Shown here one piece after another: positions 1 to 64,000 of a stretch of 64,000 nucleotides of DNA (positions within the stretch are counted from its first letter, which is position 1; each line of letters opens with the position of its first letter). The stretch lies in the IMG/VR virus record IMGVR_UViG_2706795240_000001, positions 13,780 to 77,779 of that record, one strand, 5' to 3'. The stretch comes from a virus (Duplodnaviria; Caudoviricetes). A program made the position numbers and the translations under genes. Below the pieces are notes generated by a model, which saw nothing but the letters and a program-made list of their open reading frames with translations, did no database searches and was not told where the DNA came from.

Positions 1-27
1 CTGCGATAATTCGCTACCGTAGGAAAA

Positions 28-74
28 GGATTATCCCCATGTGCCAAGTGCAGATTGGCACATGGGGATAATCC
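28..74 (+). terminator. Long hairpin upstream of the tail assembly chaperone (terminator, attenuator or processing site)
   Basis: Perfect 20-bp inverted repeat GGATTATCCCCATGTGCCAA (28-47) / TTGGCACATGGGGATAATCC (55-74) with a 7-nt loop and only a weak U-tract. Confidence 0.65.
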
Positions 75-114
75 GTCTCATTTAAATATCATCAAGCCTA
101 GAAAGGGCAATAAG

Positions 115-720
115 ATGACCGCACCACAGGGCACCACCGATATCACCTCGCTCGACTACGGCAAGACCGCAGAGCAGATTGCAGCAGATAAGAACGCTGC
201 CGAGCAGGGTTTCCAGAGCACTCGTCCCGTTTTCGTTGATTACTGGGGCAAGGATATCACCAAGAAGTTTTATTTCCCCGGCCAGGAAGATGTTCCCGAG
301 GAATACAAGCAGTACATCGAATACAAGCCCATGACCGAAGGCGCTCGCGCTCGTTTCCAGAAGAAAACGAACCGTGGCGTCGTCATCGAGTCGAGCACCC
401 AGAATGCTCGAATGGGCATGGACCCGGCTGGCGACCGTAAGGCCCTTTTTGAAGAGTCGGTTGTCGACTGGAAGTTCGCGAAGGGCCAGACGCTTGTCGA
501 CTTCTCGTTCCGCAAGTTCATGGAGTGGTACGAGGGCGCAAATCCGAAGATCGTTGATGATCTTGAGCGTGAAATCCGCGAGAATAACGAGTGGATGCTG
601 AACGAGCTTTCGTCTGAGGCAATTCAGAAGGAAATCGACAGCCTCTACGAGCGCAAGGCCGAGGCCGAAAAGCGCGAGGCGCGTGAGGCGGATTTCGACA
701 GCAAGCGCAACGCTTTGTAA
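115..720 (+). CDS. Tail assembly chaperone (gpG-like)
   Basis: Lies directly before the tape measure gene. ATG at 115 has RBS GAAAGGG at 101-107. The ORF-track start at 55 is a TTG inside the hairpin. Confidence 0.85.
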   Translation: MTAPQGTTDITSLDYGKTAEQIAADKNAAEQGFQSTRPVFVDYWGKDITKKFYFPGQEDVPEEYKQYIEYKPMTEGARARFQKKTNRGVVIESSTQNARMGMDPAGDRKALFEESVVDWKFAKGQTLVDFSFRKFMEWYEGANPKIVDDLEREIRENNEWMLNELSSEAIQKEIDSLYERKAEAEKREAREADFDSKRNAL

Positions 721-977
721 AGGGCGAAGAGGTTCCAAATCCTGATCCGCGCATCGTAGCATTTATGATGTGCGAATCAATGAAATGGAATCATCTTCCG
801 ATTGCCGGTGGAATTTACGACCAGGACCCGGTTCTCATGACTTCGTTCATGACAATCTTTTCCGAACGATCTAAGCACCAGGCAGCCGAAGCTAAAAAGC
901 GCGAACGCGAAGCTAAAAAGAAACCCAGTTCTGGGTCACGACGGGCATCCCGACCTGCGTCAAGCCGTAAAAGGTAA
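687..977 (+). CDS. Tail assembly chaperone -1 frameshift extension (gpGT-like C-terminal part)
   Basis: The -1 frame is open from 687 (after TGA 684-686) to TAA 977, overlaps the end of gpG, and encodes ...WNHLPIAGGIYDQDP..., typical of gpT-like extensions. Confidence 0.75.
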   Translation, partial: GGFRQQAQRFVKGEEVPNPDPRIVAFMMCESMKWNHLPIAGGIYDQDPVLMTSFMTIFSERSKHQAAEAKKREREAKKKPSSGSRRASRPASSRKR

Positions 978-1079
978 GACGTAGCGAACGGGGTGCCCGT
1001 TCGTGTATGGTGTGAATATAATTAATTGACTGGTTAAAGGACACAGTGGAGGTCCACTTACCGAGGATAATAAATCCCC

Positions 1080-4000
1080 ATGACTCCAGCAGAACTTAGA
1101 ATTCTTGTTACGGTTCGATCGGCTGAGGCTAAAAAGTCTCTTGATGGTCTTCGTCTTATGATGGGCAAGATCGCCGCGCAGACGACGCTTGCCTCTACTG
1201 AAATGAAGGCATTCAATGGCGTTGTCGCCAGCTCGGTTGCTCCGCTTAAGAGTTCCAGTGCAGCAGCCGCAGACCTCGCGGCTCATCTGGCACTAATCGG
1301 AAAGAGTAAGGCAGCCGCAACCCTTAGCGGAATTGACGCCTCTGCATCCAAGGCTCAGCGTTCCGTTGGGCTTCTTGGTAAAAACGCAACGACAGCAGCG
1401 ACCGGCCTCAAGGCAATTAATACGGGATCGCAGAATGCAGCCGTTGGCATAAACCGACTCAATAAGAGTTCGGCAGGAATCGAGCGACTTGGCACGGTAT
1501 TCAAGGGTACCGCAACTGGTGTCAGGTCGCTTAATACTGCCCTAAACCAGAACACCGTTTCGAGCGCTCGCGCTGTCGGTGGACTGAATTCCGCGAGCGC
1601 AGCAGCAGAGCGTGCAGCAGCCGCCGCGACGGCATCGGCCACCGGGTTTTCCAGCAGCGCAGCCGCCATGGGCGCGATGGGCGCAGCAGGGGCGGTAGCC
1701 GGACGGGCAGCCACCGCCGCGACTACCGGCGCAGCAGCGGGTGCAGCGGCGCAGGGAACATTTGCACAGCGACTCGCTGGCACGTCCGAGGCGCTGAGAA
1801 AACAGGGTTCGCGCGCACAGTGGGCCGGTCGCCAGATTTCAATGATGTTCACTGCCCCTGTGGCGCTTGCTATTGGCATGGGCGCAAAGTGGCAGCTCGA
1901 TCTTGAAAAGCAGCAGACTCAGCTCGCCAAGGTTTACGGTAGAATTGGCGAGGACCAGGACGCCCTCGGAGTCGAGACACAAAAGCTGAATAAATACTTC
2001 CGTCTTCTGTCGGATGAGCTTGGTAATTCTCAGGAAGAAATTACCTCTATCGGTGCGGCATGGGCGCAGGCTGGCAAGAGTGGCGCAGCACTCGCTGAAT
2101 ATACTCGCCTCACTACTGAGGCAATGATTCTCGGCGATATTACCGCCGATCAGGCTCAGCAGTCGATGACCGCTTTGAGCTTGCAGTGGAATCTTGGTGC
2201 AAAGGCATCAAAGATTACCGCTACAGAATTCATGAACATGAAGGACGCAATTGCAGCGATTAACGTTGCGTCTAACGAGACTCAGGTTTCTTACGCCGAC
2301 CTTCTCCAAGTCATGGGCCAGGCCGGTTCAATTGCGCGAACTTCGGGTGCGTCGTTCAAGGAAACCCTTGCAATGGCGACCTCGATTACTCGTGTTACGG
2401 GCAACGCTGCAAAGACCGGTAATGCGCTTAAGTCGATTTTGACTAATGCCCTTAAGCCGCCAAAGGGTGGCGGCACGGAGTGGATGAAAAAGCTCGGCGT
2501 TGACCTGGAAAGTGTTGAGGGTCGAGCACTCACTTCTTCTCAGCGTATTGAAGTTCTTGCCGAAAATCTTTCTAAGCTGGATCAGCAGGGCCAGGTCGAG
2601 GCAATTGGCTCGATGTTTACCAAGTGGCAGATCAATGCTTTTGCCCAGCTTGGCAAAGATATTCGTCAGGCTCGCATTCAGCTTTTGGGATGGTCGAAAG
2701 ATATTACGGGAAGCGAAAGGGCTGCACAGGGTCTATACGACTCCATGACCAGGGCTCTTGGCTCGCCGATGCAAAGTCGTGCAGCGCAGAATGCGTTCAA
2801 GGGACTGGAAATCGATATCAAGGCTGCCGATTACCAGTCCATGAATGCTAATGCCAGGTTCATTCGACTTGCCGATTCTATGCGCGGAATGGATGAGCAG
2901 GCACGCAAGGTTAAGCTGGAGCAGATTTTCGGTCCGGCTAATGTTGGTGCGCTTGATAAGCTGGTTCAGAAGACCAACGAAAATACCGAAGCTCTGGGTA
3001 ATTATAATCGCGAGATTGCATCCACCGGAGATAAGGCAAAAAATCTTGAGCAGTATAAGAAGGAGCTTGACAAGTTCCTAGAGTCGAATCCACAGAAGTT
3101 TAAAATTGCTGGCACAATGATGAAGAACGCCCTCATGGACGTTGCTGTCATTCTTCTGCCATATATTCTTGCGCTGGCTAAGTCTATTGCGAAAATGGCG
3201 CAAGCCTTTGCGAATATGAATCCGACTCTCCAAAAGGTCGTTATTGGCTTCCTGGTGTTCCTTGCCCTTGTTGGTCCGCTCGCAATACTGATCGCGAGCT
3301 TCAAGGTTCTGTTCGGCGTCCTCGGCGGCGGAATGGCAAAGCTGATCGGATTTTTTACGGTCACCAGCACGTCGGCAACGGGTGCGACTACATCGCTTTT
3401 CCGGTTCAGTGCAGCCGGTCGCGCAGCCGCGCGCGCCAATAAGGCCGCAGCAGCCGAGATAGCGGGGTCGTCAAAGGTTGGCTTTGGTGCAGCGGCCAAA
3501 TCTGCAATGACTAGTGCCCGTACTACCGTTCGGGAATTTGCAACTGGCGCAAAGGCGGCTGCTGCATCATGGAAGGCCGGAATTCGAGGAATTCCAGTAT
3601 CTACCAGGATTAATGGCGCTCAGACCGCCGCTGTTCAGACTCAAAATAATGCAATCATGTTGGCGCGAATCAATGGCGGAATGGCCGCGATTCGTGCTGC
3701 ACAGGCGCGCGGTGAGCAGGCTCGCATTTCCACCATCCGCCTTTACGGAAACCTTGCTGCAATTGAGCAGTCGATGGGAATGAAAAAGCAGGCTGCCGCA
3801 GTTACCGCCGGTGGCGCAGGTGTTGTTGCTGCGCAAAAGGGCGTTGGCGCTGCACAGGTTGCTGCTGCCGGTAAATCTGGAACGGCTGCTGGTGCCGCCG
3901 CTGGCGCTGGTGCCGCCCGTGGAATGAAGGGCAAGTTGCCTGGCATTCTTGGAATTCTTGCAACAGTTCTTTTCTTCATTCCTCCAAGCTGGTTTAAGGC

Positions 4001-7000
4001 CGGTGGCGATGCCGCGAAGAGCCTTGGCAAGGGTCTTATGGATGGAATCAAGAATCTTGGTGGAAGCATCAAGAGCCTTATGGGCAGGATGGGAATTACT
4101 TCTGCTCGTAGCTTTGGGTCCGCAATTGCTAGAACGCTTGGCGGAAAGGGCGGTCTGATTGGTGCTGCGATTGCATCAGTTGTTTCCGGCATCGCATTTG
4201 CATGGGACGATATCAAGAAGATTACCCAAAAGGTCTTTGGCGGGGATTCAAATGTTCCCCTTTTGGCGCGTCCTTTCGTGTGGGCCGTTGAGGTAATCGT
4301 TGCTGCTGTTAAGAAGCTGCCTGACGTAATTGTGGCGGTTTTCCAGGGAATCGTTAGCTTTATCACTAAGGCTGCGAAGAAAATCTACGAGGCATTTAGC
4401 TACATTAACCCGTTTGCGCGTCACTCACCTTCCCTGGTTGAGAATGTGACAAATGGTATGGCTATCGTCACCAGTATTTTTGGTGACGCTTCACGTTCGA
4501 TTCAGCAGGATATGCGTAATGCATATGGTGCTATCTACAAGTTCGGTAGTGCAACTGCTGGCCTGAATATGAAGGCCGCAAATATCAAGCGCGATGACGA
4601 CCTCGGTGCAATAAAAAAGGCTGATCCTTCTGGCGCAGCAACAAAGGGTTATCTTGAACTTGAGCGCAACGCCAAGAAGCTCGAAGCTAATTCTGTTCGT
4701 CTGAACGCGGCATTGCAGAAGCAGCAGCGAATTGTTGATGCCCTGTCGAACAAGGTGAAGATTGCTGATCGCAATATCGATCAGATGCAGAAGACCATGG
4801 AGTCTTTGCAGAAGATTGCAGACGCAACCGGCAAGGCTCTTGATTATGCAAAGGAGCAGCTAGAGTACTACGCGAATGCCCCAATTAAGGGTATGCGCGC
4901 AATGTCTGACGCTATTTTCGAGAACGAAATGGCACAGAAGCGTCTACAGCTTGAAATGATGAAGCTGGAAGATGCTGGCGGTAGCATTGATGAAATTACG
5001 GATAAGTACGCACGTTTGCAGGGGCAGATTGAAACCCTGTCCGGCCAGCGTGCGGACCTCCAGCAAAAGGGTGCTGGTAGCGATATTCTTGCCACTTACG
5101 ACAAGATGATCGCTGATCTTAAAGCCCAGCAGGGCGCTGCAATTTCCAGCGGACCCGCAAAGGAAATTGAAGAACTGAATAAGTCGCTTGATGATTTGAA
5201 GCGCAAGGGTGAAATGCTCGACCTTGAGAATTCTCTCAAGTTCGATCCGCTTACGCGACAGATTGATCAGCTCGTAAACACAGAGAAAGAGCTTGACTTC
5301 TCGACCATCGTTACCGGTGTGACAACCTATAAGGCGCAGGTCGAAGGTCTGACGATTGCAAATAATCTTGCAACCGGCGCTGTTCAGGCTCAGCAGGCTG
5401 CAATTGATGCCGCGTCCGCAAGTCGCGATGCGCTTAATCAGCGGTTGACTCTTGAGCAGGAAAAGCTCGATGGAATCAAGTCTGTTTACGATCAGAATCA
5501 GCAGGCCATTACTGACGTACGCGCAGCAATGGATGAGCTTGTCTCTTCTGCTGGCACGGTTAATCAGAAGATGGAAGAGGTTGCCCAAAAGGCCAAGGAT
5601 GCCGCCGATAAGGCTGGTGAGCTTGGTGACAAGTTGGGCGAGCTTGGTGATGCGGATATTGAGGCACCAGACCTTAGCGAGGTTGGTAATTCTCTTGACG
5701 ACATGATCAGCGACATGGAAAAGAAGTTTGAGGGCGCTGGACTTTTTGATGGTCTTGGCGAAAAAATCAAGAACTTCTTTGGGGGATTGCCAGGTAAAAT
5801 TGGCGGATTCCTCGGTAAGGCCATGGGTGTTATCTGGGACTTCATTAAGAAGCTCCCCGGCGAGCTGGTGCGAGGTATTTCGTATCTGGCAGGCTTCCTG
5901 GTTGGCGCAGCCGCGAAACTCGTCGTGGCTATTATAGTCGGCCTGTACAAGCTGAGCGGAAAGATTGTTGAACTTGTAGACAAGGCTTTTGGATGGATTT
6001 GGGAAGTGGGAATTCCCAAGCTGTGGCAGAAGCTAAAGGACATTGACTGGGGCGGAATGCTGGCCGGTATTTTCACTGGCGAGACATGGGCAAAGCTGGC
6101 AATCGCGCTCTGGGATGCCGGGGTGTGGCTGATCAAGGGCCTGTTCAACGGCATTAAGAGTATGCTGACCAATGTTTGGGACTGGGTCTTTGAAAATATC
6201 ATCAGGCCAATCATTGACGGCGTTCGGGACGGCTTTGGTATTGCATCCCCGTCGACGGTCTTTGCCGAAATTGGCAACTGGCTGGTGGAGGGCCTTCTTA
6301 AGGGGCTTGTTGACAATATTGTCAAGGTCTTCACCTGGTTTATGGAGCTGCCTGCAAGGGTTATCACCGCAATTGGAGACTTGGCTGGATTCCTTGGGCG
6401 AAAGTTTGGCGAAGCAATTCAATGGGTTCGCGATCGACTTCCCGAATGGTGGGAGAAGATCAACAACTTCTTCGGCGGAATTCCCGGAAAGGTTGGCGAA
6501 CTTCTTGGTGGAATTGGTCGAGCAATTGGCGACAAGTTCAAGGGTGCCTGGGATTGGGTTTCCAGCAAAATGGAAGACTGGGCGCGCCCGGTTGTGGACT
6601 GGTTTAAGCGACTCCCGGACCTTATCGGAGGAATCTTCGATACGGTCAAGGAAAAGCTCAAGACTCCGATTAACTTTGTTATCGGAACTGTCTACAACAA
6701 CGGTCTCCGTAAGGTCTGGAATAATACAGCTGGCAAGGTTGGTCTTCCGGAAATGGGAGAAGTCCAGCAGCTCGCAAAGGGCGGAAGCGTCGGCAACCGC
6801 ATAGTCGGACCGGGAACGGGTACTAGTGACTCTATTCTCACGACCGCAAAGCCGGGTAGTGAGATTTTCACTGCTCGTGAAGTTGCTAACGCTGGTGGAT
6901 TTAAGGCACTGGAATCGCTGCTCGGTCGGATGGGTGTCCGGTCGTTTATGAGCAGCGGCACCGGTGGAGTTCCTGTTGCTCTTAGTAATGGTGAATTCCG

Positions 7001-10000
7001 TCTTGATCCGACGCAAATTGCGCAAATTGGTGGCAGCGCAAAGGTTAAGCAGCTTCGCGCTCAGCTTGCCGCTGGTAATGTTCCTGGTCATGATGTTGGT
7101 GGCGATATTATGGACGTCGTTACCGGATCGATCAGTAATGTGAAGCAGGGTGCGAAGAACGTTGCGGCATTTGGTGTCGATAAGGCGCTTGATGCTGTTG
7201 ACGCCCTGATTCCGGATATGCTGACGCCTCCCGGTGGAGACATTGGCCGTTACCCGCAAAAGGTTTTCGATACGTTCCGCGAGAAGATCATTAATGCGCT
7301 TAAGGGTGCGGATGATGTTAAGCGGTCTGGCAAGAAATTGAATGCGCCTTCTGTTCGGAAATCCGGCTTTGCAACTGGTGGAACCATCCCGTCAACAACC
7401 GGCGGAACTGGCGCTACGCCTTCGACCGCCGATACGTCTACCGGCGCGTCGGCGGCGGCTCCTGGAATTGACCCGGCAACCGGTGCCGGTCTCGTGGAGT
7501 CCGTTACCGGCGCAACAGCGGCGGCGCAAGCAGTCTGGCAGTCGTATTACGCGGCAATTGAGGAAGAACAGCTTACAAATGCAACAACAATGCAGGCTCA
7601 GCAGCTTACCGCTGATACTGCAATGTTGGCGCAGCAGACGGCCACCATCGCCACAATGCAAACTGCGAGCGCGTCTTTCCGTGCCAGCGAAATTGCAGCA
7701 GATGCCGCGTATCAAACGACTCTTGCTGCTCAGGATTTGGCAAGTAAGACCCTGCTGAATTCGCAGCTTGCGACTTTTGTTTCAGCGCAGACCACTCAGT
7801 GGGCCGCGTTGCGAAAGTCGGTTGTGGATACTGCAACCGGAATGAATGCCGACGTTAGCAATCAATTCGAGCTGCTTTCGGAGAACATTCGTAGAACAAT
7901 TGAAGATGGAATCAACCCGACCATCGGTTCGCTGGAGGAATTGCTGAATCGAACGGTTGGCTGGTTTGAGGCTGCATCCAATGATATTGGTGCAATGTGG
8001 AGCCAGACTGTTCCGAAGGTTCAGGACCCGACTCGCGTCATCATTAACGACGTTTACAATAATGGAGTTCGTGTCGCGTGGAGCAAGGTTCATACTTGGC
8101 TCGATTTGCCAGAGCTTGACCAGTTCGTTGCGCCGTTTGCAAAGGGTGGTCAGCTTGGGCCTGAGGGCATGGTTTCGGTTAACTCGCTGAGCAACCCGAA
8201 TAGCCCGAAGTCCGTGAAGAATGGTGGTCCACTTAGGGCCGCTAGCTCGTCGCGAGATTCAACACTGTTCGCTGGTATGCGTGGCGAGTACGTGATGAAC
8301 AGGAAGATGGTTCAGGGTGCCGGTGGTATTTCTAACCTGGAGGCATGGCGCAAGGCCACGCTTTCTGGTCGAAAGCCCATCGAGACCGGCGGAACGGTCA
8401 ATTTCGATGCAGTGCCAGGATTCGCTTCTGGCGGTGTTCTCGGAATGGATAAGCGTCCAGAGAACCAGGCCCTTCCCGGCGTTATTCAGGAAGTTCCGGA
8501 ACGTCTTCGTCCGTATTACAACCGCACGTATGACTACGGCGGTGGCGGTCAGCCTGGTCGTGGTTATGACTGCTCGGGCTGGACTGGTGCCGTTCACCAG
8601 ATTCTTACCGGCGGAAGTCATGTCGGTCGAATTTGGTCCACTGAGGTTAATTTCAGTAGCTACGGCTATAAGCGAGGCAATGACGGATACTGGTCGATGG
8701 GCGTTCATAACGGCGGCGGCGGAATGAGTTCGCACACCGCAGGAACGCTCGCTGGCGTTAACTACGAGTCGGGCGGCGCACACAATACGTCCACATGGGG
8801 TGGACCTGCCGCCGGTACTATTAACCCGCAATTCGAGAATCAGTACTACCTCCCCAGCTTGGGTGGTAAGTTTATCGGAACGCCGGGTGGCGGTGGCGCA
8901 GTTGCCATTACTCCGATGCTTCTCGAAATGTGGGACAAGGAAATGACTCGCGTCAAGGAGGGCATTTCCGGACTCGCGTTTGGGGGAACTATTGGTCAGA
9001 ATCCGCCTAAGGCATACGATAAGTTCAATCTTCTCCGTGGGGTTATCGAGAAGAAGGGCAAGGAAAAGGACGCTGCCGCTGCCGCATCCGCAGCAGCTAA
9101 TTACGGTCAGGGTCCGGAAGGTTCGTACGGCGGTGGCGTGGAGCGCTGGCGCTCGGTTGTTCATGACGCGCTCGCTCGCGTTGGACAGCCGAAGAGCCTG
9201 GACGAAATTACTCTTCGTCGCATGAACCAGGAATCGCGCGGCAATCCGCGAGCGATTAACCTGTGGGATTCAAATGCTGCACAAGGAACTCCATCAAAGG
9301 GCCTTATGCAGGTTATCGATCCTACATTCCAGGCTAATCGCGACCCGTCTTTGCCGAACGATATTTGGGACCCAATGGCGAATATCGTTGCATCGATGCG
9401 CTACACGCTCGGTCGTTACGGTTCGCTTCCGGCTGGTTATGGTCGAGCTGGTGGATATGATTCCGGCGGCTGGCTGGAGCCGGGTCTCACGGCGGCGGTT
9501 AATGCAACCGGCAAGCCTGAGGCTATTCTCACGAATACCGACTGGAAGGCCGTTTACAAGGCCGCAATGAAGCCGACGCTTTCCATTGACGATATCGCCA
9601 ATGGATACGCAAAGGGCATGGCAAAGGTATTCGGGTTGAATACCGACAAGGAGGTTCAGAAGTCGATTCAGGGCGCAACAGAGGTTGCTCTCCAGGGTCA
9701 GAATTCTAAGTGGAATCCGATGGTTGTTGACGCAACCGAAGATGTTAAGGCAGAGGCAACAAAGACGACCGAAGCTGTCTATAAGGTGACAGATACGGTT
9801 AAGGGTACTGGAAATATCATGACCGGTATTCTCGGGGCAACCGAGGATAACAAGAAGGTTCTTGATCAAATGCTCGCGGTTATGAATGCGGGTGCCGGTA
9901 CTCTTGGTCAAATTGGAGCCAAGTGGGTTAAGGGCGAAGACGGCAAGGAAGGTAAGTGGGAATATAACGTCACCTTCGGAGCCTTCGCGCCGCTGATCGA

Positions 10001-10640
10001 ATCGATAGCCGGACTGGTCGAGAACCTTCCGGATGCAGAGCCGACATATGTTTCTTGGGCTGGTACTAACCGAGAAGTTACCAAGGAAATGCAGCGCGAA
10101 AAGCAGATGAATGATCTTGCTAATAGCTCTAAGGGCTTGTATTACGCCTTTAAGACTATTGCGCCTCCGGTTCTCAGGAGCACGGCAAAGATTGGTGCTG
10201 CAATTGAGACGCTGGTTCAGCAAGACGGTGAAGCATGGGCGATGATTTCGGCGCAGCTTGCGGCAGGTAATCCTACGGCTTATCTTGCGGCGGCGGTGCT
10301 TTCGCTCAAGGCTATTCTCACTATTCTGCCGCTGGTTATCGAGGCAATCATGTCGATTGGTCCTGCAATTATTGAGTCGCTGATCGCGTACTTCACTAAG
10401 TTTGAACCTGACTCGGTCTATGCGTATGGTACTTATGAGGCAGCTAACGATGCTGTTGTCAAGAACCAGAACGCGATTCGGAATGGAGCCACCGGCCCCG
10501 TTTTCGAGACCCCTTCGGTTCAGCAGGAACAGCAGAGCTACAATTTCAATTTCTACGGAGATGTTGTGGTTCCGAATGTCACTAATGAGTCCGGCGTCGA
10601 TACGCTGGTCGGTAACCTTCTTGGATTGGCAGGTGTCTAG
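1080..10640 (+). CDS. Tape measure protein (3186 aa) with embedded peptidoglycan hydrolase domains
   Basis: Very long Ala/Gly-rich helical ORF after the chaperone, with coiled coils and W/F-periodic repeats. The C-terminal part has an NlpC/P60-like YDCSG...H motif and an SLT-like QESRGNP...KGLMQ motif. Confidence 0.95.
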   Translation: MTPAELRILVTVRSAEAKKSLDGLRLMMGKIAAQTTLASTEMKAFNGVVASSVAPLKSSSAAAADLAAHLALIGKSKAAATLSGIDASASKAQRSVGLLGKNATTAATGLKAINTGSQNAAVGINRLNKSSAGIERLGTVFKGTATGVRSLNTALNQNTVSSARAVGGLNSASAAAERAAAAATASATGFSSSAAAMGAMGAAGAVAGRAATAATTGAAAGAAAQGTFAQRLAGTSEALRKQGSRAQWAGRQISMMFTAPVALAIGMGAKWQLDLEKQQTQLAKVYGRIGEDQDALGVETQKLNKYFRLLSDELGNSQEEITSIGAAWAQAGKSGAALAEYTRLTTEAMILGDITADQAQQSMTALSLQWNLGAKASKITATEFMNMKDAIAAINVASNETQVSYADLLQVMGQAGSIARTSGASFKETLAMATSITRVTGNAAKTGNALKSILTNALKPPKGGGTEWMKKLGVDLESVEGRALTSSQRIEVLAENLSKLDQQGQVEAIGSMFTKWQINAFAQLGKDIRQARIQLLGWSKDITGSERAAQGLYDSMTRALGSPMQSRAAQNAFKGLEIDIKAADYQSMNANARFIRLADSMRGMDEQARKVKLEQIFGPANVGALDKLVQKTNENTEALGNYNREIASTGDKAKNLEQYKKELDKFLESNPQKFKIAGTMMKNALMDVAVILLPYILALAKSIAKMAQAFANMNPTLQKVVIGFLVFLALVGPLAILIASFKVLFGVLGGGMAKLIGFFTVTSTSATGATTSLFRFSAAGRAAARANKAAAAEIAGSSKVGFGAAAKSAMTSARTTVREFATGAKAAAASWKAGIRGIPVSTRINGAQTAAVQTQNNAIMLARINGGMAAIRAAQARGEQARISTIRLYGNLAAIEQSMGMKKQAAAVTAGGAGVVAAQKGVGAAQVAAAGKSGTAAGAAAGAGAARGMKGKLPGILGILATVLFFIPPSWFKAGGDAAKSLGKGLMDGIKNLGGSIKSLMGRMGITSARSFGSAIARTLGGKGGLIGAAIASVVSGIAFAWDDIKKITQKVFGGDSNVPLLARPFVWAVEVIVAAVKKLPDVIVAVFQGIVSFITKAAKKIYEAFSYINPFARHSPSLVENVTNGMAIVTSIFGDASRSIQQDMRNAYGAIYKFGSATAGLNMKAANIKRDDDLGAIKKADPSGAATKGYLELERNAKKLEANSVRLNAALQKQQRIVDALSNKVKIADRNIDQMQKTMESLQKIADATGKALDYAKEQLEYYANAPIKGMRAMSDAIFENEMAQKRLQLEMMKLEDAGGSIDEITDKYARLQGQIETLSGQRADLQQKGAGSDILATYDKMIADLKAQQGAAISSGPAKEIEELNKSLDDLKRKGEMLDLENSLKFDPLTRQIDQLVNTEKELDFSTIVTGVTTYKAQVEGLTIANNLATGAVQAQQAAIDAASASRDALNQRLTLEQEKLDGIKSVYDQNQQAITDVRAAMDELVSSAGTVNQKMEEVAQKAKDAADKAGELGDKLGELGDADIEAPDLSEVGNSLDDMISDMEKKFEGAGLFDGLGEKIKNFFGGLPGKIGGFLGKAMGVIWDFIKKLPGELVRGISYLAGFLVGAAAKLVVAIIVGLYKLSGKIVELVDKAFGWIWEVGIPKLWQKLKDIDWGGMLAGIFTGETWAKLAIALWDAGVWLIKGLFNGIKSMLTNVWDWVFENIIRPIIDGVRDGFGIASPSTVFAEIGNWLVEGLLKGLVDNIVKVFTWFMELPARVITAIGDLAGFLGRKFGEAIQWVRDRLPEWWEKINNFFGGIPGKVGELLGGIGRAIGDKFKGAWDWVSSKMEDWARPVVDWFKRLPDLIGGIFDTVKEKLKTPINFVIGTVYNNGLRKVWNNTAGKVGLPEMGEVQQLAKGGSVGNRIVGPGTGTSDSILTTAKPGSEIFTAREVANAGGFKALESLLGRMGVRSFMSSGTGGVPVALSNGEFRLDPTQIAQIGGSAKVKQLRAQLAAGNVPGHDVGGDIMDVVTGSISNVKQGAKNVAAFGVDKALDAVDALIPDMLTPPGGDIGRYPQKVFDTFREKIINALKGADDVKRSGKKLNAPSVRKSGFATGGTIPSTTGGTGATPSTADTSTGASAAAPGIDPATGAGLVESVTGATAAAQAVWQSYYAAIEEEQLTNATTMQAQQLTADTAMLAQQTATIATMQTASASFRASEIAADAAYQTTLAAQDLASKTLLNSQLATFVSAQTTQWAALRKSVVDTATGMNADVSNQFELLSENIRRTIEDGINPTIGSLEELLNRTVGWFEAASNDIGAMWSQTVPKVQDPTRVIINDVYNNGVRVAWSKVHTWLDLPELDQFVAPFAKGGQLGPEGMVSVNSLSNPNSPKSVKNGGPLRAASSSRDSTLFAGMRGEYVMNRKMVQGAGGISNLEAWRKATLSGRKPIETGGTVNFDAVPGFASGGVLGMDKRPENQALPGVIQEVPERLRPYYNRTYDYGGGGQPGRGYDCSGWTGAVHQILTGGSHVGRIWSTEVNFSSYGYKRGNDGYWSMGVHNGGGGMSSHTAGTLAGVNYESGGAHNTSTWGGPAAGTINPQFENQYYLPSLGGKFIGTPGGGGAVAITPMLLEMWDKEMTRVKEGISGLAFGGTIGQNPPKAYDKFNLLRGVIEKKGKEKDAAAAASAAANYGQGPEGSYGGGVERWRSVVHDALARVGQPKSLDEITLRRMNQESRGNPRAINLWDSNAAQGTPSKGLMQVIDPTFQANRDPSLPNDIWDPMANIVASMRYTLGRYGSLPAGYGRAGGYDSGGWLEPGLTAAVNATGKPEAILTNTDWKAVYKAAMKPTLSIDDIANGYAKGMAKVFGLNTDKEVQKSIQGATEVALQGQNSKWNPMVVDATEDVKAEATKTTEAVYKVTDTVKGTGNIMTGILGATEDNKKVLDQMLAVMNAGAGTLGQIGAKWVKGEDGKEGKWEYNVTFGAFAPLIESIAGLVENLPDAEPTYVSWAGTNREVTKEMQREKQMNDLANSSKGLYYAFKTIAPPVLRSTAKIGAAIETLVQQDGEAWAMISAQLAAGNPTAYLAAAVLSLKAILTILPLVIEAIMSIGPAIIESLIAYFTKFEPDSVYAYGTYEAANDAVVKNQNAIRNGATGPVFETPSVQQEQQSYNFNFYGDVVVPNVTNESGVDTLVGNLLGLAGV

Positions 10641-10642
10641 TA

Positions 10643-13225
10643 ATGGGTAGATATTACTGGCGACCCAATGTTGCGGCAGCCGTAGATTACGGAAATGTCG
10701 ATACTGACGGAAGCGGAACAGTATTGGGGGATAACTCTGATTCTACGCGAAAGAAGTATTTCGATGACTCGGGTTCAATCCTTACCTTTAATCTGCCCTC
10801 CCCGTCGGTGATCCCACTCGGTCGCGAAATTATCGCGGTCCGAGTGGGTCACCGGCAGGTGAATGATCTTCTGCTTTTTAATGGCTGGCCGCGTAGCTAC
10901 TTGCGTATTAATGGCAAGGCTCAGGCAAATACGGTCGCATACAAGCAGGACGGTTATTCCGGTTCCGCTCGTGAGATTCTTGGTGCAGCTCTTTATAACA
11001 AGAATCTTGCTCCGTGGAGTTGGGCAGACTGTGACACAATGGGCGCAGAGACCGGTGCAGCCAAGGGTGAAATTGGTCCCAATAAGGGCAATCGCTGGTG
11101 CATCGCAACCGAGGTGTTCATTCAGCTTGTTTATAACGATCCCGTGCCAGTTCCATCGGCACCCTACCCGGCGAATAATGAAAACATCAACACGAGTTCT
11201 GTTCAGTTTTCTGCTAAGGCCCCTGCGTCTCAGAGTGAACAGCCAGTACGCACAGTTTTTCAAGTCAGTAGAGTTAACACTTTTGACGACGATGATGTTC
11301 GCACTTTTGTTGGTGGCTTGAATGATAAAACTGCATCCGATTCTCGAAGCTATTATGTCAGCGATCCGCTGGCAGGCGACGGATCGAGCTACACAAATCT
11401 CGGACCTGGTACTTGGTTTATGCGTATCAAGAACCGAGATTTCCGTAACTCGGAATCGGCATGGGGTGCCACAACATCTTTTAATATTGTTCACGGACCT
11501 TTGCCTGGTGCGACGCTTATCGATCCTGTTCGAGACAGTGTAATCAACTCTCCGTATAAGATGCGTGGCGCTCGAATTGCAACACAGCCTCAAGGTGGCC
11601 GAAGGGTCGGTGTTACGTGGCAGTTTGCAACGGATGAAAATTTCACCGAGAACGTAGTTCAGTGGACTAATTCATCCGGCGGAACGTTCGTAGCAAATGT
11701 CGACAACCCGTTCGATATTTACTACGACCCTAAGCCAAGGCCGGAAACGGAAAGCGGCAAGCATGGTCCGACTGTGGGTGTTGACGATCCGACGCAATAT
11801 CTAAAGCAGGGCATCTGGTACGGAAGGGTGCGAGCCACCGATGTATATGGACAGTCCGGCACCTGGTCGGGTTCGCTTCCATTTACAGTGACTCATCCCC
11901 CGGTTCCGAGGGATTTGATTCCAACCGGCGGCGTGTCATTTGACCAGGCGGAAGCTCCTGTTAAATGGCAATTTGGTGATCCGTGGACAGAGGATTATCA
12001 GACTAGTTACCGTATGCGCGTGTACGACCAGAGTAATAACCTGGTGCAGGATACGGACAAAACGGTTTCCGGTTTGTCCAGAGCTACAATGTCCGTCCCT
12101 GGCACTCTGCATCGACAAATGCTGACGATCGCAGTTGATATCTGGGATGCGGATGATATTCCGTCGGCCTCGGTCAATCAGTTGGTCGGCATCTGTCGTT
12201 TGAGCACCGCGCCGCAGACGACGCTTACGTTCCCTGGAATTGACGAGACCATTGTTTCTGGTCAGCCTAATTTCACCTGGACTAGCGTGTTCGCCGCTGC
12301 CGGTATCATGCAGAAGAGTTTTCAGATCAAAGTCAAGGAAATTGCCACCGGAAAGCAGGTGTACGATTCTGGCGTTATAATTACGTCTGCCGAATCACAT
12401 ATGCCGACCAGGCCGATCTTGAAAAATCTGTTTGGCTACCAGGTCGCACTTACTGTTGTTGATTCCGAGAATCTTGGCAAGACGATCTATCAGAATTTTG
12501 CTACGAATTTCGAGCGTCCAGAGATTGTGGTTGCAACTGAGGATCATTCGAGTTATATGTCCGAAGGATATGTAACGGTGAATTGGCCCTCAGGCAATCC
12601 CGATCCATTCTTCAAGGAATGGCGCATTTATCGGAAGCGTGCTGATGAAACTGATGATCAATACATTCTTGCAGGTGTTGTTAATGACAGTAGCGTGAAG
12701 ACGTTTGATGATTGGTTGATCGCAGGAAACGATAACTTCGTTTACTCGGTCGTTCAGGTTGCGTATCGATTCGGCTCTCCGGTTGAATCGGAACACAACC
12801 CCACAGCCCAATTCTATGTATATTCGGAGAATTACTGGCTCATCGTTGAGGATAAGCCTGAGCTGAATATTAGGGTTGCAATCTCTGCGGATCGGTACAC
12901 CGACAACAGGGAAATGGCTGACTACAATATCATCAATGGTGGTCGTCGTCGTGCATATGGTACCAAGTACGGCAAGTCCGGTAACCTGACAGCAAAGATT
13001 CGACACTCGAATGGAATGTCGGCAAGCATGTTTATTCGCAAGATGGGCATGGTCGCAGACAATAACCACTCGGTTTACATGCGTGATCCATTTGGTGGAG
13101 TGACGCTAATTGGATTGGGTGAGCTGAGCTTTGATCGGCTTGCCGGTGTCGGCGAAAGTGAATACGGGGACCTGGACATTCCATACATTGAAGTTGGTAG
13201 GCCCGACTTTAATGTTCCGCAATAG
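10643..13225 (+). CDS. Minor tail protein (beta-rich, Fn3/Ig-like modules; possible distal tail protein)
   Basis: 860 aa directly after the tape measure gene, with repeated beta-sandwich-like segments (e.g. WFMRIKNRD, WYGRVRATD...WS). Confidence 0.75.
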   Translation: MGRYYWRPNVAAAVDYGNVDTDGSGTVLGDNSDSTRKKYFDDSGSILTFNLPSPSVIPLGREIIAVRVGHRQVNDLLLFNGWPRSYLRINGKAQANTVAYKQDGYSGSAREILGAALYNKNLAPWSWADCDTMGAETGAAKGEIGPNKGNRWCIATEVFIQLVYNDPVPVPSAPYPANNENINTSSVQFSAKAPASQSEQPVRTVFQVSRVNTFDDDDVRTFVGGLNDKTASDSRSYYVSDPLAGDGSSYTNLGPGTWFMRIKNRDFRNSESAWGATTSFNIVHGPLPGATLIDPVRDSVINSPYKMRGARIATQPQGGRRVGVTWQFATDENFTENVVQWTNSSGGTFVANVDNPFDIYYDPKPRPETESGKHGPTVGVDDPTQYLKQGIWYGRVRATDVYGQSGTWSGSLPFTVTHPPVPRDLIPTGGVSFDQAEAPVKWQFGDPWTEDYQTSYRMRVYDQSNNLVQDTDKTVSGLSRATMSVPGTLHRQMLTIAVDIWDADDIPSASVNQLVGICRLSTAPQTTLTFPGIDETIVSGQPNFTWTSVFAAAGIMQKSFQIKVKEIATGKQVYDSGVIITSAESHMPTRPILKNLFGYQVALTVVDSENLGKTIYQNFATNFERPEIVVATEDHSSYMSEGYVTVNWPSGNPDPFFKEWRIYRKRADETDDQYILAGVVNDSSVKTFDDWLIAGNDNFVYSVVQVAYRFGSPVESEHNPTAQFYVYSENYWLIVEDKPELNIRVAISADRYTDNREMADYNIINGGRRRAYGTKYGKSGNLTAKIRHSNGMSASMFIRKMGMVADNNHSVYMRDPFGGVTLIGLGELSFDRLAGVGESEYGDLDIPYIEVGRPDFNVPQ

Positions 13226-13233
13226 GAGTCAAA

Positions 13234-14973
13234 ATGCCTTACCCGCCGAATCGCCTTATTGAAGAGGCATTTCTCGCTCCAACCGTCGAAGTTATTCGAC
13301 GGGTCGAGATTTACGAGTACGACGGCGAGACGCCCTGGAAACCTGAATTGTGGCCTTACATCCTGGTCGGAGGAAATGTTAATGTTTCCTCCGACCAGGA
13401 TTCTCGGCGTTCTGCCGATTTTGAATTCTACAATGAGGGCGGGGAACTCACACCAGAGGCCGGTAAATTCTGGTACGATAAAATCATTAAAGCCTATTAC
13501 GGTATCGTGACTCACAAGGAAAACGAGGGTCGCGAACCTAGCATTATTATTATCGAAGAAGAGTCGGCACTTAATCAGGGCGTCATGCTTAAAAAGCTGC
13601 TGTCCGAGGCTGGCGTTCATTTCGTAGAATACAACCCATTGATTGATACGCTGGCGGAAGTACAGGATTACGATATTCTCGTGTCCATCAGCGGAGACTA
13701 CACGCGTAAATTGCCGCTGTTGACCGCTGCATACACTGCCGGTAAGTCGGTCCTGACGTTTGGCCTTAACTCAACCGCTGCCCAACTACCCCTGTTGATC
13801 ACCAGCACCTCAGCGGTGCGATCTGGGGACGATGCGCGGCACTTCGAGAACGCGGGGGCCGCCGACCCGGCGTCGGCAGGCTGGGACTCGTGGAATGTGG
13901 CCACGCCGGGGAGCTATCGGCCCATCGTGGCCACGCCGGGGGTCACGGTCGCGCTGGAGCAGCGTAATTCGTTCGGACTTGGGGCGGTACTTCGCGAGGG
14001 CGCAGAAACCGGCGTATGGATTCATACGCAAATGGCCAAGTTCGATAATTCAGTGTTCGCCGATCCTTCTGATCGCGAAGGCTTTATCGAGTATCTTGCA
14101 GCCATTGTTAATCGGGCAGACACGTACGATATTGAGAAGAACTGGGAAGCACAGGTTGGCGAATTCATCCCCGAGGCAATCTCGGACGGTGGAGACGTAA
14201 TCACGAATACAATCACGGTTACGGCCAGGGATTATGCAAAGCGTTGCCAGAGCAGCAAGCTGGCTAAGGCAACTCTTTTTCCCGCCGATCAGAGCATCAT
14301 TGAGATCATCAAGGCTCTGGCGAATAACTCGAACGTATTCAAGACCAGGTTGCCAGAGACGCTGAATATCAAGCTCGGCAAGGACACGACCTATGAACGG
14401 GACCAGGATAGATGGACCGTAATGAAGGAAATTGCCGTTGCGAACAATATGGATTTGTGGTTTGACAACGAGGGCTATCTCCGTCTTACGCCACAGAATG
14501 ATCCGTTGTTGACTCCGGCTACACTTCAATTAACAACCGGTGATCGAGGAAACTTGATTTCTCGTGGCAGGAAAACTTCTGATGCCGGACTGTTCAATCA
14601 TGTGACAGTAGTTGGCGAAAGCTCCGACAAGAGTGTTCCTCTGGTTTTTGGTGAGGCGGCGAATAATGATCCGCTGTCGCCAAGTTCAATTCAGAGAATT
14701 GGTTGGCGAACAAAGAACATTTCTTCTCCGCTTATTACTAGCGATCAGCAGGCGCAGGAGATTGCGAATACTATGCTATCGGTCTCGTCGCTAGAGGAAT
14801 TTGAACTCGACTTTTCGAGCATTCTTTTCCCGTGGGTAGAGGCTGGCGAAATTCTAGAAATGAACGAAGACATTGCAGGCTGGGCACCGGCGAGGTATTT
14901 GATTACATCGTTGACCCTGCCTTTTGATCTTTCTCCGATGACGGGAACAGGAAAGCGGGTGACCAAGCTATGA
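13234..14973 (+). CDS. Minor tail protein (hub/baseplate-like)
   Basis: 579 aa in the tail module. The C-terminal half has the DRWTVMKEIA...WFDNEG and NHVTVVGE pattern of siphophage hub proteins. Confidence 0.75.
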   Translation: MPYPPNRLIEEAFLAPTVEVIRRVEIYEYDGETPWKPELWPYILVGGNVNVSSDQDSRRSADFEFYNEGGELTPEAGKFWYDKIIKAYYGIVTHKENEGREPSIIIIEEESALNQGVMLKKLLSEAGVHFVEYNPLIDTLAEVQDYDILVSISGDYTRKLPLLTAAYTAGKSVLTFGLNSTAAQLPLLITSTSAVRSGDDARHFENAGAADPASAGWDSWNVATPGSYRPIVATPGVTVALEQRNSFGLGAVLREGAETGVWIHTQMAKFDNSVFADPSDREGFIEYLAAIVNRADTYDIEKNWEAQVGEFIPEAISDGGDVITNTITVTARDYAKRCQSSKLAKATLFPADQSIIEIIKALANNSNVFKTRLPETLNIKLGKDTTYERDQDRWTVMKEIAVANNMDLWFDNEGYLRLTPQNDPLLTPATLQLTTGDRGNLISRGRKTSDAGLFNHVTVVGESSDKSVPLVFGEAANNDPLSPSSIQRIGWRTKNISSPLITSDQQAQEIANTMLSVSSLEEFELDFSSILFPWVEAGEILEMNEDIAGWAPARYLITSLTLPFDLSPMTGTGKRVTKL

Positions 14974-17714
14974 GTGGACTTGCTGATCTATATACAGCTC
15001 AACAAATCGACAGATACATTGACGAGAAGATCGCCAATGGACTAATTAAACAGCGACCCGCACCTAAGTATGCAATTGTCAAGTCGATTGATACCGAGGC
15101 GTCGATTGCCGAAGTCTCGTACATCGGTGAAGATTCGGTTGTTAAGGTTCCGTTCGGCGTAGCTGCTCCGAGTGAAATTGGTCAAGAGGTGCGCATTGAG
15201 GGAGTGCCCGGTGATCGATTTATCGCGTCTGTTCGTGGAACCACTGCTGTAGAGCAGGGGATTTCAGATAACGCCGATCAGATCGAGGTCAATAAGCAGG
15301 ATATTACTGACGCGCTTCTTGGGACATACGAGGGCGACGATCCTATTTTGAGTCAGCTCATGGGCTGGGCGGGATCGATCGGTCAGGACGTTTCTTTTGA
15401 CGCATTGCTTGCCGCGCTTAAGGGCGAATATACTGGCGAAAATCCGGTCCTGATTGCAATTCAGAATGTCACCAAGCCGATTCGCATCATCTTTGATGGT
15501 GCCGGTCTTATTCCTGACTGGCTTCTGCCTGGAATTTCTATTGGCAAGTTGACCGATAATTCGGTGAACCTCATTGCCGATGGTGCGTTTCAGTTGCCCC
15601 CGCCGACCAGCAACCCAGCCGGTAGTTGGTATCACTCGGAGACCGGCGGTCGCGGAGATACCGGTGCGGCGGCATTTGATGCAAATGGAACAGCGGAAGA
15701 GATTCTTTCTGCTCCGATTCCGAGTGCAGATGATTTGACGTTCATTGGATATGCCAGGACAGAGGGCGCATACGCTCCAGGCAGCGGTGACACATTTGTC
15801 GTCACCGGATACGCCTATGATGGAGCAAACGTCCTGGTCGAAACGAAGACGCTGGTCTCCGGTCGCCCCGGGGACGCGTGGATGGAATTTTCCGGAACGT
15901 GGAATCCAACTTCGTCTGCCACGAATATTGTTCTTGGACTTAAGGCCACTTCTGTCCTACAGTCAGGAACAATTTTTGTTGATGATGCTCGTCTCAGCCG
16001 TCCGCAAAGCATTCCGCAAGCGTGGGTTCAAAACCTTCTCGATGATTTGCAGGGAATGTTCGGATGGATCGAGACGCTTGTCGACAATCTTTTGGGCAGC
16101 TTCGGGCTTCCGGCAATTGGTGATCTATTCGATAGGATCATCGATCTTGGTGACGAGATAGCCGACTTCTTCGGCCTCGGCCAGGACACGGCAGGCGGAC
16201 TAGATACGCTGATCGATAAGCTGCTTCACAACCCTCTGGAGGCTTTGGGTCAAATTCCGCAGAGTCTTGTTACAGGGCTGAATACCGCTTTGAACAATGC
16301 CAACAACTTCATTCAGAACGTGATTAATGTCATCATTCAGGGCATCAAGAAGGTTCCGATTGTCGGAGGCTCAATTGCAAATTTGCTTGAAGCTGTTACC
16401 GGTCTGACAAATACTGTCGAGACTACTGAAACGAATGTCACGATTGTTCAAACTCAGGTTACTGCTGTCCAGGAAGTTTTTTCGGTTACGTCGACAAAGC
16501 CGCTGTGGACCTGTTTGGACCCTACTGCGGACTCGTCGTTTCCGTTGGCGGAACTTCGTCAGCCGGTTCCGCATACTCACACGTACGGTGAGGGTAGTTT
16601 CCCGTCAACAAAGACTTCCGGCTCTAGCGGTATCTTTGAATTTAATGTGACTGGAACTCAGTTCGTTGGAGCCAATATTCGCGTTGGTGAATCTGGCGTT
16701 AGGGATCAAATTAGCATCATGGCCCGTCGAACGGGAACCGTGAATGACTTTTATGGTTATGCCTTCAAGATGAATCCGGACGGCAGCTTTACGCACTTGA
16801 CGGTTACCGCAAATATGGCGTCTGATCTTACTACTGCAAGCTCGTGGATTACGTCGCAGTTCGATCAGCAGGTTATTGTTGAGCCTGGGGATACTATTCT
16901 GATAATCTTCTCCGGAAGTGGAACCGTTAGTATCATGGGAATCCAGACGGTTTTTCCGTCTATTGTCACCGGATTTAGGCCGCGCCAGATTGGATTCGAC
17001 ATTGGAGCGGGAGGTGTTGTTTCTGACCCCAGTGGAAATCCATTTATCAGTACAATCAACGCCGACTCTGCGTACAGCCAGAAAACGCCTTACGTTGAAC
17101 TTGGTCGCGATATTGGACAGGCAGCAAAGCGCAGCTTCTTCGATAACTTCAATAGAAGCAGCCTCGGTAATAGTTGGCTTCTCGGTCGATATGACAGCCT
17201 GAATGGAACATCTGGTGGATCGAACCTGACTATTAAGTCGAATAGGGTCGAGAACGTTAGCTCTCAGCTCACTCAGCAAAGAGCGTGGGGAATGTACACT
17301 GTTCCACTTTCCACTGATAACATTTCCTGTGAAGTTGATGTTACCGGCAATGATTCTCCAGAATGTGGGCTGATGGTTTGCGCTAGCTCCACTCAGGGCA
17401 ATTTCATGGCACTATCTGTTACGGAGTCCACGGCAGTTCTGGTTACCGCCAATGACCCCGCAGGAAATGGTGCATCGATTAAGAGTACGACCAGCAATGC
17501 CGGTGCCGGTCACTGGTCTTTGACGTATGATATTGCGGATAACACATTCCGTGCCTATAAGAATGGTACACAGGTAATGCAGTGGGTCGACTCTGGAAAT
17601 CAAATTAAGCACGGTCAGGGCCAGAGATTCTGCGGAATGTTCATTGACCACAAGATTTTTAATTCTGGACCAGCGCTAGATAATTGGCACGCTTACGATA
17701 TAGTGGAGGCATAA
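14970..17714 (+). CDS. Minor tail protein with carbohydrate-binding/ConA-like domains (probable receptor binding)
   Basis: 914 aa; ATGA overlap with the previous gene; NLIADGAF CBM-like segment; C-terminal FFDNFNRSSLG...W domain common in actinophage tail proteins. Confidence 0.75.
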   Translation: MSGLADLYTAQQIDRYIDEKIANGLIKQRPAPKYAIVKSIDTEASIAEVSYIGEDSVVKVPFGVAAPSEIGQEVRIEGVPGDRFIASVRGTTAVEQGISDNADQIEVNKQDITDALLGTYEGDDPILSQLMGWAGSIGQDVSFDALLAALKGEYTGENPVLIAIQNVTKPIRIIFDGAGLIPDWLLPGISIGKLTDNSVNLIADGAFQLPPPTSNPAGSWYHSETGGRGDTGAAAFDANGTAEEILSAPIPSADDLTFIGYARTEGAYAPGSGDTFVVTGYAYDGANVLVETKTLVSGRPGDAWMEFSGTWNPTSSATNIVLGLKATSVLQSGTIFVDDARLSRPQSIPQAWVQNLLDDLQGMFGWIETLVDNLLGSFGLPAIGDLFDRIIDLGDEIADFFGLGQDTAGGLDTLIDKLLHNPLEALGQIPQSLVTGLNTALNNANNFIQNVINVIIQGIKKVPIVGGSIANLLEAVTGLTNTVETTETNVTIVQTQVTAVQEVFSVTSTKPLWTCLDPTADSSFPLAELRQPVPHTHTYGEGSFPSTKTSGSSGIFEFNVTGTQFVGANIRVGESGVRDQISIMARRTGTVNDFYGYAFKMNPDGSFTHLTVTANMASDLTTASSWITSQFDQQVIVEPGDTILIIFSGSGTVSIMGIQTVFPSIVTGFRPRQIGFDIGAGGVVSDPSGNPFISTINADSAYSQKTPYVELGRDIGQAAKRSFFDNFNRSSLGNSWLLGRYDSLNGTSGGSNLTIKSNRVENVSSQLTQQRAWGMYTVPLSTDNISCEVDVTGNDSPECGLMVCASSTQGNFMALSVTESTAVLVTANDPAGNGASIKSTTSNAGAGHWSLTYDIADNTFRAYKNGTQVMQWVDSGNQIKHGQGQRFCGMFIDHKIFNSGPALDNWHAYDIVEA

Positions 17715-17715
17715 A

Positions 17716-19437
17716 ATGACAGCTCCGTGGTACTCCAGAGGCCCGAAGGGCGACAAAGGAGACAAGGGCGATACCGGAACCGGCGTCCAGGGTCCGCCCG
17801 GTCCTGCAAACGTGCTCACTGCTGGCCCGGTAACAACGCTTGCTCCCGGCGAGGATGCAGCTATTGATCTGGTTACTACTAGTCCCGGTAACCAGCGACT
17901 TGACGCATCTATTCCACGCGGGGCAAAGGGTGACAAGGGTGATCAGGGAAATGTCGGTCCGGCTAGCGCGCTCTCGTTGGGCACGACTAATACCGGCGCT
18001 CCTGGAACAAATGCCATTGTTGAATTGAGTGGCAGTGCTCCGTCTCAGGTTATCTCATTCACCATTCCACGAGGCAGCAAGGGTGATCAGGGAAATCAGG
18101 GTGATATAGGTCCGGAGGGGCCGCGAGGCTACGGCTATTTTGCTAATGCAGGTGTGCCAACTGTTACCGAGCCAAGCGGACCGCCTGATGACGACCTTGT
18201 CTGGTATCTGGACACCATCACTGGTGAATTTTGGATTTGGGTAGAAACCACTCCTGGAACAAAAGCGTGGGTTCATCAGCCAGCTCGCGGAAGCCTAAAG
18301 GGCGCAAAGGGTGATCAGGGTCTCCCCGGCGGGAAGGGGGATAAGGGTGACCAGGGCGATCCTGGACCGGCGAATTCGCTTGCAATTGGAACGGTCACTG
18401 GACTTGGAACCGGGGCAACGCCTACCGCGAGCATTACCGGTGCCGCGCCGTCCCAGACCCTTAATTTGGGACTGCCTGCTGGCCCAAAGGGCGACAAGGG
18501 CGATAAGGGCGATCCTGGAGACGACGGGGAAGTGTCGGAGGCAATGCTTAACACGGCGGTCAATAATGCTGTGGCGGCATTGGTTGACGGCTCCCCCGCC
18601 GCGCTGGACACGCTAAATGAATTGGCAGCGGCTTTGGGCGATGATCCAAATTTCGCAACCACCATGACGAACGCTCTTGCGGAAAAGGTCGGGAATACAG
18701 ACAGCCGCTTGGCCGATAGCCGGACCCCTACCGACGGCTCGGTTACTCAGGCAAAGTTGGCTCCAAATGGCGGATTTTTCAACAAGCTAAATTTGAGTGA
18801 TCTTACTGCACCTGGTTACACATTTGGCAAGGGAAATTGGATCGTTGTCGATGACAGTGATCCAAATCCCGCAAATCACTTCATGATGTACATTGTGTAT
18901 GGAGCAAACCAGGGTGAGTCGCCTGGAGACGCTTCTGCGCGTGGGATTATGACTCCGGTAATTGTAAACGTAGGCTCTGCGCTTTCGTTTGCCAATGGCA
19001 CCATTGATGTCTTTGACAGTGGTATTACCTCTGCCAAGATCAACGGCGGTGCGGTAACAGCGGCCAAGATCGCTGGCGGAGTTCTTCCGATGGACATGTC
19101 ATTTATTGTGTTCGGCAAGGATACAACGCGAGCGGCGGGGACCGGCGATAATCCTTTTGGTCACAAGTTCCAGAGAAACGTAACGGTTCAGTCTGTAACG
19201 TTTCGATGCCTAACCGCTGATGCCTCTGGAAATCTGGTAGTCGAAATTTGCAAGAACGGAACAGCAGTAAGCGGAACGAATACCACGCTTTCGGCAGCCA
19301 ATCAGGTTGGCGGGGTTACCACCAGTGGCCTGTCTGCAACCTTTTCTGCTGGAGATATCATCACAATTCAGGTAACCGGCGTTGGCACCACTCCTGGCAA
19401 GGGTCTGGTCGCAGATATCAAGGCGGTTGCTTCATGA
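17716..19437 (+). CDS. Collagen-like tail fibre / minor tail protein
   Basis: Several G-X-Y blocks (GPKGDKGDKGD) and the tail-fibre motif LVDGSPAALDTLNELAAALGDDPNF. Confidence 0.85.
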   Translation: MTAPWYSRGPKGDKGDKGDTGTGVQGPPGPANVLTAGPVTTLAPGEDAAIDLVTTSPGNQRLDASIPRGAKGDKGDQGNVGPASALSLGTTNTGAPGTNAIVELSGSAPSQVISFTIPRGSKGDQGNQGDIGPEGPRGYGYFANAGVPTVTEPSGPPDDDLVWYLDTITGEFWIWVETTPGTKAWVHQPARGSLKGAKGDQGLPGGKGDKGDQGDPGPANSLAIGTVTGLGTGATPTASITGAAPSQTLNLGLPAGPKGDKGDKGDPGDDGEVSEAMLNTAVNNAVAALVDGSPAALDTLNELAAALGDDPNFATTMTNALAEKVGNTDSRLADSRTPTDGSVTQAKLAPNGGFFNKLNLSDLTAPGYTFGKGNWIVVDDSDPNPANHFMMYIVYGANQGESPGDASARGIMTPVIVNVGSALSFANGTIDVFDSGITSAKINGGAVTAAKIAGGVLPMDMSFIVFGKDTTRAAGTGDNPFGHKFQRNVTVQSVTFRCLTADASGNLVVEICKNGTAVSGTNTTLSAANQVGGVTTSGLSATFSAGDIITIQVTGVGTTPGKGLVADIKAVAS

Positions 19438-20021
19438 TCATCAGCTTCCCTCCAGCGGCGTCCGCGAGGCCGGTGTATGATAATTCGGCATCCACAAAGG
19501 GTGCGTACAATGGCGGATCGGTAACCCTGACTACTGCGGCAAATGCAACTTTAATCATTTACACACAGGGTGGAGCTTCATCTATTCCAAAGATCGACGG
19601 CATTGATGCGACCTTACTTGCAACATTTTCGTCTAATACTTATCGCCTTTGGCGATCGCCAATTGCTGGAATTACCGCTGGCTCACACACGATTACTGGC
19701 ACTGGGGACCTAAATGCAACCGCCGTCGGTTCTTACACTGGAGTTACGACGGTATCTGGGGCGGCAGTCAGCGGCCTGAGCGGGACAACCGCGTTTGCCG
19801 TTACTCCTACTGGGTCCGGAGTCGTTATTGTAGGCGCAGCCTTTGGAACAAGGATTGGGGACACTGGATTTGTTTCAAACGGAACCCAGAGAACCCTATC
19901 CAGAAATACGGTTCCATCCACGTCGGGCATAGTCCTGACCGACTCTGAGATTGCCACGCAGGCTTCATTCGGGGCGTCCAGTAGTGGTTCTTGGTATATC
20001 GGAGCAGTCTGGCTGTCATAA
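19434..20021 (+). CDS. Minor tail protein (Thr/Gly/Ser-rich beta protein)
   Basis: ATG 19434 overlaps the fibre stop (ATGA), a better start than the ORF-track 19248; last gene of the tail module. Confidence 0.65.
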   Translation: MIISFPPAASARPVYDNSASTKGAYNGGSVTLTTAANATLIIYTQGGASSIPKIDGIDATLLATFSSNTYRLWRSPIAGITAGSHTITGTGDLNATAVGSYTGVTTVSGAAVSGLSGTTAFAVTPTGSGVVIVGAAFGTRIGDTGFVSNGTQRTLSRNTVPSTSGIVLTDSEIATQASFGASSSGSWYIGAVWLS

Positions 20022-20025
20022 TAAT

Positions 20026-20075
20026 TGCCAGTCCACGGTAAATCCCCTTTGCTGGGGGCATACCGTGGACTGGCA
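20026..20075 (+). terminator. Hairpin between tail and lysis modules
   Basis: 15-bp perfect inverted repeat TGCCAGTCCACGGTA / TACCGTGGACTGGCA with an inner CCCC/GGGG stem; no U-tract. Confidence 0.55.
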
Positions 20076-20101
20076 CAACCAAGAGGGGATAGGCTGATCG
20101 C

Positions 20102-20803
20102 ATGACAAGAACGCTCATTGATTCGGGAGCGCGGATCGAGGCTGCCGGTATCAAGCGCGCTGGTCACGTCGGTTCGTTCGGCTATTTGAGCACGTCCCGA
20201 CCTGGAACATTTTTCAGCGGGAAACCCATTCGCCAGGATTGGGTTAACGACATGAATTCTCTTGGACTCATGATTGTTTCGTGCTGGCAATTCGGAAAGA
20301 ACGCGACTGCCGACTGGCGGCGCGGATTTAATGGTGGAGTAGCAGATGCAAAAGCCGCAGCACGCAAGCACCGTGAGCTTGGTGGGCCGGATGACGCCCC
20401 TATTTATTTCGCTGTTGATGACGATGTTAATCTTAGCGATTACCGCCTTTTCGTACGTCCTTACCTTCAAGGGGTTAACTCGGTTATTGGAGTTAATCGA
20501 ACCGGGGTGTACGGACATGACGAATGCGTGACATGGGCCGCTACTGATCAGCTTTTGGGTAAAACCCGCGACGGCTCGGGAAAGACTTTTGGCTGGCAAA
20601 CGCGCGCATGGTCGGAGGGCGATATCTCCCGATATGCCTGTGTCTATCAGCGAATCGTGGATACCGCATCGACACCGGGGCCGCCGATTGACGGCAACCC
20701 TACTGACGTGAACGACATGCTATGTGACGATATCGGCCAGTGGAATTACGGCGGCGGTAAGTGGAATGACATTCTTACTCAAATGCTCGGAACAAAGGAT
20801 TGA
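20102..20803 (+). CDS. Endolysin glycoside hydrolase subunit (DUF1906 / Rv2525c-like GH25 fold)
   Basis: GYLSTSRPG...GKP, IYFAVDDD, GVNRTGVYG and FGWQTRAWS motifs match the DUF1906 family. Confidence 0.85.
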   Translation: MTRTLIDSGARIEAAGIKRAGHVGSFGYLSTSRPGTFFSGKPIRQDWVNDMNSLGLMIVSCWQFGKNATADWRRGFNGGVADAKAAARKHRELGGPDDAPIYFAVDDDVNLSDYRLFVRPYLQGVNSVIGVNRTGVYGHDECVTWAATDQLLGKTRDGSGKTFGWQTRAWSEGDISRYACVYQRIVDTASTPGPPIDGNPTDVNDMLCDDIGQWNYGGGKWNDILTQMLGTKD

Positions 20804-20806
20804 GCA

Positions 20807-21160
20807 ATGCAGTATAAGCAATTCATTCTTGACGAACTCATGAGCGATGAACTCGCTGAAAAGGTCGAGAATGACGTAATCGATAATCTGCGCGCTAGCT
20901 TGGCGGCGGATGACGACCCGTCTAACGACGACCATGAAATCCTTATTACGCGGGGCGTCGGCGCTGACGCGAGTGGCCGGACCGGAACCTATATCATCGG
21001 CACCGTCGATGCTGAGCCGGAACCGTATCCGGAGGTTTCCCGTGAAGAGTATGAGATTTCCGAGGCAAAGCCAACGAAGTATATGGACAACGCTCCGACA
21101 GATTTCAACATTGATGATGATGGATATCTGACGCACATGCTTGGAAAGGTTCAGGGCTAA
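20807..21160 (+). CDS. Acidic hypothetical protein in the lysis cassette
   Basis: 117 aa, D/E-rich, translationally coupled to the amidase; ends in LTHMLG. Confidence 0.7.
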   Translation: MQYKQFILDELMSDELAEKVENDVIDNLRASLAADDDPSNDDHEILITRGVGADASGRTGTYIIGTVDAEPEPYPEVSREEYEISEAKPTKYMDNAPTDFNIDDDGYLTHMLGKVQG

Positions 21161-21810
21161 TGGCATACGTTAATGGTCCGCAGATGATGCGGGATATTGC
21201 CAACATGTGCCATGAGCTTTTCGGCACTACTATCGTTTACTCGAATGGCTGGGAAACTCGTGGTAATGGTCAGGACTGGGCTTACGGAGGTCCAAAAGGA
21301 TTTATTGATCATCACACCGCTGGTGGTAATAACATTTACCTTGACGGCAATCTCATTACGGGTGTTCCCGGCCTCTCAGGTCCTCTCTGCAACTTTGCAG
21401 GTCTTTATGACGGCGACCTTGCTGTGGTTGCTGCGTACCCCGCAAATCACGCGGGCGCTTCGGGAGGCTGGGATACGGCACCTCTGCCGGTAACCGGAAT
21501 GTTCAACCGAGAAGTTCTTGGTATTGAAATGCAGTACCGAGGCGTAGAGCCTATGAGTCCTGCTCAGTATCAGACGCTTCTCGCGGTGAACTACTGTGCC
21601 GCAAAGGTTCTTAACTGGCCTAGCTTTAACCGGATTAAGAACCACCAGGGCACCAGTATTCAGGGCAAGTTCGATATGGGTTTTGCCCCCGGTAAGACGT
21701 ACGATATCGCAGCGATCCGCCGTGATATCGCAGCAAAGGGCGGTACCGCCGGTACCGACGATAAGCTCTGGAATGACATTCAACTCCAGATGATGGGCAC
21801 GAAAGGCTAA
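21160..21810 (+). CDS. Endolysin N-acetylmuramoyl-L-alanine amidase subunit (Amidase_2)
   Basis: WETRG, HHTAG, GPLCN, ANHAG, GIE and KFD motifs typical of actinophage amidases; no cell-wall-binding domain. Confidence 0.9.
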   Translation: MAYVNGPQMMRDIANMCHELFGTTIVYSNGWETRGNGQDWAYGGPKGFIDHHTAGGNNIYLDGNLITGVPGLSGPLCNFAGLYDGDLAVVAAYPANHAGASGGWDTAPLPVTGMFNREVLGIEMQYRGVEPMSPAQYQTLLAVNYCAAKVLNWPSFNRIKNHQGTSIQGKFDMGFAPGKTYDIAAIRRDIAAKGGTAGTDDKLWNDIQLQMMGTKG

Positions 21811-21813
21811 ACA

Positions 21814-22296
21814 ATGGAAGTTGAGTGGAGAAAGGTTCCATTTGACTTCGACTATTCCGTTTCGTCAGCAGGTGAATTGCGAAATGATTCAACGGGAAGA
21901 ATCCTAAAGCCTAGGAAATGTCGAAGATATAATTCATTTGCTATGCAGAATTCCGGCAGAAGGATGGACATATCTGCACACACGTTGATTGCAATGGTAT
22001 TTATCGGAGAAAGGCCACCAGGGTACGATGTGTGCCATAAAAACGGAATACCATCTGATAATAGGGTAGAAAATCTGTATTACGGAACCAAGAGTCAAAA
22101 TCAACTAGACTCGGTTAGACATGGCACACACAGGGGGTCAAGAAAAACCCATTGTCCCAGAAATCATGAATATGATCGGGTAGACGTAAATGGCGCCAGA
22201 AGGTGCTCGACTTGTCTCAAGATTGCAAATGATAAGTCAAACCTTAAAAAGAAGATGCGAAAACAATCTGAAAGAAGGTCGAAGGAAAATGCCTAG
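21814..22296 (+). mobile_element. Free-standing NUMOD4/HNH homing endonuclease
   Basis: N-terminal EWRKVP..YSVSSAG (NUMOD4-like), HTLIAMVF...CHKNG..DNR.ENL (HNH) and C-terminal KTHCPRNHEY; AT-richer than its neighbours. Confidence 0.85.
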
Positions 22297-22636
22297 CGCA
22301 GCAGATGACGTGAATACCCAGTTCATGGGCGACAAAGATAAGAATGGAAAATGGGGCTGGACCGGGCTTGCGCCGCAGCCAGACAATAACGATGTTCGGT
22401 ATTCGCAGTTTGTCAAGAAGGTTGTGGATCGACAGACTGTTGTCGAGGCTCTGGGAACTCTGGTTTTCGAGGCCACTTACCGCATTAAGGCCGTGACCGA
22501 TGTAGCGGAGGCTAAAAAGCGCGCAGTCGATGCCAAGCGCGGCGAGACCGTTCTAGGTCACGCGGCAGTCGCTTCCGGACTCGCGATCACAAATAACGAA
22601 CTGCTTAAGCAGATTCTCGCGGAGGTGAAGAAGTAA
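22289..22636 (+). CDS. Stand-alone endolysin C-terminal-like domain protein (putative cell-wall-binding or scaffold subunit)
   Basis: ATG 22289 with RBS GAAGGA. DDVNTQFMG...WGW...QTVVEALG resembles the C-terminal domain of actinophage lysins (Q..G...GW...T.VDALA). Confidence 0.6.
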   Translation: MPSAADDVNTQFMGDKDKNGKWGWTGLAPQPDNNDVRYSQFVKKVVDRQTVVEALGTLVFEATYRIKAVTDVAEAKKRAVDAKRGETVLGHAAVASGLAITNNELLKQILAEVKK

Positions 22637-23070
22637 TGACTTACGATCCCGCAGATGATCCGCGAATTCCCGACCTGTCCGATGACGCGGTAGTCGGACC
22701 GAACCTCTTTAACATTCGCACCTGGCGAGATGTTATTGCCATGGTGTACGTCATTGTCCCGCTGGCGTCGGCTTCGCTGGTCGGCTACGGCGTTTTCAGT
22801 GACCAAGAGTCTGCCGTTATTGTCGGTGCGGTTCTTGCCGTGCTCCAGGTGATTCTCCAGTTCACTCGTACCGAGAACGGTGTGCGTCGAGCCTTTTATA
22901 CGGTTCTTCTTGCGGCCAATGCCGTACTGGTGTGGTACCGGGTTGTTGATGAAAACTTCCTCACCACCTGGTTGCCCCTGATTAACGCTCTCCTGATCGG
23001 TGTACCGGCTTCGGTTGCCGTCCAGAATGTTAATACTTCTGGCGACGACCTCCGAACCAGCTCTGCATAA
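22636..23070 (+). CDS. Holin
   Basis: 144 aa with about 4 hydrophobic segments, directly after the lysin genes; WRDVIAMVY start typical of actinophage holins. Confidence 0.75.
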   Translation: MTYDPADDPRIPDLSDDAVVGPNLFNIRTWRDVIAMVYVIVPLASASLVGYGVFSDQESAVIVGAVLAVLQVILQFTRTENGVRRAFYTVLLAANAVLVWYRVVDENFLTTWLPLINALLIGVPASVAVQNVNTSGDDLRTSSA

Positions 23071-23080
23071 ATAAGTAACC

Positions 23081-23125
23081 CAAAAGGGCGTCGTACGGAC
23101 ATTTTACTCGTACGACGCCCTTTTG
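23081..23125 (+). terminator. Intrinsic terminator after the holin
   Basis: Inverted repeat CAAAAGGGCGTCGTACG / CGTACGACGCCCTTTTG with T-run. Confidence 0.75.
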
Positions 23126-23164
23126 CTAGGGTTTTCATTTAATATTCGGGACGGCGGTAGGAAA

Positions 23165-23650
23165 TTGAGTTACAAAGAAAACTTTGATAAAAAATGGAAT
23201 AGAAGGAACTCTGGACTATTTGGGATTAAATACCATCTAGAACCAGATGAGCTTTCATCTAAATCCCAGTCACAAGATACCTTGATGCTGTATGCTACCT
23301 GGGGATTTTTGTACGGACTCTCGCTCATAGTTCAGCCAGACTCGGTGTGGACACTTGGGTACTATGATACCGCTAAATATGTGCCGTACTCTCCAGACTC
23401 CTGGGGCGTATTCGCCATAATTGGTGGGCTTCTCATATTCATAGGAATGTTCAGCGGACGTGGAATATTTGCCGCAATTGGAGCTGGAGTTCTAGCAATA
23501 TGGAACTTCTTTTTCGCGTTCAGTTTTGCGAGAGAGTTCATTAGCGGTTCTGAATACGGCTTTTCTCCAGTTATCACATACGGAATTCTGAGCCTCTGGG
23601 GGATAATTCTCGTGACGACGTATGGAAAGAATAATGTCAATGCCGTATAA
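23165..23650 (+). CDS. Membrane protein (about 4 TM)
   Basis: TTG 23165 after GGTAGGAAA; four hydrophobic stretches. Confidence 0.7.
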   Translation: MSYKENFDKKWNRRNSGLFGIKYHLEPDELSSKSQSQDTLMLYATWGFLYGLSLIVQPDSVWTLGYYDTAKYVPYSPDSWGVFAIIGGLLIFIGMFSGRGIFAAIGAGVLAIWNFFFAFSFAREFISGSEYGFSPVITYGILSLWGIILVTTYGKNNVNAV

Positions 23651-24086
23651 ACAACTCCAGAGGGACGCACGAAATCCCTTTGAGTATGCAATCATCCTGT
23701 TTGCTGTGGTTATTTCTACCGCACAGCTCATATTGGACACATACCCTGGAGCTATCTATGAATTCACCAGTGATGGATATCGGTATGCATGGGGAGGGGC
23801 GCTATTTCTAGGCTCTATTTCCTCTGCCGCCGGAGTCACAATGAAAAGGCACTCGATGGGCGTGGGGCTTGAGTGCTGGGGAATGTATGTAATGGGGGGT
23901 GCCCTCGCGGTCTATGGTTTGTCTATTTTTCTGGTAGGCAATGCAACCGGAATGTTCGCGTCGGGATTCTTTTTCACATTCGCAGTTGCATGTATTGTTC
24001 GTGCGTTTATAATCCACCGTGGATTGCGACGCATAGCGAAGGGTCAATACGTTCGACTCAGGGAAGCAGAGAGAAATGAGAAATGA
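23634..24086 (+). CDS. Membrane protein (about 4 TM)
   Basis: ATG 23634 after GGAAAG; four hydrophobic stretches and a basic C-tail. Confidence 0.7.
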   Translation: MSMPYKQLQRDARNPFEYAIILFAVVISTAQLILDTYPGAIYEFTSDGYRYAWGGALFLGSISSAAGVTMKRHSMGVGLECWGMYVMGGALAVYGLSIFLVGNATGMFASGFFFTFAVACIVRAFIIHRGLRRIAKGQYVRLREAERNEK

Positions 24087-24460
24087 ACCTAGACGAAGCT
24101 CAATTCTGGGTACAGCTTGCAGTCACTCTCCTGTCGACCGGTGGACTATTTGGCGGATATAAAATCTGGAGTGATCGCAAGAAAGCTGATGCAGAAGTAA
24201 ACAAAGAGGATGCATCCGCAGCAGATATTATCCAAGGGTCAGCCGCTCGTGAAATTCAGCGAATTAACGAGACCATGGAAAAAATGCGCAAGGAGTCCCT
24301 GATACGCAAGCGCGCAGGAGCAAAGCTGTATTATCATCAGCGATCGCATGAACGCTGGGACCTTGAAATGATGACCAAGCTGCGAGAGCTTGGCATCAGC
24401 GTCGATGAACCTCCACGCATTCTCCTGAGTGTCGAGGAACTAGACGCCCTCGAAATTTAG
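24083..24460 (+). CDS. Single-TM membrane protein with coiled coil
   Basis: N-terminal TM (FWVQLAVTLLSTGGLFGGY) followed by a charged helical region. Confidence 0.7.
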   Translation: MNLDEAQFWVQLAVTLLSTGGLFGGYKIWSDRKKADAEVNKEDASAADIIQGSAAREIQRINETMEKMRKESLIRKRAGAKLYYHQRSHERWDLEMMTKLRELGISVDEPPRILLSVEELDALEI

Positions 24461-24469
24461 GATATTGTC

Positions 24470-24814
24470 ATGACAGCACCGTCAGTTTATCAGCCTATTC
24501 GATTGGTAAATATTCCGATAGATAAAGGTGTAGGATTTTACTGGGACTTCAAGGATGACAGCATACCTGGTGACGCGCTAGTTATGATGAGGGTATCGTC
24601 CAGGATGAATTTCAAGGGCGAGAGAACGTATTCCATCTGGACGGCGCACAGAAATCCACTGACTAGATTTTGGGAATTTGATGTACCAGAAGAAGACGTT
24701 CTCGCCGCCGATGTAGTGCAAGGGTCCGTCTACCGGCTGTACCGACAGGACGACCGCACGGATAGCCGGACACGAAAGATAATCCCTCAAGCCGGGAGGC
24801 TGGTGTTTAGATGA
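24470..24814 (+). CDS. Hypothetical beta-rich protein
   Basis: 114-aa ORF, coupled to lysin B. Confidence 0.55.
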   Translation: MTAPSVYQPIRLVNIPIDKGVGFYWDFKDDSIPGDALVMMRVSSRMNFKGERTYSIWTAHRNPLTRFWEFDVPEEDVLAADVVQGSVYRLYRQDDRTDSRTRKIIPQAGRLVFR

Positions 24815-25569
24815 GTAAGCCACTCGTTATTCTGTGCCGAGGAATCGGCGAGACGTATGGTCGCGGAATTCTTTGGAATCTAGCGCAATATCTTCCAGTG
24901 GAAGAATACGATATCATCGAAGCGAATTGGAAGGCCGAATATGGCCCGGTTCCGTCGATCGGTGGCTATTCGTTTGAAAAGTCACTAGAAGATGGTAAAT
25001 CCCTTTTGTTAGACCTATGCCTGACTGAGCACCGAGACAGGGGGATTGTCCTGGTGGGCTACAGCGGCGGCGCTCAGCTCGCAGGCGACGTGCTGGCCGA
25101 CCTGGCGGCTCGCGGCCACTCGAACGTGCTCGGCGGCGCACTGCTGTCTGATCCGAGTATGCCCAAGGGGATGCCGGGAACGGGCGGACGCTACGGAATT
25201 CGCGGTAGTCGGCAGATCAAAGAATCAATCCCGGTTCAGTGGTTTTACGAAATCGAGGACGTGATTGCGGTATGCACACCTGCGCCGGATTCGTTGCTGA
25301 GGGTTTTCGCAGATGCATCGGCAGAATTCTCGCTTGGAGGCCCCCGAGCATGGCAGGGGATAATTCCACGATTGCTGAGCAAAAAGCTACAGGCATACGT
25401 TCTACCGTGGTGGAACTTTCAGAAGTTTTTGAGACAATACAACGTCGCCAAATATGAAGCAGAGGGTTATCTGTTCCGTGGCGATCATACTAGCTATACT
25501 GTTCGTAAGAATTGGAATGGCAAAGCATACTTTGAGGATATGGCAGACTGGATTAAGAGTCTTGCTTAG
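24811..25569 (+). CDS. Lysin B (cutinase-like serine esterase)
   Basis: ILCRGIGE start, nucleophile elbow LVGYSGGA, LLSDP, D..A.C and C-terminal His (GDHTSY). Confidence 0.85.
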   Translation: MSKPLVILCRGIGETYGRGILWNLAQYLPVEEYDIIEANWKAEYGPVPSIGGYSFEKSLEDGKSLLLDLCLTEHRDRGIVLVGYSGGAQLAGDVLADLAARGHSNVLGGALLSDPSMPKGMPGTGGRYGIRGSRQIKESIPVQWFYEIEDVIAVCTPAPDSLLRVFADASAEFSLGGPRAWQGIIPRLLSKKLQAYVLPWWNFQKFLRQYNVAKYEAEGYLFRGDHTSYTVRKNWNGKAYFEDMADWIKSLA

Positions 25570-25574
25570 GGCAC

Positions 25575-25616
25575 AAAAATACCCGGCACCATGAATTGGT
25601 GCCGGGTATTTTTTTT
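25575..25616. terminator. Bidirectional terminator at the convergence of the two arms
   Basis: AAAAATACCCGGCACCA-TGAAT-TGGTGCCGGGTATTTTTTTT. Confidence 0.9.
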
Positions 25617-25806
25617 ACTCCTTATCCACTTCCATCTGCGCTTCTCGGAGAACGATTGACAGGCTGAGGGCCTTGCTTGGGTCTAGCGCCGCGATACCGC
25701 CTTCCCCGCCGTCATCCTTTACCTCCAGATAGATTTCCGAGTCCAGAATGCTTACGACAATATCGTCGCCGCAAACATCTGTAATGACTCGCCTAAACTC
25801 TGCCAT
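25615..25806 (-). CDS. Hypothetical protein
   Basis: Short acidic ORF; ATG 25806 after an AAGGA RBS. Confidence 0.55.
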   Translation of the reverse strand: MAEFRRVITDVCGDDIVVSILDSEIYLEVKDDGGEGGIAALDPSKALSLSIVLREAQMEVDKE

Positions 25807-25906
25807 TTTCAATCATCCTTTCCAGCTTATCCATGCGCCTGCGGTCAAGATAGAAGTTAAATGCCGCCAGAATAATTGAAATATTCTGAATGGCATCGAT
25901 TGTCAC
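25793..25906 (-). CDS. Small hypothetical (possibly membrane) protein, 37 aa
   Basis: Read manually: GTG 25906 overlaps the upstream TGA; fills the gap. Confidence 0.4.
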   Translation of the reverse strand: MTIDAIQNISIILAAFNFYLDRRRMDKLERMIENGRV

Positions 25907-26043
25907 GACTTCGCCTTTTCCGTGCTACATTCTAGTTCTTTTGTGGATTGATGTACCCACACGATTCGCAGTGTTCCGTCTGGTGCCATAATCGGGATTA
26001 GCTTATCCTTGCATCCTTTGCAAAGATTCTTGTGCTTGGACAT
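25903..26043 (-). CDS. Small CxxC protein, 46 aa
   Basis: Read manually: MSKHKNLCKGCKD...; fills the gap. Confidence 0.5.
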   Translation of the reverse strand: MSKHKNLCKGCKDKLIPIMAPDGTLRIVWVHQSTKELECSTEKAKS

Positions 26044-26046
26044 GTA

Positions 26047-26331
26047 TTACTTCTTTCCTGGAATCGGGGGCGGAACCATCAGTGGCTTGGGTTGGATGTA
26101 TTTCTTCTCTTGCGCTGGAGTAAGAGGCTCTTTGCTGTGTTCATGAGGCTCGGAACTCCTGGGTTCCATTGCGCGTGTGGCTTTGAATTTACGTGACTCT
26201 AGTTTCCAGCCAACCTCGACATGCGCTGCCCAGTCGCCGAAACCAGTGCCCATGAATTCACATGAGCAAACGTGACCCGATTCGTCTGGAGTATGTTTCA
26301 GTAGATACTGGCTCAGCTTGGGCAATTCCAT
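26047..26331 (-). CDS. Hypothetical protein
   Basis: ORF in a tightly packed operon; H..C.C motif. Confidence 0.6.
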   Translation of the reverse strand: MELPKLSQYLLKHTPDESGHVCSCEFMGTGFGDWAAHVEVGWKLESRKFKATRAMEPRSSEPHEHSKEPLTPAQEKKYIQPKPLMVPPPIPGKK

Positions 26332-26333
26332 GA

Positions 26334-26546
26334 CTAGACCTTTCCGAGCATCTTCATGATATACCAGATTGGCCTTCGTCTGGAGGTGGCATAGGTGATA
26401 TTATCAAGGTCAAGGTCAACCAGATTGGGTATAGTGTTTCTCCATGTTGCACTGGCTCCGTTCGAGCGAAGAGTAAATTCTTCCGCACTGAATCGCATTG
26501 TTGAGCCATTATTGAACTTGATCTTGACTCTGTACAGGCGCTTCAT
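26334..26546 (-). CDS. Hypothetical protein
   Basis: ORF coupled to the upstream stop. Confidence 0.6.
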   Translation of the reverse strand: MKRLYRVKIKFNNGSTMRFSAEEFTLRSNGASATWRNTIPNLVDLDLDNITYATSRRRPIWYIMKMLGKV

Positions 26547-27058
26547 TAGCAGACCTTACCGTGCTTATATGGGCGCGTACCGTTGTATCGATTCTTGTTG
26601 ATCAGCGACAAAATCTGCTCACCGATCTTGGAAATATCGCCACCAACTGAATCTCCGATGCGGATAATAACGTCGGTGAACTCGGATGAAATACCCTCGG
26701 GCTTTAGGAGGTCTCCATCCGAATTGATCGAAACGTTAAACTGTTCGTCTGGATGATTCTTGTCGCGATACCAAATAAAAGGCTCGCCGTTGCGGTAGCT
26801 TTCCAGTGCCTCAGAAAGCTCCGAGTGCATGAGCGCAACCTCTTCCGGAAATCCTCGCTCGCTCTCGTGGAATCCCTTTTGCTCGGCCATGGTCCAGCTA
26901 GCGGCGAACAGAATGGTGAGCGCTGAGGCGATCTCAGCGGCCCCCTCATCGGTGAGGACGCCGGTAGCCGGGTCGTAACCCTGGTGGCCGTCGCGCGTGA
27001 GCGGAACCGGGTGATTATCGGTGCGGAAGAACTTTTCGGAAGCGGTGAGGTCAGTCAT
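26546..27058 (-). CDS. MazG-like nucleotide pyrophosphohydrolase
   Basis: EEVALMHSELSEALE...SEFTDVIIRIGD (E..E...E..D all-alpha NTP-PPase motif); start taken at ATG 27058. Confidence 0.8.
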   Translation of the reverse strand: MTDLTASEKFFRTDNHPVPLTRDGHQGYDPATGVLTDEGAAEIASALTILFAASWTMAEQKGFHESERGFPEEVALMHSELSEALESYRNGEPFIWYRDKNHPDEQFNVSINSDGDLLKPEGISSEFTDVIIRIGDSVGGDISKIGEQILSLINKNRYNGTRPYKHGKVC

Positions 27059-27464
27059 TTTTTTCTCCATCTGAGGGGTTATTGGTGTGGAATTCTTGGA
27101 TAGCGCACTTGAGATAGACCAATGCGTCAGCCAATTCATCTAGTGCGTCCGCTAGCTGATTACGGTCATTAAAAGGCTGGAGTACAGTACCGTACTTTTC
27201 GAGACCGAAGTTCTTTCGATTTTCCATCACTCGCGTCGGACTCAGGTTTAGCATTTTTGCGACCCGAACATAGGTATCCAGAGTATTCAGATACATCATG
27301 TCTGGGCCGACATTTCTACTGCCGAAGGCTAGCCTCATGGCATTAAGATCGCGGATGACCATATCATGAGCCGACGGCAATTCATTTGGCTGCGGATTAT
27401 TCTGAACCGTCAGGCCATGATTATCGCGCATCTGGTTGTCAGAGCTGCTTACGGTATCGCTCAT
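27051..27464 (-). CDS. All-alpha NTP pyrophosphatase family protein (MazG/dATPase-like)
   Basis: RKNFGLEKYG...DALDELADALVYL motif; ATG 27464 overlaps the upstream TGA. Confidence 0.6.
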   Translation of the reverse strand: MSDTVSSSDNQMRDNHGLTVQNNPQPNELPSAHDMVIRDLNAMRLAFGSRNVGPDMMYLNTLDTYVRVAKMLNLSPTRVMENRKNFGLEKYGTVLQPFNDRNQLADALDELADALVYLKCAIQEFHTNNPSDGEKND

Positions 27465-27763
27465 CGACCGACCTCTCGGTATTCCGAATGATAAAGGTGC
27501 CACACGAAAGTGCCGGATTCATTCATGATTGTTCCGATATATTCCTGCGCTGGCGGAATCTCGTGTCCGGTTCCTACGACATGGATATCGACTTCGTATT
27601 CAATACCCGCATCTAGTGCTCGCTTATCTACCTCGTACCAGATCGTTGGTCGGTTGTACTGAAATTTAACGTCCAGTATTGTACCGGCAAACCCAGGAAG
27701 TGCGACAGTCTGCCTGTCAACAAGGTCGAGGGCTTTTTTGTGAATTGTCTTATTGAGCGGCAT
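27461..27763 (-). CDS. Conserved phage hypothetical protein
   Basis: Q..PTIWYEVD...VVGTGH..YIGT...VWHLY pattern is widespread in phages. Confidence 0.65.
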   Translation of the reverse strand: MPLNKTIHKKALDLVDRQTVALPGFAGTILDVKFQYNRPTIWYEVDKRALDAGIEYEVDIHVVGTGHEIPPAQEYIGTIMNESGTFVWHLYHSEYREVGR

Positions 27764-28010
27764 TATTGATCCTTTTCATATCTTCGACTGTGGCATACCC
27801 ATTTGCGACGATTACGCCTTGGGCATATCCGAGCCAGCGACACGCCTTTTCTCGTTCAAGCTCATGCATACAGGAATCCGTCATTTCGTAATACATGTCC
27901 ACGAGGTGCTCATGTGAAACGTCTGGATCATCAAACTCGCAGGCGTCCATTCCCTTCTCTTCGGACAGCTTAAGCGTTTCGCTGAACGCCTTAATAATGC
28001 TGAATGTCAT
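27750..28010 (-). CDS. Conserved phage hypothetical protein
   Basis: EKACRWLGYAQGV motif seen in small phage proteins. Confidence 0.6.
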   Translation of the reverse strand: MTFSIIKAFSETLKLSEEKGMDACEFDDPDVSHEHLVDMYYEMTDSCMHELEREKACRWLGYAQGVIVANGYATVEDMKRINNAAQ

Positions 28011-28014
28011 GATT

Positions 28015-28740
28015 TCATTCCTTAGGTGCGGCCTGGGAGAACTGATCGTCCCAGATTTCTCGAACTGCTGGTGCGAATACTTCGGGGAACTCGAACATAA
28101 GCTCCGAGTAGATCATTTCGGCGGCGCGGTACATTTCTGCATCCGCCGCAGGATGGTGGCGCTTGGAGACAAATTCCATCCACGAGCGTAGATTTCCGCT
28201 AACTACGATTCTGGTTTCCAGTGAGCCTGGAAGGTATGCACGAGCGGCCTCACGGGCTTTCTTGCCCTTGATCACCTTGTCAATCGAGAAGAATGAAAGT
28301 GCGGCTTTGTATCGATTCTTCGACTGCTTGAAAGTTTCTTCAAGATCAACGCCTCCAGCCGGGGGATTAATGTAACCCAGACCCGCCTCAAACGGATCGA
28401 CGTATCGGCCAGACAATTCCGAGTACGAGAGGTGCCTGTGGCGAACCAGTTCATGCGTGAAATTCCTAGATACTCCGGTGATATAGAACGTGATCGAAAC
28501 GTGCTCAATAACCGAGTAATGCTTCTGGCTAATGATGTTCCGAATGTAATCGTGCGTTTTCGCCGTCTTTGGATTGGTCTTCTTGAAAGACTGGTAACAA
28601 GCGCGACCAGCGAACTCAGCCACGATAGCCGGACTGGGGTTGGGGTACCCGCTGCTCCCGCTATCCATGAACATTTCGATGTTCCCGATTCGCGGCCTAG
28701 TGGCACCAATTGTCACTACACTAGGGGTAACTGGCTTCAT
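28015..28740 (-). CDS. thyX: Flavin-dependent thymidylate synthase
   Basis: EFAGRACY, HYSVIEH, ELVRHRHLSYSELSGRY (RHRx7S), GNLRSW and ADAEM motifs. Confidence 0.92.
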   Translation of the reverse strand: MKPVTPSVVTIGATRPRIGNIEMFMDSGSSGYPNPSPAIVAEFAGRACYQSFKKTNPKTAKTHDYIRNIISQKHYSVIEHVSITFYITGVSRNFTHELVRHRHLSYSELSGRYVDPFEAGLGYINPPAGGVDLEETFKQSKNRYKAALSFFSIDKVIKGKKAREAARAYLPGSLETRIVVSGNLRSWMEFVSKRHHPAADAEMYRAAEMIYSELMFEFPEVFAPAVREIWDDQFSQAAPKE

Positions 28741-29075
28741 TTGTCTTCTTTCTGTGCGTCCATGAACTCTGAAATAGAGTCATAGGTTTTTTGATACACC
28801 CTCGGAAAATTAATTGATTTTCCGTACTTTTTGTAGACCTTTACCAGCTTTCTGACTTTACGTTTTTGTTTTCTCGTGGAGTGGATACCCAGGGCCTCTT
28901 TCCATTCGGTCTGAAAAAGTGTATCCACAACGATCCACGGTTTACGGCAGTCGTCGCATATCCAAACCGTTCCTTCTGGATAAATTGGGGCGTCGTACCA
29001 GCCTCTGACCAACGGATATTCAGGCGGCGAGCAGCGATGCGGCTGTTCCTTTTTGATTATTCCGATTGCGGGCAT
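28737..29075 (-). CDS. Hypothetical protein (Cys motif)
   Basis: H.C.PP...W.CDDC pattern. Confidence 0.6.
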   Translation of the reverse strand: MPAIGIIKKEQPHRCSPPEYPLVRGWYDAPIYPEGTVWICDDCRKPWIVVDTLFQTEWKEALGIHSTRKQKRKVRKLVKVYKKYGKSINFPRVYQKTYDSISEFMDAQKEDK

Positions 29076-29164
29076 TACTTGCTCTTTGCAAATCCGAGCG
29101 ATGCAGCAAGAATCGTTGCCCAGGTCATGATAATGAGAATTTGAAATAGTGTAGTCCAGGTCAT
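29075..29164 (-). CDS. Small membrane protein, 29 aa
   Basis: Read manually: MTWTTLFQILIIMTWATILAASLGFAKSK; overlaps both neighbours by stop/start coupling. Confidence 0.5.
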   Translation of the reverse strand: MTWTTLFQILIIMTWATILAASLGFAKSK

Positions 29165-29433
29165 TTTCTACCCTTTTCTTTTCTGTGATTGCTTACATAG
29201 TCGGCGGCGGCGCGCTTACAGGCTGCACATGCCTCTTCGCCTTTTCTGCGATGATTTTGATATCTAGCTCGCGTGCCATGGGGCGGAAGTGGCCTTATTG
29301 GTAAACTGATTTCTCCGGATCGATACTGTCGCATATACTCCCGATGAGCCGCGCGGCACGGTTCACACGGCACCAATCCTTCTCTGACTTCTCTTCCGTA
29401 CCCCCTCAATGTTCCGTGCTCAATATCTTTCAC
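29161..29433 (-). CDS. Protein with two HGT..Y...CxxC zinc-binding repeats
   Basis: HGTLRGY...CEPC and HGTRARY...CAAC. Confidence 0.7.
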   Translation of the reverse strand: MKDIEHGTLRGYGREVREGLVPCEPCRAAHREYMRQYRSGEISLPIRPLPPHGTRARYQNHRRKGEEACAACKRAAADYVSNHRKEKGRK

Positions 29434-30620
29434 TGGCCCTTCTGCTTAAACTTGAGCTTCGGGGAGTACTTTTTGTTGATCAAAGACTGAATCTGCCTCT
29501 TCTGGGAGTCGTCAATCTCGTCACCCTTTAGCAGTCCGTCCAGGTCGGCCATGTTGAACTTGCCAATTCTGGCGGCGATTTGGGGGCCTACAATCTTGGC
29601 GATTGCTGGCTGATTTGACACGCCGCGCCGACCTTGCGCGGTTACGTCGACAGTGAAAACCTGACCATCGTCGTCGGTAGCAGTGATCTTGGTTACCTCG
29701 GTTTCGCGAGCATAGTTGCTGATCACATCTTCGCAATGGCTCATAAGCGACTCAAGAGCTTCTTTCTTGCCCTTTAGCTGACCGTACATCAGCAGCGCCT
29801 CTTGCTCATTCATGATCGAAAGAATTCCGCCCTTGTCGACATGCTCTTTCAGCTTGGGGCAGGTCGATTGAATCGGGCAGAATCGGCAACCAACGCCGAG
29901 CTTGTATGGTGCCTTTTCTCGCGGCATGGCAACAATATTCTGAACGGTCTGCTTAAGTTCTCGCCAGGTCTGTTCGCATTCTGCACGAGTAATGTAGTGA
30001 CCAACCAGTTCATTGTGTCGAAGAAGGTCGGCAACCACCCAAACGCCTTCCGGCTTGAGGTGCTTGAATTCGATCATCGCGCACATGGCGTAGATACGGA
30101 ACTGCTTTTTGGTGGCAACATCGTCCACGCTCCAGCGTTCAGCAACCGACTTGTAATCCACGACCCGAATTGCCCTCTCGCCGTCCGGACCCTCAATAAG
30201 ATCACAACGGTCGAAGATATAGGTCAGAAGAATATCGTCAACCTGAGTTGGCGTTCGCGTCTTCTTCTCGGTAGAAATAATCTCAACATCAGAAAGGTCG
30301 GTGCGTTCCCACCAATTGACAGTGAGCTTGCGACTATCGGTGTACTCTTCCATGGAAGAATCGGCCACATGGAATTCATCAATAAAAGCCTGATGATGAA
30401 GGGCCAGAAGGTGATCCTTATCGTTCCAGTCGTGAGTCTTGTTGATATACACGTCGACCACGAAGTTCTCGGCAACGGCGTGACATACGGTGCCAACGGC
30501 GGCGCGGGTCGACCCCTGGGGCTTGGGAATGTAATCGACGTATTCTGCCGCCCACTTCTGGGGACACTGGTCCCACACCAATAGCGAACTGGCGGAAACT
30601 GTTCCTGATGCCGGTTTCAT
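29430..30620 (-). CDS. Cas4/RecB-like PD-(D/E)xK exonuclease with Fe-S motif
   Basis: N-terminal CP, FDRCD...VVDYKS, Q...YA and CRFCPIQSTC. Confidence 0.85.
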   Translation of the reverse strand: MKPASGTVSASSLLVWDQCPQKWAAEYVDYIPKPQGSTRAAVGTVCHAVAENFVVDVYINKTHDWNDKDHLLALHHQAFIDEFHVADSSMEEYTDSRKLTVNWWERTDLSDVEIISTEKKTRTPTQVDDILLTYIFDRCDLIEGPDGERAIRVVDYKSVAERWSVDDVATKKQFRIYAMCAMIEFKHLKPEGVWVVADLLRHNELVGHYITRAECEQTWRELKQTVQNIVAMPREKAPYKLGVGCRFCPIQSTCPKLKEHVDKGGILSIMNEQEALLMYGQLKGKKEALESLMSHCEDVISNYARETEVTKITATDDDGQVFTVDVTAQGRRGVSNQPAIAKIVGPQIAARIGKFNMADLDGLLKGDEIDDSQKRQIQSLINKKYSPKLKFKQKGQ

Positions 30621-30827
30621 TTAAAATTCCTTAGTATTGTCTAGGTCCTCAAATGTTACAATATTGCTTAGATTCTGCAAACACGTAAGGGCCGATTCTA
30701 GCTTTTCTCTTGCAGCCTCGCGGAACTCTTCAAAGCTGGCGTTAGCATTTCCAATTGCCTCCGGTACTTCGATATCCGTCGAAACAGAATGGGCACCGAA
30801 AGACAAGGTGAGCATCATTTCAGCCAT
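30621..30827 (-). CDS. Hypothetical protein
   Basis: ORF in operon. Confidence 0.55.
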   Translation of the reverse strand: MAEMMLTLSFGAHSVSTDIEVPEAIGNANASFEEFREAAREKLESALTCLQNLSNIVTFEDLDNTKEF

Positions 30828-30830
30828 TTT

Positions 30831-30983
30831 TTATCTCCATTCCAGTTTTACGCATCCGGAATTCTTCTTGGCCTTGATCGCCGCAACAAGTGCGGCTGCA
30901 AGGTATTTACCGAAGTAAACCTGCTTGTACCCGTACTCGCCGTTTTCCTTGACCCATGCGCTAACTTCCCACTTGTACCCCAT
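30831..30983 (-). CDS. Hypothetical protein, 50 aa
   Basis: Read manually: MGYKWEVSAWVKENGEY...; TAATG coupling. Confidence 0.6.
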   Translation of the reverse strand: MGYKWEVSAWVKENGEYGYKQVYFGKYLAAALVAAIKAKKNSGCVKLEWR

Positions 30984-31192
30984 TATCGAATCCCAAGAAC
31001 TTCACGGGCCGCAGACGCGGGACTCTGGCCGAAATCGTCTTCGTCAACCAGCGCCATATGCGCGGCGACTTTTTCATTCAGCTTTTCGACACTCGGTGCG
31101 TTGACTTCGATTTCAAACTTACCGCCGTTGCTTTTCTTGATGACCTTAATGACTGCCTTATATCCGGAATCATCCCGGTAAACGTTTCCCAT
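30983..31192 (-). CDS. Hypothetical protein
   Basis: ATG 31192 lies just after the WhiB stop; the longer ORF-track start overlaps WhiB. Confidence 0.6.
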   Translation of the reverse strand: MGNVYRDDSGYKAVIKVIKKSNGGKFEIEVNAPSVEKLNEKVAAHMALVDEDDFGQSPASAAREVLGIR

Positions 31193-31193
31193 T

Positions 31194-31406
31194 TTATTTA
31201 GCCTTTCCAGCCCATATTCCGTGTTTCGATCCTGTGACATTTCTGTAGTCGTCACACTCGTCAAAGACGGGGCACGATCCACATATTTCTTTGGCTATCC
31301 TTCTCAGGTCCGATCTGCCTTTTCCGGGAAAGAACAGGTCGTCCTCGTCGGCGCTAGCCGGACCAGAACCTGCACATGCCGCGTCACGTTTCCATGACTC
31401 GTCCAT
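31194..31406 (-). CDS. whiB: WhiB-family transcription factor
   Basis: W..DAAC...FFP...AKEICGSCPVFDEC...GIWAG: four Cys plus a G[IV]WxG turn. Confidence 0.9.
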   Translation of the reverse strand: MDESWKRDAACAGSGPASADEDDLFFPGKGRSDLRRIAKEICGSCPVFDECDDYRNVTGSKHGIWAGKAK

Positions 31407-31444
31407 TATGAAGAATCCGGCCCTTCCTTCGCCTTCGGGTTTTT

Positions 31445-31726
31445 CTAGCCCTTCTCCGCAGACGCATTCTTTGTTGACGGAACCAGTGGGGAGATCGGCG
31501 GCGTCAATGGTGACTTTTCTCCACCAGTAGAGTCCATGCGGTCCGCACTCTTTATGGGTGACGACAATTGGCTCTGATCGTCTGGCGAGTCGTTTACAGA
31601 CTCCGGTACAGATGAGCCTTTTGGGGCCTCATCATTGCTCCGAATAGTGAAGTCCTTAAAGTTTTCGTCTGACTTATCTGTATCGGCTGGGCCGACGAAG
31701 CTGACTGGATTAAGTTCCTTGACCAT
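31445..31726 (-). CDS. Hypothetical protein; possible N-terminal part of a frameshifted WhiB fusion
   Basis: ATG 31726 with strong RBS TAAGGA; the sequence after residue 36 is S/P-rich and low in complexity. Confidence 0.55.
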   Translation of the reverse strand: MVKELNPVSFVGPADTDKSDENFKDFTIRSNDEAPKGSSVPESVNDSPDDQSQLSSPIKSADRMDSTGGEKSPLTPPISPLVPSTKNASAEKG

Positions 31727-31736
31727 GTTTAATTCC

Positions 31737-32291
31737 TTACCACTTATTTGAAACGTTGACTGTGCCACTTGCTTGAATTGCTCGTTGCTCTTCGTATGCT
31801 TTAAGGACTTCGATTCTCACGTCTGGCGAGACATGATTTGCCCAATTATCTGAACCGACTCCACCGGAAACCGTTTCCAGTTTTCCACGAGCAATAATAA
31901 TGATCATCGGCTCAGTCTCAACAGACTGCTCAATTTGTGTGGTCTTGACTGCGATATTAGTTCGGTCGTCTTCCCACGTAACACCAGTTAGAGCGTCCTC
32001 GATTAGCTTCTGCATATTGGTCGCGTCGACAATATTCTTTGTCCGAGTGCGATTTGCTTTATCTTTGTACTGGTCCCGCCGTCGCCACGTTAGAATCTCT
32101 AGCGAGTGACCAGGCTCCATAATAAAGCCGCCCTGCTCAATAGCCTGTTCTCTAACGGCCTCCTTGAATGCGGCTCCAGCGGCGTCTACACCGGCAACCG
32201 GGATGGTTTTCCCACCCTTTCTGATCGCAGAAAATGGTGGCACTGTCCACGGGAGCGGGTTGATCGGAATCGCAAAAATCTGAGTGATCAT
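31737..32291 (-). CDS. rusA: RusA-like Holliday junction resolvase
   Basis: DATNMQKLIEDALTGVTWEDD (D..N..K...D.L......DD). Confidence 0.85.
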   Translation of the reverse strand: MITQIFAIPINPLPWTVPPFSAIRKGGKTIPVAGVDAAGAAFKEAVREQAIEQGGFIMEPGHSLEILTWRRRDQYKDKANRTRTKNIVDATNMQKLIEDALTGVTWEDDRTNIAVKTTQIEQSVETEPMIIIIARGKLETVSGGVGSDNWANHVSPDVRIEVLKAYEEQRAIQASGTVNVSNKW

Positions 32292-32593
32292 AGCATTAGC
32301 CCTGCGATTTGCATGGTGAATGCGATGACCGCAATTCCAATCACTGCGACCGCTGACACGGAAAGAATAAAAAGCACTGCTGTCATGCCAATCTTTCCTA
32401 CCAGGAATGCGGTAGAATCGTTATCTATTTCGTCTTCAAATTTGACGTGAGGCGGAAGTTCGATATCGCCAGTCTGAATTACGTTTCCGTCTTTCGGGTC
32501 AAATTTAAGAGTCTCGGATGGGATTCGCTCGTGTTCATCTAGCGTAAATGGATTGTGGTCAATCCATGGAATCTTTTCGTCAGGATTTGTCAT
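32288..32593 (-). CDS. Hypothetical protein with C-terminal TM
   Basis: Hydrophobic C-terminus. Confidence 0.6.
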   Translation of the reverse strand: MTNPDEKIPWIDHNPFTLDEHERIPSETLKFDPKDGNVIQTGDIELPPHVKFEDEIDNDSTAFLVGKIGMTAVLFILSVSAVAVIGIAVIAFTMQIAGLML

Positions 32594-32763
32594 CGCCCAG
32601 TCCTCTTTCGCTTTGCCCTGCGCTTAGCTTTATCCTTGGCCTTCTTGTCGGCCATTAGTTCCTGGCGCTTTCCTGTCAGCCCCGATGCAATTGCGAGAAA
32701 CTTCGCAAGCTCCGACGCATTGCGTCCTGTATTTTGCTGCACCTTGCCTCCGTTCCTATTCAT
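32590..32763 (-). CDS. Small basic protein
   Basis: ATG 32763 overlaps the clamp stop; K/R-rich tail. Confidence 0.55.
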   Translation of the reverse strand: MNRNGGKVQQNTGRNASELAKFLAIASGLTGKRQELMADKKAKDKAKRRAKRKRTGR

Positions 32764-33890
32764 CAGATTGACACCTGAGGTGCGATCCATGCTTCATACC
32801 CTGCTCCACCTTGAATATATAGGAATTTCTTGGAATCCTGAACACCCTGATCAAAGAAAATTTTTGCACTCTGACCAGTGGCGTTTGCAATAGCATCACG
32901 AACATACATCGCATTGAGCGTGATAACGGTAGGAATATCCGGTCCGGCTGTCGCGGGAATTGCCTCTTGGCACTGGTTCTCCGACTCGGACTGAATGGTG
33001 AAATTCAGCGCAGACTTAGATGCCAGCAATTTCACCTGACCCTTTTCGTCTTTCTTGAGGATTGTGAAGATTTGTTCACATGCATTTCGATAATCATCGG
33101 TGTTTACTGTGATGCTGGAGTCGAAATCATTTACACCAGGCAATCGCTTGTCCAGAGCCTCGCATGGATTATCGGCAAACCTAACGACCTCTACTTGGGT
33201 GAATTCATCTGGAGTGATGCCAAGACCCCTCTTAGTCTTTACGACCAAGGCATCGCCTGCATGATGAATAACACCAGTGAGCGCGTTATGCGGAATGGTG
33301 ATGTGATTGTCCACTAGCGGCTCGATCATAAGCGGAACGCGAGCAGCAACATATCGATTGGTCGCCATGACCGTATATCCGTCCATGAATACGCCCTGTA
33401 GCTCTGGGAGCGCGTCATCTTTAGATGCCGCCCATGACACAGATTCGATTTTGGTAGACAGGGAATTCACCGCTACGCCTCCCAGCTCGTCGTACGGTTC
33501 CCATTCGGGGAACTGCGAGCCGACGATTAGCGGGACAGCAGCGAACGTCTCGCCACGCTTGTGTTCCCTCACGACCGAAAGGCTGCCCGGTACCCGCTCG
33601 TCGTTAAGCTCGACAACCGATCCGCGACCCTTTGGGAGCTTGTCAATAAACTTGGTCGCGAGGCTAGAGATTCGCCAGCTTCCGGTTCCGGAAATGTTCA
33701 TGCCCGTCATTCGCTGACGATAGAAAATCTCCAGGTCGGTAGCGCTTACGAAGATATTCTTGGAATTCTCGTCAACCTCGACCAGGATTCCGTTGGTGAA
33801 CATTTCTCCAGACGAGTAGTTCTTTGGCGAAACGCGAGCAGCCTTAACCATGGCATCGGCAATGGTTGACGTTTCGATAATTGCCTTCAC
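32763..33890 (-). CDS. dnaN: DNA polymerase III beta sliding clamp-like protein
   Basis: 375 aa; GILVEV...ATDLEI, FPEW, VSWAASKDD..PELQGV, ATNRY, and LNAMYVRDA matching the FN..YL.D pattern. Confidence 0.85.
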   Translation of the reverse strand: MKAIIETSTIADAMVKAARVSPKNYSSGEMFTNGILVEVDENSKNIFVSATDLEIFYRQRMTGMNISGTGSWRISSLATKFIDKLPKGRGSVVELNDERVPGSLSVVREHKRGETFAAVPLIVGSQFPEWEPYDELGGVAVNSLSTKIESVSWAASKDDALPELQGVFMDGYTVMATNRYVAARVPLMIEPLVDNHITIPHNALTGVIHHAGDALVVKTKRGLGITPDEFTQVEVVRFADNPCEALDKRLPGVNDFDSSITVNTDDYRNACEQIFTILKKDEKGQVKLLASKSALNFTIQSESENQCQEAIPATAGPDIPTVITLNAMYVRDAIANATGQSAKIFFDQGVQDSKKFLYIQGGAGYEAWIAPQVSI

Positions 33891-34225
33891 TTCCTGGTGC
33901 CCTTTCTTGGCTTTGAAACAATCTTCACGCTAAAGGCTTCGCAGAATGCGTTAATTACTTCCCCGACGATGCCGATTACCTCCCTGGTTATCAGGGTGCT
34001 GGGATTGTCTTCGTCTTCGTTTTCAAACAACCAATCCGAGCTTACGCCGTCTGACATATCTATGTTTTCTAGGGCAACCAGTGGCGCGATGTATTCTTCA
34101 ATTAGATTAACTTGTCGCTCGATTTCATCGAACGCCGCCTGCAAAGCATTTTGGCTTTCAAGATATTCTTCCGCCGCGGCCCGCAATTCTTGTAGGGCGT
34201 TTTCTACCTCTTCTGCGTTTGCCAT
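33887..34225 (-). CDS. Hypothetical acidic protein
   Basis: ORF in operon. Confidence 0.6.
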   Translation of the reverse strand: MANAEEVENALQELRAAAEEYLESQNALQAAFDEIERQVNLIEEYIAPLVALENIDMSDGVSSDWLFENEDEDNPSTLITREVIGIVGEVINAFCEAFSVKIVSKPRKGTRK

Positions 34226-34230
34226 ATTTC

Positions 34231-34701
34231 CTACCTAAGAATGCAGCCCTTGTGAGGGCTGAAATGAATTCGCGACGACTGCGAGCAGTGATTTGGCTTC
34301 ACGTCCTCGTCGTGGCCTACCTTGAAATTCTGCTCGTAGACCTTGACTGGGATGCCCATTTCCATTGCCTTTTTCACGCAGTCAACCGTACCGCGTGAAT
34401 TGGGAAACGGAAAAGCAAGAACGATATCTGCTCCAGCTTCAAGCATCCGCTTATTGCGCTGTGGACCGAGAACCTTGCCGTCTTTCCATTCCGGTTCAAA
34501 CGATTCGATTTTGTATCCGCGTCGCTCGGCGTAATTCTTAGCGATCAGATCAGCGCCACCATACGGGCATTCGCCCTGAATGATTACCGGCTTTCCCGAG
34601 CATCCTGCAACGATCTGCTCGATTGCGTACGGAATAATCACGTCGTCTTCCCAGAAACGGGAACCTGTAATTACGATTCTGGTTTCATTGAGAAGATTCA
34701 T
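34231..34701 (-). CDS. SLOG-superfamily (DUF2493/YspA-like) protein
   Basis: VITGSR, G...GADLIA, GPQRN..M, LAFP...SRGT.DC...A...GIPV. Confidence 0.8.
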   Translation of the reverse strand: MNLLNETRIVITGSRFWEDDVIIPYAIEQIVAGCSGKPVIIQGECPYGGADLIAKNYAERRGYKIESFEPEWKDGKVLGPQRNKRMLEAGADIVLAFPFPNSRGTVDCVKKAMEMGIPVKVYEQNFKVGHDEDVKPNHCSQSSRIHFSPHKGCILR

Positions 34702-35327
34702 TACGCAAAGCTCCCGGTCCAGTCGTCCTGTTGAGGTGCAAGAATCAGATTTTCAAGATAGAACTCAAGCTCGTTGCGAGAGGCCGTACAATCCGCCAAA
34801 ACCCGGTGAGCAGCTTCGCCATTCCAGTTAGCATAGGACTTCTCCATTAGCTCTGGTGCGTAAATCTTGCACAATTCCTTGATCGAAGAGATATCGATGT
34901 TCCGGTAATGGAACTGCTCATTCAGCTCTGGCATTTGAGCCGAAATGAACTTGCGGTCGAAGTGAATACTCGAACCGGTGAGGGGCTTGAGAATTCTATT
35001 CTTTCCCAGTCCATGCTTCTGGAGCCAATCAATAAGCTCCAGTTCGGCCTCCCGCATGGTCCGACCGGTAGCCGGACTAACCGCCCTAATATCTGCAATC
35101 AATCCATTTTTAGTGTGCATATTTCGCACGAAATCATCGCCGCCCGGCCCTTCCAGCCAGGCAATGTGGTTGTGTGCAAGTTGATCTGAGATAATCAGCG
35201 AAATCTCATCGATCAGCTCCAGGTGAACGTTGTAAATCTGAATGCCAACCTCTAGAATGATGTTCCTTTTTTCATCAAGTCCAGTGGTCTCGGTGTCGAG
35301 GATGATAACTGCTGGCTGGTTGCTCAT
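34701..35327 (-). CDS. orn: Oligoribonuclease-like DEDDh exonuclease
   Basis: LDTETTGLD, GSSIHFDRKFI, MPEL...FHYRNIDISSIKEL and HRVLADC. Confidence 0.85.
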   Translation of the reverse strand: MSNQPAVIILDTETTGLDEKRNIILEVGIQIYNVHLELIDEISLIISDQLAHNHIAWLEGPGGDDFVRNMHTKNGLIADIRAVSPATGRTMREAELELIDWLQKHGLGKNRILKPLTGSSIHFDRKFISAQMPELNEQFHYRNIDISSIKELCKIYAPELMEKSYANWNGEAAHRVLADCTASRNELEFYLENLILAPQQDDWTGSFA

Positions 35328-35569
35328 TACTGTTCTCCGTACATTTTAATGGATAGCATGATAATATCGTCTTTTGGAATTCGCAGGTCGCGCTTTCCGA
35401 TACGCATGGTTCCAGGCAGTTTATTTTCCTTGAACCAAATGCCTAGAGTCTTCCGTGAAATTCGGAAAAAGTCGCACACCTCCGATGCCGTCAGCATTGT
35501 CGGCAGATCGCGAGTCATGTATTCAGCGCGCTTATACTGCTCACTCTCACGATCAATCTGGGCTGTCAT
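35327..35569 (-). CDS. MerR/excisionase-like HTH DNA-binding protein
   Basis: MLTASEVCDFFRISRKTL..W...G.LP..RIG...RIP. Confidence 0.8.
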   Translation of the reverse strand: MTAQIDRESEQYKRAEYMTRDLPTMLTASEVCDFFRISRKTLGIWFKENKLPGTMRIGKRDLRIPKDDIIMLSIKMYGEQ

Positions 35570-35571
35570 TA

Positions 35572-37089
35572 TTAGTCCCTCTCTTCGAGAACTGCTGCTG
35601 CAATTCTCTTTCTAAGAAGCGGGTCTTCTTCGACAATATCGTCTGAAATCTTTTTCTTGATGGAGACAATTTCATCGACCCGCTCTTCCGCCGTATCCTT
35701 GCACAAGTAATCGAGCACGGTTACTGGCTGCTTTTTATCTGCACCAATTCGGTGAATTCTGTCGACCGCCTGCTGATTGAGCATCGGGGCAAACAGCTTG
35801 TCTAGCCTCTGGCAATACCGCGATGCGGTCATGTTGAGGCCAGTTCCCGCGACCGAGTAAATGCAGACGATCACGCCAGGAATCTTGTGTCTCGTCCAGG
35901 CGTCAACAACTTTCTGGCGCTCATCTGACGGAACGTCGCCATTGAGAACGAATACCGGATGGGGCGGAATGTGCTTCGCGTCTCCGCTTGTCCACGGACC
36001 GGCAACGCGATTCTTGCTGAGATTAAATTCAGCCACCAGTCGATTGACAAATGCGTCCTGGACCCCACGGTACTGAGTGAACACCACCACTCGCTCGCCG
36101 TCGCGGACCAAATTAACCGCGTCCCATACGGCCGCATCCAGCTTATAGGAAAAATCAGATTTGTCGTCCATGAGTGTCGCCGTGGTGCCACAAATCTGCT
36201 TTAGTCGCATAAACTTTGTTAGGACGTTATCTACGTCTTCTGCTTCAAGTCCGTTGCCCCTATTGAGCCGCAAATCATTCACGACTTCCTTGTACATCTT
36301 TTCCTGCTTCGGATGCAGCCCCACCGTGCGGGTGACGTAGTTAACGTCGGGAAGGTCGAGAACATCCTTCTTGAGACGACGAATCATAATCTCCGCGAGC
36401 TTTGCATTAAGCTCTGGAACATTCTTCGTTGAAACGATCTGACGATTCTCGTACCCGCCGAACACTGCATATGTATTAATGAATCCGTAGTAGCTACCGA
36501 ATGCCGCAGGGTCAATCAAATGACCTAGCGACCATAGGTCATTGACGTGATTCAAAATTGGCGATCCAGTGAGCAGAAACTTTCGTACACACGTTTTCGC
36601 TAGTGCATGAGCCGCTTTTGTTCGCTCGGACTTGTGATTCTTAATCATGTGCGCCTCATCGCACAGCATGATATCGAAATGCATCGCCCTGAGTGTCTTG
36701 ATGTGCGGCTTCACCTGCTCGTAATTTACGATCAGAATTCTAGGACCGGTGATCTGCGAAAACGCGGTAAGCTGTTTCTCTCGGGTTGCCACCTGCTTAT
36801 TCGGAAGAATCATGTACTGAACAACATCGCCCATGAACTTTTGAATCTCGTTCGCCCAGTTCATCTTGAGCGTAGTCGGACAGACAATAATCATCGACTC
36901 GCTGCGCTTCATGTACAGATCAATGCCAAAGATCGTCAAAGACTGCAAGCTCTTTCCGAGGCCCATTTCATCGGCAAGCAGAAAACTTTGCATCGTAGCC
37001 CCGCGACGAATTCCGTCGATCTGATGCTTGTAATACTCGATATCGTCCTTAATATAAGGAGCAATACTTTTCCGATTATTGAGTGCCAC
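35572..37089 (-). CDS. SNF2-family helicase
   Basis: LLADEMGLGKS, DEAH, LTGSPI and QQAVDRIHRIG; GTG start at 37089 after GAGGA. Confidence 0.9.
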   Translation of the reverse strand: MALNNRKSIAPYIKDDIEYYKHQIDGIRRGATMQSFLLADEMGLGKSLQSLTIFGIDLYMKRSESMIIVCPTTLKMNWANEIQKFMGDVVQYMILPNKQVATREKQLTAFSQITGPRILIVNYEQVKPHIKTLRAMHFDIMLCDEAHMIKNHKSERTKAAHALAKTCVRKFLLTGSPILNHVNDLWSLGHLIDPAAFGSYYGFINTYAVFGGYENRQIVSTKNVPELNAKLAEIMIRRLKKDVLDLPDVNYVTRTVGLHPKQEKMYKEVVNDLRLNRGNGLEAEDVDNVLTKFMRLKQICGTTATLMDDKSDFSYKLDAAVWDAVNLVRDGERVVVFTQYRGVQDAFVNRLVAEFNLSKNRVAGPWTSGDAKHIPPHPVFVLNGDVPSDERQKVVDAWTRHKIPGVIVCIYSVAGTGLNMTASRYCQRLDKLFAPMLNQQAVDRIHRIGADKKQPVTVLDYLCKDTAEERVDEIVSIKKKISDDIVEEDPLLRKRIAAAVLEERD

Positions 37090-37091
37090 TT

Positions 37092-37469
37092 TTACTTTTC
37101 CTCTGTATCGATTACTCCGGTTCCGAGAATAATATTGATCATTTGCGGTCCGTCTAGGGCGACGCCTTGCTGACGCGCTCGGACTTCGATTGCACCGGAG
37201 GTTTGTGAAATAAGGTTCTGCACCATCAGCATTACGCTGTCTGATCCGGAATCCTGCCAACCTGACGGATTGATTCGCATGAGAATGAAATACAGCATCG
37301 CAAGATCGCGGATTTCTAGATTCTCGATCCACGCCCACATTTCATTTGTGGCCGCTGTATTTCTCATTTGATTGTAGACGTTGCGCTCGTAGTCGTTTTT
37401 CAAATGCGCTTCGAGCTTGTCGAAAGAGCTTGGGTCATTCGGATTGAAAAAGAACGGCTCGTCAGACAT
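37092..37469 (-). CDS. Hypothetical protein
   Basis: ORF in operon. Confidence 0.6.
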   Translation of the reverse strand: MSDEPFFFNPNDPSSFDKLEAHLKNDYERNVYNQMRNTAATNEMWAWIENLEIRDLAMLYFILMRINPSGWQDSGSDSVMLMVQNLISQTSGAIEVRARQQGVALDGPQMINIILGTGVIDTEEK

Positions 37470-37687
37470 TACTGAACCTTCACCATCTTGTATAGGTCGT
37501 AGTTTTCGCTGCTGTCGCCGTTGGTTGATTCAAGATGATAATTAGCATCCTGCATTTCTCGCTCAGCCTTTGTCTTGTCGAAATGGAAAACTTCGTCCCA
37601 CATTTCAATGTCGGGGATATCTGTCGGTCGACCCTTTACCGTTCGGGCGATGACATATCCCTCGACTTCATTGTGCGGATTTTCCAT
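37469..37687 (-). CDS. Hypothetical protein
   Basis: ORF in operon. Confidence 0.6.
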   Translation of the reverse strand: MENPHNEVEGYVIARTVKGRPTDIPDIEMWDEVFHFDKTKAEREMQDANYHLESTNGDSSENYDLYKMVKVQ

Positions 37688-37689
37688 GA

Positions 37690-38103
37690 TTAGTTACCAG
37701 CCAGGTCGTCAATATCGTCGCCGTACTTGGGGCAGTAGGCTCCAACTCCAGCACCTACAAAAAACGGACCATCTTCCCCAAGGCTTTCCAGCGAGAGATT
37801 GATAACCGACTCCACAGAATTACCGGCATCGAGAGCGTCGCACATTGCGTGCGCCGTGTCGATAGCCTGCTGTGTCGCCGGAAGCCCCTTTTGGCGCATT
37901 GCGGCAAGGAATACCTGATCGATATCCACCTTTTCCTCGGTCGTCGTCTTGGGGATCACGTTGGTTGTGATATCGGCCTCTTCGACAACGGGCGTATTGG
38001 ACGCGGTAACCGTACCCTTTGACTCATCGATCGGATCGCACGCCGCGATCGGAATAACGAGTGCCGCGATGGAAGTGACTGTGAGGATGGTGCGCTTAAA
38101 CAT
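37690..38103 (-). CDS. Lipoprotein with DUF732-like domain
   Basis: Signal peptide ending IAAC (lipobox); C-terminal AH..C..L..G...FVGAGV.AYCP. Confidence 0.8.
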   Translation of the reverse strand: MFKRTILTVTSIAALVIPIAACDPIDESKGTVTASNTPVVEEADITTNVIPKTTTEEKVDIDQVFLAAMRQKGLPATQQAIDTAHAMCDALDAGNSVESVINLSLESLGEDGPFFVGAGVGAYCPKYGDDIDDLAGN

Positions 38104-38166
38104 TGTATTCTCCTGGTGTTGTTACTGATTGATGTAAACTAAGATTAATAAAGGGGATTTTGAAGC

Positions 38167-38208
38167 TAAGGCTAAGCCGGGAGAAATTAATCTCCCGGCT
38201 TAGCCTTA
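38167..38208. terminator. Long perfect hairpin
   Basis: 18-bp inverted repeat TAAGGCTAAGCCGGGAGA / TCTCCCGGCTTAGCCTTA with a 6-nt loop. Confidence 0.6.
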
Positions 38209-38299
38209 ATGGTCACTCGGGACTGTGTCGCGTGTATCGCGCCCAATACTCGTCACTAGCGCGCAATCCCAGGTCGTTACCGCGAGTTCGACCATATTA

Positions 38300-38506
38300 T
38301 TAACTGGCCTTGATCTTGCCTACGAACTTGCTCTTCTTATTTTCGCTGGCCTTCTTGGCGCGTGCCGCGATTGCAGTCTTTTCGGCAACCTTGCCACGCT
38401 GGCATCGCTTGCACTTGTTTCGCTTGCACTTATCGCCTCCGCAAGCCTTAAGCTGAGAGATAAGCGAGTCGAGCTTACGGTTGTCGATGGTAACGGTATC
38501 AGACAT
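38300..38506 (-). CDS. Small Lys-rich protein with Cys cluster
   Basis: ATG 38506 after CACAGGAG; C..DKCKRNKCKRC and a highly basic tail. Confidence 0.65.
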   Translation of the reverse strand: MSDTVTIDNRKLDSLISQLKACGGDKCKRNKCKRCQRGKVAEKTAIAARAKKASENKKSKFVGKIKAS

Positions 38507-38535
38507 TATTTTCTCCTGTGTAAAAGTTTGGGGGT

Positions 38536-38599
38536 GCGATCCCCGATAATTGCTAGGCACTTGGGGCCTTAAAGGGGAATGACAATTATCGGGGATCGC
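38536..38599. other. 17-bp inverted repeat with 30-nt spacer
   Basis: GCGATCCCCGATAATTG (38536-38552) / CAATTATCGGGGATCGC (38583-38599). Confidence 0.7.
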
Positions 38600-38617
38600 G
38601 GTGATGATGATTAACGC

Positions 38618-39301
38618 CTAGAAGGGCATATCATCATCGCTTGCTGCCGGTGCTTCCGGTGCTGCCGGTGCCGCAGGAGCGGCGGGTGCTGCCGGTGCTG
38701 CATTTCCCGCAGGCGGTGCCGGGGGCGCAGGCGGTGCCGCATTTCCCGCAGGCGGTGCCGGTGGTGCGGCGGGTGCCGCCGGGGGCGTGGGTGCTGCTGC
38801 GCTTGCGCCCATTGCCGAAATTCCGCTGTCAGACTTAACAACGCTGGTCTGACCGGCGCGGATTTGCTCTGCCGTAGGAATCTCACGCTCACGTCGCTTG
38901 TCGTCAAACAGGTTCGGCTGAGCGTCAACCCACTGCTGAGCGATAGCAATTTCATCCTCGGTCAGCGGCTCAACAACAACGTACTGAGCGGTGTTATTCT
39001 TATTCGGCTTCATGCGAAGACGAATCGGAAGAGTTTCACCAACATGGTTGTTGAGGTTGTCCCAGACAATCTTGTTCATCCACATGACGTGAATGAAGAC
39101 CTCCTGGGTATTGAGGTCGAGAATATCCAGATAAAGAGCCGTGCCGTCACCATCCGGTGAAAACGCGGTCTTCATACCCTCGCGCTTGTCAACAACATTA
39201 ACAAGCAGTGCATGACTGGCGGCTGCAACGTCCGCCGCCTTAAGTCGGTCACCCTCGATCTGCGAAGTCGGCTCAAAAGAACCGAGCGTTCCCATTCCCA
39301 T
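38618..39301 (-). CDS. Putative single-stranded DNA-binding protein
   Basis: Beta-rich core, long Pro/Ala linker and acidic tip SDDDMPF resembling the bacterial SSB C-terminus; RBS AGGAG. Confidence 0.65.
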   Translation of the reverse strand: MGMGTLGSFEPTSQIEGDRLKAADVAAASHALLVNVVDKREGMKTAFSPDGDGTALYLDILDLNTQEVFIHVMWMNKIVWDNLNNHVGETLPIRLRMKPNKNNTAQYVVVEPLTEDEIAIAQQWVDAQPNLFDDKRREREIPTAEQIRAGQTSVVKSDSGISAMGASAAAPTPPAAPAAPPAPPAGNAAPPAPPAPPAGNAAPAAPAAPAAPAAPEAPAASDDDMPF

Positions 39302-39410
39302 TTTTTGTTCTCCTATTTTTTCGATACCGACCAACATTGTTATTGTCCGGTATTTATTTCTTGCCCTGTGACTCAGCGGTGTGGGACACCGCTCGTCGTT
39401 GGCGATCATG

Positions 39411-39440
39411 ACGCTACGTGGTCACACGTAGCGCTGTCAA
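39411..39440 (-). promoter_or_regulatory. SigA-like promoter
   Basis: TTGACA-18 nt-TAGCGT upstream of the SSB-like gene. Confidence 0.6.
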
Positions 39441-39549
39441 GTAGGACGTGTGCCGACATGTGCTGACGTGTCCCAAGCCGCTGGTGAGCCACCTAGATCA
39501 CCTGGTCACTCAGTGACGGGTAGGCCCTGAACGGGTCTCTACGTGGCGC

Positions 39550-39807
39550 TCAGAGGGCCGCGCGGGTCAGCTTCTCCCACTCCACGCAGACCGCGCCCGA
39601 CTTGTTGAGCGCCGCGTGGGCGCTGGCGTGCCCTTTTGGCAATCCACATTTATCGCCCCAATGATTCCTATTACCGCACACGTTTCTCGTGATGGGCATT
39701 GGTGAATCAATTAGCATGTCAACTACCGCGCGGACTGCTGTAGCAATTCGATAATCTTCGGACCCCTGTGTAACGAAGTATTTGGTACGATATGTCATTT
39801 CTGCCAT
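39550..39807 (-). CDS. Hypothetical protein with C...C..P.GH motif
   Basis: C-terminal CG...CGLPKGH...H; start uncertain. Confidence 0.55.
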   Translation of the reverse strand: MAEMTYRTKYFVTQGSEDYRIATAVRAVVDMLIDSPMPITRNVCGNRNHWGDKCGLPKGHASAHAALNKSGAVCVEWEKLTRAAL

Positions 39808-39820
39808 ATCATACGTCTTT

Positions 39821-40660
39821 TCACGTTCGCGGTCTGAGGGCTGTGATTGCATTAGACTTCACTCCTGTTATGCTTGGCTTTAATGCGGTAATAGTGCTGC
39901 TCGACCCACCCATCCTGGGCAGCCTAGCGGGGTCGGTAAATTCTGCGGTGATTCGTCGCATCCAGTACACAAACATTGGATACATGTACTTCGGGGTCGT
40001 ATTGTTAGCATAAAACTTCGGCTTGGAAAAGGTAACCCCATTCTTCATAACCCGTTCCGTGTGAATGCTCCACACGTATTTAAACAAGTAGTTTCCCGTG
40101 CGAATGTCATTCAGATAGAAATTCTTAAATACGGTAATGCCACTCTGGGTCATGTCTAGAATTGCTGGCTTTTCTTCCCAGGCAATCATATTATCTATCA
40201 GCGGAAGCATGGGGACATACCAGCGCGGCTGGCAGGGTGGCCCAGTTTTTCCATCCTGACTCCACTTTGTAAATGGGCACTCGTGACACCGAATCGTGGG
40301 CTTGCTAGCTATCGGACTGGTTAGTCTATCCCGAAATTCTTGGTACGGAAAATTGGCCTGAGGATGACCTACATTGCCGTCTAGGGATATGCACTGCTTT
40401 CCGCCTTTTGCAATTTTGCCTGCCATTGTTCCGCCTTCATCGCCACTGGGCCACATTTGCCTCTGACGAACCAGGCCAAGCGGAACTGCTTCAACTACCC
40501 CGCTCCCGTTTAGGAGTCCCTGGAATTTGGTATTATCGCCAAAAGAACTAAGCAATTTTCCATGCTTATGGTCGATGTAAATTCGCTCATATCCGTTGAT
40601 AGATTTAGCGCCCGGCTCAGCGTTATTTGGCTTGAAGTTGCCGTTGAAGTTAAGTCCCAT
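39821..40660 (-). CDS. Zn-binding phage protein, possibly ssDNA-binding/annealing
   Basis: CISLDG, CHECP and GPPC motifs; lies next to the SSB-like gene; function inferred weakly. Confidence 0.45.
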   Translation of the reverse strand: MGLNFNGNFKPNNAEPGAKSINGYERIYIDHKHGKLLSSFGDNTKFQGLLNGSGVVEAVPLGLVRQRQMWPSGDEGGTMAGKIAKGGKQCISLDGNVGHPQANFPYQEFRDRLTSPIASKPTIRCHECPFTKWSQDGKTGPPCQPRWYVPMLPLIDNMIAWEEKPAILDMTQSGITVFKNFYLNDIRTGNYLFKYVWSIHTERVMKNGVTFSKPKFYANNTTPKYMYPMFVYWMRRITAEFTDPARLPRMGGSSSTITALKPSITGVKSNAITALRPRT

Positions 40661-41105
40661 CTTGATCGTACCCGAACCTTCCAAATTTCTTGGTATTCCT
40701 CACCTTCCGCTTGTGCTGCCGATAAAGCTCGGGAAGGCCCTTGCGGAATGCTCCAATTTCAAATGAATAAAAACGACGCGGACGCTCTGCAACCTTGCAA
40801 AATCCGATCTGCTCCCATTTCTTAAGAACGTTCCACACAGAATCGGATGCAGTTGGCCGTCCGTCTATCTCGACGCAGCGACGGGTGATATATTCTGCGG
40901 TGCAAATTGTGTCGGCTTGATGATTTACGAACCAATCCTTCACGATATGCTCGATCATCGATTCAAGCTCTCCGCGTGCCCGTCGTCCAGATTCGGTAGG
41001 CGGAAATTCCATTACCGGCGGAACCGTAGTTCCGTTCCACGCTTCCGCAAGGGTGGGAATCCCCTTGTCCGTGAAGGTGAAAACGGGTTCACCAGGTCGA
41101 GTCAT
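40650..41105 (-). CDS. Hypothetical protein (possible winged helix)
   Basis: ORF in operon; VWNVLKKWEQIGF..V pattern. Confidence 0.55.
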   Translation of the reverse strand: MTRPGEPVFTFTDKGIPTLAEAWNGTTVPPVMEFPPTESGRRARGELESMIEHIVKDWFVNHQADTICTAEYITRRCVEIDGRPTASDSVWNVLKKWEQIGFCKVAERPRRFYSFEIGAFRKGLPELYRQHKRKVRNTKKFGRFGYDQDGT

Positions 41106-41213
41106 CGATCATCACTCCAAATAGTTTATTGCATCGCGTGCAGCTCATGGATGCCACGCCGCCGTCTACGTGTACCTTGTATTTGTGCTGATTAAGCCAG
41201 TATAGAATTCCGA

Positions 41214-41435
41214 TCATTTCTTTGACCGTTCAATTGCATTCATGTGTTCGACAACAAACTTTGCAATTAGCGTGAGCGCCTGGTCTTCGGTGAATCCGTT
41301 TCCGTACCTGAACAGGGTGTACATATCCATGAAGCCGACGGACGCCATTTCCGGATCATCGCTCTTGAACAGTTCTCGGATTTCCTCTGCGATCGCATCC
41401 TCATTAAGTGGCTCGTGCTCGGGCTTGTCAGTCAT
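41214..41435 (-). CDS. Hypothetical protein
   Basis: ATG 41435 after a GGAC RBS; Y......GF...QAL helix pair. Confidence 0.55.
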   Translation of the reverse strand: MTDKPEHEPLNEDAIAEEIRELFKSDDPEMASVGFMDMYTLFRYGNGFTEDQALTLIAKFVVEHMNAIERSKK

Positions 41436-41757
41436 TACGTCCAGCCTCTCGGTTGTATTCGTCCTCTTCGGTAACCGGCGGCTCAATGAAATAAGTCTCC
41501 CGGTCGATTGCGCGATACACCTGTCTTTCGAGCGGCATTGATAACGGAACGCGGCACCCATAACTCATGATGAATAGTCGACCATTATTCCAGTTCTTGT
41601 CTTTGTAAACGCGCCTGCGGAACGGGCCACAAAAGTGGTATGGGTCTAGATGAACAAGGGCAGACTTTCCTCGATAATGTAGCGTCTTGGGGTGAACCAT
41701 TTCTCTAGTCACCTCAATATCTACAATTCCAGACGCCTTGATTTGATGTTCCCTCAT
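41428..41757 (-). CDS. Hypothetical protein
   Basis: ORF in operon. Confidence 0.55.
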   Translation of the reverse strand: MREHQIKASGIVDIEVTREMVHPKTLHYRGKSALVHLDPYHFCGPFRRRVYKDKNWNNGRLFIMSYGCRVPLSMPLERQVYRAIDRETYFIEPPVTEEDEYNREAGRND

Positions 41758-42011
41758 AGTTTCTTCCCTAGAACTTCGTACTCGAAGTCTGGTCCGAATA
41801 CGGTGATTTCCTTGTTGACTTCGGCAACGTAAATCTTGTCGCCTGGATTCATTTTCAGTCGACCCGCCTCAATGTCTTCCGCCTTTTGACGATAGACCAT
41901 GATGCAGTATTCAATCGTTCCGGTGGCAAGCAGCAATACATTGCCGCGCAAATCCTCTGCGATCAGCTTGTGCGTATTGTTGCCGATTCGGTTGAGGTTA
42001 CTTCCGTTCAT
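41754..42011 (-). CDS. Hypothetical protein
   Basis: ORF in operon. Confidence 0.55.
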   Translation of the reverse strand: MNGSNLNRIGNNTHKLIAEDLRGNVLLLATGTIEYCIMVYRQKAEDIEAGRLKMNPGDKIYVAEVNKEITVFGPDFEYEVLGKKL

Positions 42012-42171
42012 TGATGTACTTATCGATCAGGTCTCGCATTTCAATGGCAGTTTCGATTGAATCGACCTTTGCGCTACAGTCGCAACCTTCAATGAACAGT
42101 TCGTCATTATAGATGTAAATGCCGTGAGGCCTGGAGCTATCGCTGTTCGCCCTGACTTCGGCGTCTTCCAT
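41998..42171 (-). CDS. Hypothetical protein
   Basis: ATG 42171 directly after the upstream stop. Confidence 0.5.
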   Translation of the reverse strand: MEDAEVRANSDSSRPHGIYIYNDELFIEGCDCSAKVDSIETAIEMRDLIDKYINERK

Positions 42172-42172
42172 A

Positions 42173-42445
42173 TTAATCAACCTCTTCCATGGTCCATGCC
42201 TGAACATGCGGATTAAATACTGACACCATTTCGGTGAAAGTGTCAATCAACTTGATGAGGTCGCCTACCTGGTAATCTTCCTGATTATCGTTGGCCAATC
42301 GGCGCAGCATATTCAGGGCCAGAATTCGCCTACCGGTCAGAATGTATCCGACGAAACTTTGAGCCTTGGATTCAGAAAATCCCATGTCCTCAGCGTCGAT
42401 TTCGATCTCGCGGACAACCTGTGACCACTTTTTCTTTTCAGTCAT
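42173..42445 (-). CDS. Hypothetical protein
   Basis: ATG 42445 after CACAGGAG. Confidence 0.65.
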   Translation of the reverse strand: MTEKKKWSQVVREIEIDAEDMGFSESKAQSFVGYILTGRRILALNMLRRLANDNQEDYQVGDLIKLIDTFTEMVSVFNPHVQAWTMEEVD

Positions 42446-42884
42446 TTTTCTCTCCTGTGAATTAGTACTTCTCGGACTCAAGGTGGGACTTGTACGCCAT
42501 TTCCCATATGTCAATGGGCCAAGCGTTAATAGCGTTTTGCTGAAAATCGCTCACCTTAACGGGGAGGACGCCACGATCTTTTCCAATCTTTACTGCACGC
42601 ATTCCGATGGACTTGGAAAGTGCTGTATTTCTCTGTCCGATTTTTTTGCTCACGAACTGCATTGCAGTCATGTATTCGACGCCAACGCGCGGCTCGGAGT
42701 CCGCAAGGTTTTCCTGCAATTTCCTCAGCTCGCCTTCCGCTTCCAGTCGGCTTAAGTTTGCCGCCTTTGCAGATTCTTCCAGCTTCCGATTTTCCGCACT
42801 CAGGCTCGCTATCTTAGCGTCTAGATCGCCAAGGAGCGCGCGAATTGCATCTACTCCGGTGTCAGTCATTTTTCTCTCCTGTGA
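42438..42884. repeat. 23-bp direct repeat pair
   Basis: TCAGTCATTTTTCTCTCCTGTGA at 42438-42460 and 42862-42884. Confidence 0.9.
42462..42869 (-). CDS. Coiled-coil protein with antirepressor-like C-terminal domain
   Basis: N-terminal coiled coil; IGMRA...G.....V.D....INAWP...W resembles antirepressor-associated C-termini. Confidence 0.55.
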   Translation of the reverse strand: MTDTGVDAIRALLGDLDAKIASLSAENRKLEESAKAANLSRLEAEGELRKLQENLADSEPRVGVEYMTAMQFVSKKIGQRNTALSKSIGMRAVKIGKDRGVLPVKVSDFQQNAINAWPIDIWEMAYKSHLESEKY

Positions 42885-43044
42885 TTGCTAGTTTTCCGTC
42901 GGGGCCGATTTCTAGCGCGAGCTTTACGTCTCCGTAGTCCACCTCGACCTTGCCTGTGATAAGCACCTCTAGCTCAACCTCTGCCCTGAGGTCGACTATC
43001 GGCTTTCGCGTGCCGTCTTCATCGAATGCGCTAATAGTTTTCAT
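42862..43044 (-). CDS. Hypothetical protein
   Basis: ORF coupled to the recombinase stop. Confidence 0.5.
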   Translation of the reverse strand: MKTISAFDEDGTRKPIVDLRAEVELEVLITGKVEVDYGDVKLALEIGPDGKLAITGEKND

Positions 43045-43841
43045 CAGAAATTCACCGCCTCGTGGAATGCAGCGTCGGAAATTCCGAGATACTGCTGAGT
43101 CTGTGCAACCGAGCTGTGGCCGAGAAGTCGCTGCACCTTCACTATATCTCCCGTTCCGTTGTAAACCTCAGTGGCGAACGTGGCGCGAAGGTCGTGTGAA
43201 GAAACATTCTTGCCGTTCTTGTGTACCACGCCCATCCTGCCAAAAAGATCGGTGACCTTTTTGCGGGCGCAGCGATCCTGCCGATTAACGTACTTCGACT
43301 TCGGATTCTCTGGTGCGTATGCGGTGAGAATTTGAGCCAACTCACGACTAACCGGAACGTGACGAGTCTTTCCGCCCTTTCCTCGAATCGTGATCAGATT
43401 GGTTGACTTATTCCAGTCCACCGGGCGAACGGAAAGCGTCTCCGCAATTCGGAATCCGGCAAGGCCACCGAGTGCGAGTGTAAGTTTTGTCTCACGCTCG
43501 GTGGCGAATGCGATCGCGGCGCGGATGATATTTACTCCACCGGGAACCGGGTGTGGCGTAGGCGCACCAACCGTAGGCAGCTTGTACTCATTGAGTGATT
43601 TACGCTCGGCATCCAGACCGAGGTAGTCGGACCAGGATTTCATTGCAGCCGTGCGAGACTTGAGTAGCGATGCCGAAGCGCCGTTATTTCGAGCCTCAAT
43701 GATCCAGTCAAGAAAATCGCTATGCTCGCTCGCCATAAACTGGCGAACAATATTCGAGTAAACCCGAACCGTATTTGCGGACTTCCCCAGTCGGAAAAGA
43801 CTGGACTCATACCCGTCAAGTGCCTGCTGATCAATGCTCAT
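43044..43841 (-). CDS. Tyrosine recombinase (short, Xer-like)
   Basis: Catalytic set present: GFRIAE (R), GKGGK (K), HDLR (HxxR), LGH (H), TQQY (Y); 265 aa with no arm-binding domain. Confidence 0.92.
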   Translation of the reverse strand: MSIDQQALDGYESSLFRLGKSANTVRVYSNIVRQFMASEHSDFLDWIIEARNNGASASLLKSRTAAMKSWSDYLGLDAERKSLNEYKLPTVGAPTPHPVPGGVNIIRAAIAFATERETKLTLALGGLAGFRIAETLSVRPVDWNKSTNLITIRGKGGKTRHVPVSRELAQILTAYAPENPKSKYVNRQDRCARKKVTDLFGRMGVVHKNGKNVSSHDLRATFATEVYNGTGDIVKVQRLLGHSSVAQTQQYLGISDAAFHEAVNF

Positions 43842-43915
43842 TTTAACCTCTCCCGTGGTTCTTACTGACTGATACCAGACTACCCCACTTCCCCTTTAAG
43901 TGCAACTAACTACGG

Positions 43916-44752
43916 TTACTTGCGCTCCCATCCCAGGTCAGGGGCATCGGACCGGCGCGGAAGGAGGGACCAGGCCAATCCGGACATACGCGTCAAATAC
44001 GATACAATGCTTTCTTTTTTGGTGCCCAGCTTCATTTCCTCTGGTGAAATTCCGCCGTTAAGTTCCACTTTAGAAAAGTCCAGCCCCTCCAATACGGCCT
44101 CAACAACTACTGAGCTATCCGCTGAAATGTGATCATTAACTCCAACATTGTCCAGCCAGGCTGTGCGAATATCCTCCAGAGTCGACGTTCCAAGTCTCGC
44201 AGTAAAGAACTGCTCGACAGCCCGATCGTCCATTCCGCGAAAATATGTAATCCAATCGCCGTTAATTTGCGAGCTTACTGGCAAAAATATTCCAGCTTCT
44301 GGAATGATCGGAAGCGCAAAGGGTGACGCAGCCTCTGCGAGTGCTCCGGATTCTGGACTTTTCATTAGCAGGGGCAGGATTACTGAATCAGACGGAAATG
44401 GAACATATGAGTTCGTAGAGCTTCTATATGGTCTAAACCATGCAACGTTATGATGCGTTGCGTCTTTACTCAATTGAGACTCGTGTTCCCATACGGGTGC
44501 CGTGTAATGGACAATTGGAGTTCCGTGATATTTGACCAAAACTGCCGGTGACCCTATGTGCGTTCTCTCCACCTCAAAGGTGACGTTCTTTTCGTTCATT
44601 TCTACTGCGAGCTTGCTGTTATCGTGATGCGCGGATACATGAATATCCAGGTCAACAAAGTCCCCGAACATAGAGTCTGGATAAAACTTATGTTCTCCAG
44701 TCGTGTAGTAGATTTCTTTCATTAGCCGCTCTGAGTTCTGAGTCAGCACCAT
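43916..44752 (-). CDS. Hypothetical protein
   Basis: 278-aa ORF. Confidence 0.65.
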   Translation of the reverse strand: MVLTQNSERLMKEIYYTTGEHKFYPDSMFGDFVDLDIHVSAHHDNSKLAVEMNEKNVTFEVERTHIGSPAVLVKYHGTPIVHYTAPVWEHESQLSKDATHHNVAWFRPYRSSTNSYVPFPSDSVILPLLMKSPESGALAEAASPFALPIIPEAGIFLPVSSQINGDWITYFRGMDDRAVEQFFTARLGTSTLEDIRTAWLDNVGVNDHISADSSVVVEAVLEGLDFSKVELNGGISPEEMKLGTKKESIVSYLTRMSGLAWSLLPRRSDAPDLGWERK

Positions 44753-44761
44753 GTCGCATTC

Positions 44762-45091
44762 CTAGTCTATAAGTCCGAACAATCTGAATACATCGCGAGC
44801 CTTTTGAATGCTCCCCGCCGGTGTATCGAGTGGTTCTGTGGCTGAAATTTTTCCCGGAGTCGCCAAATTCTCCGACGCTCCGACTTGAGGATCGTCACCA
44901 GAATCCGCCAAATTCTGGTCTTCCTCGACTTCAATATTCTCATACGCCGAAGGCGCAGGCTTTGGCAGATTAAATCTGTTAGCCTGCGCCTTCGGGGCTG
45001 CCGAATTTTTCTTCGGCCTATTCGCTGGTGGTGGGGATTTTTTTACTGGCTTGGCTGGTTCCGGTAATTCGCCACCAAATAGATCGATCAT
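44762..45091 (-). CDS. Hypothetical Pro-rich, likely disordered protein
   Basis: ORF coupled to the upstream gene; starts MIDLFGG. Confidence 0.55.
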   Translation of the reverse strand: MIDLFGGELPEPAKPVKKSPPPANRPKKNSAAPKAQANRFNLPKPAPSAYENIEVEEDQNLADSGDDPQVGASENLATPGKISATEPLDTPAGSIQKARDVFRLFGLID

Positions 45092-45795
45092 GCCTCTTGC
45101 TTAAGGCACAATTCGACCTGAGTCTCGGTAAGGTTCAGCGATCCTGCAATCTGCTTAACGCCGAATCCCGCCGCCGCCACGCCCTTAACCGCCGCTACCA
45201 TTCCAGCATCGATTACAGGCGTAGCCGAATTCTGGGTAGGGCCAACGGCTGGCGGGGTTGATGGAACCGCAGATTTCGCAGGCTTCTTTGCAGTTGTCCC
45301 AGACGTTGGCGCATTCTGCTTCGCTGCCACATGCAAAGCATCCCCAGACGCCTGACCCATAAAACCCGGCGTAGATGGAACCTCCGTTCCGGCTTTCATT
45401 GCCTTATATCTTTGCACTGCGAGCTTCACAACCTGATCCGAATTCTCAAAGAACGGAGTGCAGGCAATCATGATTGCAATTGCCAGACCTCGACCAGCGG
45501 AAGTCTTTGCCGTTTTATCTACCATATCTTCGAGGTATGAGCACCACGCGTTCAAATCGTCCGGAGAGGGCTTGTCCTTAGACGGACCGCTCCACTCAAT
45601 TGCCTCTGCCGTGTGCTTGTCGAGTTCGTGCCACATTTGCTGAATAATGGTCGGTGCCATTGGGTTTCTCCTGGTGTCGTGAAATAGGTCTAGATGCACG
45701 AGCATCTGTTTGTATTGCTCTCCCGGCGGATCACTGTAGTCTGCCGACCAATCGCAGGCCAGACAGTCTAGTTCAACCGGAACTTTATCCATCAT
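45088..45795 (-). CDS. Hypothetical protein with N-terminal CxxC...H...H and C-terminal HTH-like tail
   Basis: CLACDW...HLDLFH; GFGVKQIAGSLNLTETQVE. Confidence 0.65.
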   Translation of the reverse strand: MMDKVPVELDCLACDWSADYSDPPGEQYKQMLVHLDLFHDTRRNPMAPTIIQQMWHELDKHTAEAIEWSGPSKDKPSPDDLNAWCSYLEDMVDKTAKTSAGRGLAIAIMIACTPFFENSDQVVKLAVQRYKAMKAGTEVPSTPGFMGQASGDALHVAAKQNAPTSGTTAKKPAKSAVPSTPPAVGPTQNSATPVIDAGMVAAVKGVAAAGFGVKQIAGSLNLTETQVELCLKQEA

Positions 45796-45884
45796 GACTC
45801 ACCTCTTTTTTACTGCCCCGTAGGACATAATAAACAGGCAGACTATATATGCTCCGATTCCGCCGATAATCGATGCCGCGATCA

Positions 45885-46136
45885 TTAATCACCATCCTTC
45901 GGTACACAATATCCACGACGCTGAATGCTTCGCATCAGGGCTTCGGATGGACTATTAGAGTCAAGCCACTCCTGAATGATTGGCTCCTGCTCCGCTTTTG
46001 TCAGGTGACCAATCTCCAAGTTGTTGATAAGCTGCCCGAGACTATACGGAACCGGCTTGCCTTCCCCCTGGTAGAAAATCGAATCATCATAGAGTCGTTC
46101 GTTTTCCATTAGTTTTCCTCCACTACTTCCAGGCAA
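45885..46136 (-). CDS. Hypothetical protein
   Basis: ORF in operon. Confidence 0.55.
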   Translation of the reverse strand: MPGSSGGKLMENERLYDDSIFYQGEGKPVPYSLGQLINNLEIGHLTKAEQEPIIQEWLDSNSPSEALMRSIQRRGYCVPKDGD

Positions 46137-46333
46137 TCTGGATCGATCTGAATTCCATACTCGATGATCGGGTCTTTTCGTGCCGCGTCATATGCCTCTT
46201 TTACCGAGTCATACGGGATAGACTTCTCGTCTGGCTCCACGCGTTCCTCGTTCGATGCAAACCCCATGACTGCGGCGAATTTACCGGCCTCAGTAGGGTG
46301 CTTGCAGATTCGGTAGTAATTGTCTGCGCTCAT
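46109..46333 (-). CDS. Conserved phage hypothetical protein
   Basis: MSADNYY...EA...A......EYG pattern. Confidence 0.6.
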   Translation of the reverse strand: MSADNYYRICKHPTEAGKFAAVMGFASNEERVEPDEKSIPYDSVKEAYDAARKDPIIEYGIQIDPDCLEVVEEN

Positions 46334-46572
46334 GAATGTAGCCCCTTGTCTATCTTTGCCTTCGTATCATACGGCTTGTCTACAGCAAGACTAGGAATTT
46401 CCAGCTTTGCCAGACCCTCCCTTGCCGCCTTGCGAACCGACTTTTCTAGCGTCACCTCTGGGACCAGTTGGTGCTTAACGATATGGTCGCCGTATCGGTC
46501 CATCCATTCCGACCTGTCGACCTCCACGGTGACGCACACCATGACTCGCATGATGCCGTCCTTATTAGCCAT
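46330..46572 (-). CDS. Hypothetical protein
   Basis: ORF in operon. Confidence 0.55.
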   Translation of the reverse strand: MANKDGIMRVMVCVTVEVDRSEWMDRYGDHIVKHQLVPEVTLEKSVRKAAREGLAKLEIPSLAVDKPYDTKAKIDKGLHS

Positions 46573-47098
46573 TCGCGGACTCCATTTGCCTGTAGTAGTT
46601 GTAGCAAATTAGAGCGTGTGCCCTGACTTGTTCTGCGTCTAACATAAACCTGTTTGCAATGCGCTCGGCAAGGTTGCAATCATTCGATGCGGTAGAGGCT
46701 ATCAACTGATCGGTCATAAATGACATAATTGCAAGCGATTCTTCTGTTCCGGTGTCGGCGAAGTATTCTGGATTAGCGCTTACTGCTCGACAGAAGCACC
46801 TAAATACGGTGAGCGTAAAGAAATTGGACAGCGTATCAGCAATTCCATTTACGCCGGATGAGTTAATTTCCATGACCTCATCGACGGTCCATTTAAGCTC
46901 AATATCGGCGTCATCTTTGACCATATGAATGACTGTCTGAATATCTGGAACTACTTCTGTACGCTTCGCTTCCTCGATTTGCGCCTCGAAGTAATCGATC
47001 ACGTCTTCAGTGTCAATTATTCCTTCATGCCACTCTAACGTCAAGTCCTCGTTATTGTGTAGCCATTCCAGCGCTTCTTCGAGTTGCCTGCTATTCAT
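46565..47098 (-). CDS. Hypothetical acidic protein
   Basis: ORF in operon. Confidence 0.6.
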   Translation of the reverse strand: MNSRQLEEALEWLHNNEDLTLEWHEGIIDTEDVIDYFEAQIEEAKRTEVVPDIQTVIHMVKDDADIELKWTVDEVMEINSSGVNGIADTLSNFFTLTVFRCFCRAVSANPEYFADTGTEESLAIMSFMTDQLIASTASNDCNLAERIANRFMLDAEQVRAHALICYNYYRQMESANG

Positions 47099-47103
47099 GC
47101 GAC

Positions 47104-47844
47104 TTATCCTTCATCAATTACGACATTGCTTTTCATGATCTGATGCATGGTTTTAAGCATGAGGTCATGTGATTCACAATCCTCTAGGCACTGCTCGCCC
47201 CAGCACATCTGAAATCCGCCGGGAACAACCAGATTCGCATAGGAGTCCTTCATTTCCGCGTACTCGGTGATCAGATGGTTGCCCTGGCTAATCCAGATAT
47301 CGTGCCAAGCAGCATCAATGAACGGCATCCTATAGGACTGGGACTTGAACCAGTCCCACGCGTCAGCATGGACGAAATTGAAGTCGATCCCCTTCTCTCG
47401 AAGAATATCTGCATAATATGCCCCAACCATTTTGAAGACCCAGAAATCATCCTCAATTACGGTAATCTGCTTGACGCATGGCGCTAGCCGGACTAACCCC
47501 TCAATCACCATTCCAAGGCCGAGTCCCGTGATGAGAATTCTTTCCGACCCCTCCGCGATGACCTTGTTGATGAAATACAGGTGATCAAAACGCTCAGCTA
47601 GCGTGTCACTCATCCATAGCTTATCGCTGATGAACAGTCCGGTGTACATTCCAGGCGGCGTGTAATCGCGAGCGCCGTTAGGGTTGACGCGCGCCCGAAT
47701 CGGAATATCAGCCTCGGTGAGCTCGAACTTTTTGATTACAGTCTTTCCACCATCAGCGCTCTGTTCGGGGATATTCACCTTCATGGTGGAGAGCGCCTGA
47801 GCAATGTCATTAAGTATTGCTTCGGGTCCAGTCAGTGCAGCCAT
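47104..47844 (-). CDS. Class I SAM-dependent methyltransferase (spermidine-synthase-like Rossmann fold)
   Basis: WMSDT, ILITGLGLG, ITVIE, HADAW and DAAWHDIW motifs. Confidence 0.75.
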   Translation of the reverse strand: MAALTGPEAILNDIAQALSTMKVNIPEQSADGGKTVIKKFELTEADIPIRARVNPNGARDYTPPGMYTGLFISDKLWMSDTLAERFDHLYFINKVIAEGSERILITGLGLGMVIEGLVRLAPCVKQITVIEDDFWVFKMVGAYYADILREKGIDFNFVHADAWDWFKSQSYRMPFIDAAWHDIWISQGNHLITEYAEMKDSYANLVVPGGFQMCWGEQCLEDCESHDLMLKTMHQIMKSNVVIDEG

Positions 47845-47846
47845 GA

Positions 47847-48005
47847 TTAATTTTTAACAGCCTTTCGTGCCTGAATTCGTGCGTCACGCTGAGCGCGCAG
47901 TCGATCACGTTTTTCGTGATCAGCATCGATTTCGTTTAGGGTCTTAGGATTCTTGTGCTTGATCGCAGGACTTTCTAGACGATCAGTGTAGTTTCGACGG
48001 GACAT
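47847..48005 (-). CDS. Small basic protein, 52 aa
   Basis: Read manually: MSRRNYTDRLESPAIKHK...; fills the gap. Confidence 0.45.
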   Translation of the reverse strand: MSRRNYTDRLESPAIKHKNPKTLNEIDADHEKRDRLRAQRDARIQARKAVKN

Positions 48006-48228
48006 AGCCACCATGTGCCTTCCAGATGTGATTTGAGAAATTGCCTACCGTTACGCGCTTGCCGCATTCCGAGCAAAACCAACCTGCTCGCCCGATCAGC
48101 ACCAGCCGGGTAGAAATCTCTTGTTCGAGCGGAGTTCTGAATTCGATGTAATGAAATGGTCCGCATTCTTGAATGTCCCAGCCATTCTTTTTCGCGGACC
48201 TAAGCTGAGACTCAACCTTCATCGCCAC
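47983..48228 (-). CDS. C2H2 zinc-finger-like protein
   Basis: WFCSECG.....FSNHIWKAH. Confidence 0.6.
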   Translation of the reverse strand: MAMKVESQLRSAKKNGWDIQECGPFHYIEFRTPLEQEISTRLVLIGRAGWFCSECGKRVTVGNFSNHIWKAHGGYVPSKLH

Positions 48229-48481
48229 CGGTATTCACCCGCCCCTTGTTGACAGGATGCTTAAGGTCGGCACCGTAAACAAGAAACACGGCATCCTGAA
48301 TGGTGCTGATATCCGGCTTGTTGATCATCACCTTGTACAAGCCACCGCTCTCGGCAATATTCTTCTGAAACTTCGAGTCATACTTAGACGTGTCAATCTT
48401 TTCCATGACCCGCACCTCGACAGTCTGCCGAAGTCGATCATGATAAGTTTCACGAATGTCATTTGCCTTGATGTTTTCCAT
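48212..48481 (-). CDS. Hypothetical protein
   Basis: ORF coupled to the vWA gene stop. Confidence 0.55.
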   Translation of the reverse strand: MENIKANDIRETYHDRLRQTVEVRVMEKIDTSKYDSKFQKNIAESGGLYKVMINKPDISTIQDAVFLVYGADLKHPVNKGRVNTGGDEG

Positions 48482-50520
48482 TATACAATCCTCTTCTCAA
48501 TTTCATCGATTACAGTTTTAAGGTCAGCGCCGTTCTTGACTAGGATGGTATCGAGTCCAAATCTCTTGGGACTGTCAGTACGAACTCCTACGCCAAGAAT
48601 TCCGATCCGATCTTTTCGGCAGATATCAATCTCACGATTAATGATATCCACCTCTTCGTCGCGATTCTGTTCTGGAATCTGACCATCTGTAAAGTAGATG
48701 ATCAGCTTTTTCCTTCCCCTTCCCTCGTTCTGAATCACCTTGCGATAGAATTCGATGTTGTGTCCGTCTAGCGATCCGCCGCTACCCTTAAGTCGATTAA
48801 GCCTTTCCTGTGCTCGATCATTCCATCCGGCGCGGAGAGACTTGACCTCAGTAATTTCCTGTGCGTAATACTTATTGTCGCCTTTTGCGGGTCGAGTAGT
48901 ATGCCCGTAGATAGCAAAGTTCACGCCCACCTTATTCAGCAGCTCTGCCGTATAGAAAGCAATTTCGCGAATATCCCGGTTGACCGGCCCCGATCCGGTG
49001 GAACCGGAACAATCCAGACCGAGAATCACATCGAATTCGATACCTTCTGCGATATGCCGCTTCTGGAACAAGCGTTCGTCACCCATATTGAATTTGTACA
49101 GCGACCTACCGGCAACGCGTCCGGACTTTTGGTTCCGCTCATATTTATCTAGCTTTGAGTCACCAAAAACCTTGCGCGCTTTCGCGAGCGCGGAGGCGAT
49201 AAAAGGTCGAGCATCCGACTTTGTGATCATGTCGCTGTCACGCATGTTATTTACGTGCCTAAAAGCATAGCTGCTATCGTCCTTAACAAGAATTAGCCCA
49301 GACACATCGATCGAATAGCTATCGAAATTCATGATCTGATTCACGGCATCGTTCATTGCCTCGCCTAAATCGGCTTCCATGATTTTTTGCTCTGGTGTCT
49401 TTTTCTCGTCCCCGTGGTCATGGCCCATGATCTTTTTCAGGGCCGCTAGCACCTCTTCACTTGTTGCGGGGGCACCCTGACTACCCTGATCGCTAGAACT
49501 GCCCTCAGAATCGCCGTCAGCGCCCTGTTCTTCGTCGTCGGTGCCGCCGTCGCACTGGTCCGACTCGTCGGCGTCGCTGCCGGAGCCAGAATCGCCGTCC
49601 TGGTTATTCTGCGCCTGCTCGCGCTCTTCGTCTGTGAATGGAAATGCCTTGCCGCCGGTAAGGTGACATGCTGCCATTCCAATTGCCATGGCATATAGCG
49701 GAGCTTCCGATAGCCCGTTTGGAATTTCTACCAGCCCCATAGCATCGATCTTGTTGACGATATCCGCCGCCTCTTCGCTGACTGCGCCCTTGAGTTCGAT
49801 ATCATTGACAAGAAACAGGACGCCGAGAGCGATCTGACTTTCGAGCGGCGCGGTGTTCCAAAAGACTCGCGAACCGTCGTCAGTTTCGATGCCCTCGTTC
49901 GCAATTCTGACGGTCTGCCAATGTCGCATTTCTCGGACGCCCGGCCTCTGCTGTGATGCGATTTCATCGATACGAATGTCCTCGGTCATCATGTCTAGCG
50001 TCTCGGTACCGGGATACATTTTCTTTGTGAAGTCTCCGGAAAACTCGAACCTAATGCGCTCAACATTGCGAATTCTTTTGATCAATTCATCTGAATGTCC
50101 CGCATCCAGCCCGTCGATCTTGCCAAGCAATTTCTTGATAAGACCGATATCTTTAGGCTGTATGAAAAGTGGCTCAAATGAGCCGTTCACACAATGAGAA
50201 ATCTCATGGTAGAGGCCGAAATACAGATACTCCCACTTCGCGCAAGCACGGCATAGCTGGACCCCCTTATCGTCTCGCTGATCGCAGTAGAATTGATCGT
50301 GGTTAACCTGCACGGCAAAGTCCAGGCTCGGACGCACATAAATGGTTTTACCGTTGGTCCGCGTTGTTCCACTGGCCTCCACTTTGTATCGACTGTGGTT
50401 CGGATCGCCGTTTGACTTCGCCATTGCACGAGCGTAACGAGTCAAGCTAGGCGCTAATCGATTAAATTCCTTAACCGCCTTGAATGCATTGCTCCCGGCG
50501 TTCGGATCTTTTTGAAACAC
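48481..50520 (-). CDS. CobT-like vWA-domain protein
   Basis: N-terminal HEISH metallopeptidase-like motif, acidic linker, MIDAS DCSGS, and FTDG. Confidence 0.88.
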   Translation of the reverse strand: MFQKDPNAGSNAFKAVKEFNRLAPSLTRYARAMAKSNGDPNHSRYKVEASGTTRTNGKTIYVRPSLDFAVQVNHDQFYCDQRDDKGVQLCRACAKWEYLYFGLYHEISHCVNGSFEPLFIQPKDIGLIKKLLGKIDGLDAGHSDELIKRIRNVERIRFEFSGDFTKKMYPGTETLDMMTEDIRIDEIASQQRPGVREMRHWQTVRIANEGIETDDGSRVFWNTAPLESQIALGVLFLVNDIELKGAVSEEAADIVNKIDAMGLVEIPNGLSEAPLYAMAIGMAACHLTGGKAFPFTDEEREQAQNNQDGDSGSGSDADESDQCDGGTDDEEQGADGDSEGSSSDQGSQGAPATSEEVLAALKKIMGHDHGDEKKTPEQKIMEADLGEAMNDAVNQIMNFDSYSIDVSGLILVKDDSSYAFRHVNNMRDSDMITKSDARPFIASALAKARKVFGDSKLDKYERNQKSGRVAGRSLYKFNMGDERLFQKRHIAEGIEFDVILGLDCSGSTGSGPVNRDIREIAFYTAELLNKVGVNFAIYGHTTRPAKGDNKYYAQEITEVKSLRAGWNDRAQERLNRLKGSGGSLDGHNIEFYRKVIQNEGRGRKKLIIYFTDGQIPEQNRDEEVDIINREIDICRKDRIGILGVGVRTDSPKRFGLDTILVKNGADLKTVIDEIEKRIV

Positions 50521-52190
50521 TAGAACCTGGCCTTTCGTGGTCGCGCTGACTTAATCTTTGACGCATCGTTTGCGTTAACGATCTGGAAAATCTGCTCGGA
50601 ATCGTCAGGATGCAAAAGGTCAGCCGCCGCCATGCGGTAGCAGTCCTTTATGGTAAAATATTGTGCAGCTCGTGCAACCTTGATCTGCTGTCGAATTCCC
50701 CAGTGAACTGGGAAATCCTGTGGAGCAAGCTCCCGAATATCCTTGGCGATTCGCATGATGCTATCGAGTATGGTGTTTGGAATCTTATATCCGTCGACTT
50801 TGCACGCCTCGGTAATGATTTTTCGTTCCAGCGCTTCGGTAGGTGCCGGAACTGAGATATGCATGAGTCTCGAACCGTCGGCATCCGAGATTTCATGAGT
50901 ACCCACGTTGCGAAGGTCCCATGTCGGGTTGAAAGCCATTCCCATAAAGCAGAACTTGTTCTTGGAAATCCGCTCACCGTTATTCATGTCAAGCACCAGT
51001 TGCTTTGAATTATCAGTAAGCGGACGCAAGAACTGCCACACGTCAGGCGGACCAACATTCGGCTCATCAATCACGATTACACAAGGCTTTGCCCACGCCT
51101 TGGGAATTCGGCCGTACTGGAAATACGTCCCCCTGTCCGGCGAGACCTGCATTTTGCCTGCAAGGTCATCAAGCTCCGTGCGATTCGTAATCGATACGCG
51201 CTCGAATGGAAGGCGCATCTTCCACGCGATGTAGCGGAATGCTTCGGTCTTGCCAACTCCCGGAATTCCATTCAGTGCTGGAGTCTGGTTAAGTCCAAGC
51301 CAAATTGCGGCGGCGCGGTACAGAATGTTCTGGTGGTCGACGTAATTCTCTGGATGCTCGTCGTCTCCAGTGTTTGGAATCTTTGATCGCTCTTCTTCAT
51401 CAAATACGTTTGGGTCAAAAATCGGAATGAAGATTGACGGCCCACCTTGTGATGGGTTTTTAATCTCTTCCCACTCTACGATTCCAGCAGACTTTTCTTC
51501 ATCAGTGAGTACCCGTTCGGCATTCCCCTGGTTATCAGTATCTTCTTCGTCTTCCTCTGGGAATTGAATTTCCCTCGGAGGAACAAGATGCTTGCTGACC
51601 ACAAGTTCGATGGAATCAACCAAGACTCCTAGTCCCACTTCCTTAAACTCGTTCTGCATAATTCCAACCTTACATCCGTTGGCAGAATCGGCAGCGGTTC
51701 CAGGCTTAATTGTTATGCTGAGAAGGCGGCATCCATTTGATGCAATTCCGACTTCGGAAATCATTTCCGAATCTCGAACAAAAAAAGCACACTGCAAGCA
51801 AGTGGAAGGCTCGGTGAGGTTGTTAACCTTATCCCTGGCCTTGAGGTACTTGTCCCTCGCGTTAAGGGTCTCGCCTTTTTCGTTCATGGGGTTGCCGAAT
51901 TTAACTTCGTTACCTGGAGAGTACCGAGTCTCACCCTTATTGGGGTCATAGTTTCCGCAACGTGATGCGATTGCCGCAAGCTCGGCGTCCATGAATACGG
52001 TGTTCATTTCGGTGTTAACCGTCGACAAGAACATTCTATGCCTGCCACAAATAGCGCCGCCGCTGGTGTTTCGCCCGGTCATTTCGGACTGACTTTTCTT
52101 GTCACCTTCTGCGATGAAGAATCGGCAGGTTTCACAGGTAACTGCGGGCTTTGATGCCGGTGTGGGAACGGAGAAATTCGGTGTAGTCAC
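50520..52190 (-). CDS. MoxR/CobS-like AAA+ ATPase with Cys-rich N-terminus
   Basis: Walker A GIPGVGKT, Walker B VIDEPN, AFNP and DADGSRL. Confidence 0.9.
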   Translation of the reverse strand: MTTPNFSVPTPASKPAVTCETCRFFIAEGDKKSQSEMTGRNTSGGAICGRHRMFLSTVNTEMNTVFMDAELAAIASRCGNYDPNKGETRYSPGNEVKFGNPMNEKGETLNARDKYLKARDKVNNLTEPSTCLQCAFFVRDSEMISEVGIASNGCRLLSITIKPGTAADSANGCKVGIMQNEFKEVGLGVLVDSIELVVSKHLVPPREIQFPEEDEEDTDNQGNAERVLTDEEKSAGIVEWEEIKNPSQGGPSIFIPIFDPNVFDEEERSKIPNTGDDEHPENYVDHQNILYRAAAIWLGLNQTPALNGIPGVGKTEAFRYIAWKMRLPFERVSITNRTELDDLAGKMQVSPDRGTYFQYGRIPKAWAKPCVIVIDEPNVGPPDVWQFLRPLTDNSKQLVLDMNNGERISKNKFCFMGMAFNPTWDLRNVGTHEISDADGSRLMHISVPAPTEALERKIITEACKVDGYKIPNTILDSIMRIAKDIRELAPQDFPVHWGIRQQIKVARAAQYFTIKDCYRMAAADLLHPDDSEQIFQIVNANDASKIKSARPRKARF

Positions 52191-52230
52191 CGTGTGGTCC
52201 TCTCGGAGGCGGTCGGGTAGCAGTAGTTAA

Positions 52231-52259
52231 AGGGTAGGCCATGACAGTCACGATGTCAA
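52231..52259 (-). promoter_or_regulatory. SigA-like promoter for the AAA/vWA operon
   Basis: TTGACA-17 nt-TACCCT. Confidence 0.7.
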
Positions 52260-52281
52260 ATGGTGCTCTGACCTGCGGTTT

Positions 52282-52469
52282 TGCCAAATTCCGAACGGTC
52301 TTGACTTGAAATAATCTGCCAAATTCCGAACGATCTTGACTTGAAATAATCTGCCAAATCCCGAACGATCTTGACTTGAAAATAATCTGCCAAATTTCAA
52401 AAGTCTCTGACTTGAAAATAATCTGCCAAATTTCAAAAGTCTCTGACTTGAAAATAATCTGCCAAATTC
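52282..52469. repeat. 35/36-bp AT-rich tandem repeat (5 full units plus a partial)
   Basis: Units TGCCAAAT..N..TGACTTGAAA(A)TAATC begin at 52282, 52317, 52352, 52388 and 52424. Confidence 0.9.
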
Positions 52470-52640
52470 TGCCAAATTTTGACTTGACCTGACTTCATAT
52501 ATACGTGCGCGCTCGGGCGGGTGTGCGCGAGTGCGCGCGTAGCATAATTCGGGTCCGACTACGTAGAGGCCCGGATGAATTGGTTGTGACAATTGCGCGT
52601 GTCAGATTGTTGGAATGTGGAATTAATTAAAATGTCACGC

Positions 52641-53233
52641 GCCACGCGGTATCGCGCTCGCCGGTCGCTGAGTGGCGCGCCACGCGGTATCGCGCTCGCC
52701 GGTCTCCAGTGGCGCGCCACGCGGTATCGCGCTCGCCGGTCGCCGGTCGCAGTGGCGCGCCACGCGGTATCGCGCTCGCCGGTCTCCAGTGGCGCGCCAC
52801 GCGGTATCGCGCTCGCCGGTCGCCGGTCGCTCGCCACGCGGTATCGCGCTCGCCGGTCGCCGGTCGCCGGTCGCTCGCCACGCGGTATCGCGCTCGCCGG
52901 TCTCCAGTGGCGCGCCACGCGGTATCGCGCTCGCCGGTCTCCAGTGGCGCGCCACGCGGTATCGCGCTCGCCGGTCTCCAGTGGCGCGCCACGCGGTATC
53001 GCGCTCGCCGGTCTCCAGTGGCGCGCCACGCGGTATCGCGCTCGCCGGTCTCCAGTGGCGCGCCACGCGGTATCGCGCTCGCCGGTCTCCAGTGGCGCGC
53101 CACGCGGTATCGCGCTCGCCGGTCGCCGGTCGCGCGCCACGCGGTATCGCGCTCGCCGGTCTCCAGTGGCGCGCCACGCGGTATCGCGCTCGCCGGTCTC
53201 CAGTCGCGCCACGCGGTATCGCGCTCGCCGGTC
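52641..53233. repeat. GC-rich tandem array, 16 copies of a 26-bp core, mostly 37-bp period
   Basis: Core GCCACGCGGTATCGCGCTCGCCGGTC; commonest linker TCCAGTGGCGC. Confidence 0.95.
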
Positions 53234-53435
53234 GCCGGTCGCTCGCCGGTCGCCGCTCACAGCGCGCCACAGCGCCACTCAGCGACCAGTACGGCACAGT
53301 GTGCGACCACGATAAACGCGCGTACGCGTGCCTAGACGCCCCTGTGAGCGGTTACAGGCGACGCTAGGCACACACTGTCATGCGAGCGCCGTTATCACGC
53401 TAGCGCGGCATCCAGGGACCGTTACGGCATGAAAA

Positions 53436-53465
53436 AACCAGCCGCGCGGGTATGCGTGGCTGGTT
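53436..53465. terminator. Terminator-like hairpin
   Basis: AACCAGCCGCGC-GGGTAT-GCGTGGCTGGTT, preceded by an A-run. Confidence 0.5.
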
Positions 53466-53504
53466 GCTTGGGTTTATCGGCTGGTCGTCTCCAGTCGAGC
53501 GGAC

Positions 53505-53548
53505 ACAAAAAATCCCCTACCGCGTGGATGCGGTAGGGGATTTTTTGT
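53505..53548. terminator. Bidirectional intrinsic terminator
   Basis: ACAAAAAATCCCCTACCGC-GTGGAT-GCGGTAGGGGATTTTTTGT, directly after the 53554 gene stop. Confidence 0.88.
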
Positions 53549-53553
53549 TCTAG

Positions 53554-54306
53554 CTACTGGTCGTCGGTGTCGGCACTCTCGGCGTCCGACTCCGGAACGT
53601 CTGCCGTCTTAGGCTTACGTCCCTGTCCCTTAGGACCACGACCGAGAGAAATTCTAGCCGCCGCCTTAGCGACGTCGCTGGCCTCAGGTTCGGCACCTTC
53701 CATGCCGCCGTAAATCCATGCTCGGTATTCCAGTGCTTCGGTCTGTGCGGCTTCGGTCACCAATTCACCGGTAATCTCAGTGATGCGCGCCGGGTCGACA
53801 TTGGTCGGAACACTCGCCATGGCGACCGCGTAGGCGAGCTGCACCTGCGCGATATTCTTGCCAACAGCAAGCGCCGGGTCTGCAGGCTTACGCGTGGCGC
53901 GCTCGCCGGTCGACTGTGCAGCAAGCGGCTTAAGGCCAAAATCCTTGACAGAATTGTAAGCCGCTGCACGCTTAGCGATATCGACCAATTCGGTAGCGCG
54001 TTCAGGGTTGTTGGCCAAATCGGCCGCGACTTCTGCCTGTTCGGTGAGCAGAACCGCAATTGCATCCTTAATGAACTGTCGAACGTTACGCTTAGCGTCT
54101 TTATCAAGCGCGCCGAATGCTCGCCGGATATCGGTAACGGTCTCACTATCCTTATCCGCAAACGCGGTAACGTTGGCGTCGATGAGCTTATCGACGTTGG
54201 CCTTGAATTCCAGTGCCTCAACCGAAATTGTGTTAACCGTTGCCTCAGTCTCGGTGGTCTCGTCGGTAGCGATATCGACGTTCTCGGTGACGGTAGCGGT
54301 AGTCAT
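53554..54306 (-). CDS. Hypothetical helical protein with its own promoter and terminator
   Basis: 250 aa, Ala/acidic-rich; CACAGGAG RBS; monocistronic unit. Confidence 0.8.
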   Translation of the reverse strand: MTTATVTENVDIATDETTETEATVNTISVEALEFKANVDKLIDANVTAFADKDSETVTDIRRAFGALDKDAKRNVRQFIKDAIAVLLTEQAEVAADLANNPERATELVDIAKRAAAYNSVKDFGLKPLAAQSTGERATRKPADPALAVGKNIAQVQLAYAVAMASVPTNVDPARITEITGELVTEAAQTEALEYRAWIYGGMEGAEPEASDVAKAAARISLGRGPKGQGRKPKTADVPESDAESADTDDQ

Positions 54307-54374
54307 GTCATTTACTCCTGTGTGGTGAGTGTGGCCGCCCCGGTGGGCGGACCGTTTTTTGTTGGACGTGGAAG

Positions 54375-54403
54375 AACTTACGTGGCGGATAAAACTGTGT
54401 CAA
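54375..54403 (-). promoter_or_regulatory. SigA-like promoter
   Basis: TTGACA-17 nt-TAAGTT; a 14-bp inverted repeat (54404-54417 / 54426-54439) abuts the -35 box. Confidence 0.7.
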
Positions 54404-54448
54404 GTCGACCAGCGAAATTTCCTGTTTTCGCTGGTCGACGCGACGTAG

Positions 54449-54892
54449 CTAGCTTGCTGAAACGGTCCGACCGCGACGACGATCCGGTGCCGATCGGGTA
54501 ATCACGGACTCAGCGTCTGCACTGTCGTCACAGACGAAAACCTCGCCAGTGGACAGTAGCGCCTGTGCCTTACTTCGGTCGCCATGTGCCATGATGCAAA
54601 TTTCACCATTCTTGAAAATTGCACGGTAATCGTAGGCACAGTTCGCGGACATAAGCGCATCGATTCGGTTAGCGGTAGTGCGCGAATTCCATCCACCCGT
54701 GGCGACGCGGATGTTTACACCATCCAATTCCGCGATAACAGTGTTGTGATGCTTGACCAGAACAACATTATCGTAGAACGGACTCACTGCAACGTGAGTA
54801 CAGTAGGCAATTTTCTTCCACTCGCCGTTAGCTTTGCGTGCAATTCCCATGAGGTTTGCGTAAGACATTCCAGGCAGTTTGAGGTTAGACAT
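54449..54892 (-). CDS. Conserved phage hypothetical protein
   Basis: HHNTVIA...GGWNSRTTANRID motif. Confidence 0.65.
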   Translation of the reverse strand: MSNLKLPGMSYANLMGIARKANGEWKKIAYCTHVAVSPFYDNVVLVKHHNTVIAELDGVNIRVATGGWNSRTTANRIDALMSANCAYDYRAIFKNGEICIMAHGDRSKAQALLSTGEVFVCDDSADAESVITRSAPDRRRGRTVSAS

Positions 54893-54937
54893 TGGTTTTC
54901 TTTCGTTGTTGTGATTGGTTGTTGGCTGGTCGATTGG

Positions 54938-55312
54938 TTAGCAGCACGTGCGAACGATATTAAACGTTTCTCCACCGTCGGACGATTCTAGATAGCCTTT
55001 AAGTTCGTGGCCGTTGCGCAATTTATGGCCAGCTTTCATCTGGTCGCCGATGCCAGGGAACATAGGCTTGATAATTGTCGACGTTCGTGGCATGGCAATC
55101 ATGCCGTCGATAAATGCCGCACATTCCCTGAGAGAACCGGAATACAGAACGTTAATTCCGCCGCTCTCATTGCAAATCCTATCGACCAGATATCCGCCAT
55201 TCATTCCGCGCAATTGAATTGCGCCTACCGTATTGTGTTCGACGGTATCAAAACCGATGCGCTTATTAATCCGGTCGATTTTCGCCTGAACATGTTTGCG
55301 TGTCATTCTCAT
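54938..55312 (-). CDS. Hypothetical protein
   Basis: ATG 55312 after GGAGAG; the ORF-track extension overlaps another gene. Confidence 0.65.
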   Translation of the reverse strand: MRMTRKHVQAKIDRINKRIGFDTVEHNTVGAIQLRGMNGGYLVDRICNESGGINVLYSGSLRECAAFIDGMIAMPRTSTIIKPMFPGIGDQMKAGHKLRNGHELKGYLESSDGGETFNIVRTCC

Positions 55313-55397
55313 GATTTTCTCTCCAGTGATTGTGTGGCTGGTTGTTAGACGTTGAATGCAAAAAACAGCGCGATTACTACAATGATAAACAGTAAGA

Positions 55398-55643
55398 TCA
55401 CGCGCACATGGCCTTACGCTTATTGTCTTTAATCGTTTGTGAAATTTCCTCCAGTGCATAACGCACATACTCTGACAGTGTTTGCATGGCGTAATCGTCG
55501 CCATACACTCCCCATACGGAATTATCGGAAATTGCGTAATCGTCACTGTCGACAATTGCGCCGTAAACGTCACCCGCGAAATAGTCGACCCATTCTCTCG
55601 CGTAGTCATCGATATCGGCGTCGATTGGGACTATCCACAGCAT
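55398..55643 (-). CDS. Small, highly acidic and aromatic protein
   Basis: D/Y-rich 81-aa ORF. Confidence 0.55.
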   Translation of the reverse strand: MLWIVPIDADIDDYAREWVDYFAGDVYGAIVDSDDYAISDNSVWGVYGDDYAMQTLSEYVRYALEEISQTIKDNKRKAMCA

Positions 55644-55867
55644 GTCGCACCAATCAGATTGTGATGCGCCGCTGACAGTGTCACCGATTCAACGGTTACG
55701 TGGTCGCTGGCCATGGCGAGTGTGAGGACAATTCCAGGCGTGGCGTTGTTCCAGTAGGTCGGATTATCGCCGTCCCGAGAGTCGAGCGTGCCAACCCAAA
55801 TCCAACCCCAAGAATTCAGTTCGGCCACAGCGTTCGAGCGGTGGGTGCCAATAAGTGCGTGCAGCAT
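55631..55867 (-). CDS. Hypothetical protein
   Basis: CACAGGAG RBS. Confidence 0.6.
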   Translation of the reverse strand: MLHALIGTHRSNAVAELNSWGWIWVGTLDSRDGDNPTYWNNATPGIVLTLAMASDHVTVESVTLSAAHHNLIGATCCG

Positions 55868-55898
55868 GTCATGTACTCCTGTGTGTGTTTGTACTGGA

Positions 55899-56804
55899 CT
55901 AGAAAAAGATCGGGAGCGCGCGCATATCGTTCTTATTGATCAGACTGGCGACGTGCGCAGCGCTGGCCTTATCGCCGGTGAATGACCAGGAGTCAATCAC
56001 GCCCATATCGAACGTGTCATACGGTATGCGCGCGCGGGTGACAGCCTTTTCGAGCGACACGGTCGACGACTGGCCGTAGATAACGTCTGAGAATTCAATC
56101 TCGGCGTTTCCGGTCTCGGTAACGAATTCGTCGCGAACGTAGCCGTTGAATGCAAACAGCGTGCCGTCGAAGAAGTGGGCGGACACACAATCATTACCGC
56201 GAATGAAACGGTAGCTATCCGGCGCGCCGAATTCGTTGTGAACGGTCCAACCAGACAGTCGCGCGGAATTGACGATTACTTCGGCTGGCGTCTTAACCAG
56301 CGAAACGGTTACGTTCTCGCCACAACGCGCGCAGTAGGGGAGTGCGCCGTTTTCCGTGTGGTGACTGTGGGCGGCGCAGTAGTCAGCGTGTCCCTGAGTG
56401 ATGTTTCCGCCGTCACGTGCCGGGTAGGAATTTGCGTACTCGGTACCGGCATGGATTCGACGCGCAACCAAACGCGGTTTGGCGGTCTCCAGTGCTCGCG
56501 CAATTTCAACCTCGCTCACTTCCACCTGTCCATCGGTAACGAATTCAATCGCCTCACGAACCGAATTGAAACGGTATTCCAGTTCGGTCGGGTGCGGGTC
56601 TTCGCGGGTGATCGACGGACGATCGGTACCGGTTACGCTGAACTCAATTCCGTTTGCGCGGATGATGACGGTACGAAAACCAGCGCGGTCCGAAATGGTC
56701 ACACCCACGTAGTTGTCCTGGCCGAAAATAACGCGCTGGTCGTCGGAGTAGTCGGAAAGTGTTTCGCGGATAAGGTTGCGGATAGCTGTGATGCGAGCGG
56801 ACAT
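55899..56804 (-). CDS. Multidomain hypothetical protein with internal Zn motif
   Basis: HADYCAAH.H...PYCARCG; CACGGGAG RBS. Confidence 0.7.
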   Translation of the reverse strand: MSARITAIRNLIRETLSDYSDDQRVIFGQDNYVGVTISDRAGFRTVIIRANGIEFSVTGTDRPSITREDPHPTELEYRFNSVREAIEFVTDGQVEVSEVEIARALETAKPRLVARRIHAGTEYANSYPARDGGNITQGHADYCAAHSHHTENGALPYCARCGENVTVSLVKTPAEVIVNSARLSGWTVHNEFGAPDSYRFIRGNDCVSAHFFDGTLFAFNGYVRDEFVTETGNAEIEFSDVIYGQSSTVSLEKAVTRARIPYDTFDMGVIDSWSFTGDKASAAHVASLINKNDMRALPIFF

Positions 56805-56870
56805 TTTTTCTCTCCCGTGTTCGTGTGGCTGGTCGGGCTGGTCGGTATTTCGTGCGGTACGTGATTGATT

Positions 56871-56987
56871 CTAACTCTGGTCGCTGAAAATATCAACCCA
56901 CATTCCCACCGTGGCGAGTAGTGCGCCGAATATTCCTCCAACCAGTGCAAGCGCGCGGACTACGTATGTTGCAATTTCCCACCACAT
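56871..56987 (-). CDS. Small membrane protein, 38 aa
   Basis: Read manually: MWWEIATYVVRALALVGGIFGALLATVGMWVDIFSDQS; RBS GAGAGGG. Confidence 0.55.
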   Translation of the reverse strand: MWWEIATYVVRALALVGGIFGALLATVGMWVDIFSDQS

Positions 56988-57033
56988 GATTTTCCCTCTC
57001 GTTCTCGGCGAAACATTGAATCAACTACACGTG

Positions 57034-57062
57034 AATCTACATGATGACTGGCACGAATGCAA
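57034..57062 (-). promoter_or_regulatory. Possible promoter for the small-gene block
   Basis: TTGCAT-17 nt-TAGATT. Confidence 0.4.
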
Positions 57063-57496
57063 GCGGCCCGAACTCTCAACCTCGACTCTAGAGTTACCCA
57101 CTGTTACACAACGGTTACAGTCTCAAGCTCACATTTAGGGTTTGACAAACGTTTACACGTTGTGCTTCGCCGCTGTTTGGGCCTCACAGCGACGTTTCTA
57201 CGTCTCGGGCACTACCTATCAGGCAAGCCGAGAAAATCGCTCACAGACGTTTCCGCTGGTCACAGCCTCAGTATCTACGCTTACTTTTAATTAGTGTTTG
57301 ATAGAATCAAGGCACTGTGCATTAGCCGAATGTTACGAAACGGTTACAGGCTACGCCTAAGGGCTGACAATAAATGTTATTCATGCATCACACGCAACTT
57401 AATCAACGCGTATACCGCTGCCTATACAGGTGCATATATCTGGCCGCCGCAGGGACACACCTATATCCGGTCCGACTAGCTCGGGCTGCGTGGGTA

Positions 57497-57706
57497 TATA
57501 CAGGTACCCATATACAGGTACCCATATACAGGTACCCATATACAGGTACCCATATACAGGTACCCATATACAGGTACCCATATACAGGCACCCATATACA
57601 GGCACCCATATACAGGCACCCATATACAGGTACCCATATACAGGCACCCATATACAGGCACCCATATACAGGTACCCATATACAGGTACCCATATACAGG
57701 TACCCA
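57497..57706. repeat. 14-bp tandem repeat, 15 units
   Basis: TATACAGGYACCCA x15 (10 T, 5 C variants). Confidence 0.95.
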
Positions 57707-57707
57707 T

Positions 57708-57743
57708 ATGAATGCATATGCATCACTATGCATATGCATTCAT
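57708..57743. repeat. Perfect 16-bp inverted repeat
   Basis: ATGAATGCATATGCAT-CACT-ATGCATATGCATTCAT. Confidence 0.85.
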
Positions 57744-58104
57744 TGCACATGCAACTAATGTTTATTCATGATCATGCATACTTATTAGTTGCACGCTGCA
57801 ACTAAAACTCCCTCTCCATTACTTTTAGTAAGTATGCACCTAGTTGCATAGTCGATTTGTTGAGTACCGGGCGGAAAATCGCGCGTTTCTAAGGTGGCAC
57901 CTGGGCAGTGGGACGCCTATAAAAGCACCACTAAGGGCTGGTCTATGGGTTGTGTGTGGTGAGCTAATTAATGGCTGGTTGCTTGCTGGTTGTGGGCTAG
58001 GTGCAGGGGAAAACGTGAGTCCAGATTCTCTAGGTTGCAATGAGTGTTATTAGGGGATATCTGACAGTGGGGGATTTAGGGTCTGAGTATTTCACGTTAA
58101 TGAC

Positions 58105-58147
58105 TCGCCCGATGTTACAGCGCGGAATAAGTTGTAACATCGGGCGA
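58105..58147. repeat. 15-bp inverted repeat
   Basis: TCGCCCGATGTTACA / TGTAACATCGGGCGA with a 13-nt spacer. Confidence 0.8.
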
Positions 58148-58451
58148 TTTTCATGCTCACACGATTACAGCAACCAGTCGAGCCGTCGCGCGGTGCCGTA
58201 TCGGTCCGACTAGCTCCCGCTAGCGCGCTGGCTGGTCGTCACACGGTAATCGATACCCATGCCGTACCGATAACACTTGTTATCGGTACCCGGTTTCCGG
58301 TCCGCTAGGTATATATACATACCCGTGAAAAGTACCTATGCCGATAACTAATTGAATTCGTCTCTCGGTGCATTCGAGTGCGTGCCGATAAACACTATTG
58401 GGATCACTTTTTTGGAGGGGGGCGGTATTCAGAAAACACGCTCTATCCCCC

Positions 58452-58579
58452 TCAAATATACCCACCAAAAAATCAAATCATATTGTGACTGGCATATTTA
58501 TGTAAACCTTGTGTAACACAATATCAAATATACCCACCAAAAAATCAAATCATATTGTGACTGGCATATTTGTGTAAAC
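58452..58579. repeat. 56-bp AT-rich direct repeat (72-bp period)
   Basis: 58452-58507 and 58524-58579, 55/56 identical. Confidence 0.9.
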
Positions 58580-59045
58580 GTCGAGACACAAGATTATCTC
58601 CAACACAAGCATCTGTCCACTACGTATAACAGCAGTCCGACTACATCCCCTTAATTACAGCGTTACCCGAAACCACATCCGTATATCCGTCTCGTATCCT
58701 CGCGATGGATAACGGATTGAATGGGCATAGGTGCAGGTAGGAGTATATAAATAGAAAAAAATATATATATTTATTCCTTTATTCTTACTTCTCTTCTCCC
58801 GTACGCCCCTGCTTGCTCCTTGTTAGCACTCTTCTTGTGTCTGCGCCCGTGTGCGCCTGTACCCCTCGGATATTTTGGGTAATCGGATAAACCGCAGGTC
58901 AGAGCGGAAAAACCAGGATATGAAACCGGGTAATCCCACGGGTAATCCCACCGACAGCCGGACCCGAACCGGACATGGCGGTCAGAACGGCCAGTCCACG
59001 GAATATATTGCGCTTGCAAAAGTTAGCAAGCTGCTAATAGGCACG

Positions 59046-59083
59046 AAAAAACCCCGGCAGCTAGCTAGGTCTGCCGGGGTTTT
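59046..59083. terminator. Bidirectional intrinsic terminator
   Basis: AAAAAACCCCGGCAG-N10-CTGCCGGGGTTTT downstream of the primase/helicase operon. Confidence 0.8.
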
Positions 59084-59110
59084 AGTATTCAGTTAGGAAG
59101 TGGCGTTTTT

Positions 59111-59365
59111 TTAGGTGCCGTAAAAATGCGGCGGTTCGCCATTCTCGGATGCTACGATATGTCCGACCGGGGGGCAGTAGTTCTTGTGGACGAAATTAAA
59201 CGCCACGATGTGGTCGACGTTCAGGCAGGTAGACATGCGCTTTTCCTGACAGACCAAAATCCACTTGTTTTCGTCATCGTACTGCCAGTCGTCGGCGAAA
59301 ATCTTCTGGCCGGTGCTCAGCGTGAATACTGCATTAGCACCTGAGGGCATTCCTTCAAACTTCAT
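59111..59365 (-). CDS. Hypothetical protein
   Basis: ATGA coupling to the upstream helicase gene. Confidence 0.6.
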   Translation of the reverse strand: MKFEGMPSGANAVFTLSTGQKIFADDWQYDDENKWILVCQEKRMSTCLNVDHIVAFNFVHKNYCPPVGHIVASENGEPPHFYGT

Positions 59366-61323
59366 TTCTTGTACTCCTTGATAATCTTCTCGCGATTTGC
59401 GAAATAGATGTGACCATCGAACGCGAACTTCTTTCCAACCTCGTCCTGCGGTTCGACTGCAATCTGGTGCTTGATCATATAAGCGTAAGCCGAGCGAAAA
59501 TCGTCTTCATTAAACTCCTTTGGCTTAGTGGCACGTTGAGCAAGTTGCGAAACTGCGATACCCTTTTGTCCTGACTTCAAGAGAATTTCCTTTATTCTTT
59601 CCATCATCCTCTTGGATTTAGTGCTGTCGAGTTTTTCAACCTTCTGGAACTTGTTGGATTCGATCAGCCACTCGATCAAATATTCCGCGAATTCCAAAGC
59701 ACGCTCGGTGATATGGTCCTCGTGGTATATCGCGCAGCCGAGCAGGATCAGCTTTTTGTACACCAGATCGATTCGCTGGAGTCCGTTTGTATCGCGGATA
59801 TCTCGCAGCTTGCTTTCGTAAAAAGCGGTGAACCGGTCAAGCTCGGTAGCGTAGGCGAATTCCATCATCCCGCCCTGACGGTGCAAATCTTCCGCCCAAT
59901 CGCGAATCTCCACCAGGTAGGGAATTACCGGGTCCACGTCCACATACTCGGTCAGCGGTCGAGATTTTTTATGGACGCCGGGGATGAAGAGCCAGCGGTT
60001 GAGGAAGCCGCTAATCCCGTCGTCGGTTCCGCCGAAGAGCGATTCCAAAACGCCCGGCTGAATCGACGTCAGGATGCTTCCGAACGGCTTTTCCGCCACA
60101 TGGCTGCCCTGCGAAACCGTCTCGCCACCGATTGAAAGGCCACCGTCATAAAGCTCGATCATCATCGGCTTAATTGTGGAAGTCTCGCTACTGGCCTTCT
60201 TGACGATCGTCGTCATTTCTTCGTACTGGACGAATCCCCGAACCGGATGAGAAATCATCTGGATCGGCTGGCGCTTCGGTTTCGGCTGGCCGGGAATCAA
60301 AGGCGTAAGATTCTGCTGAGCAGGATCGGGTGACTCGTGCTGAAAAGCGCGCGTCAACGCCTCGCCTGAACCGGGTCCGTGGATAACCTTAACTCCGTCA
60401 CTGAATGCATCGTCAGGATCGAATTTCAGCTCGTCCGATGCGATCAGCCGCTTGACGTATCCCATACTGCGAGACTTGCCGGCGCTAGTCGGACCGTTCA
60501 GGCAAACGAACAGATTGGCTTGCACGGGCGTGCCGTCACGAAAAGTGGCGTTACGTCCCAGCATCAGGCCGACCAAAACCATGATATTCCAGAAGTGATA
60601 TTCTTCCGCCACATCGTCAGTGGTAACAATTTCCATGTAGGCCCGTGGAGCGGTGTCGTTTTCCAGGAGGTTGCGCCAATCCAAAGGACGAAGGTTTTCA
60701 ATCTCCGGCTCCGGAATCGGAAGCTGCACTACCGGCTCGTCTGAAACCATGCCTGCTGGGAGGTGGAGGATATTGTTCGAGGAATTCCGCGCCGGGCCGC
60801 GATAGTACTTTCCGTCGACCTCGTGGAATTCCCATCCCAAACCCAGCAGCGAGCTAGCGTCATATACCGCCTGGTGAACCTGCTCCGAAGGGCAGCGCTG
60901 GAGTGAATCAGCGTAGCCCTGCTTGTAAGCCACCATGTCGAGAATATCGCCGCTTGTTTCGCAGCCGAAGCAGGTGTATGTATTCTTCGAGTTGTTGATG
61001 CTCATCGAAGGATTACGGTCACCGTTGCTGTGGCCAGACGAATTAAAACATGACACCAACGTCTCAGAGTTTGACTTGGTATTTGTTACCGTCTTGCCGG
61101 GAAAAAGCCTCTGGAAGACCCGCAAAAGGTCCAAAGCCTTGAGTTCTTCCTTGGCCCCGTCCTTCTCGCTGGCGATCCCTGTAAATCGGGCCAGGTTCGT
61201 ACCCCCGGCGAGCGCTGCCGGGGCGTCTGTGGCGCTCTGAGCGGCCTTCTCTGGCGTCGGCGCGCCCGAGGGCCGTAGCGGCGTGAGCGCGACCAGCCGG
61301 TTCGGGTTATCGGGCTGGCTCAT
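59362..61323 (-). CDS. CHC2 zinc-finger plus DUF3987-like P-loop helicase (replication protein)
   Basis: CF...H.NGDRNPS.......YTCFGC (primase Zn-binding domain); Walker A GPTSAGKS; YEEM as Walker-B-like; GFLNRWLF. Confidence 0.8.
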   Translation of the reverse strand: MSQPDNPNRLVALTPLRPSGAPTPEKAAQSATDAPAALAGGTNLARFTGIASEKDGAKEELKALDLLRVFQRLFPGKTVTNTKSNSETLVSCFNSSGHSNGDRNPSMSINNSKNTYTCFGCETSGDILDMVAYKQGYADSLQRCPSEQVHQAVYDASSLLGLGWEFHEVDGKYYRGPARNSSNNILHLPAGMVSDEPVVQLPIPEPEIENLRPLDWRNLLENDTAPRAYMEIVTTDDVAEEYHFWNIMVLVGLMLGRNATFRDGTPVQANLFVCLNGPTSAGKSRSMGYVKRLIASDELKFDPDDAFSDGVKVIHGPGSGEALTRAFQHESPDPAQQNLTPLIPGQPKPKRQPIQMISHPVRGFVQYEEMTTIVKKASSETSTIKPMMIELYDGGLSIGGETVSQGSHVAEKPFGSILTSIQPGVLESLFGGTDDGISGFLNRWLFIPGVHKKSRPLTEYVDVDPVIPYLVEIRDWAEDLHRQGGMMEFAYATELDRFTAFYESKLRDIRDTNGLQRIDLVYKKLILLGCAIYHEDHITERALEFAEYLIEWLIESNKFQKVEKLDSTKSKRMMERIKEILLKSGQKGIAVSQLAQRATKPKEFNEDDFRSAYAYMIKHQIAVEPQDEVGKKFAFDGHIYFANREKIIKEYKK

Positions 61324-61685
61324 GCAGCACCGCCGTTAATTTTGGCGGCGGATTTACGCTTCTCGGCGAATTTCTTGTACCGAATCTTCTTGCAGGCGCG
61401 ACAGTAATATGAACGTCCGTCCGTGCGGTGCCGATCCATCGTAAAATACGCCAAGTCCTTCTTCTCGTTGCATTCCGGACAGATTTTCTTGACTCCGGTG
61501 ATCAAAGCCGGGTCAATATCGCTGTTTTTCTGAAAACCGGGCTTTTCTGTGGCGTAAGATGCGTTGCATGGCTTACAGACGCCTCGATATCCGTCTTTTC
61601 GGGTGGCATCGCGATAGAACTTACTGATCGGGCGAGTTATGCCGCACCGAGTGCAGGTTTTCTCACTAATCGGGTCGTTAATCAT
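61320..61685 (-). CDS. Protein with two CxxC...CxxC zinc fingers
   Basis: KTCTRC...F.RD..RKDG...VCKPC and KICPEC...F..D..R.DG...YCRAC. Confidence 0.75.
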   Translation of the reverse strand: MINDPISEKTCTRCGITRPISKFYRDATRKDGYRGVCKPCNASYATEKPGFQKNSDIDPALITGVKKICPECNEKKDLAYFTMDRHRTDGRSYYCRACKKIRYKKFAEKRKSAAKINGGAA

Positions 61686-61723
61686 CAGTTACGAGAGCTT
61701 TCTGTGCTTAATCGGGGGTTTTG

Positions 61724-61882
61724 CTAGGGTTTTGCTCTATGTTTACCGGATTTTGAGGGGTAAATTACGTTATTGCAGGACTTGCATATACGATTTGCTG
61801 GCGATTTTTGACCAACATGGGAGGTTGGTTGAGCGCAAATTTGGCAGTAAAACCGGCTTCTAATCAACATATTTGAGGCCAT
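61724..61882 (-). CDS. Small zinc-ribbon protein, 52 aa (missing from the ORF track)
   Basis: Read manually: MASNMLIRSRFYCQICAQ...ICKSCNN...; RBS GTAAGGA. Confidence 0.6.
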   Translation of the reverse strand: MASNMLIRSRFYCQICAQPTSHVGQKSPANRICKSCNNVIYPSKSGKHRAKP

Positions 61883-61948
61883 TTCCTTACCCTCTTCCGT
61901 ATCTGTAGGGCTGATTTATTGACGCCTGGATTAAATCGTTGAGCTTAT

Positions 61949-62539
61949 CTATGCTCGGCTTGTTCGAGTGAATGTTGAATGCGGGTGGTTCGGAGAAAAC
62001 GTCAGATATCCATACTTGCTTACATTTGATATTACAGTGAGCTGTCCAGGCTCGAATGTGACTCCGGTAATGTTAACTTCCAGAGACTCGTCTTTGAATG
62101 TAGACTTAATTAAGCCCTCTAGACTGCTGACTTTGCGGGAGTCAATCAAAGTGGGTATATTCTCAAACGGAAATCCCACTACACAATTGTAGTAATCTGG
62201 TTGCGCTACCGGGGTCAGCGAGTTCATTAATTTTCCGTCACCGTTCCACAGCTTCTGGCCCTCCCAGGGCATATGTGGCGTGTAGCTATTTCTTAGTACG
62301 GGGATTCTCCCGATTTCTAGACCAAGTAACGATCGTGTGTCACGATTTATATAACTCAATAGGTAGTCTTTCCCGGCGTCCGATTGAATCAGGTTCATCC
62401 AGCACGAGCGGCTGCATGTAAACAGCATCGCCTTTGCGCTGCTGTCGTCAACAGCGAAAAACGTGTGATCTGTGTATCCATATTCCGACACTTCTCCGTA
62501 ATTATCGCACCCTGGCGCTTTACAAAATATAGTCGTCAT
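61949..62539 (-). CDS. Hypothetical protein with N-terminal Cys motif
   Basis: CKAPGC...TCSRSC; ATGA coupling to the primase. Confidence 0.65.
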   Translation of the reverse strand: MTTIFCKAPGCDNYGEVSEYGYTDHTFFAVDDSSAKAMLFTCSRSCWMNLIQSDAGKDYLLSYINRDTRSLLGLEIGRIPVLRNSYTPHMPWEGQKLWNGDGKLMNSLTPVAQPDYYNCVVGFPFENIPTLIDSRKVSSLEGLIKSTFKDESLEVNITGVTFEPGQLTVISNVSKYGYLTFSPNHPHSTFTRTSRA

Positions 62540-63300
62540 GACTGTGCTCCTAGAATCTTTTCAAACACTTCAACCGGATTTTTTACCGGCTCCAGGTAGT
62601 ATGAATCGGCGAGCGTATCGATCACGAATCCCGGCTGCATTGATTTGCGGTTGATGCCTAGCTCCATGCGGACCAAATTTCCGTAGCCCCCGTCTGGAAC
62701 AGAGTCCTGCTTGGGAAATAGTTCGACCTGGAAGAGCCCAACAGTCGGGTCGTTAGGATTGCCGTCGAAATTGACTCCCGAGCCTGATCGATCGGTGAAG
62801 AAATATCCCATTCGATCCATCACCTGTCGTCCCATCGCGCGCAATACCGAGGCCGGTGCTTGCTGTCCTGGATATGGAAATCCGTAGACATGCAAGCCCT
62901 TGCTTCCGGAAAACGTCGCGAGCTGCCGAACTCCAGTGATCCCGATTCGGTGGCAGAATAGGTCCGCCATGACGCGGACCTGCCAGCGCAAATAAGGGTC
63001 ATTGCCGTTTGTATCCATCCACAATTTTCTTGGATTGTGTAGTGGATTTTCTGGCGAGTAGTAAGGGCACTTTGTCTTGAAGTCGATATCAAAGCAGAAG
63101 AATTTCGCCTTGTCGCCATTGATGACGTAGTGGCCGTATGTATTTTCTCCTGCCAGATGCTCAGACATTGCCCTGCGATTCCATGTGGAATTGTCGAGCG
63201 GGTTGTATGCTCCGGTGTCTCGCTGAATTGCAATCACGTCTGGGCGTGAAATCAGCAGCTTTGAAAGCGCGTTTTGCAGGCGCACATCGTTCGTGGTCAT
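62536..63300 (-). CDS. Archaeo-eukaryotic primase (AEP, TOTE-primase-like catalytic domain)
   Basis: HL.G..T.G.Y, FCFDID, FSGSKGLHVY and ELFPKQ...GGYGNLV; ATG 63300 after CACAGGAG. Confidence 0.8.
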   Translation of the reverse strand: MTTNDVRLQNALSKLLISRPDVIAIQRDTGAYNPLDNSTWNRRAMSEHLAGENTYGHYVINGDKAKFFCFDIDFKTKCPYYSPENPLHNPRKLWMDTNGNDPYLRWQVRVMADLFCHRIGITGVRQLATFSGSKGLHVYGFPYPGQQAPASVLRAMGRQVMDRMGYFFTDRSGSGVNFDGNPNDPTVGLFQVELFPKQDSVPDGGYGNLVRMELGINRKSMQPGFVIDTLADSYYLEPVKNPVEVFEKILGAQS

Positions 63301-64000
63301 TTCTCTCCTGTGGTGTGGCGTACTGTGACCAGCGTACACCATCGGAGACTCAAATGCCAGTCATTGTAAAACACGCCTGACCAGCGCAAACGCCGATACC
63401 TAAATGACGAACTTGGCTGCCCCTCGCGCGTGTGCCATACTGAGGTGGCCGAACGGACTGTGCCCACCTGTGCCAGCCAGTGGAAATTGAAAATAGCCGC
63501 AAACGTTTTGAAGGCATTCCATCCCCCCGGAATTTTTGACACGTTTCAAACTTTTAATCACATCTATTATTAGAGAATGGTTGAGCGGGAGAACACTATT
63601 TTCAATTTCCTCTAGCTGGCATAGCTAGGCTCTGGTTAATTCAATTAGTTTCTGCGTGATTGAAATCGTGGTTAATTTTGGAGGTCACAGCTCCGATTTT
63701 AATTGTTGAATTTTGCGTAGATTCAAATCTGGGAAAGTTGAATTAGCCCGGTCCGGAGTGTTCGATAATTGAGCGAGCACGTCTGTTCGGCATTAATCTC
63801 CCTGGTGTGGCTGGGGTAAATAAGTCGTCTCGTGGAATTGGATTTACTCTCCTGTGGTCCAATTCCGCGAGACGGCGCATTGCTCCCCTTTGTCCGTAAG
63901 GATTATTGGGGGTTTATATTAGGTGGCGGTTCCTGAAATAGCGGAGCAGAGCGCCGATTCCGGATGCTGGTCGGGGCGTCCGCGCGAAATTAAACCCGGT

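Follow-up and report, generated by a model that had tools for sequence, protein, structure and literature searches.

The lysis cassette of this Gordonia-type phage is an actinophage split lysin A cassette, in which a stand-alone glycosidase and a stand-alone amidase end in similar short peptides that resemble the first helix of a separately encoded C-terminal domain (CTD). We put at roughly 55% the probability that this tail is a docking peptide for the CTD-bearing protein and that two catalytic heads share one CTD. According to this proposal, lysin A would be divided into a glycosidase, an amidase and a free CTD that are separately encoded, and each enzyme would end in an amphipathic helix of ~13 residues that imitates helix 1 of the CTD in a specialised form. 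The tail would dock in the site used by CTD helix 1, or against helix 1 itself, and docking would bring two different catalytic heads to wherever the CTD acts. The docking reading draws on homology, strict co-occurrence, fixed length, tail-specific residues and concerted evolution at the protein level; physical binding, its stoichiometry and the CTD's own ligand are things that we infer.

All positions refer to the window, a 64,000-nucleotide stretch of the phage genome. Pfam searches and the ORF map place the PF08924 glycosidase, the PF01510 amidase and the PF23809 holin in one tightly packed block on the + strand, and the annotations of Jumbo, Gmala1 and Camerico show the same layout. The block opens with a stand-alone glycoside hydrolase of 233 aa (Rv2525c-like / DUF1906, Pfam PF08924; 20102..20803), followed by an acidic protein of 117 aa (20807..21160) that matches phrog_18568, to which no function is assigned, and by a stand-alone N-acetylmuramoyl-L-alanine amidase of 216 aa (Amidase_2, Pfam PF01510; 21160..21810). 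An HNH homing endonuclease gene (NUMOD4 and HNH_3 by Pfam; 21814..22296) separates the amidase from the free CTD protein, or hub, of 115 aa (22289..22636), which is recognised by homology to the lysin A CTD. Directly 3' of the CTD gene lies the holin gene (Phage_holin_9; 22636..23070; Pfam PF23809, E=1e-10; phrog_565). Overlaps of 1 nt join the acidic protein stop to the amidase start and the CTD stop to the holin start. Split lysin A genes have been recorded in Gordonia phages, with their consequences called unknown (PMC5559632, PMC9671378), and the present cassette is one of them, in that domains joined in mycobacteriophage LysA are encoded separately. However, those papers mention neither a shared terminal peptide nor a free CTD (PMC5559632, PMC9671378), and we found no description of either in split lysins in the literature. 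If the tails dock, this would explain how a split lysin A delivers several enzymes with one targeting domain, a matter of relevance to phages of Gordonia, Rhodococcus, Nocardia and Tsukamurella.

The CTD gene starts 479 nt 3' of the amidase stop, with the HNH gene in between. Fracture by the homing endonuclease was rejected as the cause of the split, which is present in relatives that lack the HNH gene: the slot between amidase and CTD holds unrelated ORFs of 78 aa and 88 aa in Jumbo and Gmala1, and is empty in Camerico, L023 and L025, in which amidase and CTD are split with no gene between them. Therefore, the split is older than the HNH gene, a late insertion, and does not depend on it. Read-through or frameshifting that would fuse an enzyme to the CTD was also ruled out, as the frames differ and the distance of at most 480 nt includes another gene. 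An internal-start origin of the free CTD, of the Lys170/CTP1L type, does not apply either, the CTD being a separate gene in another reading frame.

The coordinates and sequences given in the initial annotation proved correct to the base. The glycosidase ends in WNDILTQMLGTKD (20762..20800, + strand), beginning with the TGG at 20762 and followed by the stop at 20801-20803, and the amidase ends in WNDIQLQMMGTKG (21769..21807, + strand), beginning with the TGG at 21769 and likewise followed by a stop. Both tails read W-N-D-I-x-x-Q-M-h-G and then three residues. As originally described, 9/13 residues are identical and the first 13 nt, TGGAATGACATTC, are common to both. On its own the 13-nt identity is weak evidence because it amounts to four identical codons plus one base. 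When all 961 ORFs of the whole 77.8-kb genome are considered, the 10-residue tail pattern matches three, of which two are the enzyme tails, each three residues before the stop, and the third is an internal, spurious match. The match in the two enzymes is far beyond chance. The ORF of lysin B (24811-25569) was examined for the tail motif, and the motif is absent from it.

That neither enzyme has a binding domain of its own agrees with the Pfam results, which detect the catalytic domain alone in each. In the glycosidase, which corresponds to the endolysin phrog_13480, PF08924 covers residues 17-194 (E=8e-36), and a 4-residue spacer precedes the tail. The tail is kept in the orthologues of Jumbo, Gmala1, Camerico, L025, Perlina, L011 and NC1. 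In a fused 590-aa LysA, the homologous glycosidase domain runs into a Pro-rich linker without the tail motif and, given that glycosidase domains of fused lysins lack the motif, the tail is therefore an add-on. The amidase consists of its catalytic domain, a variable linker and the tail; the linker is rich in indels and the tail is fixed in length. A tblastn search with the amidase returned 104 actinophage records, and among the matches listed all come from CTD-bearing phage groups.

The ORF from 22289 begins MPSAADDVNTQFMGDKD and carries the same Q-F-M-G helix. Its identity as a lysin C-terminal domain, suggested at the outset, was borne out by tblastn, which places homologues at the C-terminal end of lysin A proteins with an M23, amidase or glycosidase domain. 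The search found 118 phage records at 92-99% query coverage, most of them under genes named 'lysin A, protease M23 domain'; the CTD is fused behind an M23, amidase or glycosidase domain in most of these and free in the closest relatives. It also matches positions 172-273 of the endolysin phrog_6985, and a library of 1.84 billion proteins yielded 11 true representative clusters, 6 with the CTD free and 5 with it fused. In the AF2 model (pLDDT 74, moderate confidence), the first helix spans residues 4-13, and the tails correspond to this helix, as had been proposed; the segment that they imitate is ADDVNTQFMGDKD (22301..22339, + strand). Throughout the CTD family Gln11 is nearly invariant and Gly14 invariant. 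The presence of a native first helix in the CTD counts against the docking reading, as it complicates the geometry of docking.

The CTD has no Pfam family at thresholds up to E = 10. For its fold, Foldseek against the PDB gave nothing convincing (best E=1.6), a wide VIA-align search reached Z=5.4 at best and only over residues 70-115, a helical hairpin, and a CTD profile run against PDB sequences matched only through the amidase part of fused rows. The ESM Atlas held no usable match, pattern scans of bacterial genomes and JGI metagenomes found no relatives, and two of the free-CTD representatives (P0002 and P0003) had no match in the phage collection. Cell-wall binding is a putative role that is assumed from position only; the C1 and C2 domains of lysin A are likewise labelled 'Cell wall binding?' (PMC3314691). 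In a crude heptad test for a coiled-coil oligomer, the last helix of the CTD did not score above shuffled sequences in this phage (p=0.79), and of 17 lineages only 1 showed significant periodicity. An oligomer of the free CTD is not supported and, given the negative result in this phage, is therefore not claimed.

Across 17 sampled lineages, every stand-alone lysin A enzyme bears the tail, which occurs on three mutually unrelated folds (Rv2525c-like glycosidase, Amidase_2 and M15 peptidase), and the CTD is always found in the same cassette as the tails, either free or fused to another enzyme. Conversely, where LysA comes from a single gene and includes a CTD (two cases, ReqiDocB7/L012 and Braxoaddie), there is no tail-only partner protein. 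No genome in the sample has tails without a CTD, a sample that is partly anchored on the CTD, with a bias that enzyme-anchored searches lessen but do not remove. In the tail consensus, Trp occupies -6, position -3 is hydrophobic or Asn, positions -2, +1 and +2 are hydrophobic, Gln stands at 0 and Gly caps the helix at +3, with three more residues before the C-terminus. The stop falls exactly three residues past the Gly in 19 of 22 tails, and the linker ahead varies in length. Two positions set the tails apart from the helix that they resemble: -6 is aromatic, mostly Trp, in 18 of 22 tails against 0 of 17 CTD helices, and +2 is hydrophobic in 21 of 22 tails, whereas 8 of 17 CTDs have Arg there. 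The last three tail residues vary freely among phages. Where relatives carry the CTD as part of a third enzyme (M23, GH19, GH25-like or another amidase), tails docking onto this CTD would give two-enzyme complexes.

Tails are also more similar to the CTD start of their own genome than in shuffled pairings, with a permutation p of about 0.0003-0.003 that is inflated by the relatedness of the phages. Similarly, the glycosidase and amidase tails paired within a genome, with 30 identities, exceed every one of the other 119 pairings (mean 20.4), and they are more alike than orthologous tails are between genomes. Yet of 29 identical residues in the glycosidase and amidase tails, only 13 use the same codon. 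Given that synonymous sites differ, the likeness is kept at the protein level and does not stem from recent gene conversion between the two tails, which was rejected on these grounds. It follows that the shared 13 nt are not evidence of recombination or of a ribosome-hop signal. Taken together, the tail pattern points towards a shared function in binding that is under selection.

Such a shared function could also be imagined as a common address, with the tails and CTD helix 1 binding the same third molecule and no enzyme-CTD complex being formed. The third party might be the holin, through its cytoplasmic N-terminus, or a different membrane protein encoded in the cassette, by which the proteins would be recruited or gated independently. 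This would account for the likeness between tails and CTD helix 1 and for their co-variation within genomes, and it fits the position of the CTD-bearing gene, which in every case is the final soluble gene ahead of one for a holin or membrane protein, the stop and start often overlapping. The holin N-terminus even has a conserved W-[RN]-D-h-I-A-M that is loosely tail-like, although the likeness spans 4-5 residues and may be chance. However, a self-sufficient tag would permit tails without a CTD, which none of the sampled genomes has, and the Trp at -6 and more hydrophobic face, absent from the CTD helix, fit complementary partners better than equivalent ligands. We regard both the common address and the holin, or another membrane protein, as its recipient as rather unlikely.

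The ends of the tails carry nucleotide signals as well. The final codons of the glycosidase tail hold AAAGGA, a likely Shine-Dalgarno site for the acidic protein gene, and those of the amidase tail hold GAAAGG, a likely Shine-Dalgarno site for the HNH gene; both lie within the last three tail codons, 8-9 nt ahead of the next start codon. The constraint on these codons may be partly at the nucleotide level, as the ribosome-binding site of the next gene. Together with the tight coupling of the cassette genes, these sites could suggest that the tail acts on the mRNA, as a ribosome-binding site or coupling signal for the next gene, or else in cis, as a stabilising or auto-inhibiting helix, and we see little likelihood in either. 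The conserved W, Q, hh and G positions lie upstream of the Shine-Dalgarno codons, and it is the final three residues that vary freely. That one tail occurs on three unrelated folds, and that the linkers ahead of it differ in length, argues against packing on a specific catalytic domain, and both versions leave the likeness to the CTD start and the co-occurrence with the CTD unexplained.

Cleo, GTE2 and BigChungus, whose CTD is of another, unrelated type, have a comparable arrangement, in which the peptidase ends ..Q-V-x-x-R-F-G-W-x and the partner CTD starts ..Q-L-x-G-R-F-G-N-V. By these motifs, the second CTD type follows the same tail/CTD logic. This recurrence speaks against the idea that the tails are functionless leftovers of CTDs truncated during lysin gene duplication, or by recombination at motif-coding DNA. 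The tails clearly derive from the first segment of the CTD, actinophage lysin A genes are highly mosaic (PMC3314691), and CaptainKirk2, with a full CTD on both enzymes, presents what is presumably the ancestral state. Nevertheless, the tails are kept at a fixed length even though CTD identity between these lineages is only 40-60% and the adjacent linkers are rich in indels, the tails have gained residues of their own, and they evolve in concert at the protein level with diverged synonymous sites. The initial annotation had proposed a check of relatives for conservation of the tag and had named non-conserved remnants as one outcome that would speak against it; in relatives the tails are conserved and are not decaying. 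Origin as an evolutionary scar is still less probable than action in cis or on the mRNA, and is disfavoured.

With two CTD types, docking of tails might extend to a general code, a possibility that we hold tentatively and at somewhat below even odds. Actinophages would have a plug-in system of at least two orthogonal pairs, the Q-h-h-G type of the source phage and, in Cleo, GTE2 and BigChungus, the Q-x-x-x-R-F-G-W type. Any wall-degrading enzyme ending in a short imitation of its partner's first CTD helix would be loaded in trans onto that CTD. Enzymes would be swappable between phages as cassettes without re-evolving wall targeting, and the acidic protein would be a non-enzymatic competitor that times or limits loading.

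The acidic protein was at first grouped with the enzymes and the CTD as a fourth bearer of one motif. This holds for the two enzymes and the CTD, but the acidic protein has a distinct tail signature of its own. Its tail, GYLTHMLGKVQG (21122..21157, + strand), conforms to h-x-x-H-[LM]-x-x-K plus 3-4 residues (also given as L-x-x-H-h-x-x-K), in which His110 and Lys114 are invariant in seven divergent sequences and Gln and Gly are not conserved. AF2 places strands at residues 2-8, 45-53 and 59-67 and helices at 14-32 and 107-115, with low pLDDT over 68-106, a model that suggests a small beta-alpha-beta-beta domain joined to the terminal helix by an acidic, disordered linker. Neither Pfam nor the fold search gave a match for this protein. 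A homologue precedes the amidase in Woes-like phages (hhalign 95.6%, E=1.3e-8), and in at least 12 lineages the gene is kept ahead of this subfamily of amidases. Its association with the amidase gene is conserved, and the two are translationally coupled. The terminal helix of the acidic protein, related to the enzyme tails but distinct, sits at the end of a long flexible linker, and the protein probably serves as a regulator or chaperone of the putative enzyme-CTD assembly. A parallel is offered by Ms6 Gp1, a chaperone-like protein that is encoded just upstream of lysA and binds the N-terminal 60 residues of LysA (PMC6116114). Chaperones of this kind bind the lysin and help in its export. Like Gp1, the 117-aa acidic protein is small and non-enzymatic, and its gene directly precedes that of a lysin, here with 1-nt translational coupling, but it differs in its acidic, flexible linker and in a terminal helix similar to the enzyme tails.

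Multi-subunit endolysins are known in other builds. PlyC of streptococcal phage C1 comprises a catalytic subunit, PlyCA, and an octamer of PlyCB, the products of two genes; PlyCA docks on the PlyCB ring via a folded helical domain, and the two lysin genes are separated by an unrelated one. PlyC-type gene separation is found here too, with catalytic and non-catalytic proteins separately encoded and an unrelated gene between them. In contrast, the connector of the putative assembly proposed here is a 13-residue C-terminal peptide that would imitate the first helix of its partner, several different enzymes are tailed, the partner may be an enzyme-CTD fusion, and there is no relation in sequence or fold. 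In another build a single gene gives two products, as in Lys170, CTP1L/CD27L, LysIME-EF1 and the phi2638A isoforms (PMC7098653, PMC12203907), and such endolysins also appear in Proenca et al. 2015, as cited in PMC6116114. In these, as is proposed here, a free binding domain joins an enzyme-bearing chain as a hetero-oligomer. However, theirs arises from an internal start in one gene and pairs CBD to CBD, whereas the present cassette has separate genes, enzymes without a CBD and only a short tail in common. If our reading is true, it would add a third build of multi-subunit endolysin, beside the folded docking domain of PlyC and the internal-start CBD oligomers. The 13-residue tag and 115-residue acceptor would then form a compact natural connector, usable for combining enzymes against mycolic-acid-containing bacteria. 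Finally, public records of relatives label the free CTD 'peptidase' or 'hypothetical protein', an annotation that its identification as a lysin C-terminal domain corrects.

The window lies in a 77.8-kb phage genome whose nearest public relatives are the Gordonia phages Jumbo, Camerico and Gmala1/GordTnk2/GordDuk1 (protein identity ~60-83%). The lysis block is tightly packed on the + strand, 3' of the tail genes, and encodes an Rv2525c-like/DUF1906 glycosidase (20102-20803; PF08924), an acidic 117-aa protein (20807-21160), an Amidase_2 enzyme (21160-21810), a NUMOD4-HNH endonuclease (21814-22296), a 115-aa protein (22289-22636) and a Phage_holin_9 holin (22636-23070), with membrane proteins and then lysin B (24811-25569) located 3' of the holin. 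All sequence details of this cassette reported in the initial annotation were correct on re-check. Directly 5' of the block is a 573-aa minor-tail-type protein (17716-19437) with several collagen-like G-D-K-G-D/G-P-x-G runs.

The 115-aa protein had been likened to the C-terminal domain (CTD) of actinophage lysins, and homology bears this out: tblastn matched it in 118 records from phages of Gordonia, Rhodococcus, Tsukamurella and Nocardia, in most of which it makes up the last 100 residues of a 'lysin A, protease M23 domain' protein, an amidase or a glycosidase. When 1.84 billion representatives were searched exhaustively with HMMER, only 11 true clusters emerged, 6 free (108-123 aa) and 5 fused. 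One free cluster of 108 aa (P0003) begins at the M-G that ends Q-F-M-G and, as called, lacks the first helix; either its start was mis-called or its helix site needs filling in trans. In the AF2 model (pLDDT 74, 12-row alignment), helix 4-13 coincides exactly with the D-x-x-x-Q-F-M-G segment; beyond it come a small beta element, helix 51-64 and, at the C-terminus, a helical hairpin. Because Pfam, fold and structure searches turned up no family, no relative of solved structure and no fold match that convinced, a role in cell-wall binding is only assumed from gene position; cell-wall binding by the mycobacteriophage lysin domains C1/C2 is assumed on the same ground (PMC3314691). In public records the free CTD, although it lacks a catalytic domain, goes under the label 'peptidase / lysin A, peptidase domain' or 'hypothetical protein'; examples are Jumbo gp32 (lysis locus L001, 6871-7242), Gmala1 gp26 (L002, 5007-5375) and Camerico gp35 (L003, 4947-5369). 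For gp35, the annotated GTG start creates a 40-nt overlap with the amidase and was probably set too far 5'; an ATG 6 nt past the amidase stop gives an N-terminus resembling its orthologues.

Across the lysis cassettes of 17 CTD-carrying lineages, every enzyme encoded without a CTD terminates in the tail; in the glycosidase (20762-20800) and amidase (21769-21807) of this phage it comprises 13 residues, W-N-D-I-x-x-Q-M-h-G plus three. The tail is found on three unrelated folds: the glycosidase in 8 lineages, the amidase in 12 and an M15 peptidase in 2. Six lineages (this phage, Jumbo, Gmala1, Camerico, L023 and L025) encode the CTD on its own; elsewhere it is fused to M23 (Woes-, Monty-, GTE7-, TIN2- and Demosthenes-like phages), to GH19 (Yvonnetastic), to a GH25-like domain (L015) or to a different amidase (Perlina, L011 and NC1). 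In ReqiDocB7 and Braxoaddie, a single LysA bears the CTD and a tail-only protein is absent. Searches that started from the enzymes point to the same co-occurrence. Glycosidase homologues outside CTD-bearing phages are N-terminal parts of ~590-aa fused lysins, in which a Pro-rich linker follows the glycosidase domain and no tail motif was found, and members of the amidase subfamily turned up in 104 actinophage records, all from CTD-bearing groups among the matches listed.

Both the length and the sequence of the preceding linker are variable, whereas the tail has a fixed length with conserved W, Q, two hydrophobics and G, ending exactly three residues past the Gly in 19/22. Tails are not plain copies of the CTD helix: relative to the Gln, an aromatic residue (Trp in 16) occupies position -6 in 18/22 tails, against Ala, Gly or Ser in 17/17 CTDs, and a hydrophobic one occupies position +2 in 21/22 tails, where 8/17 CTDs have Arg. 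Tails resemble the CTD helix of their own genome (score 63 versus -8.7 +/- 20 for shuffled pairings), with p=0.0004 for 14 lineages and p=0.003 for 8, values inflated by phage relatedness. In the five two-tail genomes, matching each glycosidase tail with the amidase tail of its own genome yields 30 identities (mean 20.4), the highest value among the 120 possible pairings; the two paralogous tails of one genome are alike at 5-7 of 11 positions, compared with means of 4.0 and 3.3 for orthologous tails between genomes. Identical residues of paired tails share a codon in only 13/29 cases, which rules out recent gene conversion and indicates that the likeness is kept at the protein level. The alternative that tails are non-conserved remnants of a duplicated gene, which the initial annotation had named as a refuting outcome, is disfavoured by their conservation and by these signs of selection. 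Shine-Dalgarno-like AAAGGA (20794-20799) and GAAAGG (21799-21804) lie within the last three tail codons, producing the shared T-K-D/G ending in this phage; the next gene's ribosome-binding site probably accounts for part of the constraint there, although these three residues differ freely among phages.

These patterns fit a short amphipathic helix selected to match one partner common to the tail-bearing proteins of a genome. Given the strict tail-CTD co-occurrence, the partner is most likely the CTD-bearing protein, as the initial annotation had proposed for the free domain. The tail could take the place of the CTD's own, weaker first helix, pair with that helix, or enter an oligomeric bundle, for which a crude heptad test in this phage gave no support. 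A serious rival is that the receptor is a third party, for instance the N-terminus of the holin. Holin residues ~26-38, directly before the first membrane helix, read N-I-R-T-W-R-D-V-I-A-M-V-Y, and W-[RN]-D-h-I-A-M is kept in holins of Jumbo, Gmala1, Camerico, Demosthenes-like phages and NC1. Its loose likeness to W-N-D-I-x-x-Q-M may be chance or a hint of holin binding. PlyC is a known multi-subunit endolysin. Split lysin A genes (PMC5559632, PMC9671378) and internal-start hetero-oligomeric endolysins (PMC7098653, PMC12203907) are also already known; full-text literature searches turned up neither a shared terminal peptide nor a free lysin domain described for these phages.

The tail/domain logic is repeated with a second, unrelated C-terminal domain type in Cleo (L017, 2441-3996), GTE2 (L031, 951-2448) and BigChungus (L030, 908-2463), where an M15 peptidase terminates in I-D-A-Y-x-Q-V-x-x-R-F-G-W-x immediately before the stop and the C-terminal domain of the adjoining glycosidase opens with V-E-D-G-A-x-Q-L-x-G-R-F-G-N-V. 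CaptainKirk2 (L016, 2300-3915) encodes a homologous M15 peptidase and glycosidase, both of which carry a third type of C-terminal domain (..Q-L-x-G .. G-W-x-Q-L-G .. T-x-V-D-A-L). With a full domain on both enzymes and no tail-only protein, it represents the alternative, unsplit state.

The motif had been assigned to four cassette proteins; it holds for the enzyme tails and the CTD helix, whereas the acidic protein has a related-looking but distinct tail, in which His and Lys are invariant and the conserved Gln and Gly are missing. This protein is kept directly 5' of the amidase subfamily in Jumbo-like and Woes-like phages (hhalign 95.6%, E=1.3e-8). Its AF2 model has a small beta-alpha-beta-beta domain, which returned no match in a fold search, a ~40-residue disordered acidic stretch and a terminal helix (107-115). 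It could plausibly act as a competitor, regulator or chaperone, the last by comparison with Ms6 Gp1 (PMC6116114).

The slot that the HNH gene occupies here contains nothing in Camerico, L023 and L025 and, in Jumbo and Gmala1, small unrelated ORFs, indicating that the HNH gene arrived after the lysin was split. That the slot before the domain gene tolerates insertions is seen again in Tsukamurella phage TIN2 (L021, 2581-3444), where a 287-aa 'hypothetical protein' without the tail motif separates the M23-CTD gene from the amidase, which bears a tail.

Follow-up and report, generated by a model that had tools for sequence, protein, structure and literature searches.

A WhiB-type regulator gene of Gordonia phages and their relatives that is probably read through a programmed -1 ribosomal frameshift

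The window analysed here is a stretch of 64,000 nucleotides of tailed-phage DNA (Duplodnaviria; Caudoviricetes), positions 13,780 to 77,779 of IMG/VR record IMGVR_UViG_2706795240_000001. It contains a locus in which a short ORF (the 0 frame) is overlapped by an open -1 frame that runs into a WhiB-like (Wbl) domain. Every feature of this two-frame gene lies on the minus strand, as listed below.

31734..31739, minus strand: Shine-Dalgarno (SD) sequence TAAGGA of the 0-frame ORF, read directly; lies 7 nt from the ATG at 31726 and overlaps the stop codon of RusA
31619..31726, minus strand: 0-frame leader of 36 codons, Met to Lys, common to both predicted products; conserved N-terminal motif
31638..31641, minus strand: SD-like GGAG, 12 nt 5' of the heptamer; candidate 5' stimulator, weak in the window phage
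31630-31627, minus strand: second SD-like stretch, GAGG, upstream of the heptamer
31619..31625, minus strand: putative slippery heptamer C_CCA_AAA, X_XXY_YYZ in the 0 frame; read directly and conserved in 19 lineages
31407..31619, minus strand: -1 frame linker of 71 codons; four invariant Cys, dN/dS, no start codon
31194..31406, minus strand: WhiB (Wbl) domain including the stop codon, in the same -1 frame as the linker; matches to Pfam PF02467 and PDB WhiB chains
31445..31618, minus strand: 0-frame tail past the heptamer, 57 low-complexity codons rich in S, P, D and E, followed by TAG; C-terminus of the predicted 93-aa non-shifted product
31570..31618, minus strand: imperfect hairpin, present in the predicted fold; not significant and not conserved

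The 0 frame starts at the ATG at 31726-31724, reads ...GAG GCC CCA AAA GGC at the heptamer and stops at the TAG at 31447-31445. The -1 frame has two TGA codons just 5' of the heptamer (31634-31632 and 31631-31629), contains no ATG, GTG or TTG for 72 codons up to the WhiB ATG at 31406, and stops at 31196-31194. The first -1 codon of the linker is AGG, in which the A at 31619 is read again. An initial annotation, made from the sequence alone, had already proposed a programmed -1 frameshift at this locus. The ATG at 31726 with its ribosome binding site, the heptamer at 31625-31619 and the TGA opening the -1 frame, all reported in it, match base for base, and the sequence agrees with its description of 72 -1 codons without a start leading into the WhiB ATG and of an S/P-rich tail in the 0 frame. 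The predicted fusion is, as it stated, 177 aa long (36 + 141), and the non-shifted product would have 93 aa. Its remark that only a distant purine run precedes the WhiB ATG also holds: the only purine run near this codon, GAAGGAAGGG, ends approximately 15 nt upstream and is too distant for a normal SD sequence. A scan for promoters and terminators around the gene gave nothing beyond chance.

The C-terminal part of the -1 frame product could be assigned to a known family. Pfam family WhiB (PF02467) matched residues 79-141 with 46.5 bits (cut-off 23.6, E 5.4e-12), and the Wbl signature in the window, C-X30-C-X2-C-X5-C plus GIWAG, is invariant in the alignments. The PDB WhiB chains 8dy7, 5oay, 6ono and 8cwr matched the domain (E 1.6e-13), and the C-terminal 66 residues matched solved chains of WhiB, WhiB1, WhiB3, WhiB4 and WhiB7. 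These matches identify the C-terminal 66 residues as a standard Wbl domain; binding of a [4Fe-4S] cluster and of region 4 of sigma-A is predicted from family membership only.

Among deposited phages, DNA and tblastn searches recovered this region from Gordonia phages Jumbo, Gmala1/GordTnk2/GordDuk1, the Orchid group and Camerico, in all of which the two-frame gene has a RusA-like resolvase on one side and a RecB/Cas4-type exonuclease on the other. Six further lineages (L013-L018) were picked up by scanning metagenome contigs for the pattern. When one of these six was used as a tblastn query, 126 phage records matched, of which 45 span the whole query from its first residue; phages of Rhodococcus and Tsukamurella were among the matches. 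With the linker and WhiB domain of phage Monty as the query, at least 80% was covered from residue 1 in 114 phage records, and Mycobacterium phages matched the WhiB domain only. Eight more lineages were taken (Mbo2, Kvothe, TIN2, GTE7, ReqiDocB7, Reynauld, Perlina and Monty), giving a sample of 19 lineages from Gordonia, Rhodococcus and Tsukamurella phages and metagenome contigs, with protein identities among relatives down to 40%. Judged from these matches, more than 100 sequenced actinophages have the arrangement, and their public annotations do not show it.

None of the relatives has the two frames joined in one continuous ORF. A profile of the linker, compared with 1.84 billion representative proteins, gave nothing credible as a continuous or stand-alone linker protein; the sole match was a dockerin protein, which was rejected as a relative. 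A scan of 185,579 prokaryote genomes for the linker found nothing.

A heptamer of the X_XXY_YYZ type, in the same register with the 0 frame, was present in 19 of the 19 lineages, which are related to each other, so that this and the other counts of 19 out of 19 do not represent 19 independent events. The heptamer is C_CCA_AAA in 15 lineages and C_CCT_TTA in four (Kvothe, TIN2, GTE7 and Monty), and it coincides exactly with the point where the conserved -1 frame protein begins. The two-frame layout was likewise found in all sampled lineages; conservation of the heptamer and of the frame relationship, suggested as a check in the initial annotation, was thus confirmed. The switch from one heptamer to the other changes residues in both frames (Pro-Lys/Arg to Pro-Leu or Pro-Phe/Arg) and retains the tandem-slippage pattern. 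At the synonymous sites of the -1 frame, Pro is encoded by CCC (19/19), the next codon is AAA (15/15) or TTT (4/4), and the following Arg is encoded by AGR (19/19). The corresponding shares of these codons in their codon families, counted in the long ORFs of the window, are 16% for CCC, 22% for AAA and 20% for AGR, and the invariant Cys, Gly and Thr a few codons 3' of the heptamer are each encoded by two to four synonymous codons.

On the 5' side of the heptamer, the -1 frame shows no conservation. A -1 frame TGA occurs at most three codons 5' of the heptamer in 10 of the 15 C_CCA_AAA lineages, often within NNU_GAC_CCA_AAA, and it is doubled (TGA TGA) in the window. It may reflect 0-frame Asp/Glu codons, or it may stop ribosomes that have shifted too early.

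The 0-frame leader is conserved as well. All sampled lineages share the motif (N/Q)P(V/I)xF, followed some 10-20 residues on by DF(R/T)P(K/R), and in all of them this conserved motif ends at the heptamer. With the leader conserved in the 0 frame and the linker in the -1 frame, both halves of the predicted fusion are conserved and the change of frame falls exactly at the heptamer. The 0-frame ORF belongs to PHROG family phrog_14812. In the C_CCT_TTA lineages the leader is longer by about 50-60 residues and carries three or four copies of (K/Q)TAF(Q/E) (QTAFQ, QTAFS, KTAFE), as seen in TIN2 (L021 268-513), GTE7 (L022 280-513), Monty (L026 417-677) and Kvothe (L020 265-513); these copies may be a repeated short linear motif.

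Selection on the linker was assessed from gap-free comparisons of two pairs of lineages. Differences at the first, second and third -1 codon positions were 0.32, 0.18 and 0.45 between the window and Jumbo, and 0.20, 0.18 and 0.42 between Orchid and L013. This pattern matches that of the non-overlapped WhiB domain, and in terms of the 0 frame variation is greatest at second codon positions. The dN/dS of the linker (Nei-Gojobori, NG86) was 0.16-0.67 in the -1 frame versus 1.06-1.84 in the 0 frame. Together, the dN/dS values and the third-position peak argue that the linker is translated in the -1 frame; they indicate purifying selection in that frame only, and the 0-frame tail appears to be free of protein-level constraint. 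Selection to hold the 0-frame tail open was considered and rejected, as synonymous resampling of the -1 frame gave P values of 0.11-0.58 per lineage. The length of the tail is explained by the amino-acid make-up of the -1 frame, and its openness is no evidence of function.

The linker varies from 30 to 100 residues across lineages and contains four invariant cysteines, arranged as CTGxC directly 3' of the shift site and CxCGEG further on (CxxxC as the second pair in L018). The spacer between the two pairs ranges from about 19 to about 70 residues, which suggests that the pairs close a putative metal site around a variable loop; a zinc-ribbon or zinc-knuckle type of Cys4 site was considered for it. 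No relatives of the linker were found in Pfam, PHROGs, PDB sequences or the ESM Atlas. An AlphaFold2 model of the -1 frame product had a pLDDT of 58.6 overall and below 50 in the linker, and lends the presumed linker fold and metal binding no support. What speaks for the metal-binding domain proposed in the initial annotation is its four invariant cysteines; family, structure and Atlas searches returned no match to it, and the AlphaFold model is unreliable there.

Start codons are scarce in the -1 frame. The linker has none in the window, Jumbo, the Gmala1 group, Camerico, L014-L018 and most other lineages, and in the Orchid group the sole start codon is a GTG in mid-linker. Selection against start codons in the linker was also considered; the probability of finding no start was 0.13-0.33 per lineage, which is uninformative alone. 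The WhiB domain opens with an ATG in the window, Jumbo and the Gmala1 group alone; Kvothe carries GTG at this position, and in ReqiDocB7, Perlina and Reynauld an ATG precedes the first WhiB cysteine by a few residues. In at least 11 lineages (Camerico, L013-L018, Mbo2, TIN2, GTE7 and Monty) no start codon occurs up to and including the position of that cysteine, so that WhiB is reachable only from the upstream ORF there, and the domain is consequently unannotated or mis-started in such records. It is absent from the annotation of Orchid, Camerico, Gibbles, TIN2 and GTE7 (L005, L007, L008, L021 and L022), is started at an ATG past the first cluster cysteine in the Mbo2 record (L019 783-986), and is started at a GTG inside the Cys4 linker in the RobinSparkles record (L006 948-1232). 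In the window phage, Jumbo and the Gmala1 group a 70-aa WhiB protein might additionally be started at its own ATG, for which no SD sequence is placed; given this ATG, the fusion is not strictly required for making WhiB in the window phage.

Elements that could stimulate a shift were sought on both sides of the heptamer. The initial annotation had pointed to an extended imperfect hairpin directly 3' of it. This hairpin (31618-31570) was reproduced as the minimum free energy (MFE) fold, but 48 of 200 dinucleotide shuffles folded as well or better (z -0.60), and it is not conserved in relatives. It begins 0 nt past the heptamer, versus the 5-9 nt spacing of a typical 3' stimulator. RNAalifold found four weak pairs in the consensus 3' structure of 11 sequences, no pairs in that of the 15 C_CCA_AAA sequences, and an unsupported structure of -2.5 kcal/mol in the four C_CCT_TTA sequences. 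The hairpin was ruled out as a stimulator on account of its unexceptional fold and the lack of conserved structure. A 3' stimulatory structure is not needed in every bacterial -1 frameshift.

Upstream pairing of SD-like mRNA sequences to rRNA is among the known -1 frameshift stimulators, as in dnaX and IS911 (PMC5009743). We measured such anti-SD pairing as the strength with which the 22 nt preceding the heptamer pair with the 3' end of 16S rRNA. Its mean over the 19 lineages was -8.5 kcal/mol, versus -3.8 kcal/mol (sd 2.6) for background segments from these loci. A mean as low as -8.5 did not occur in any of 20000 random draws of 19 segments, and 17 of the 19 lineages fell in the lowest fifth of the background. 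The pairing in the window itself, by GGAG, was -5.8 kcal/mol, which corresponds to the 19th background percentile. Spacing between the SD-like stretch and the heptamer ranged from 0 to 14 nt, and the local peptide, which is rich in E and G, may contribute to the enrichment. The enriched SD-like stretch, and not a 3' structure, is thus a candidate stimulator of the slip. Given the absence of a conserved 3' structure and the weak SD-like match in the window, the efficiency of the shift could be low.

The arrangement is best read as one gene in two frames, in which a programmed -1 ribosomal frameshift would yield a 177-aa fusion of leader, linker and WhiB; we give this reading a probability of about 0.88. 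The locus combines a heptamer in register, a selected -1 ORF without independent access and conservation at synonymous sites, which are features of X_XXY_YYZ frameshifts, and tandem slippage of ribosomes is compatible with everything observed at it. In the proposed mechanism, ribosomes would initiate at the ATG at 31726 and read the 36 leader codons. Some of them would then slip back by one base, with tRNA-Pro on CCA and tRNA-Lys on AAA re-pairing to CCC and AAA, and go on through the 71-codon Cys4 linker and the WhiB domain. The product of the slip would have 177 aa and comprise the leader peptide, the Cys4 linker and the Wbl [4Fe-4S] transcription-factor domain. Without the slip, ribosomes would make the 93-aa protein, with the same leader followed by a disordered S/P-rich tail. 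Both products would share a partner through the leader motif, and the 93-aa product may, by analogy with OrfA and OrfAB of the IS3 family, compete for this partner, which is speculation.

The four alternatives that we considered account for part of the data each. If the only products were those of two separate genes of the ordinary kind, one for the 93-aa protein and one for a 70-aa WhiB with its start at the ATG at 31406, the open, start-less -1 frame between them would be incidental or would be conserved for a reason at the RNA level. In its favour, public records annotate the region in this way, the WhiB domain does begin with an ATG in the window, Jumbo and the Gmala1 group, and the 0-frame ORF corresponds to an established PHROG family. 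The two-gene reading is nevertheless improbable, as the linker is under purifying selection in the -1 frame and not in the 0 frame and keeps its four cysteines, at least 11 lineages have no WhiB start codon, the WhiB ATG of the window has no SD sequence at a working distance, and there is no conserved RNA structure that could explain the conservation. Internal initiation would make use of the SD-like stretch as a real ribosome binding site, from which the linker and WhiB would be started at a non-canonical -1 codon. The enrichment of SD-like sequences 0-14 nt 5' of the heptamer would fit this, but there is no conserved near-cognate start: the fifth -1 codon is ATC, ATA, GTC or GTT and is deleted in the C_CCT_TTA group. 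Internal initiation also leaves unexplained both the invariant synonymous sites (CCC-AAA-A or CCC-TTT-A) and the ending of the 0-frame leader motif exactly at the site, and we consider it very improbable.

Slippage of RNA polymerase on the CCCC or the AAAA, leaving the transcript one base short, would lead to a near-identical protein, and comparison alone cannot fully separate it from slippage of the ribosome at a site where two short homopolymers occur. In bacteria, the polymerase is known to slip on stretches of about 9 A or T (PMC5009743), whereas the runs here are of 4 and 4, or of 3 U in the C_CCT_TTA variant. Moreover, the lineages conserve the X_XXY_YYZ register with the 0 frame, a property relevant to re-pairing of tRNAs and not to a polymerase. 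The heptamer with its register, the selection on the -1 frame, the lack of an alternative way into the linker and the missing WhiB starts all come out of the sequence comparison; we infer from it that the ribosome is the agent of the slip, and regard a polymerase as a quite improbable one. An error of sequencing, or a recent homopolymer frameshift mutation that split a continuous gene, would be most at home at a site such as CCCCAAAA, which is a typical place for indel errors. The same two-frame layout recurs, however, in 19 independently sequenced lineages that have diverged to 40% protein identity, and no continuous version was found either in these lineages or among the 1.84 billion representatives. 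Sequencing error is therefore excluded for practical purposes. A programmed ribosomal frameshift, as put forward in the initial annotation, is strongly supported by the heptamer, the synonymous sites, the selection on the -1 frame and the absence of WhiB starts in relatives.

Programmed -1 frameshifting at such a heptamer is a well-known kind of recoding, found here in an unusual gene class. The closest parallel in organisation is the IS3 family (IS911, IS150), in which OrfA and OrfAB, like the two products predicted here, are a short ORF and a longer fusion with a common N-terminus and an X_XXY_YYZ-type heptamer in the overlap. In both systems the downstream frame is largely without an efficient start of its own, and the products are, or here would be, nucleic-acid-related regulatory proteins in a set ratio. 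The genes are unrelated, and the IS3 heptamer is A_AAA_AAG instead of C_CCA_AAA or C_CCT_TTA. IS911 uses an elaborate 3' structure, whereas none is conserved in the WhiB phages, and the 0-frame tail of the latter is, unlike in the IS3 family, long and apparently unselected. The tau/gamma frameshift of E. coli dnaX resembles the proposed one in its tandem slippage with tRNA-Lys in the A site, its upstream SD-like stimulator and the common N-terminus of its products. It differs in that the shifted ribosome stops after one codon and so makes the shorter product, and in that a 3' stem-loop is needed; in the WhiB phages the shift would give the longer, domain-bearing product.

Among tailed phages, the G/GT tail assembly chaperones (lambda, actinophages) are likewise a conserved -1 frameshift that was recognised mainly by comparative genomics. 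G/GT is a structural or assembly gene, in contrast to the WhiB gene, an early-region transcription regulator. To our knowledge, it is the only frameshift routinely annotated in these phage genomes, and conserved frameshifts in phage genes outside the tail-chaperone genes have rarely been recognised. The same C_CCA_AAA heptamer is reportedly used in Lactobacillus phage A2. In this phage, -1 frameshifting takes place in the genes of capsid and tail proteins (PMC5009743). Unlike here, the A2 frameshifts concern structural proteins that receive a C-terminal extension, and a 3' structure has been reported for them. The Wbl proteins that we know of (Streptomyces WhiB, M. tuberculosis WhiB1-7 and WhiB of mycobacteriophage TM4) are small single-ORF proteins. 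The phage domain resembles them by its sequence, the arrangement of its cysteines and its G(I/V)W(G/A)G turn, but the predicted fusion differs in having a leader peptide and a Cys4 linker without detectable relatives, which would be reached by recoding. Full-text searches of the literature found no report of a frameshift in a WhiB-type or other phage transcription regulator, and a comprehensive 2016 review of recoding (PMC5009743) contains no such case and does not mention WhiB.

If the frameshift is real, more than 100 deposited genomes of Gordonia, Rhodococcus and Tsukamurella phages carry a WhiB gene that is mis-annotated or missing. The real product would be more than twice the annotated size and have a second cysteine cluster, which changes what should be cloned when phage WhiB function is tested. 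It would also represent a natural bacterial -1 signal that apparently works without a 3' structure in high-GC actinobacteria, in which recoding signals have, as far as we know, been little studied.

The G + C content of the window (51%) is well below that of Gordonia hosts, and ARAGORN detected no tRNA genes in the 64 kb. In the codon usage of the window AAG exceeds AAA by 3.6 to 1, and of the Leu codons TTA is used least (21 of 1173). UUA is the bldA-type codon of actinobacteria. It is conceivable, though doubtful, that the slip site acts as a sensor and not as a device for a fixed ratio: an A-site codon that is rare in the high-GC hosts (AAA or UUA) would tie the shift to the tRNA supply or growth state of the host and so balance the full regulator (leader, second metal centre and Wbl) against a decoy made up of the leader and a disordered tail, which would compete for the partner.

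Two observations concern existing gene names. In many of these phages, including Kvothe, TIN2, GTE7 and Monty, RefSeq calls the 0-frame leader ORF an 'endonuclease', and the GenBank originals call it a 'hypothetical protein'. The former name looks like an error of automatic propagation, as the sequence offers no support for a nuclease. Finally, a small gene at 30983-31192 on the minus strand starts one base past the WhiB stop codon; its counterpart in GordDuk1 is named 'ferritin-related protein' in RefSeq, which is of possible interest beside a predicted iron-sulfur regulator.
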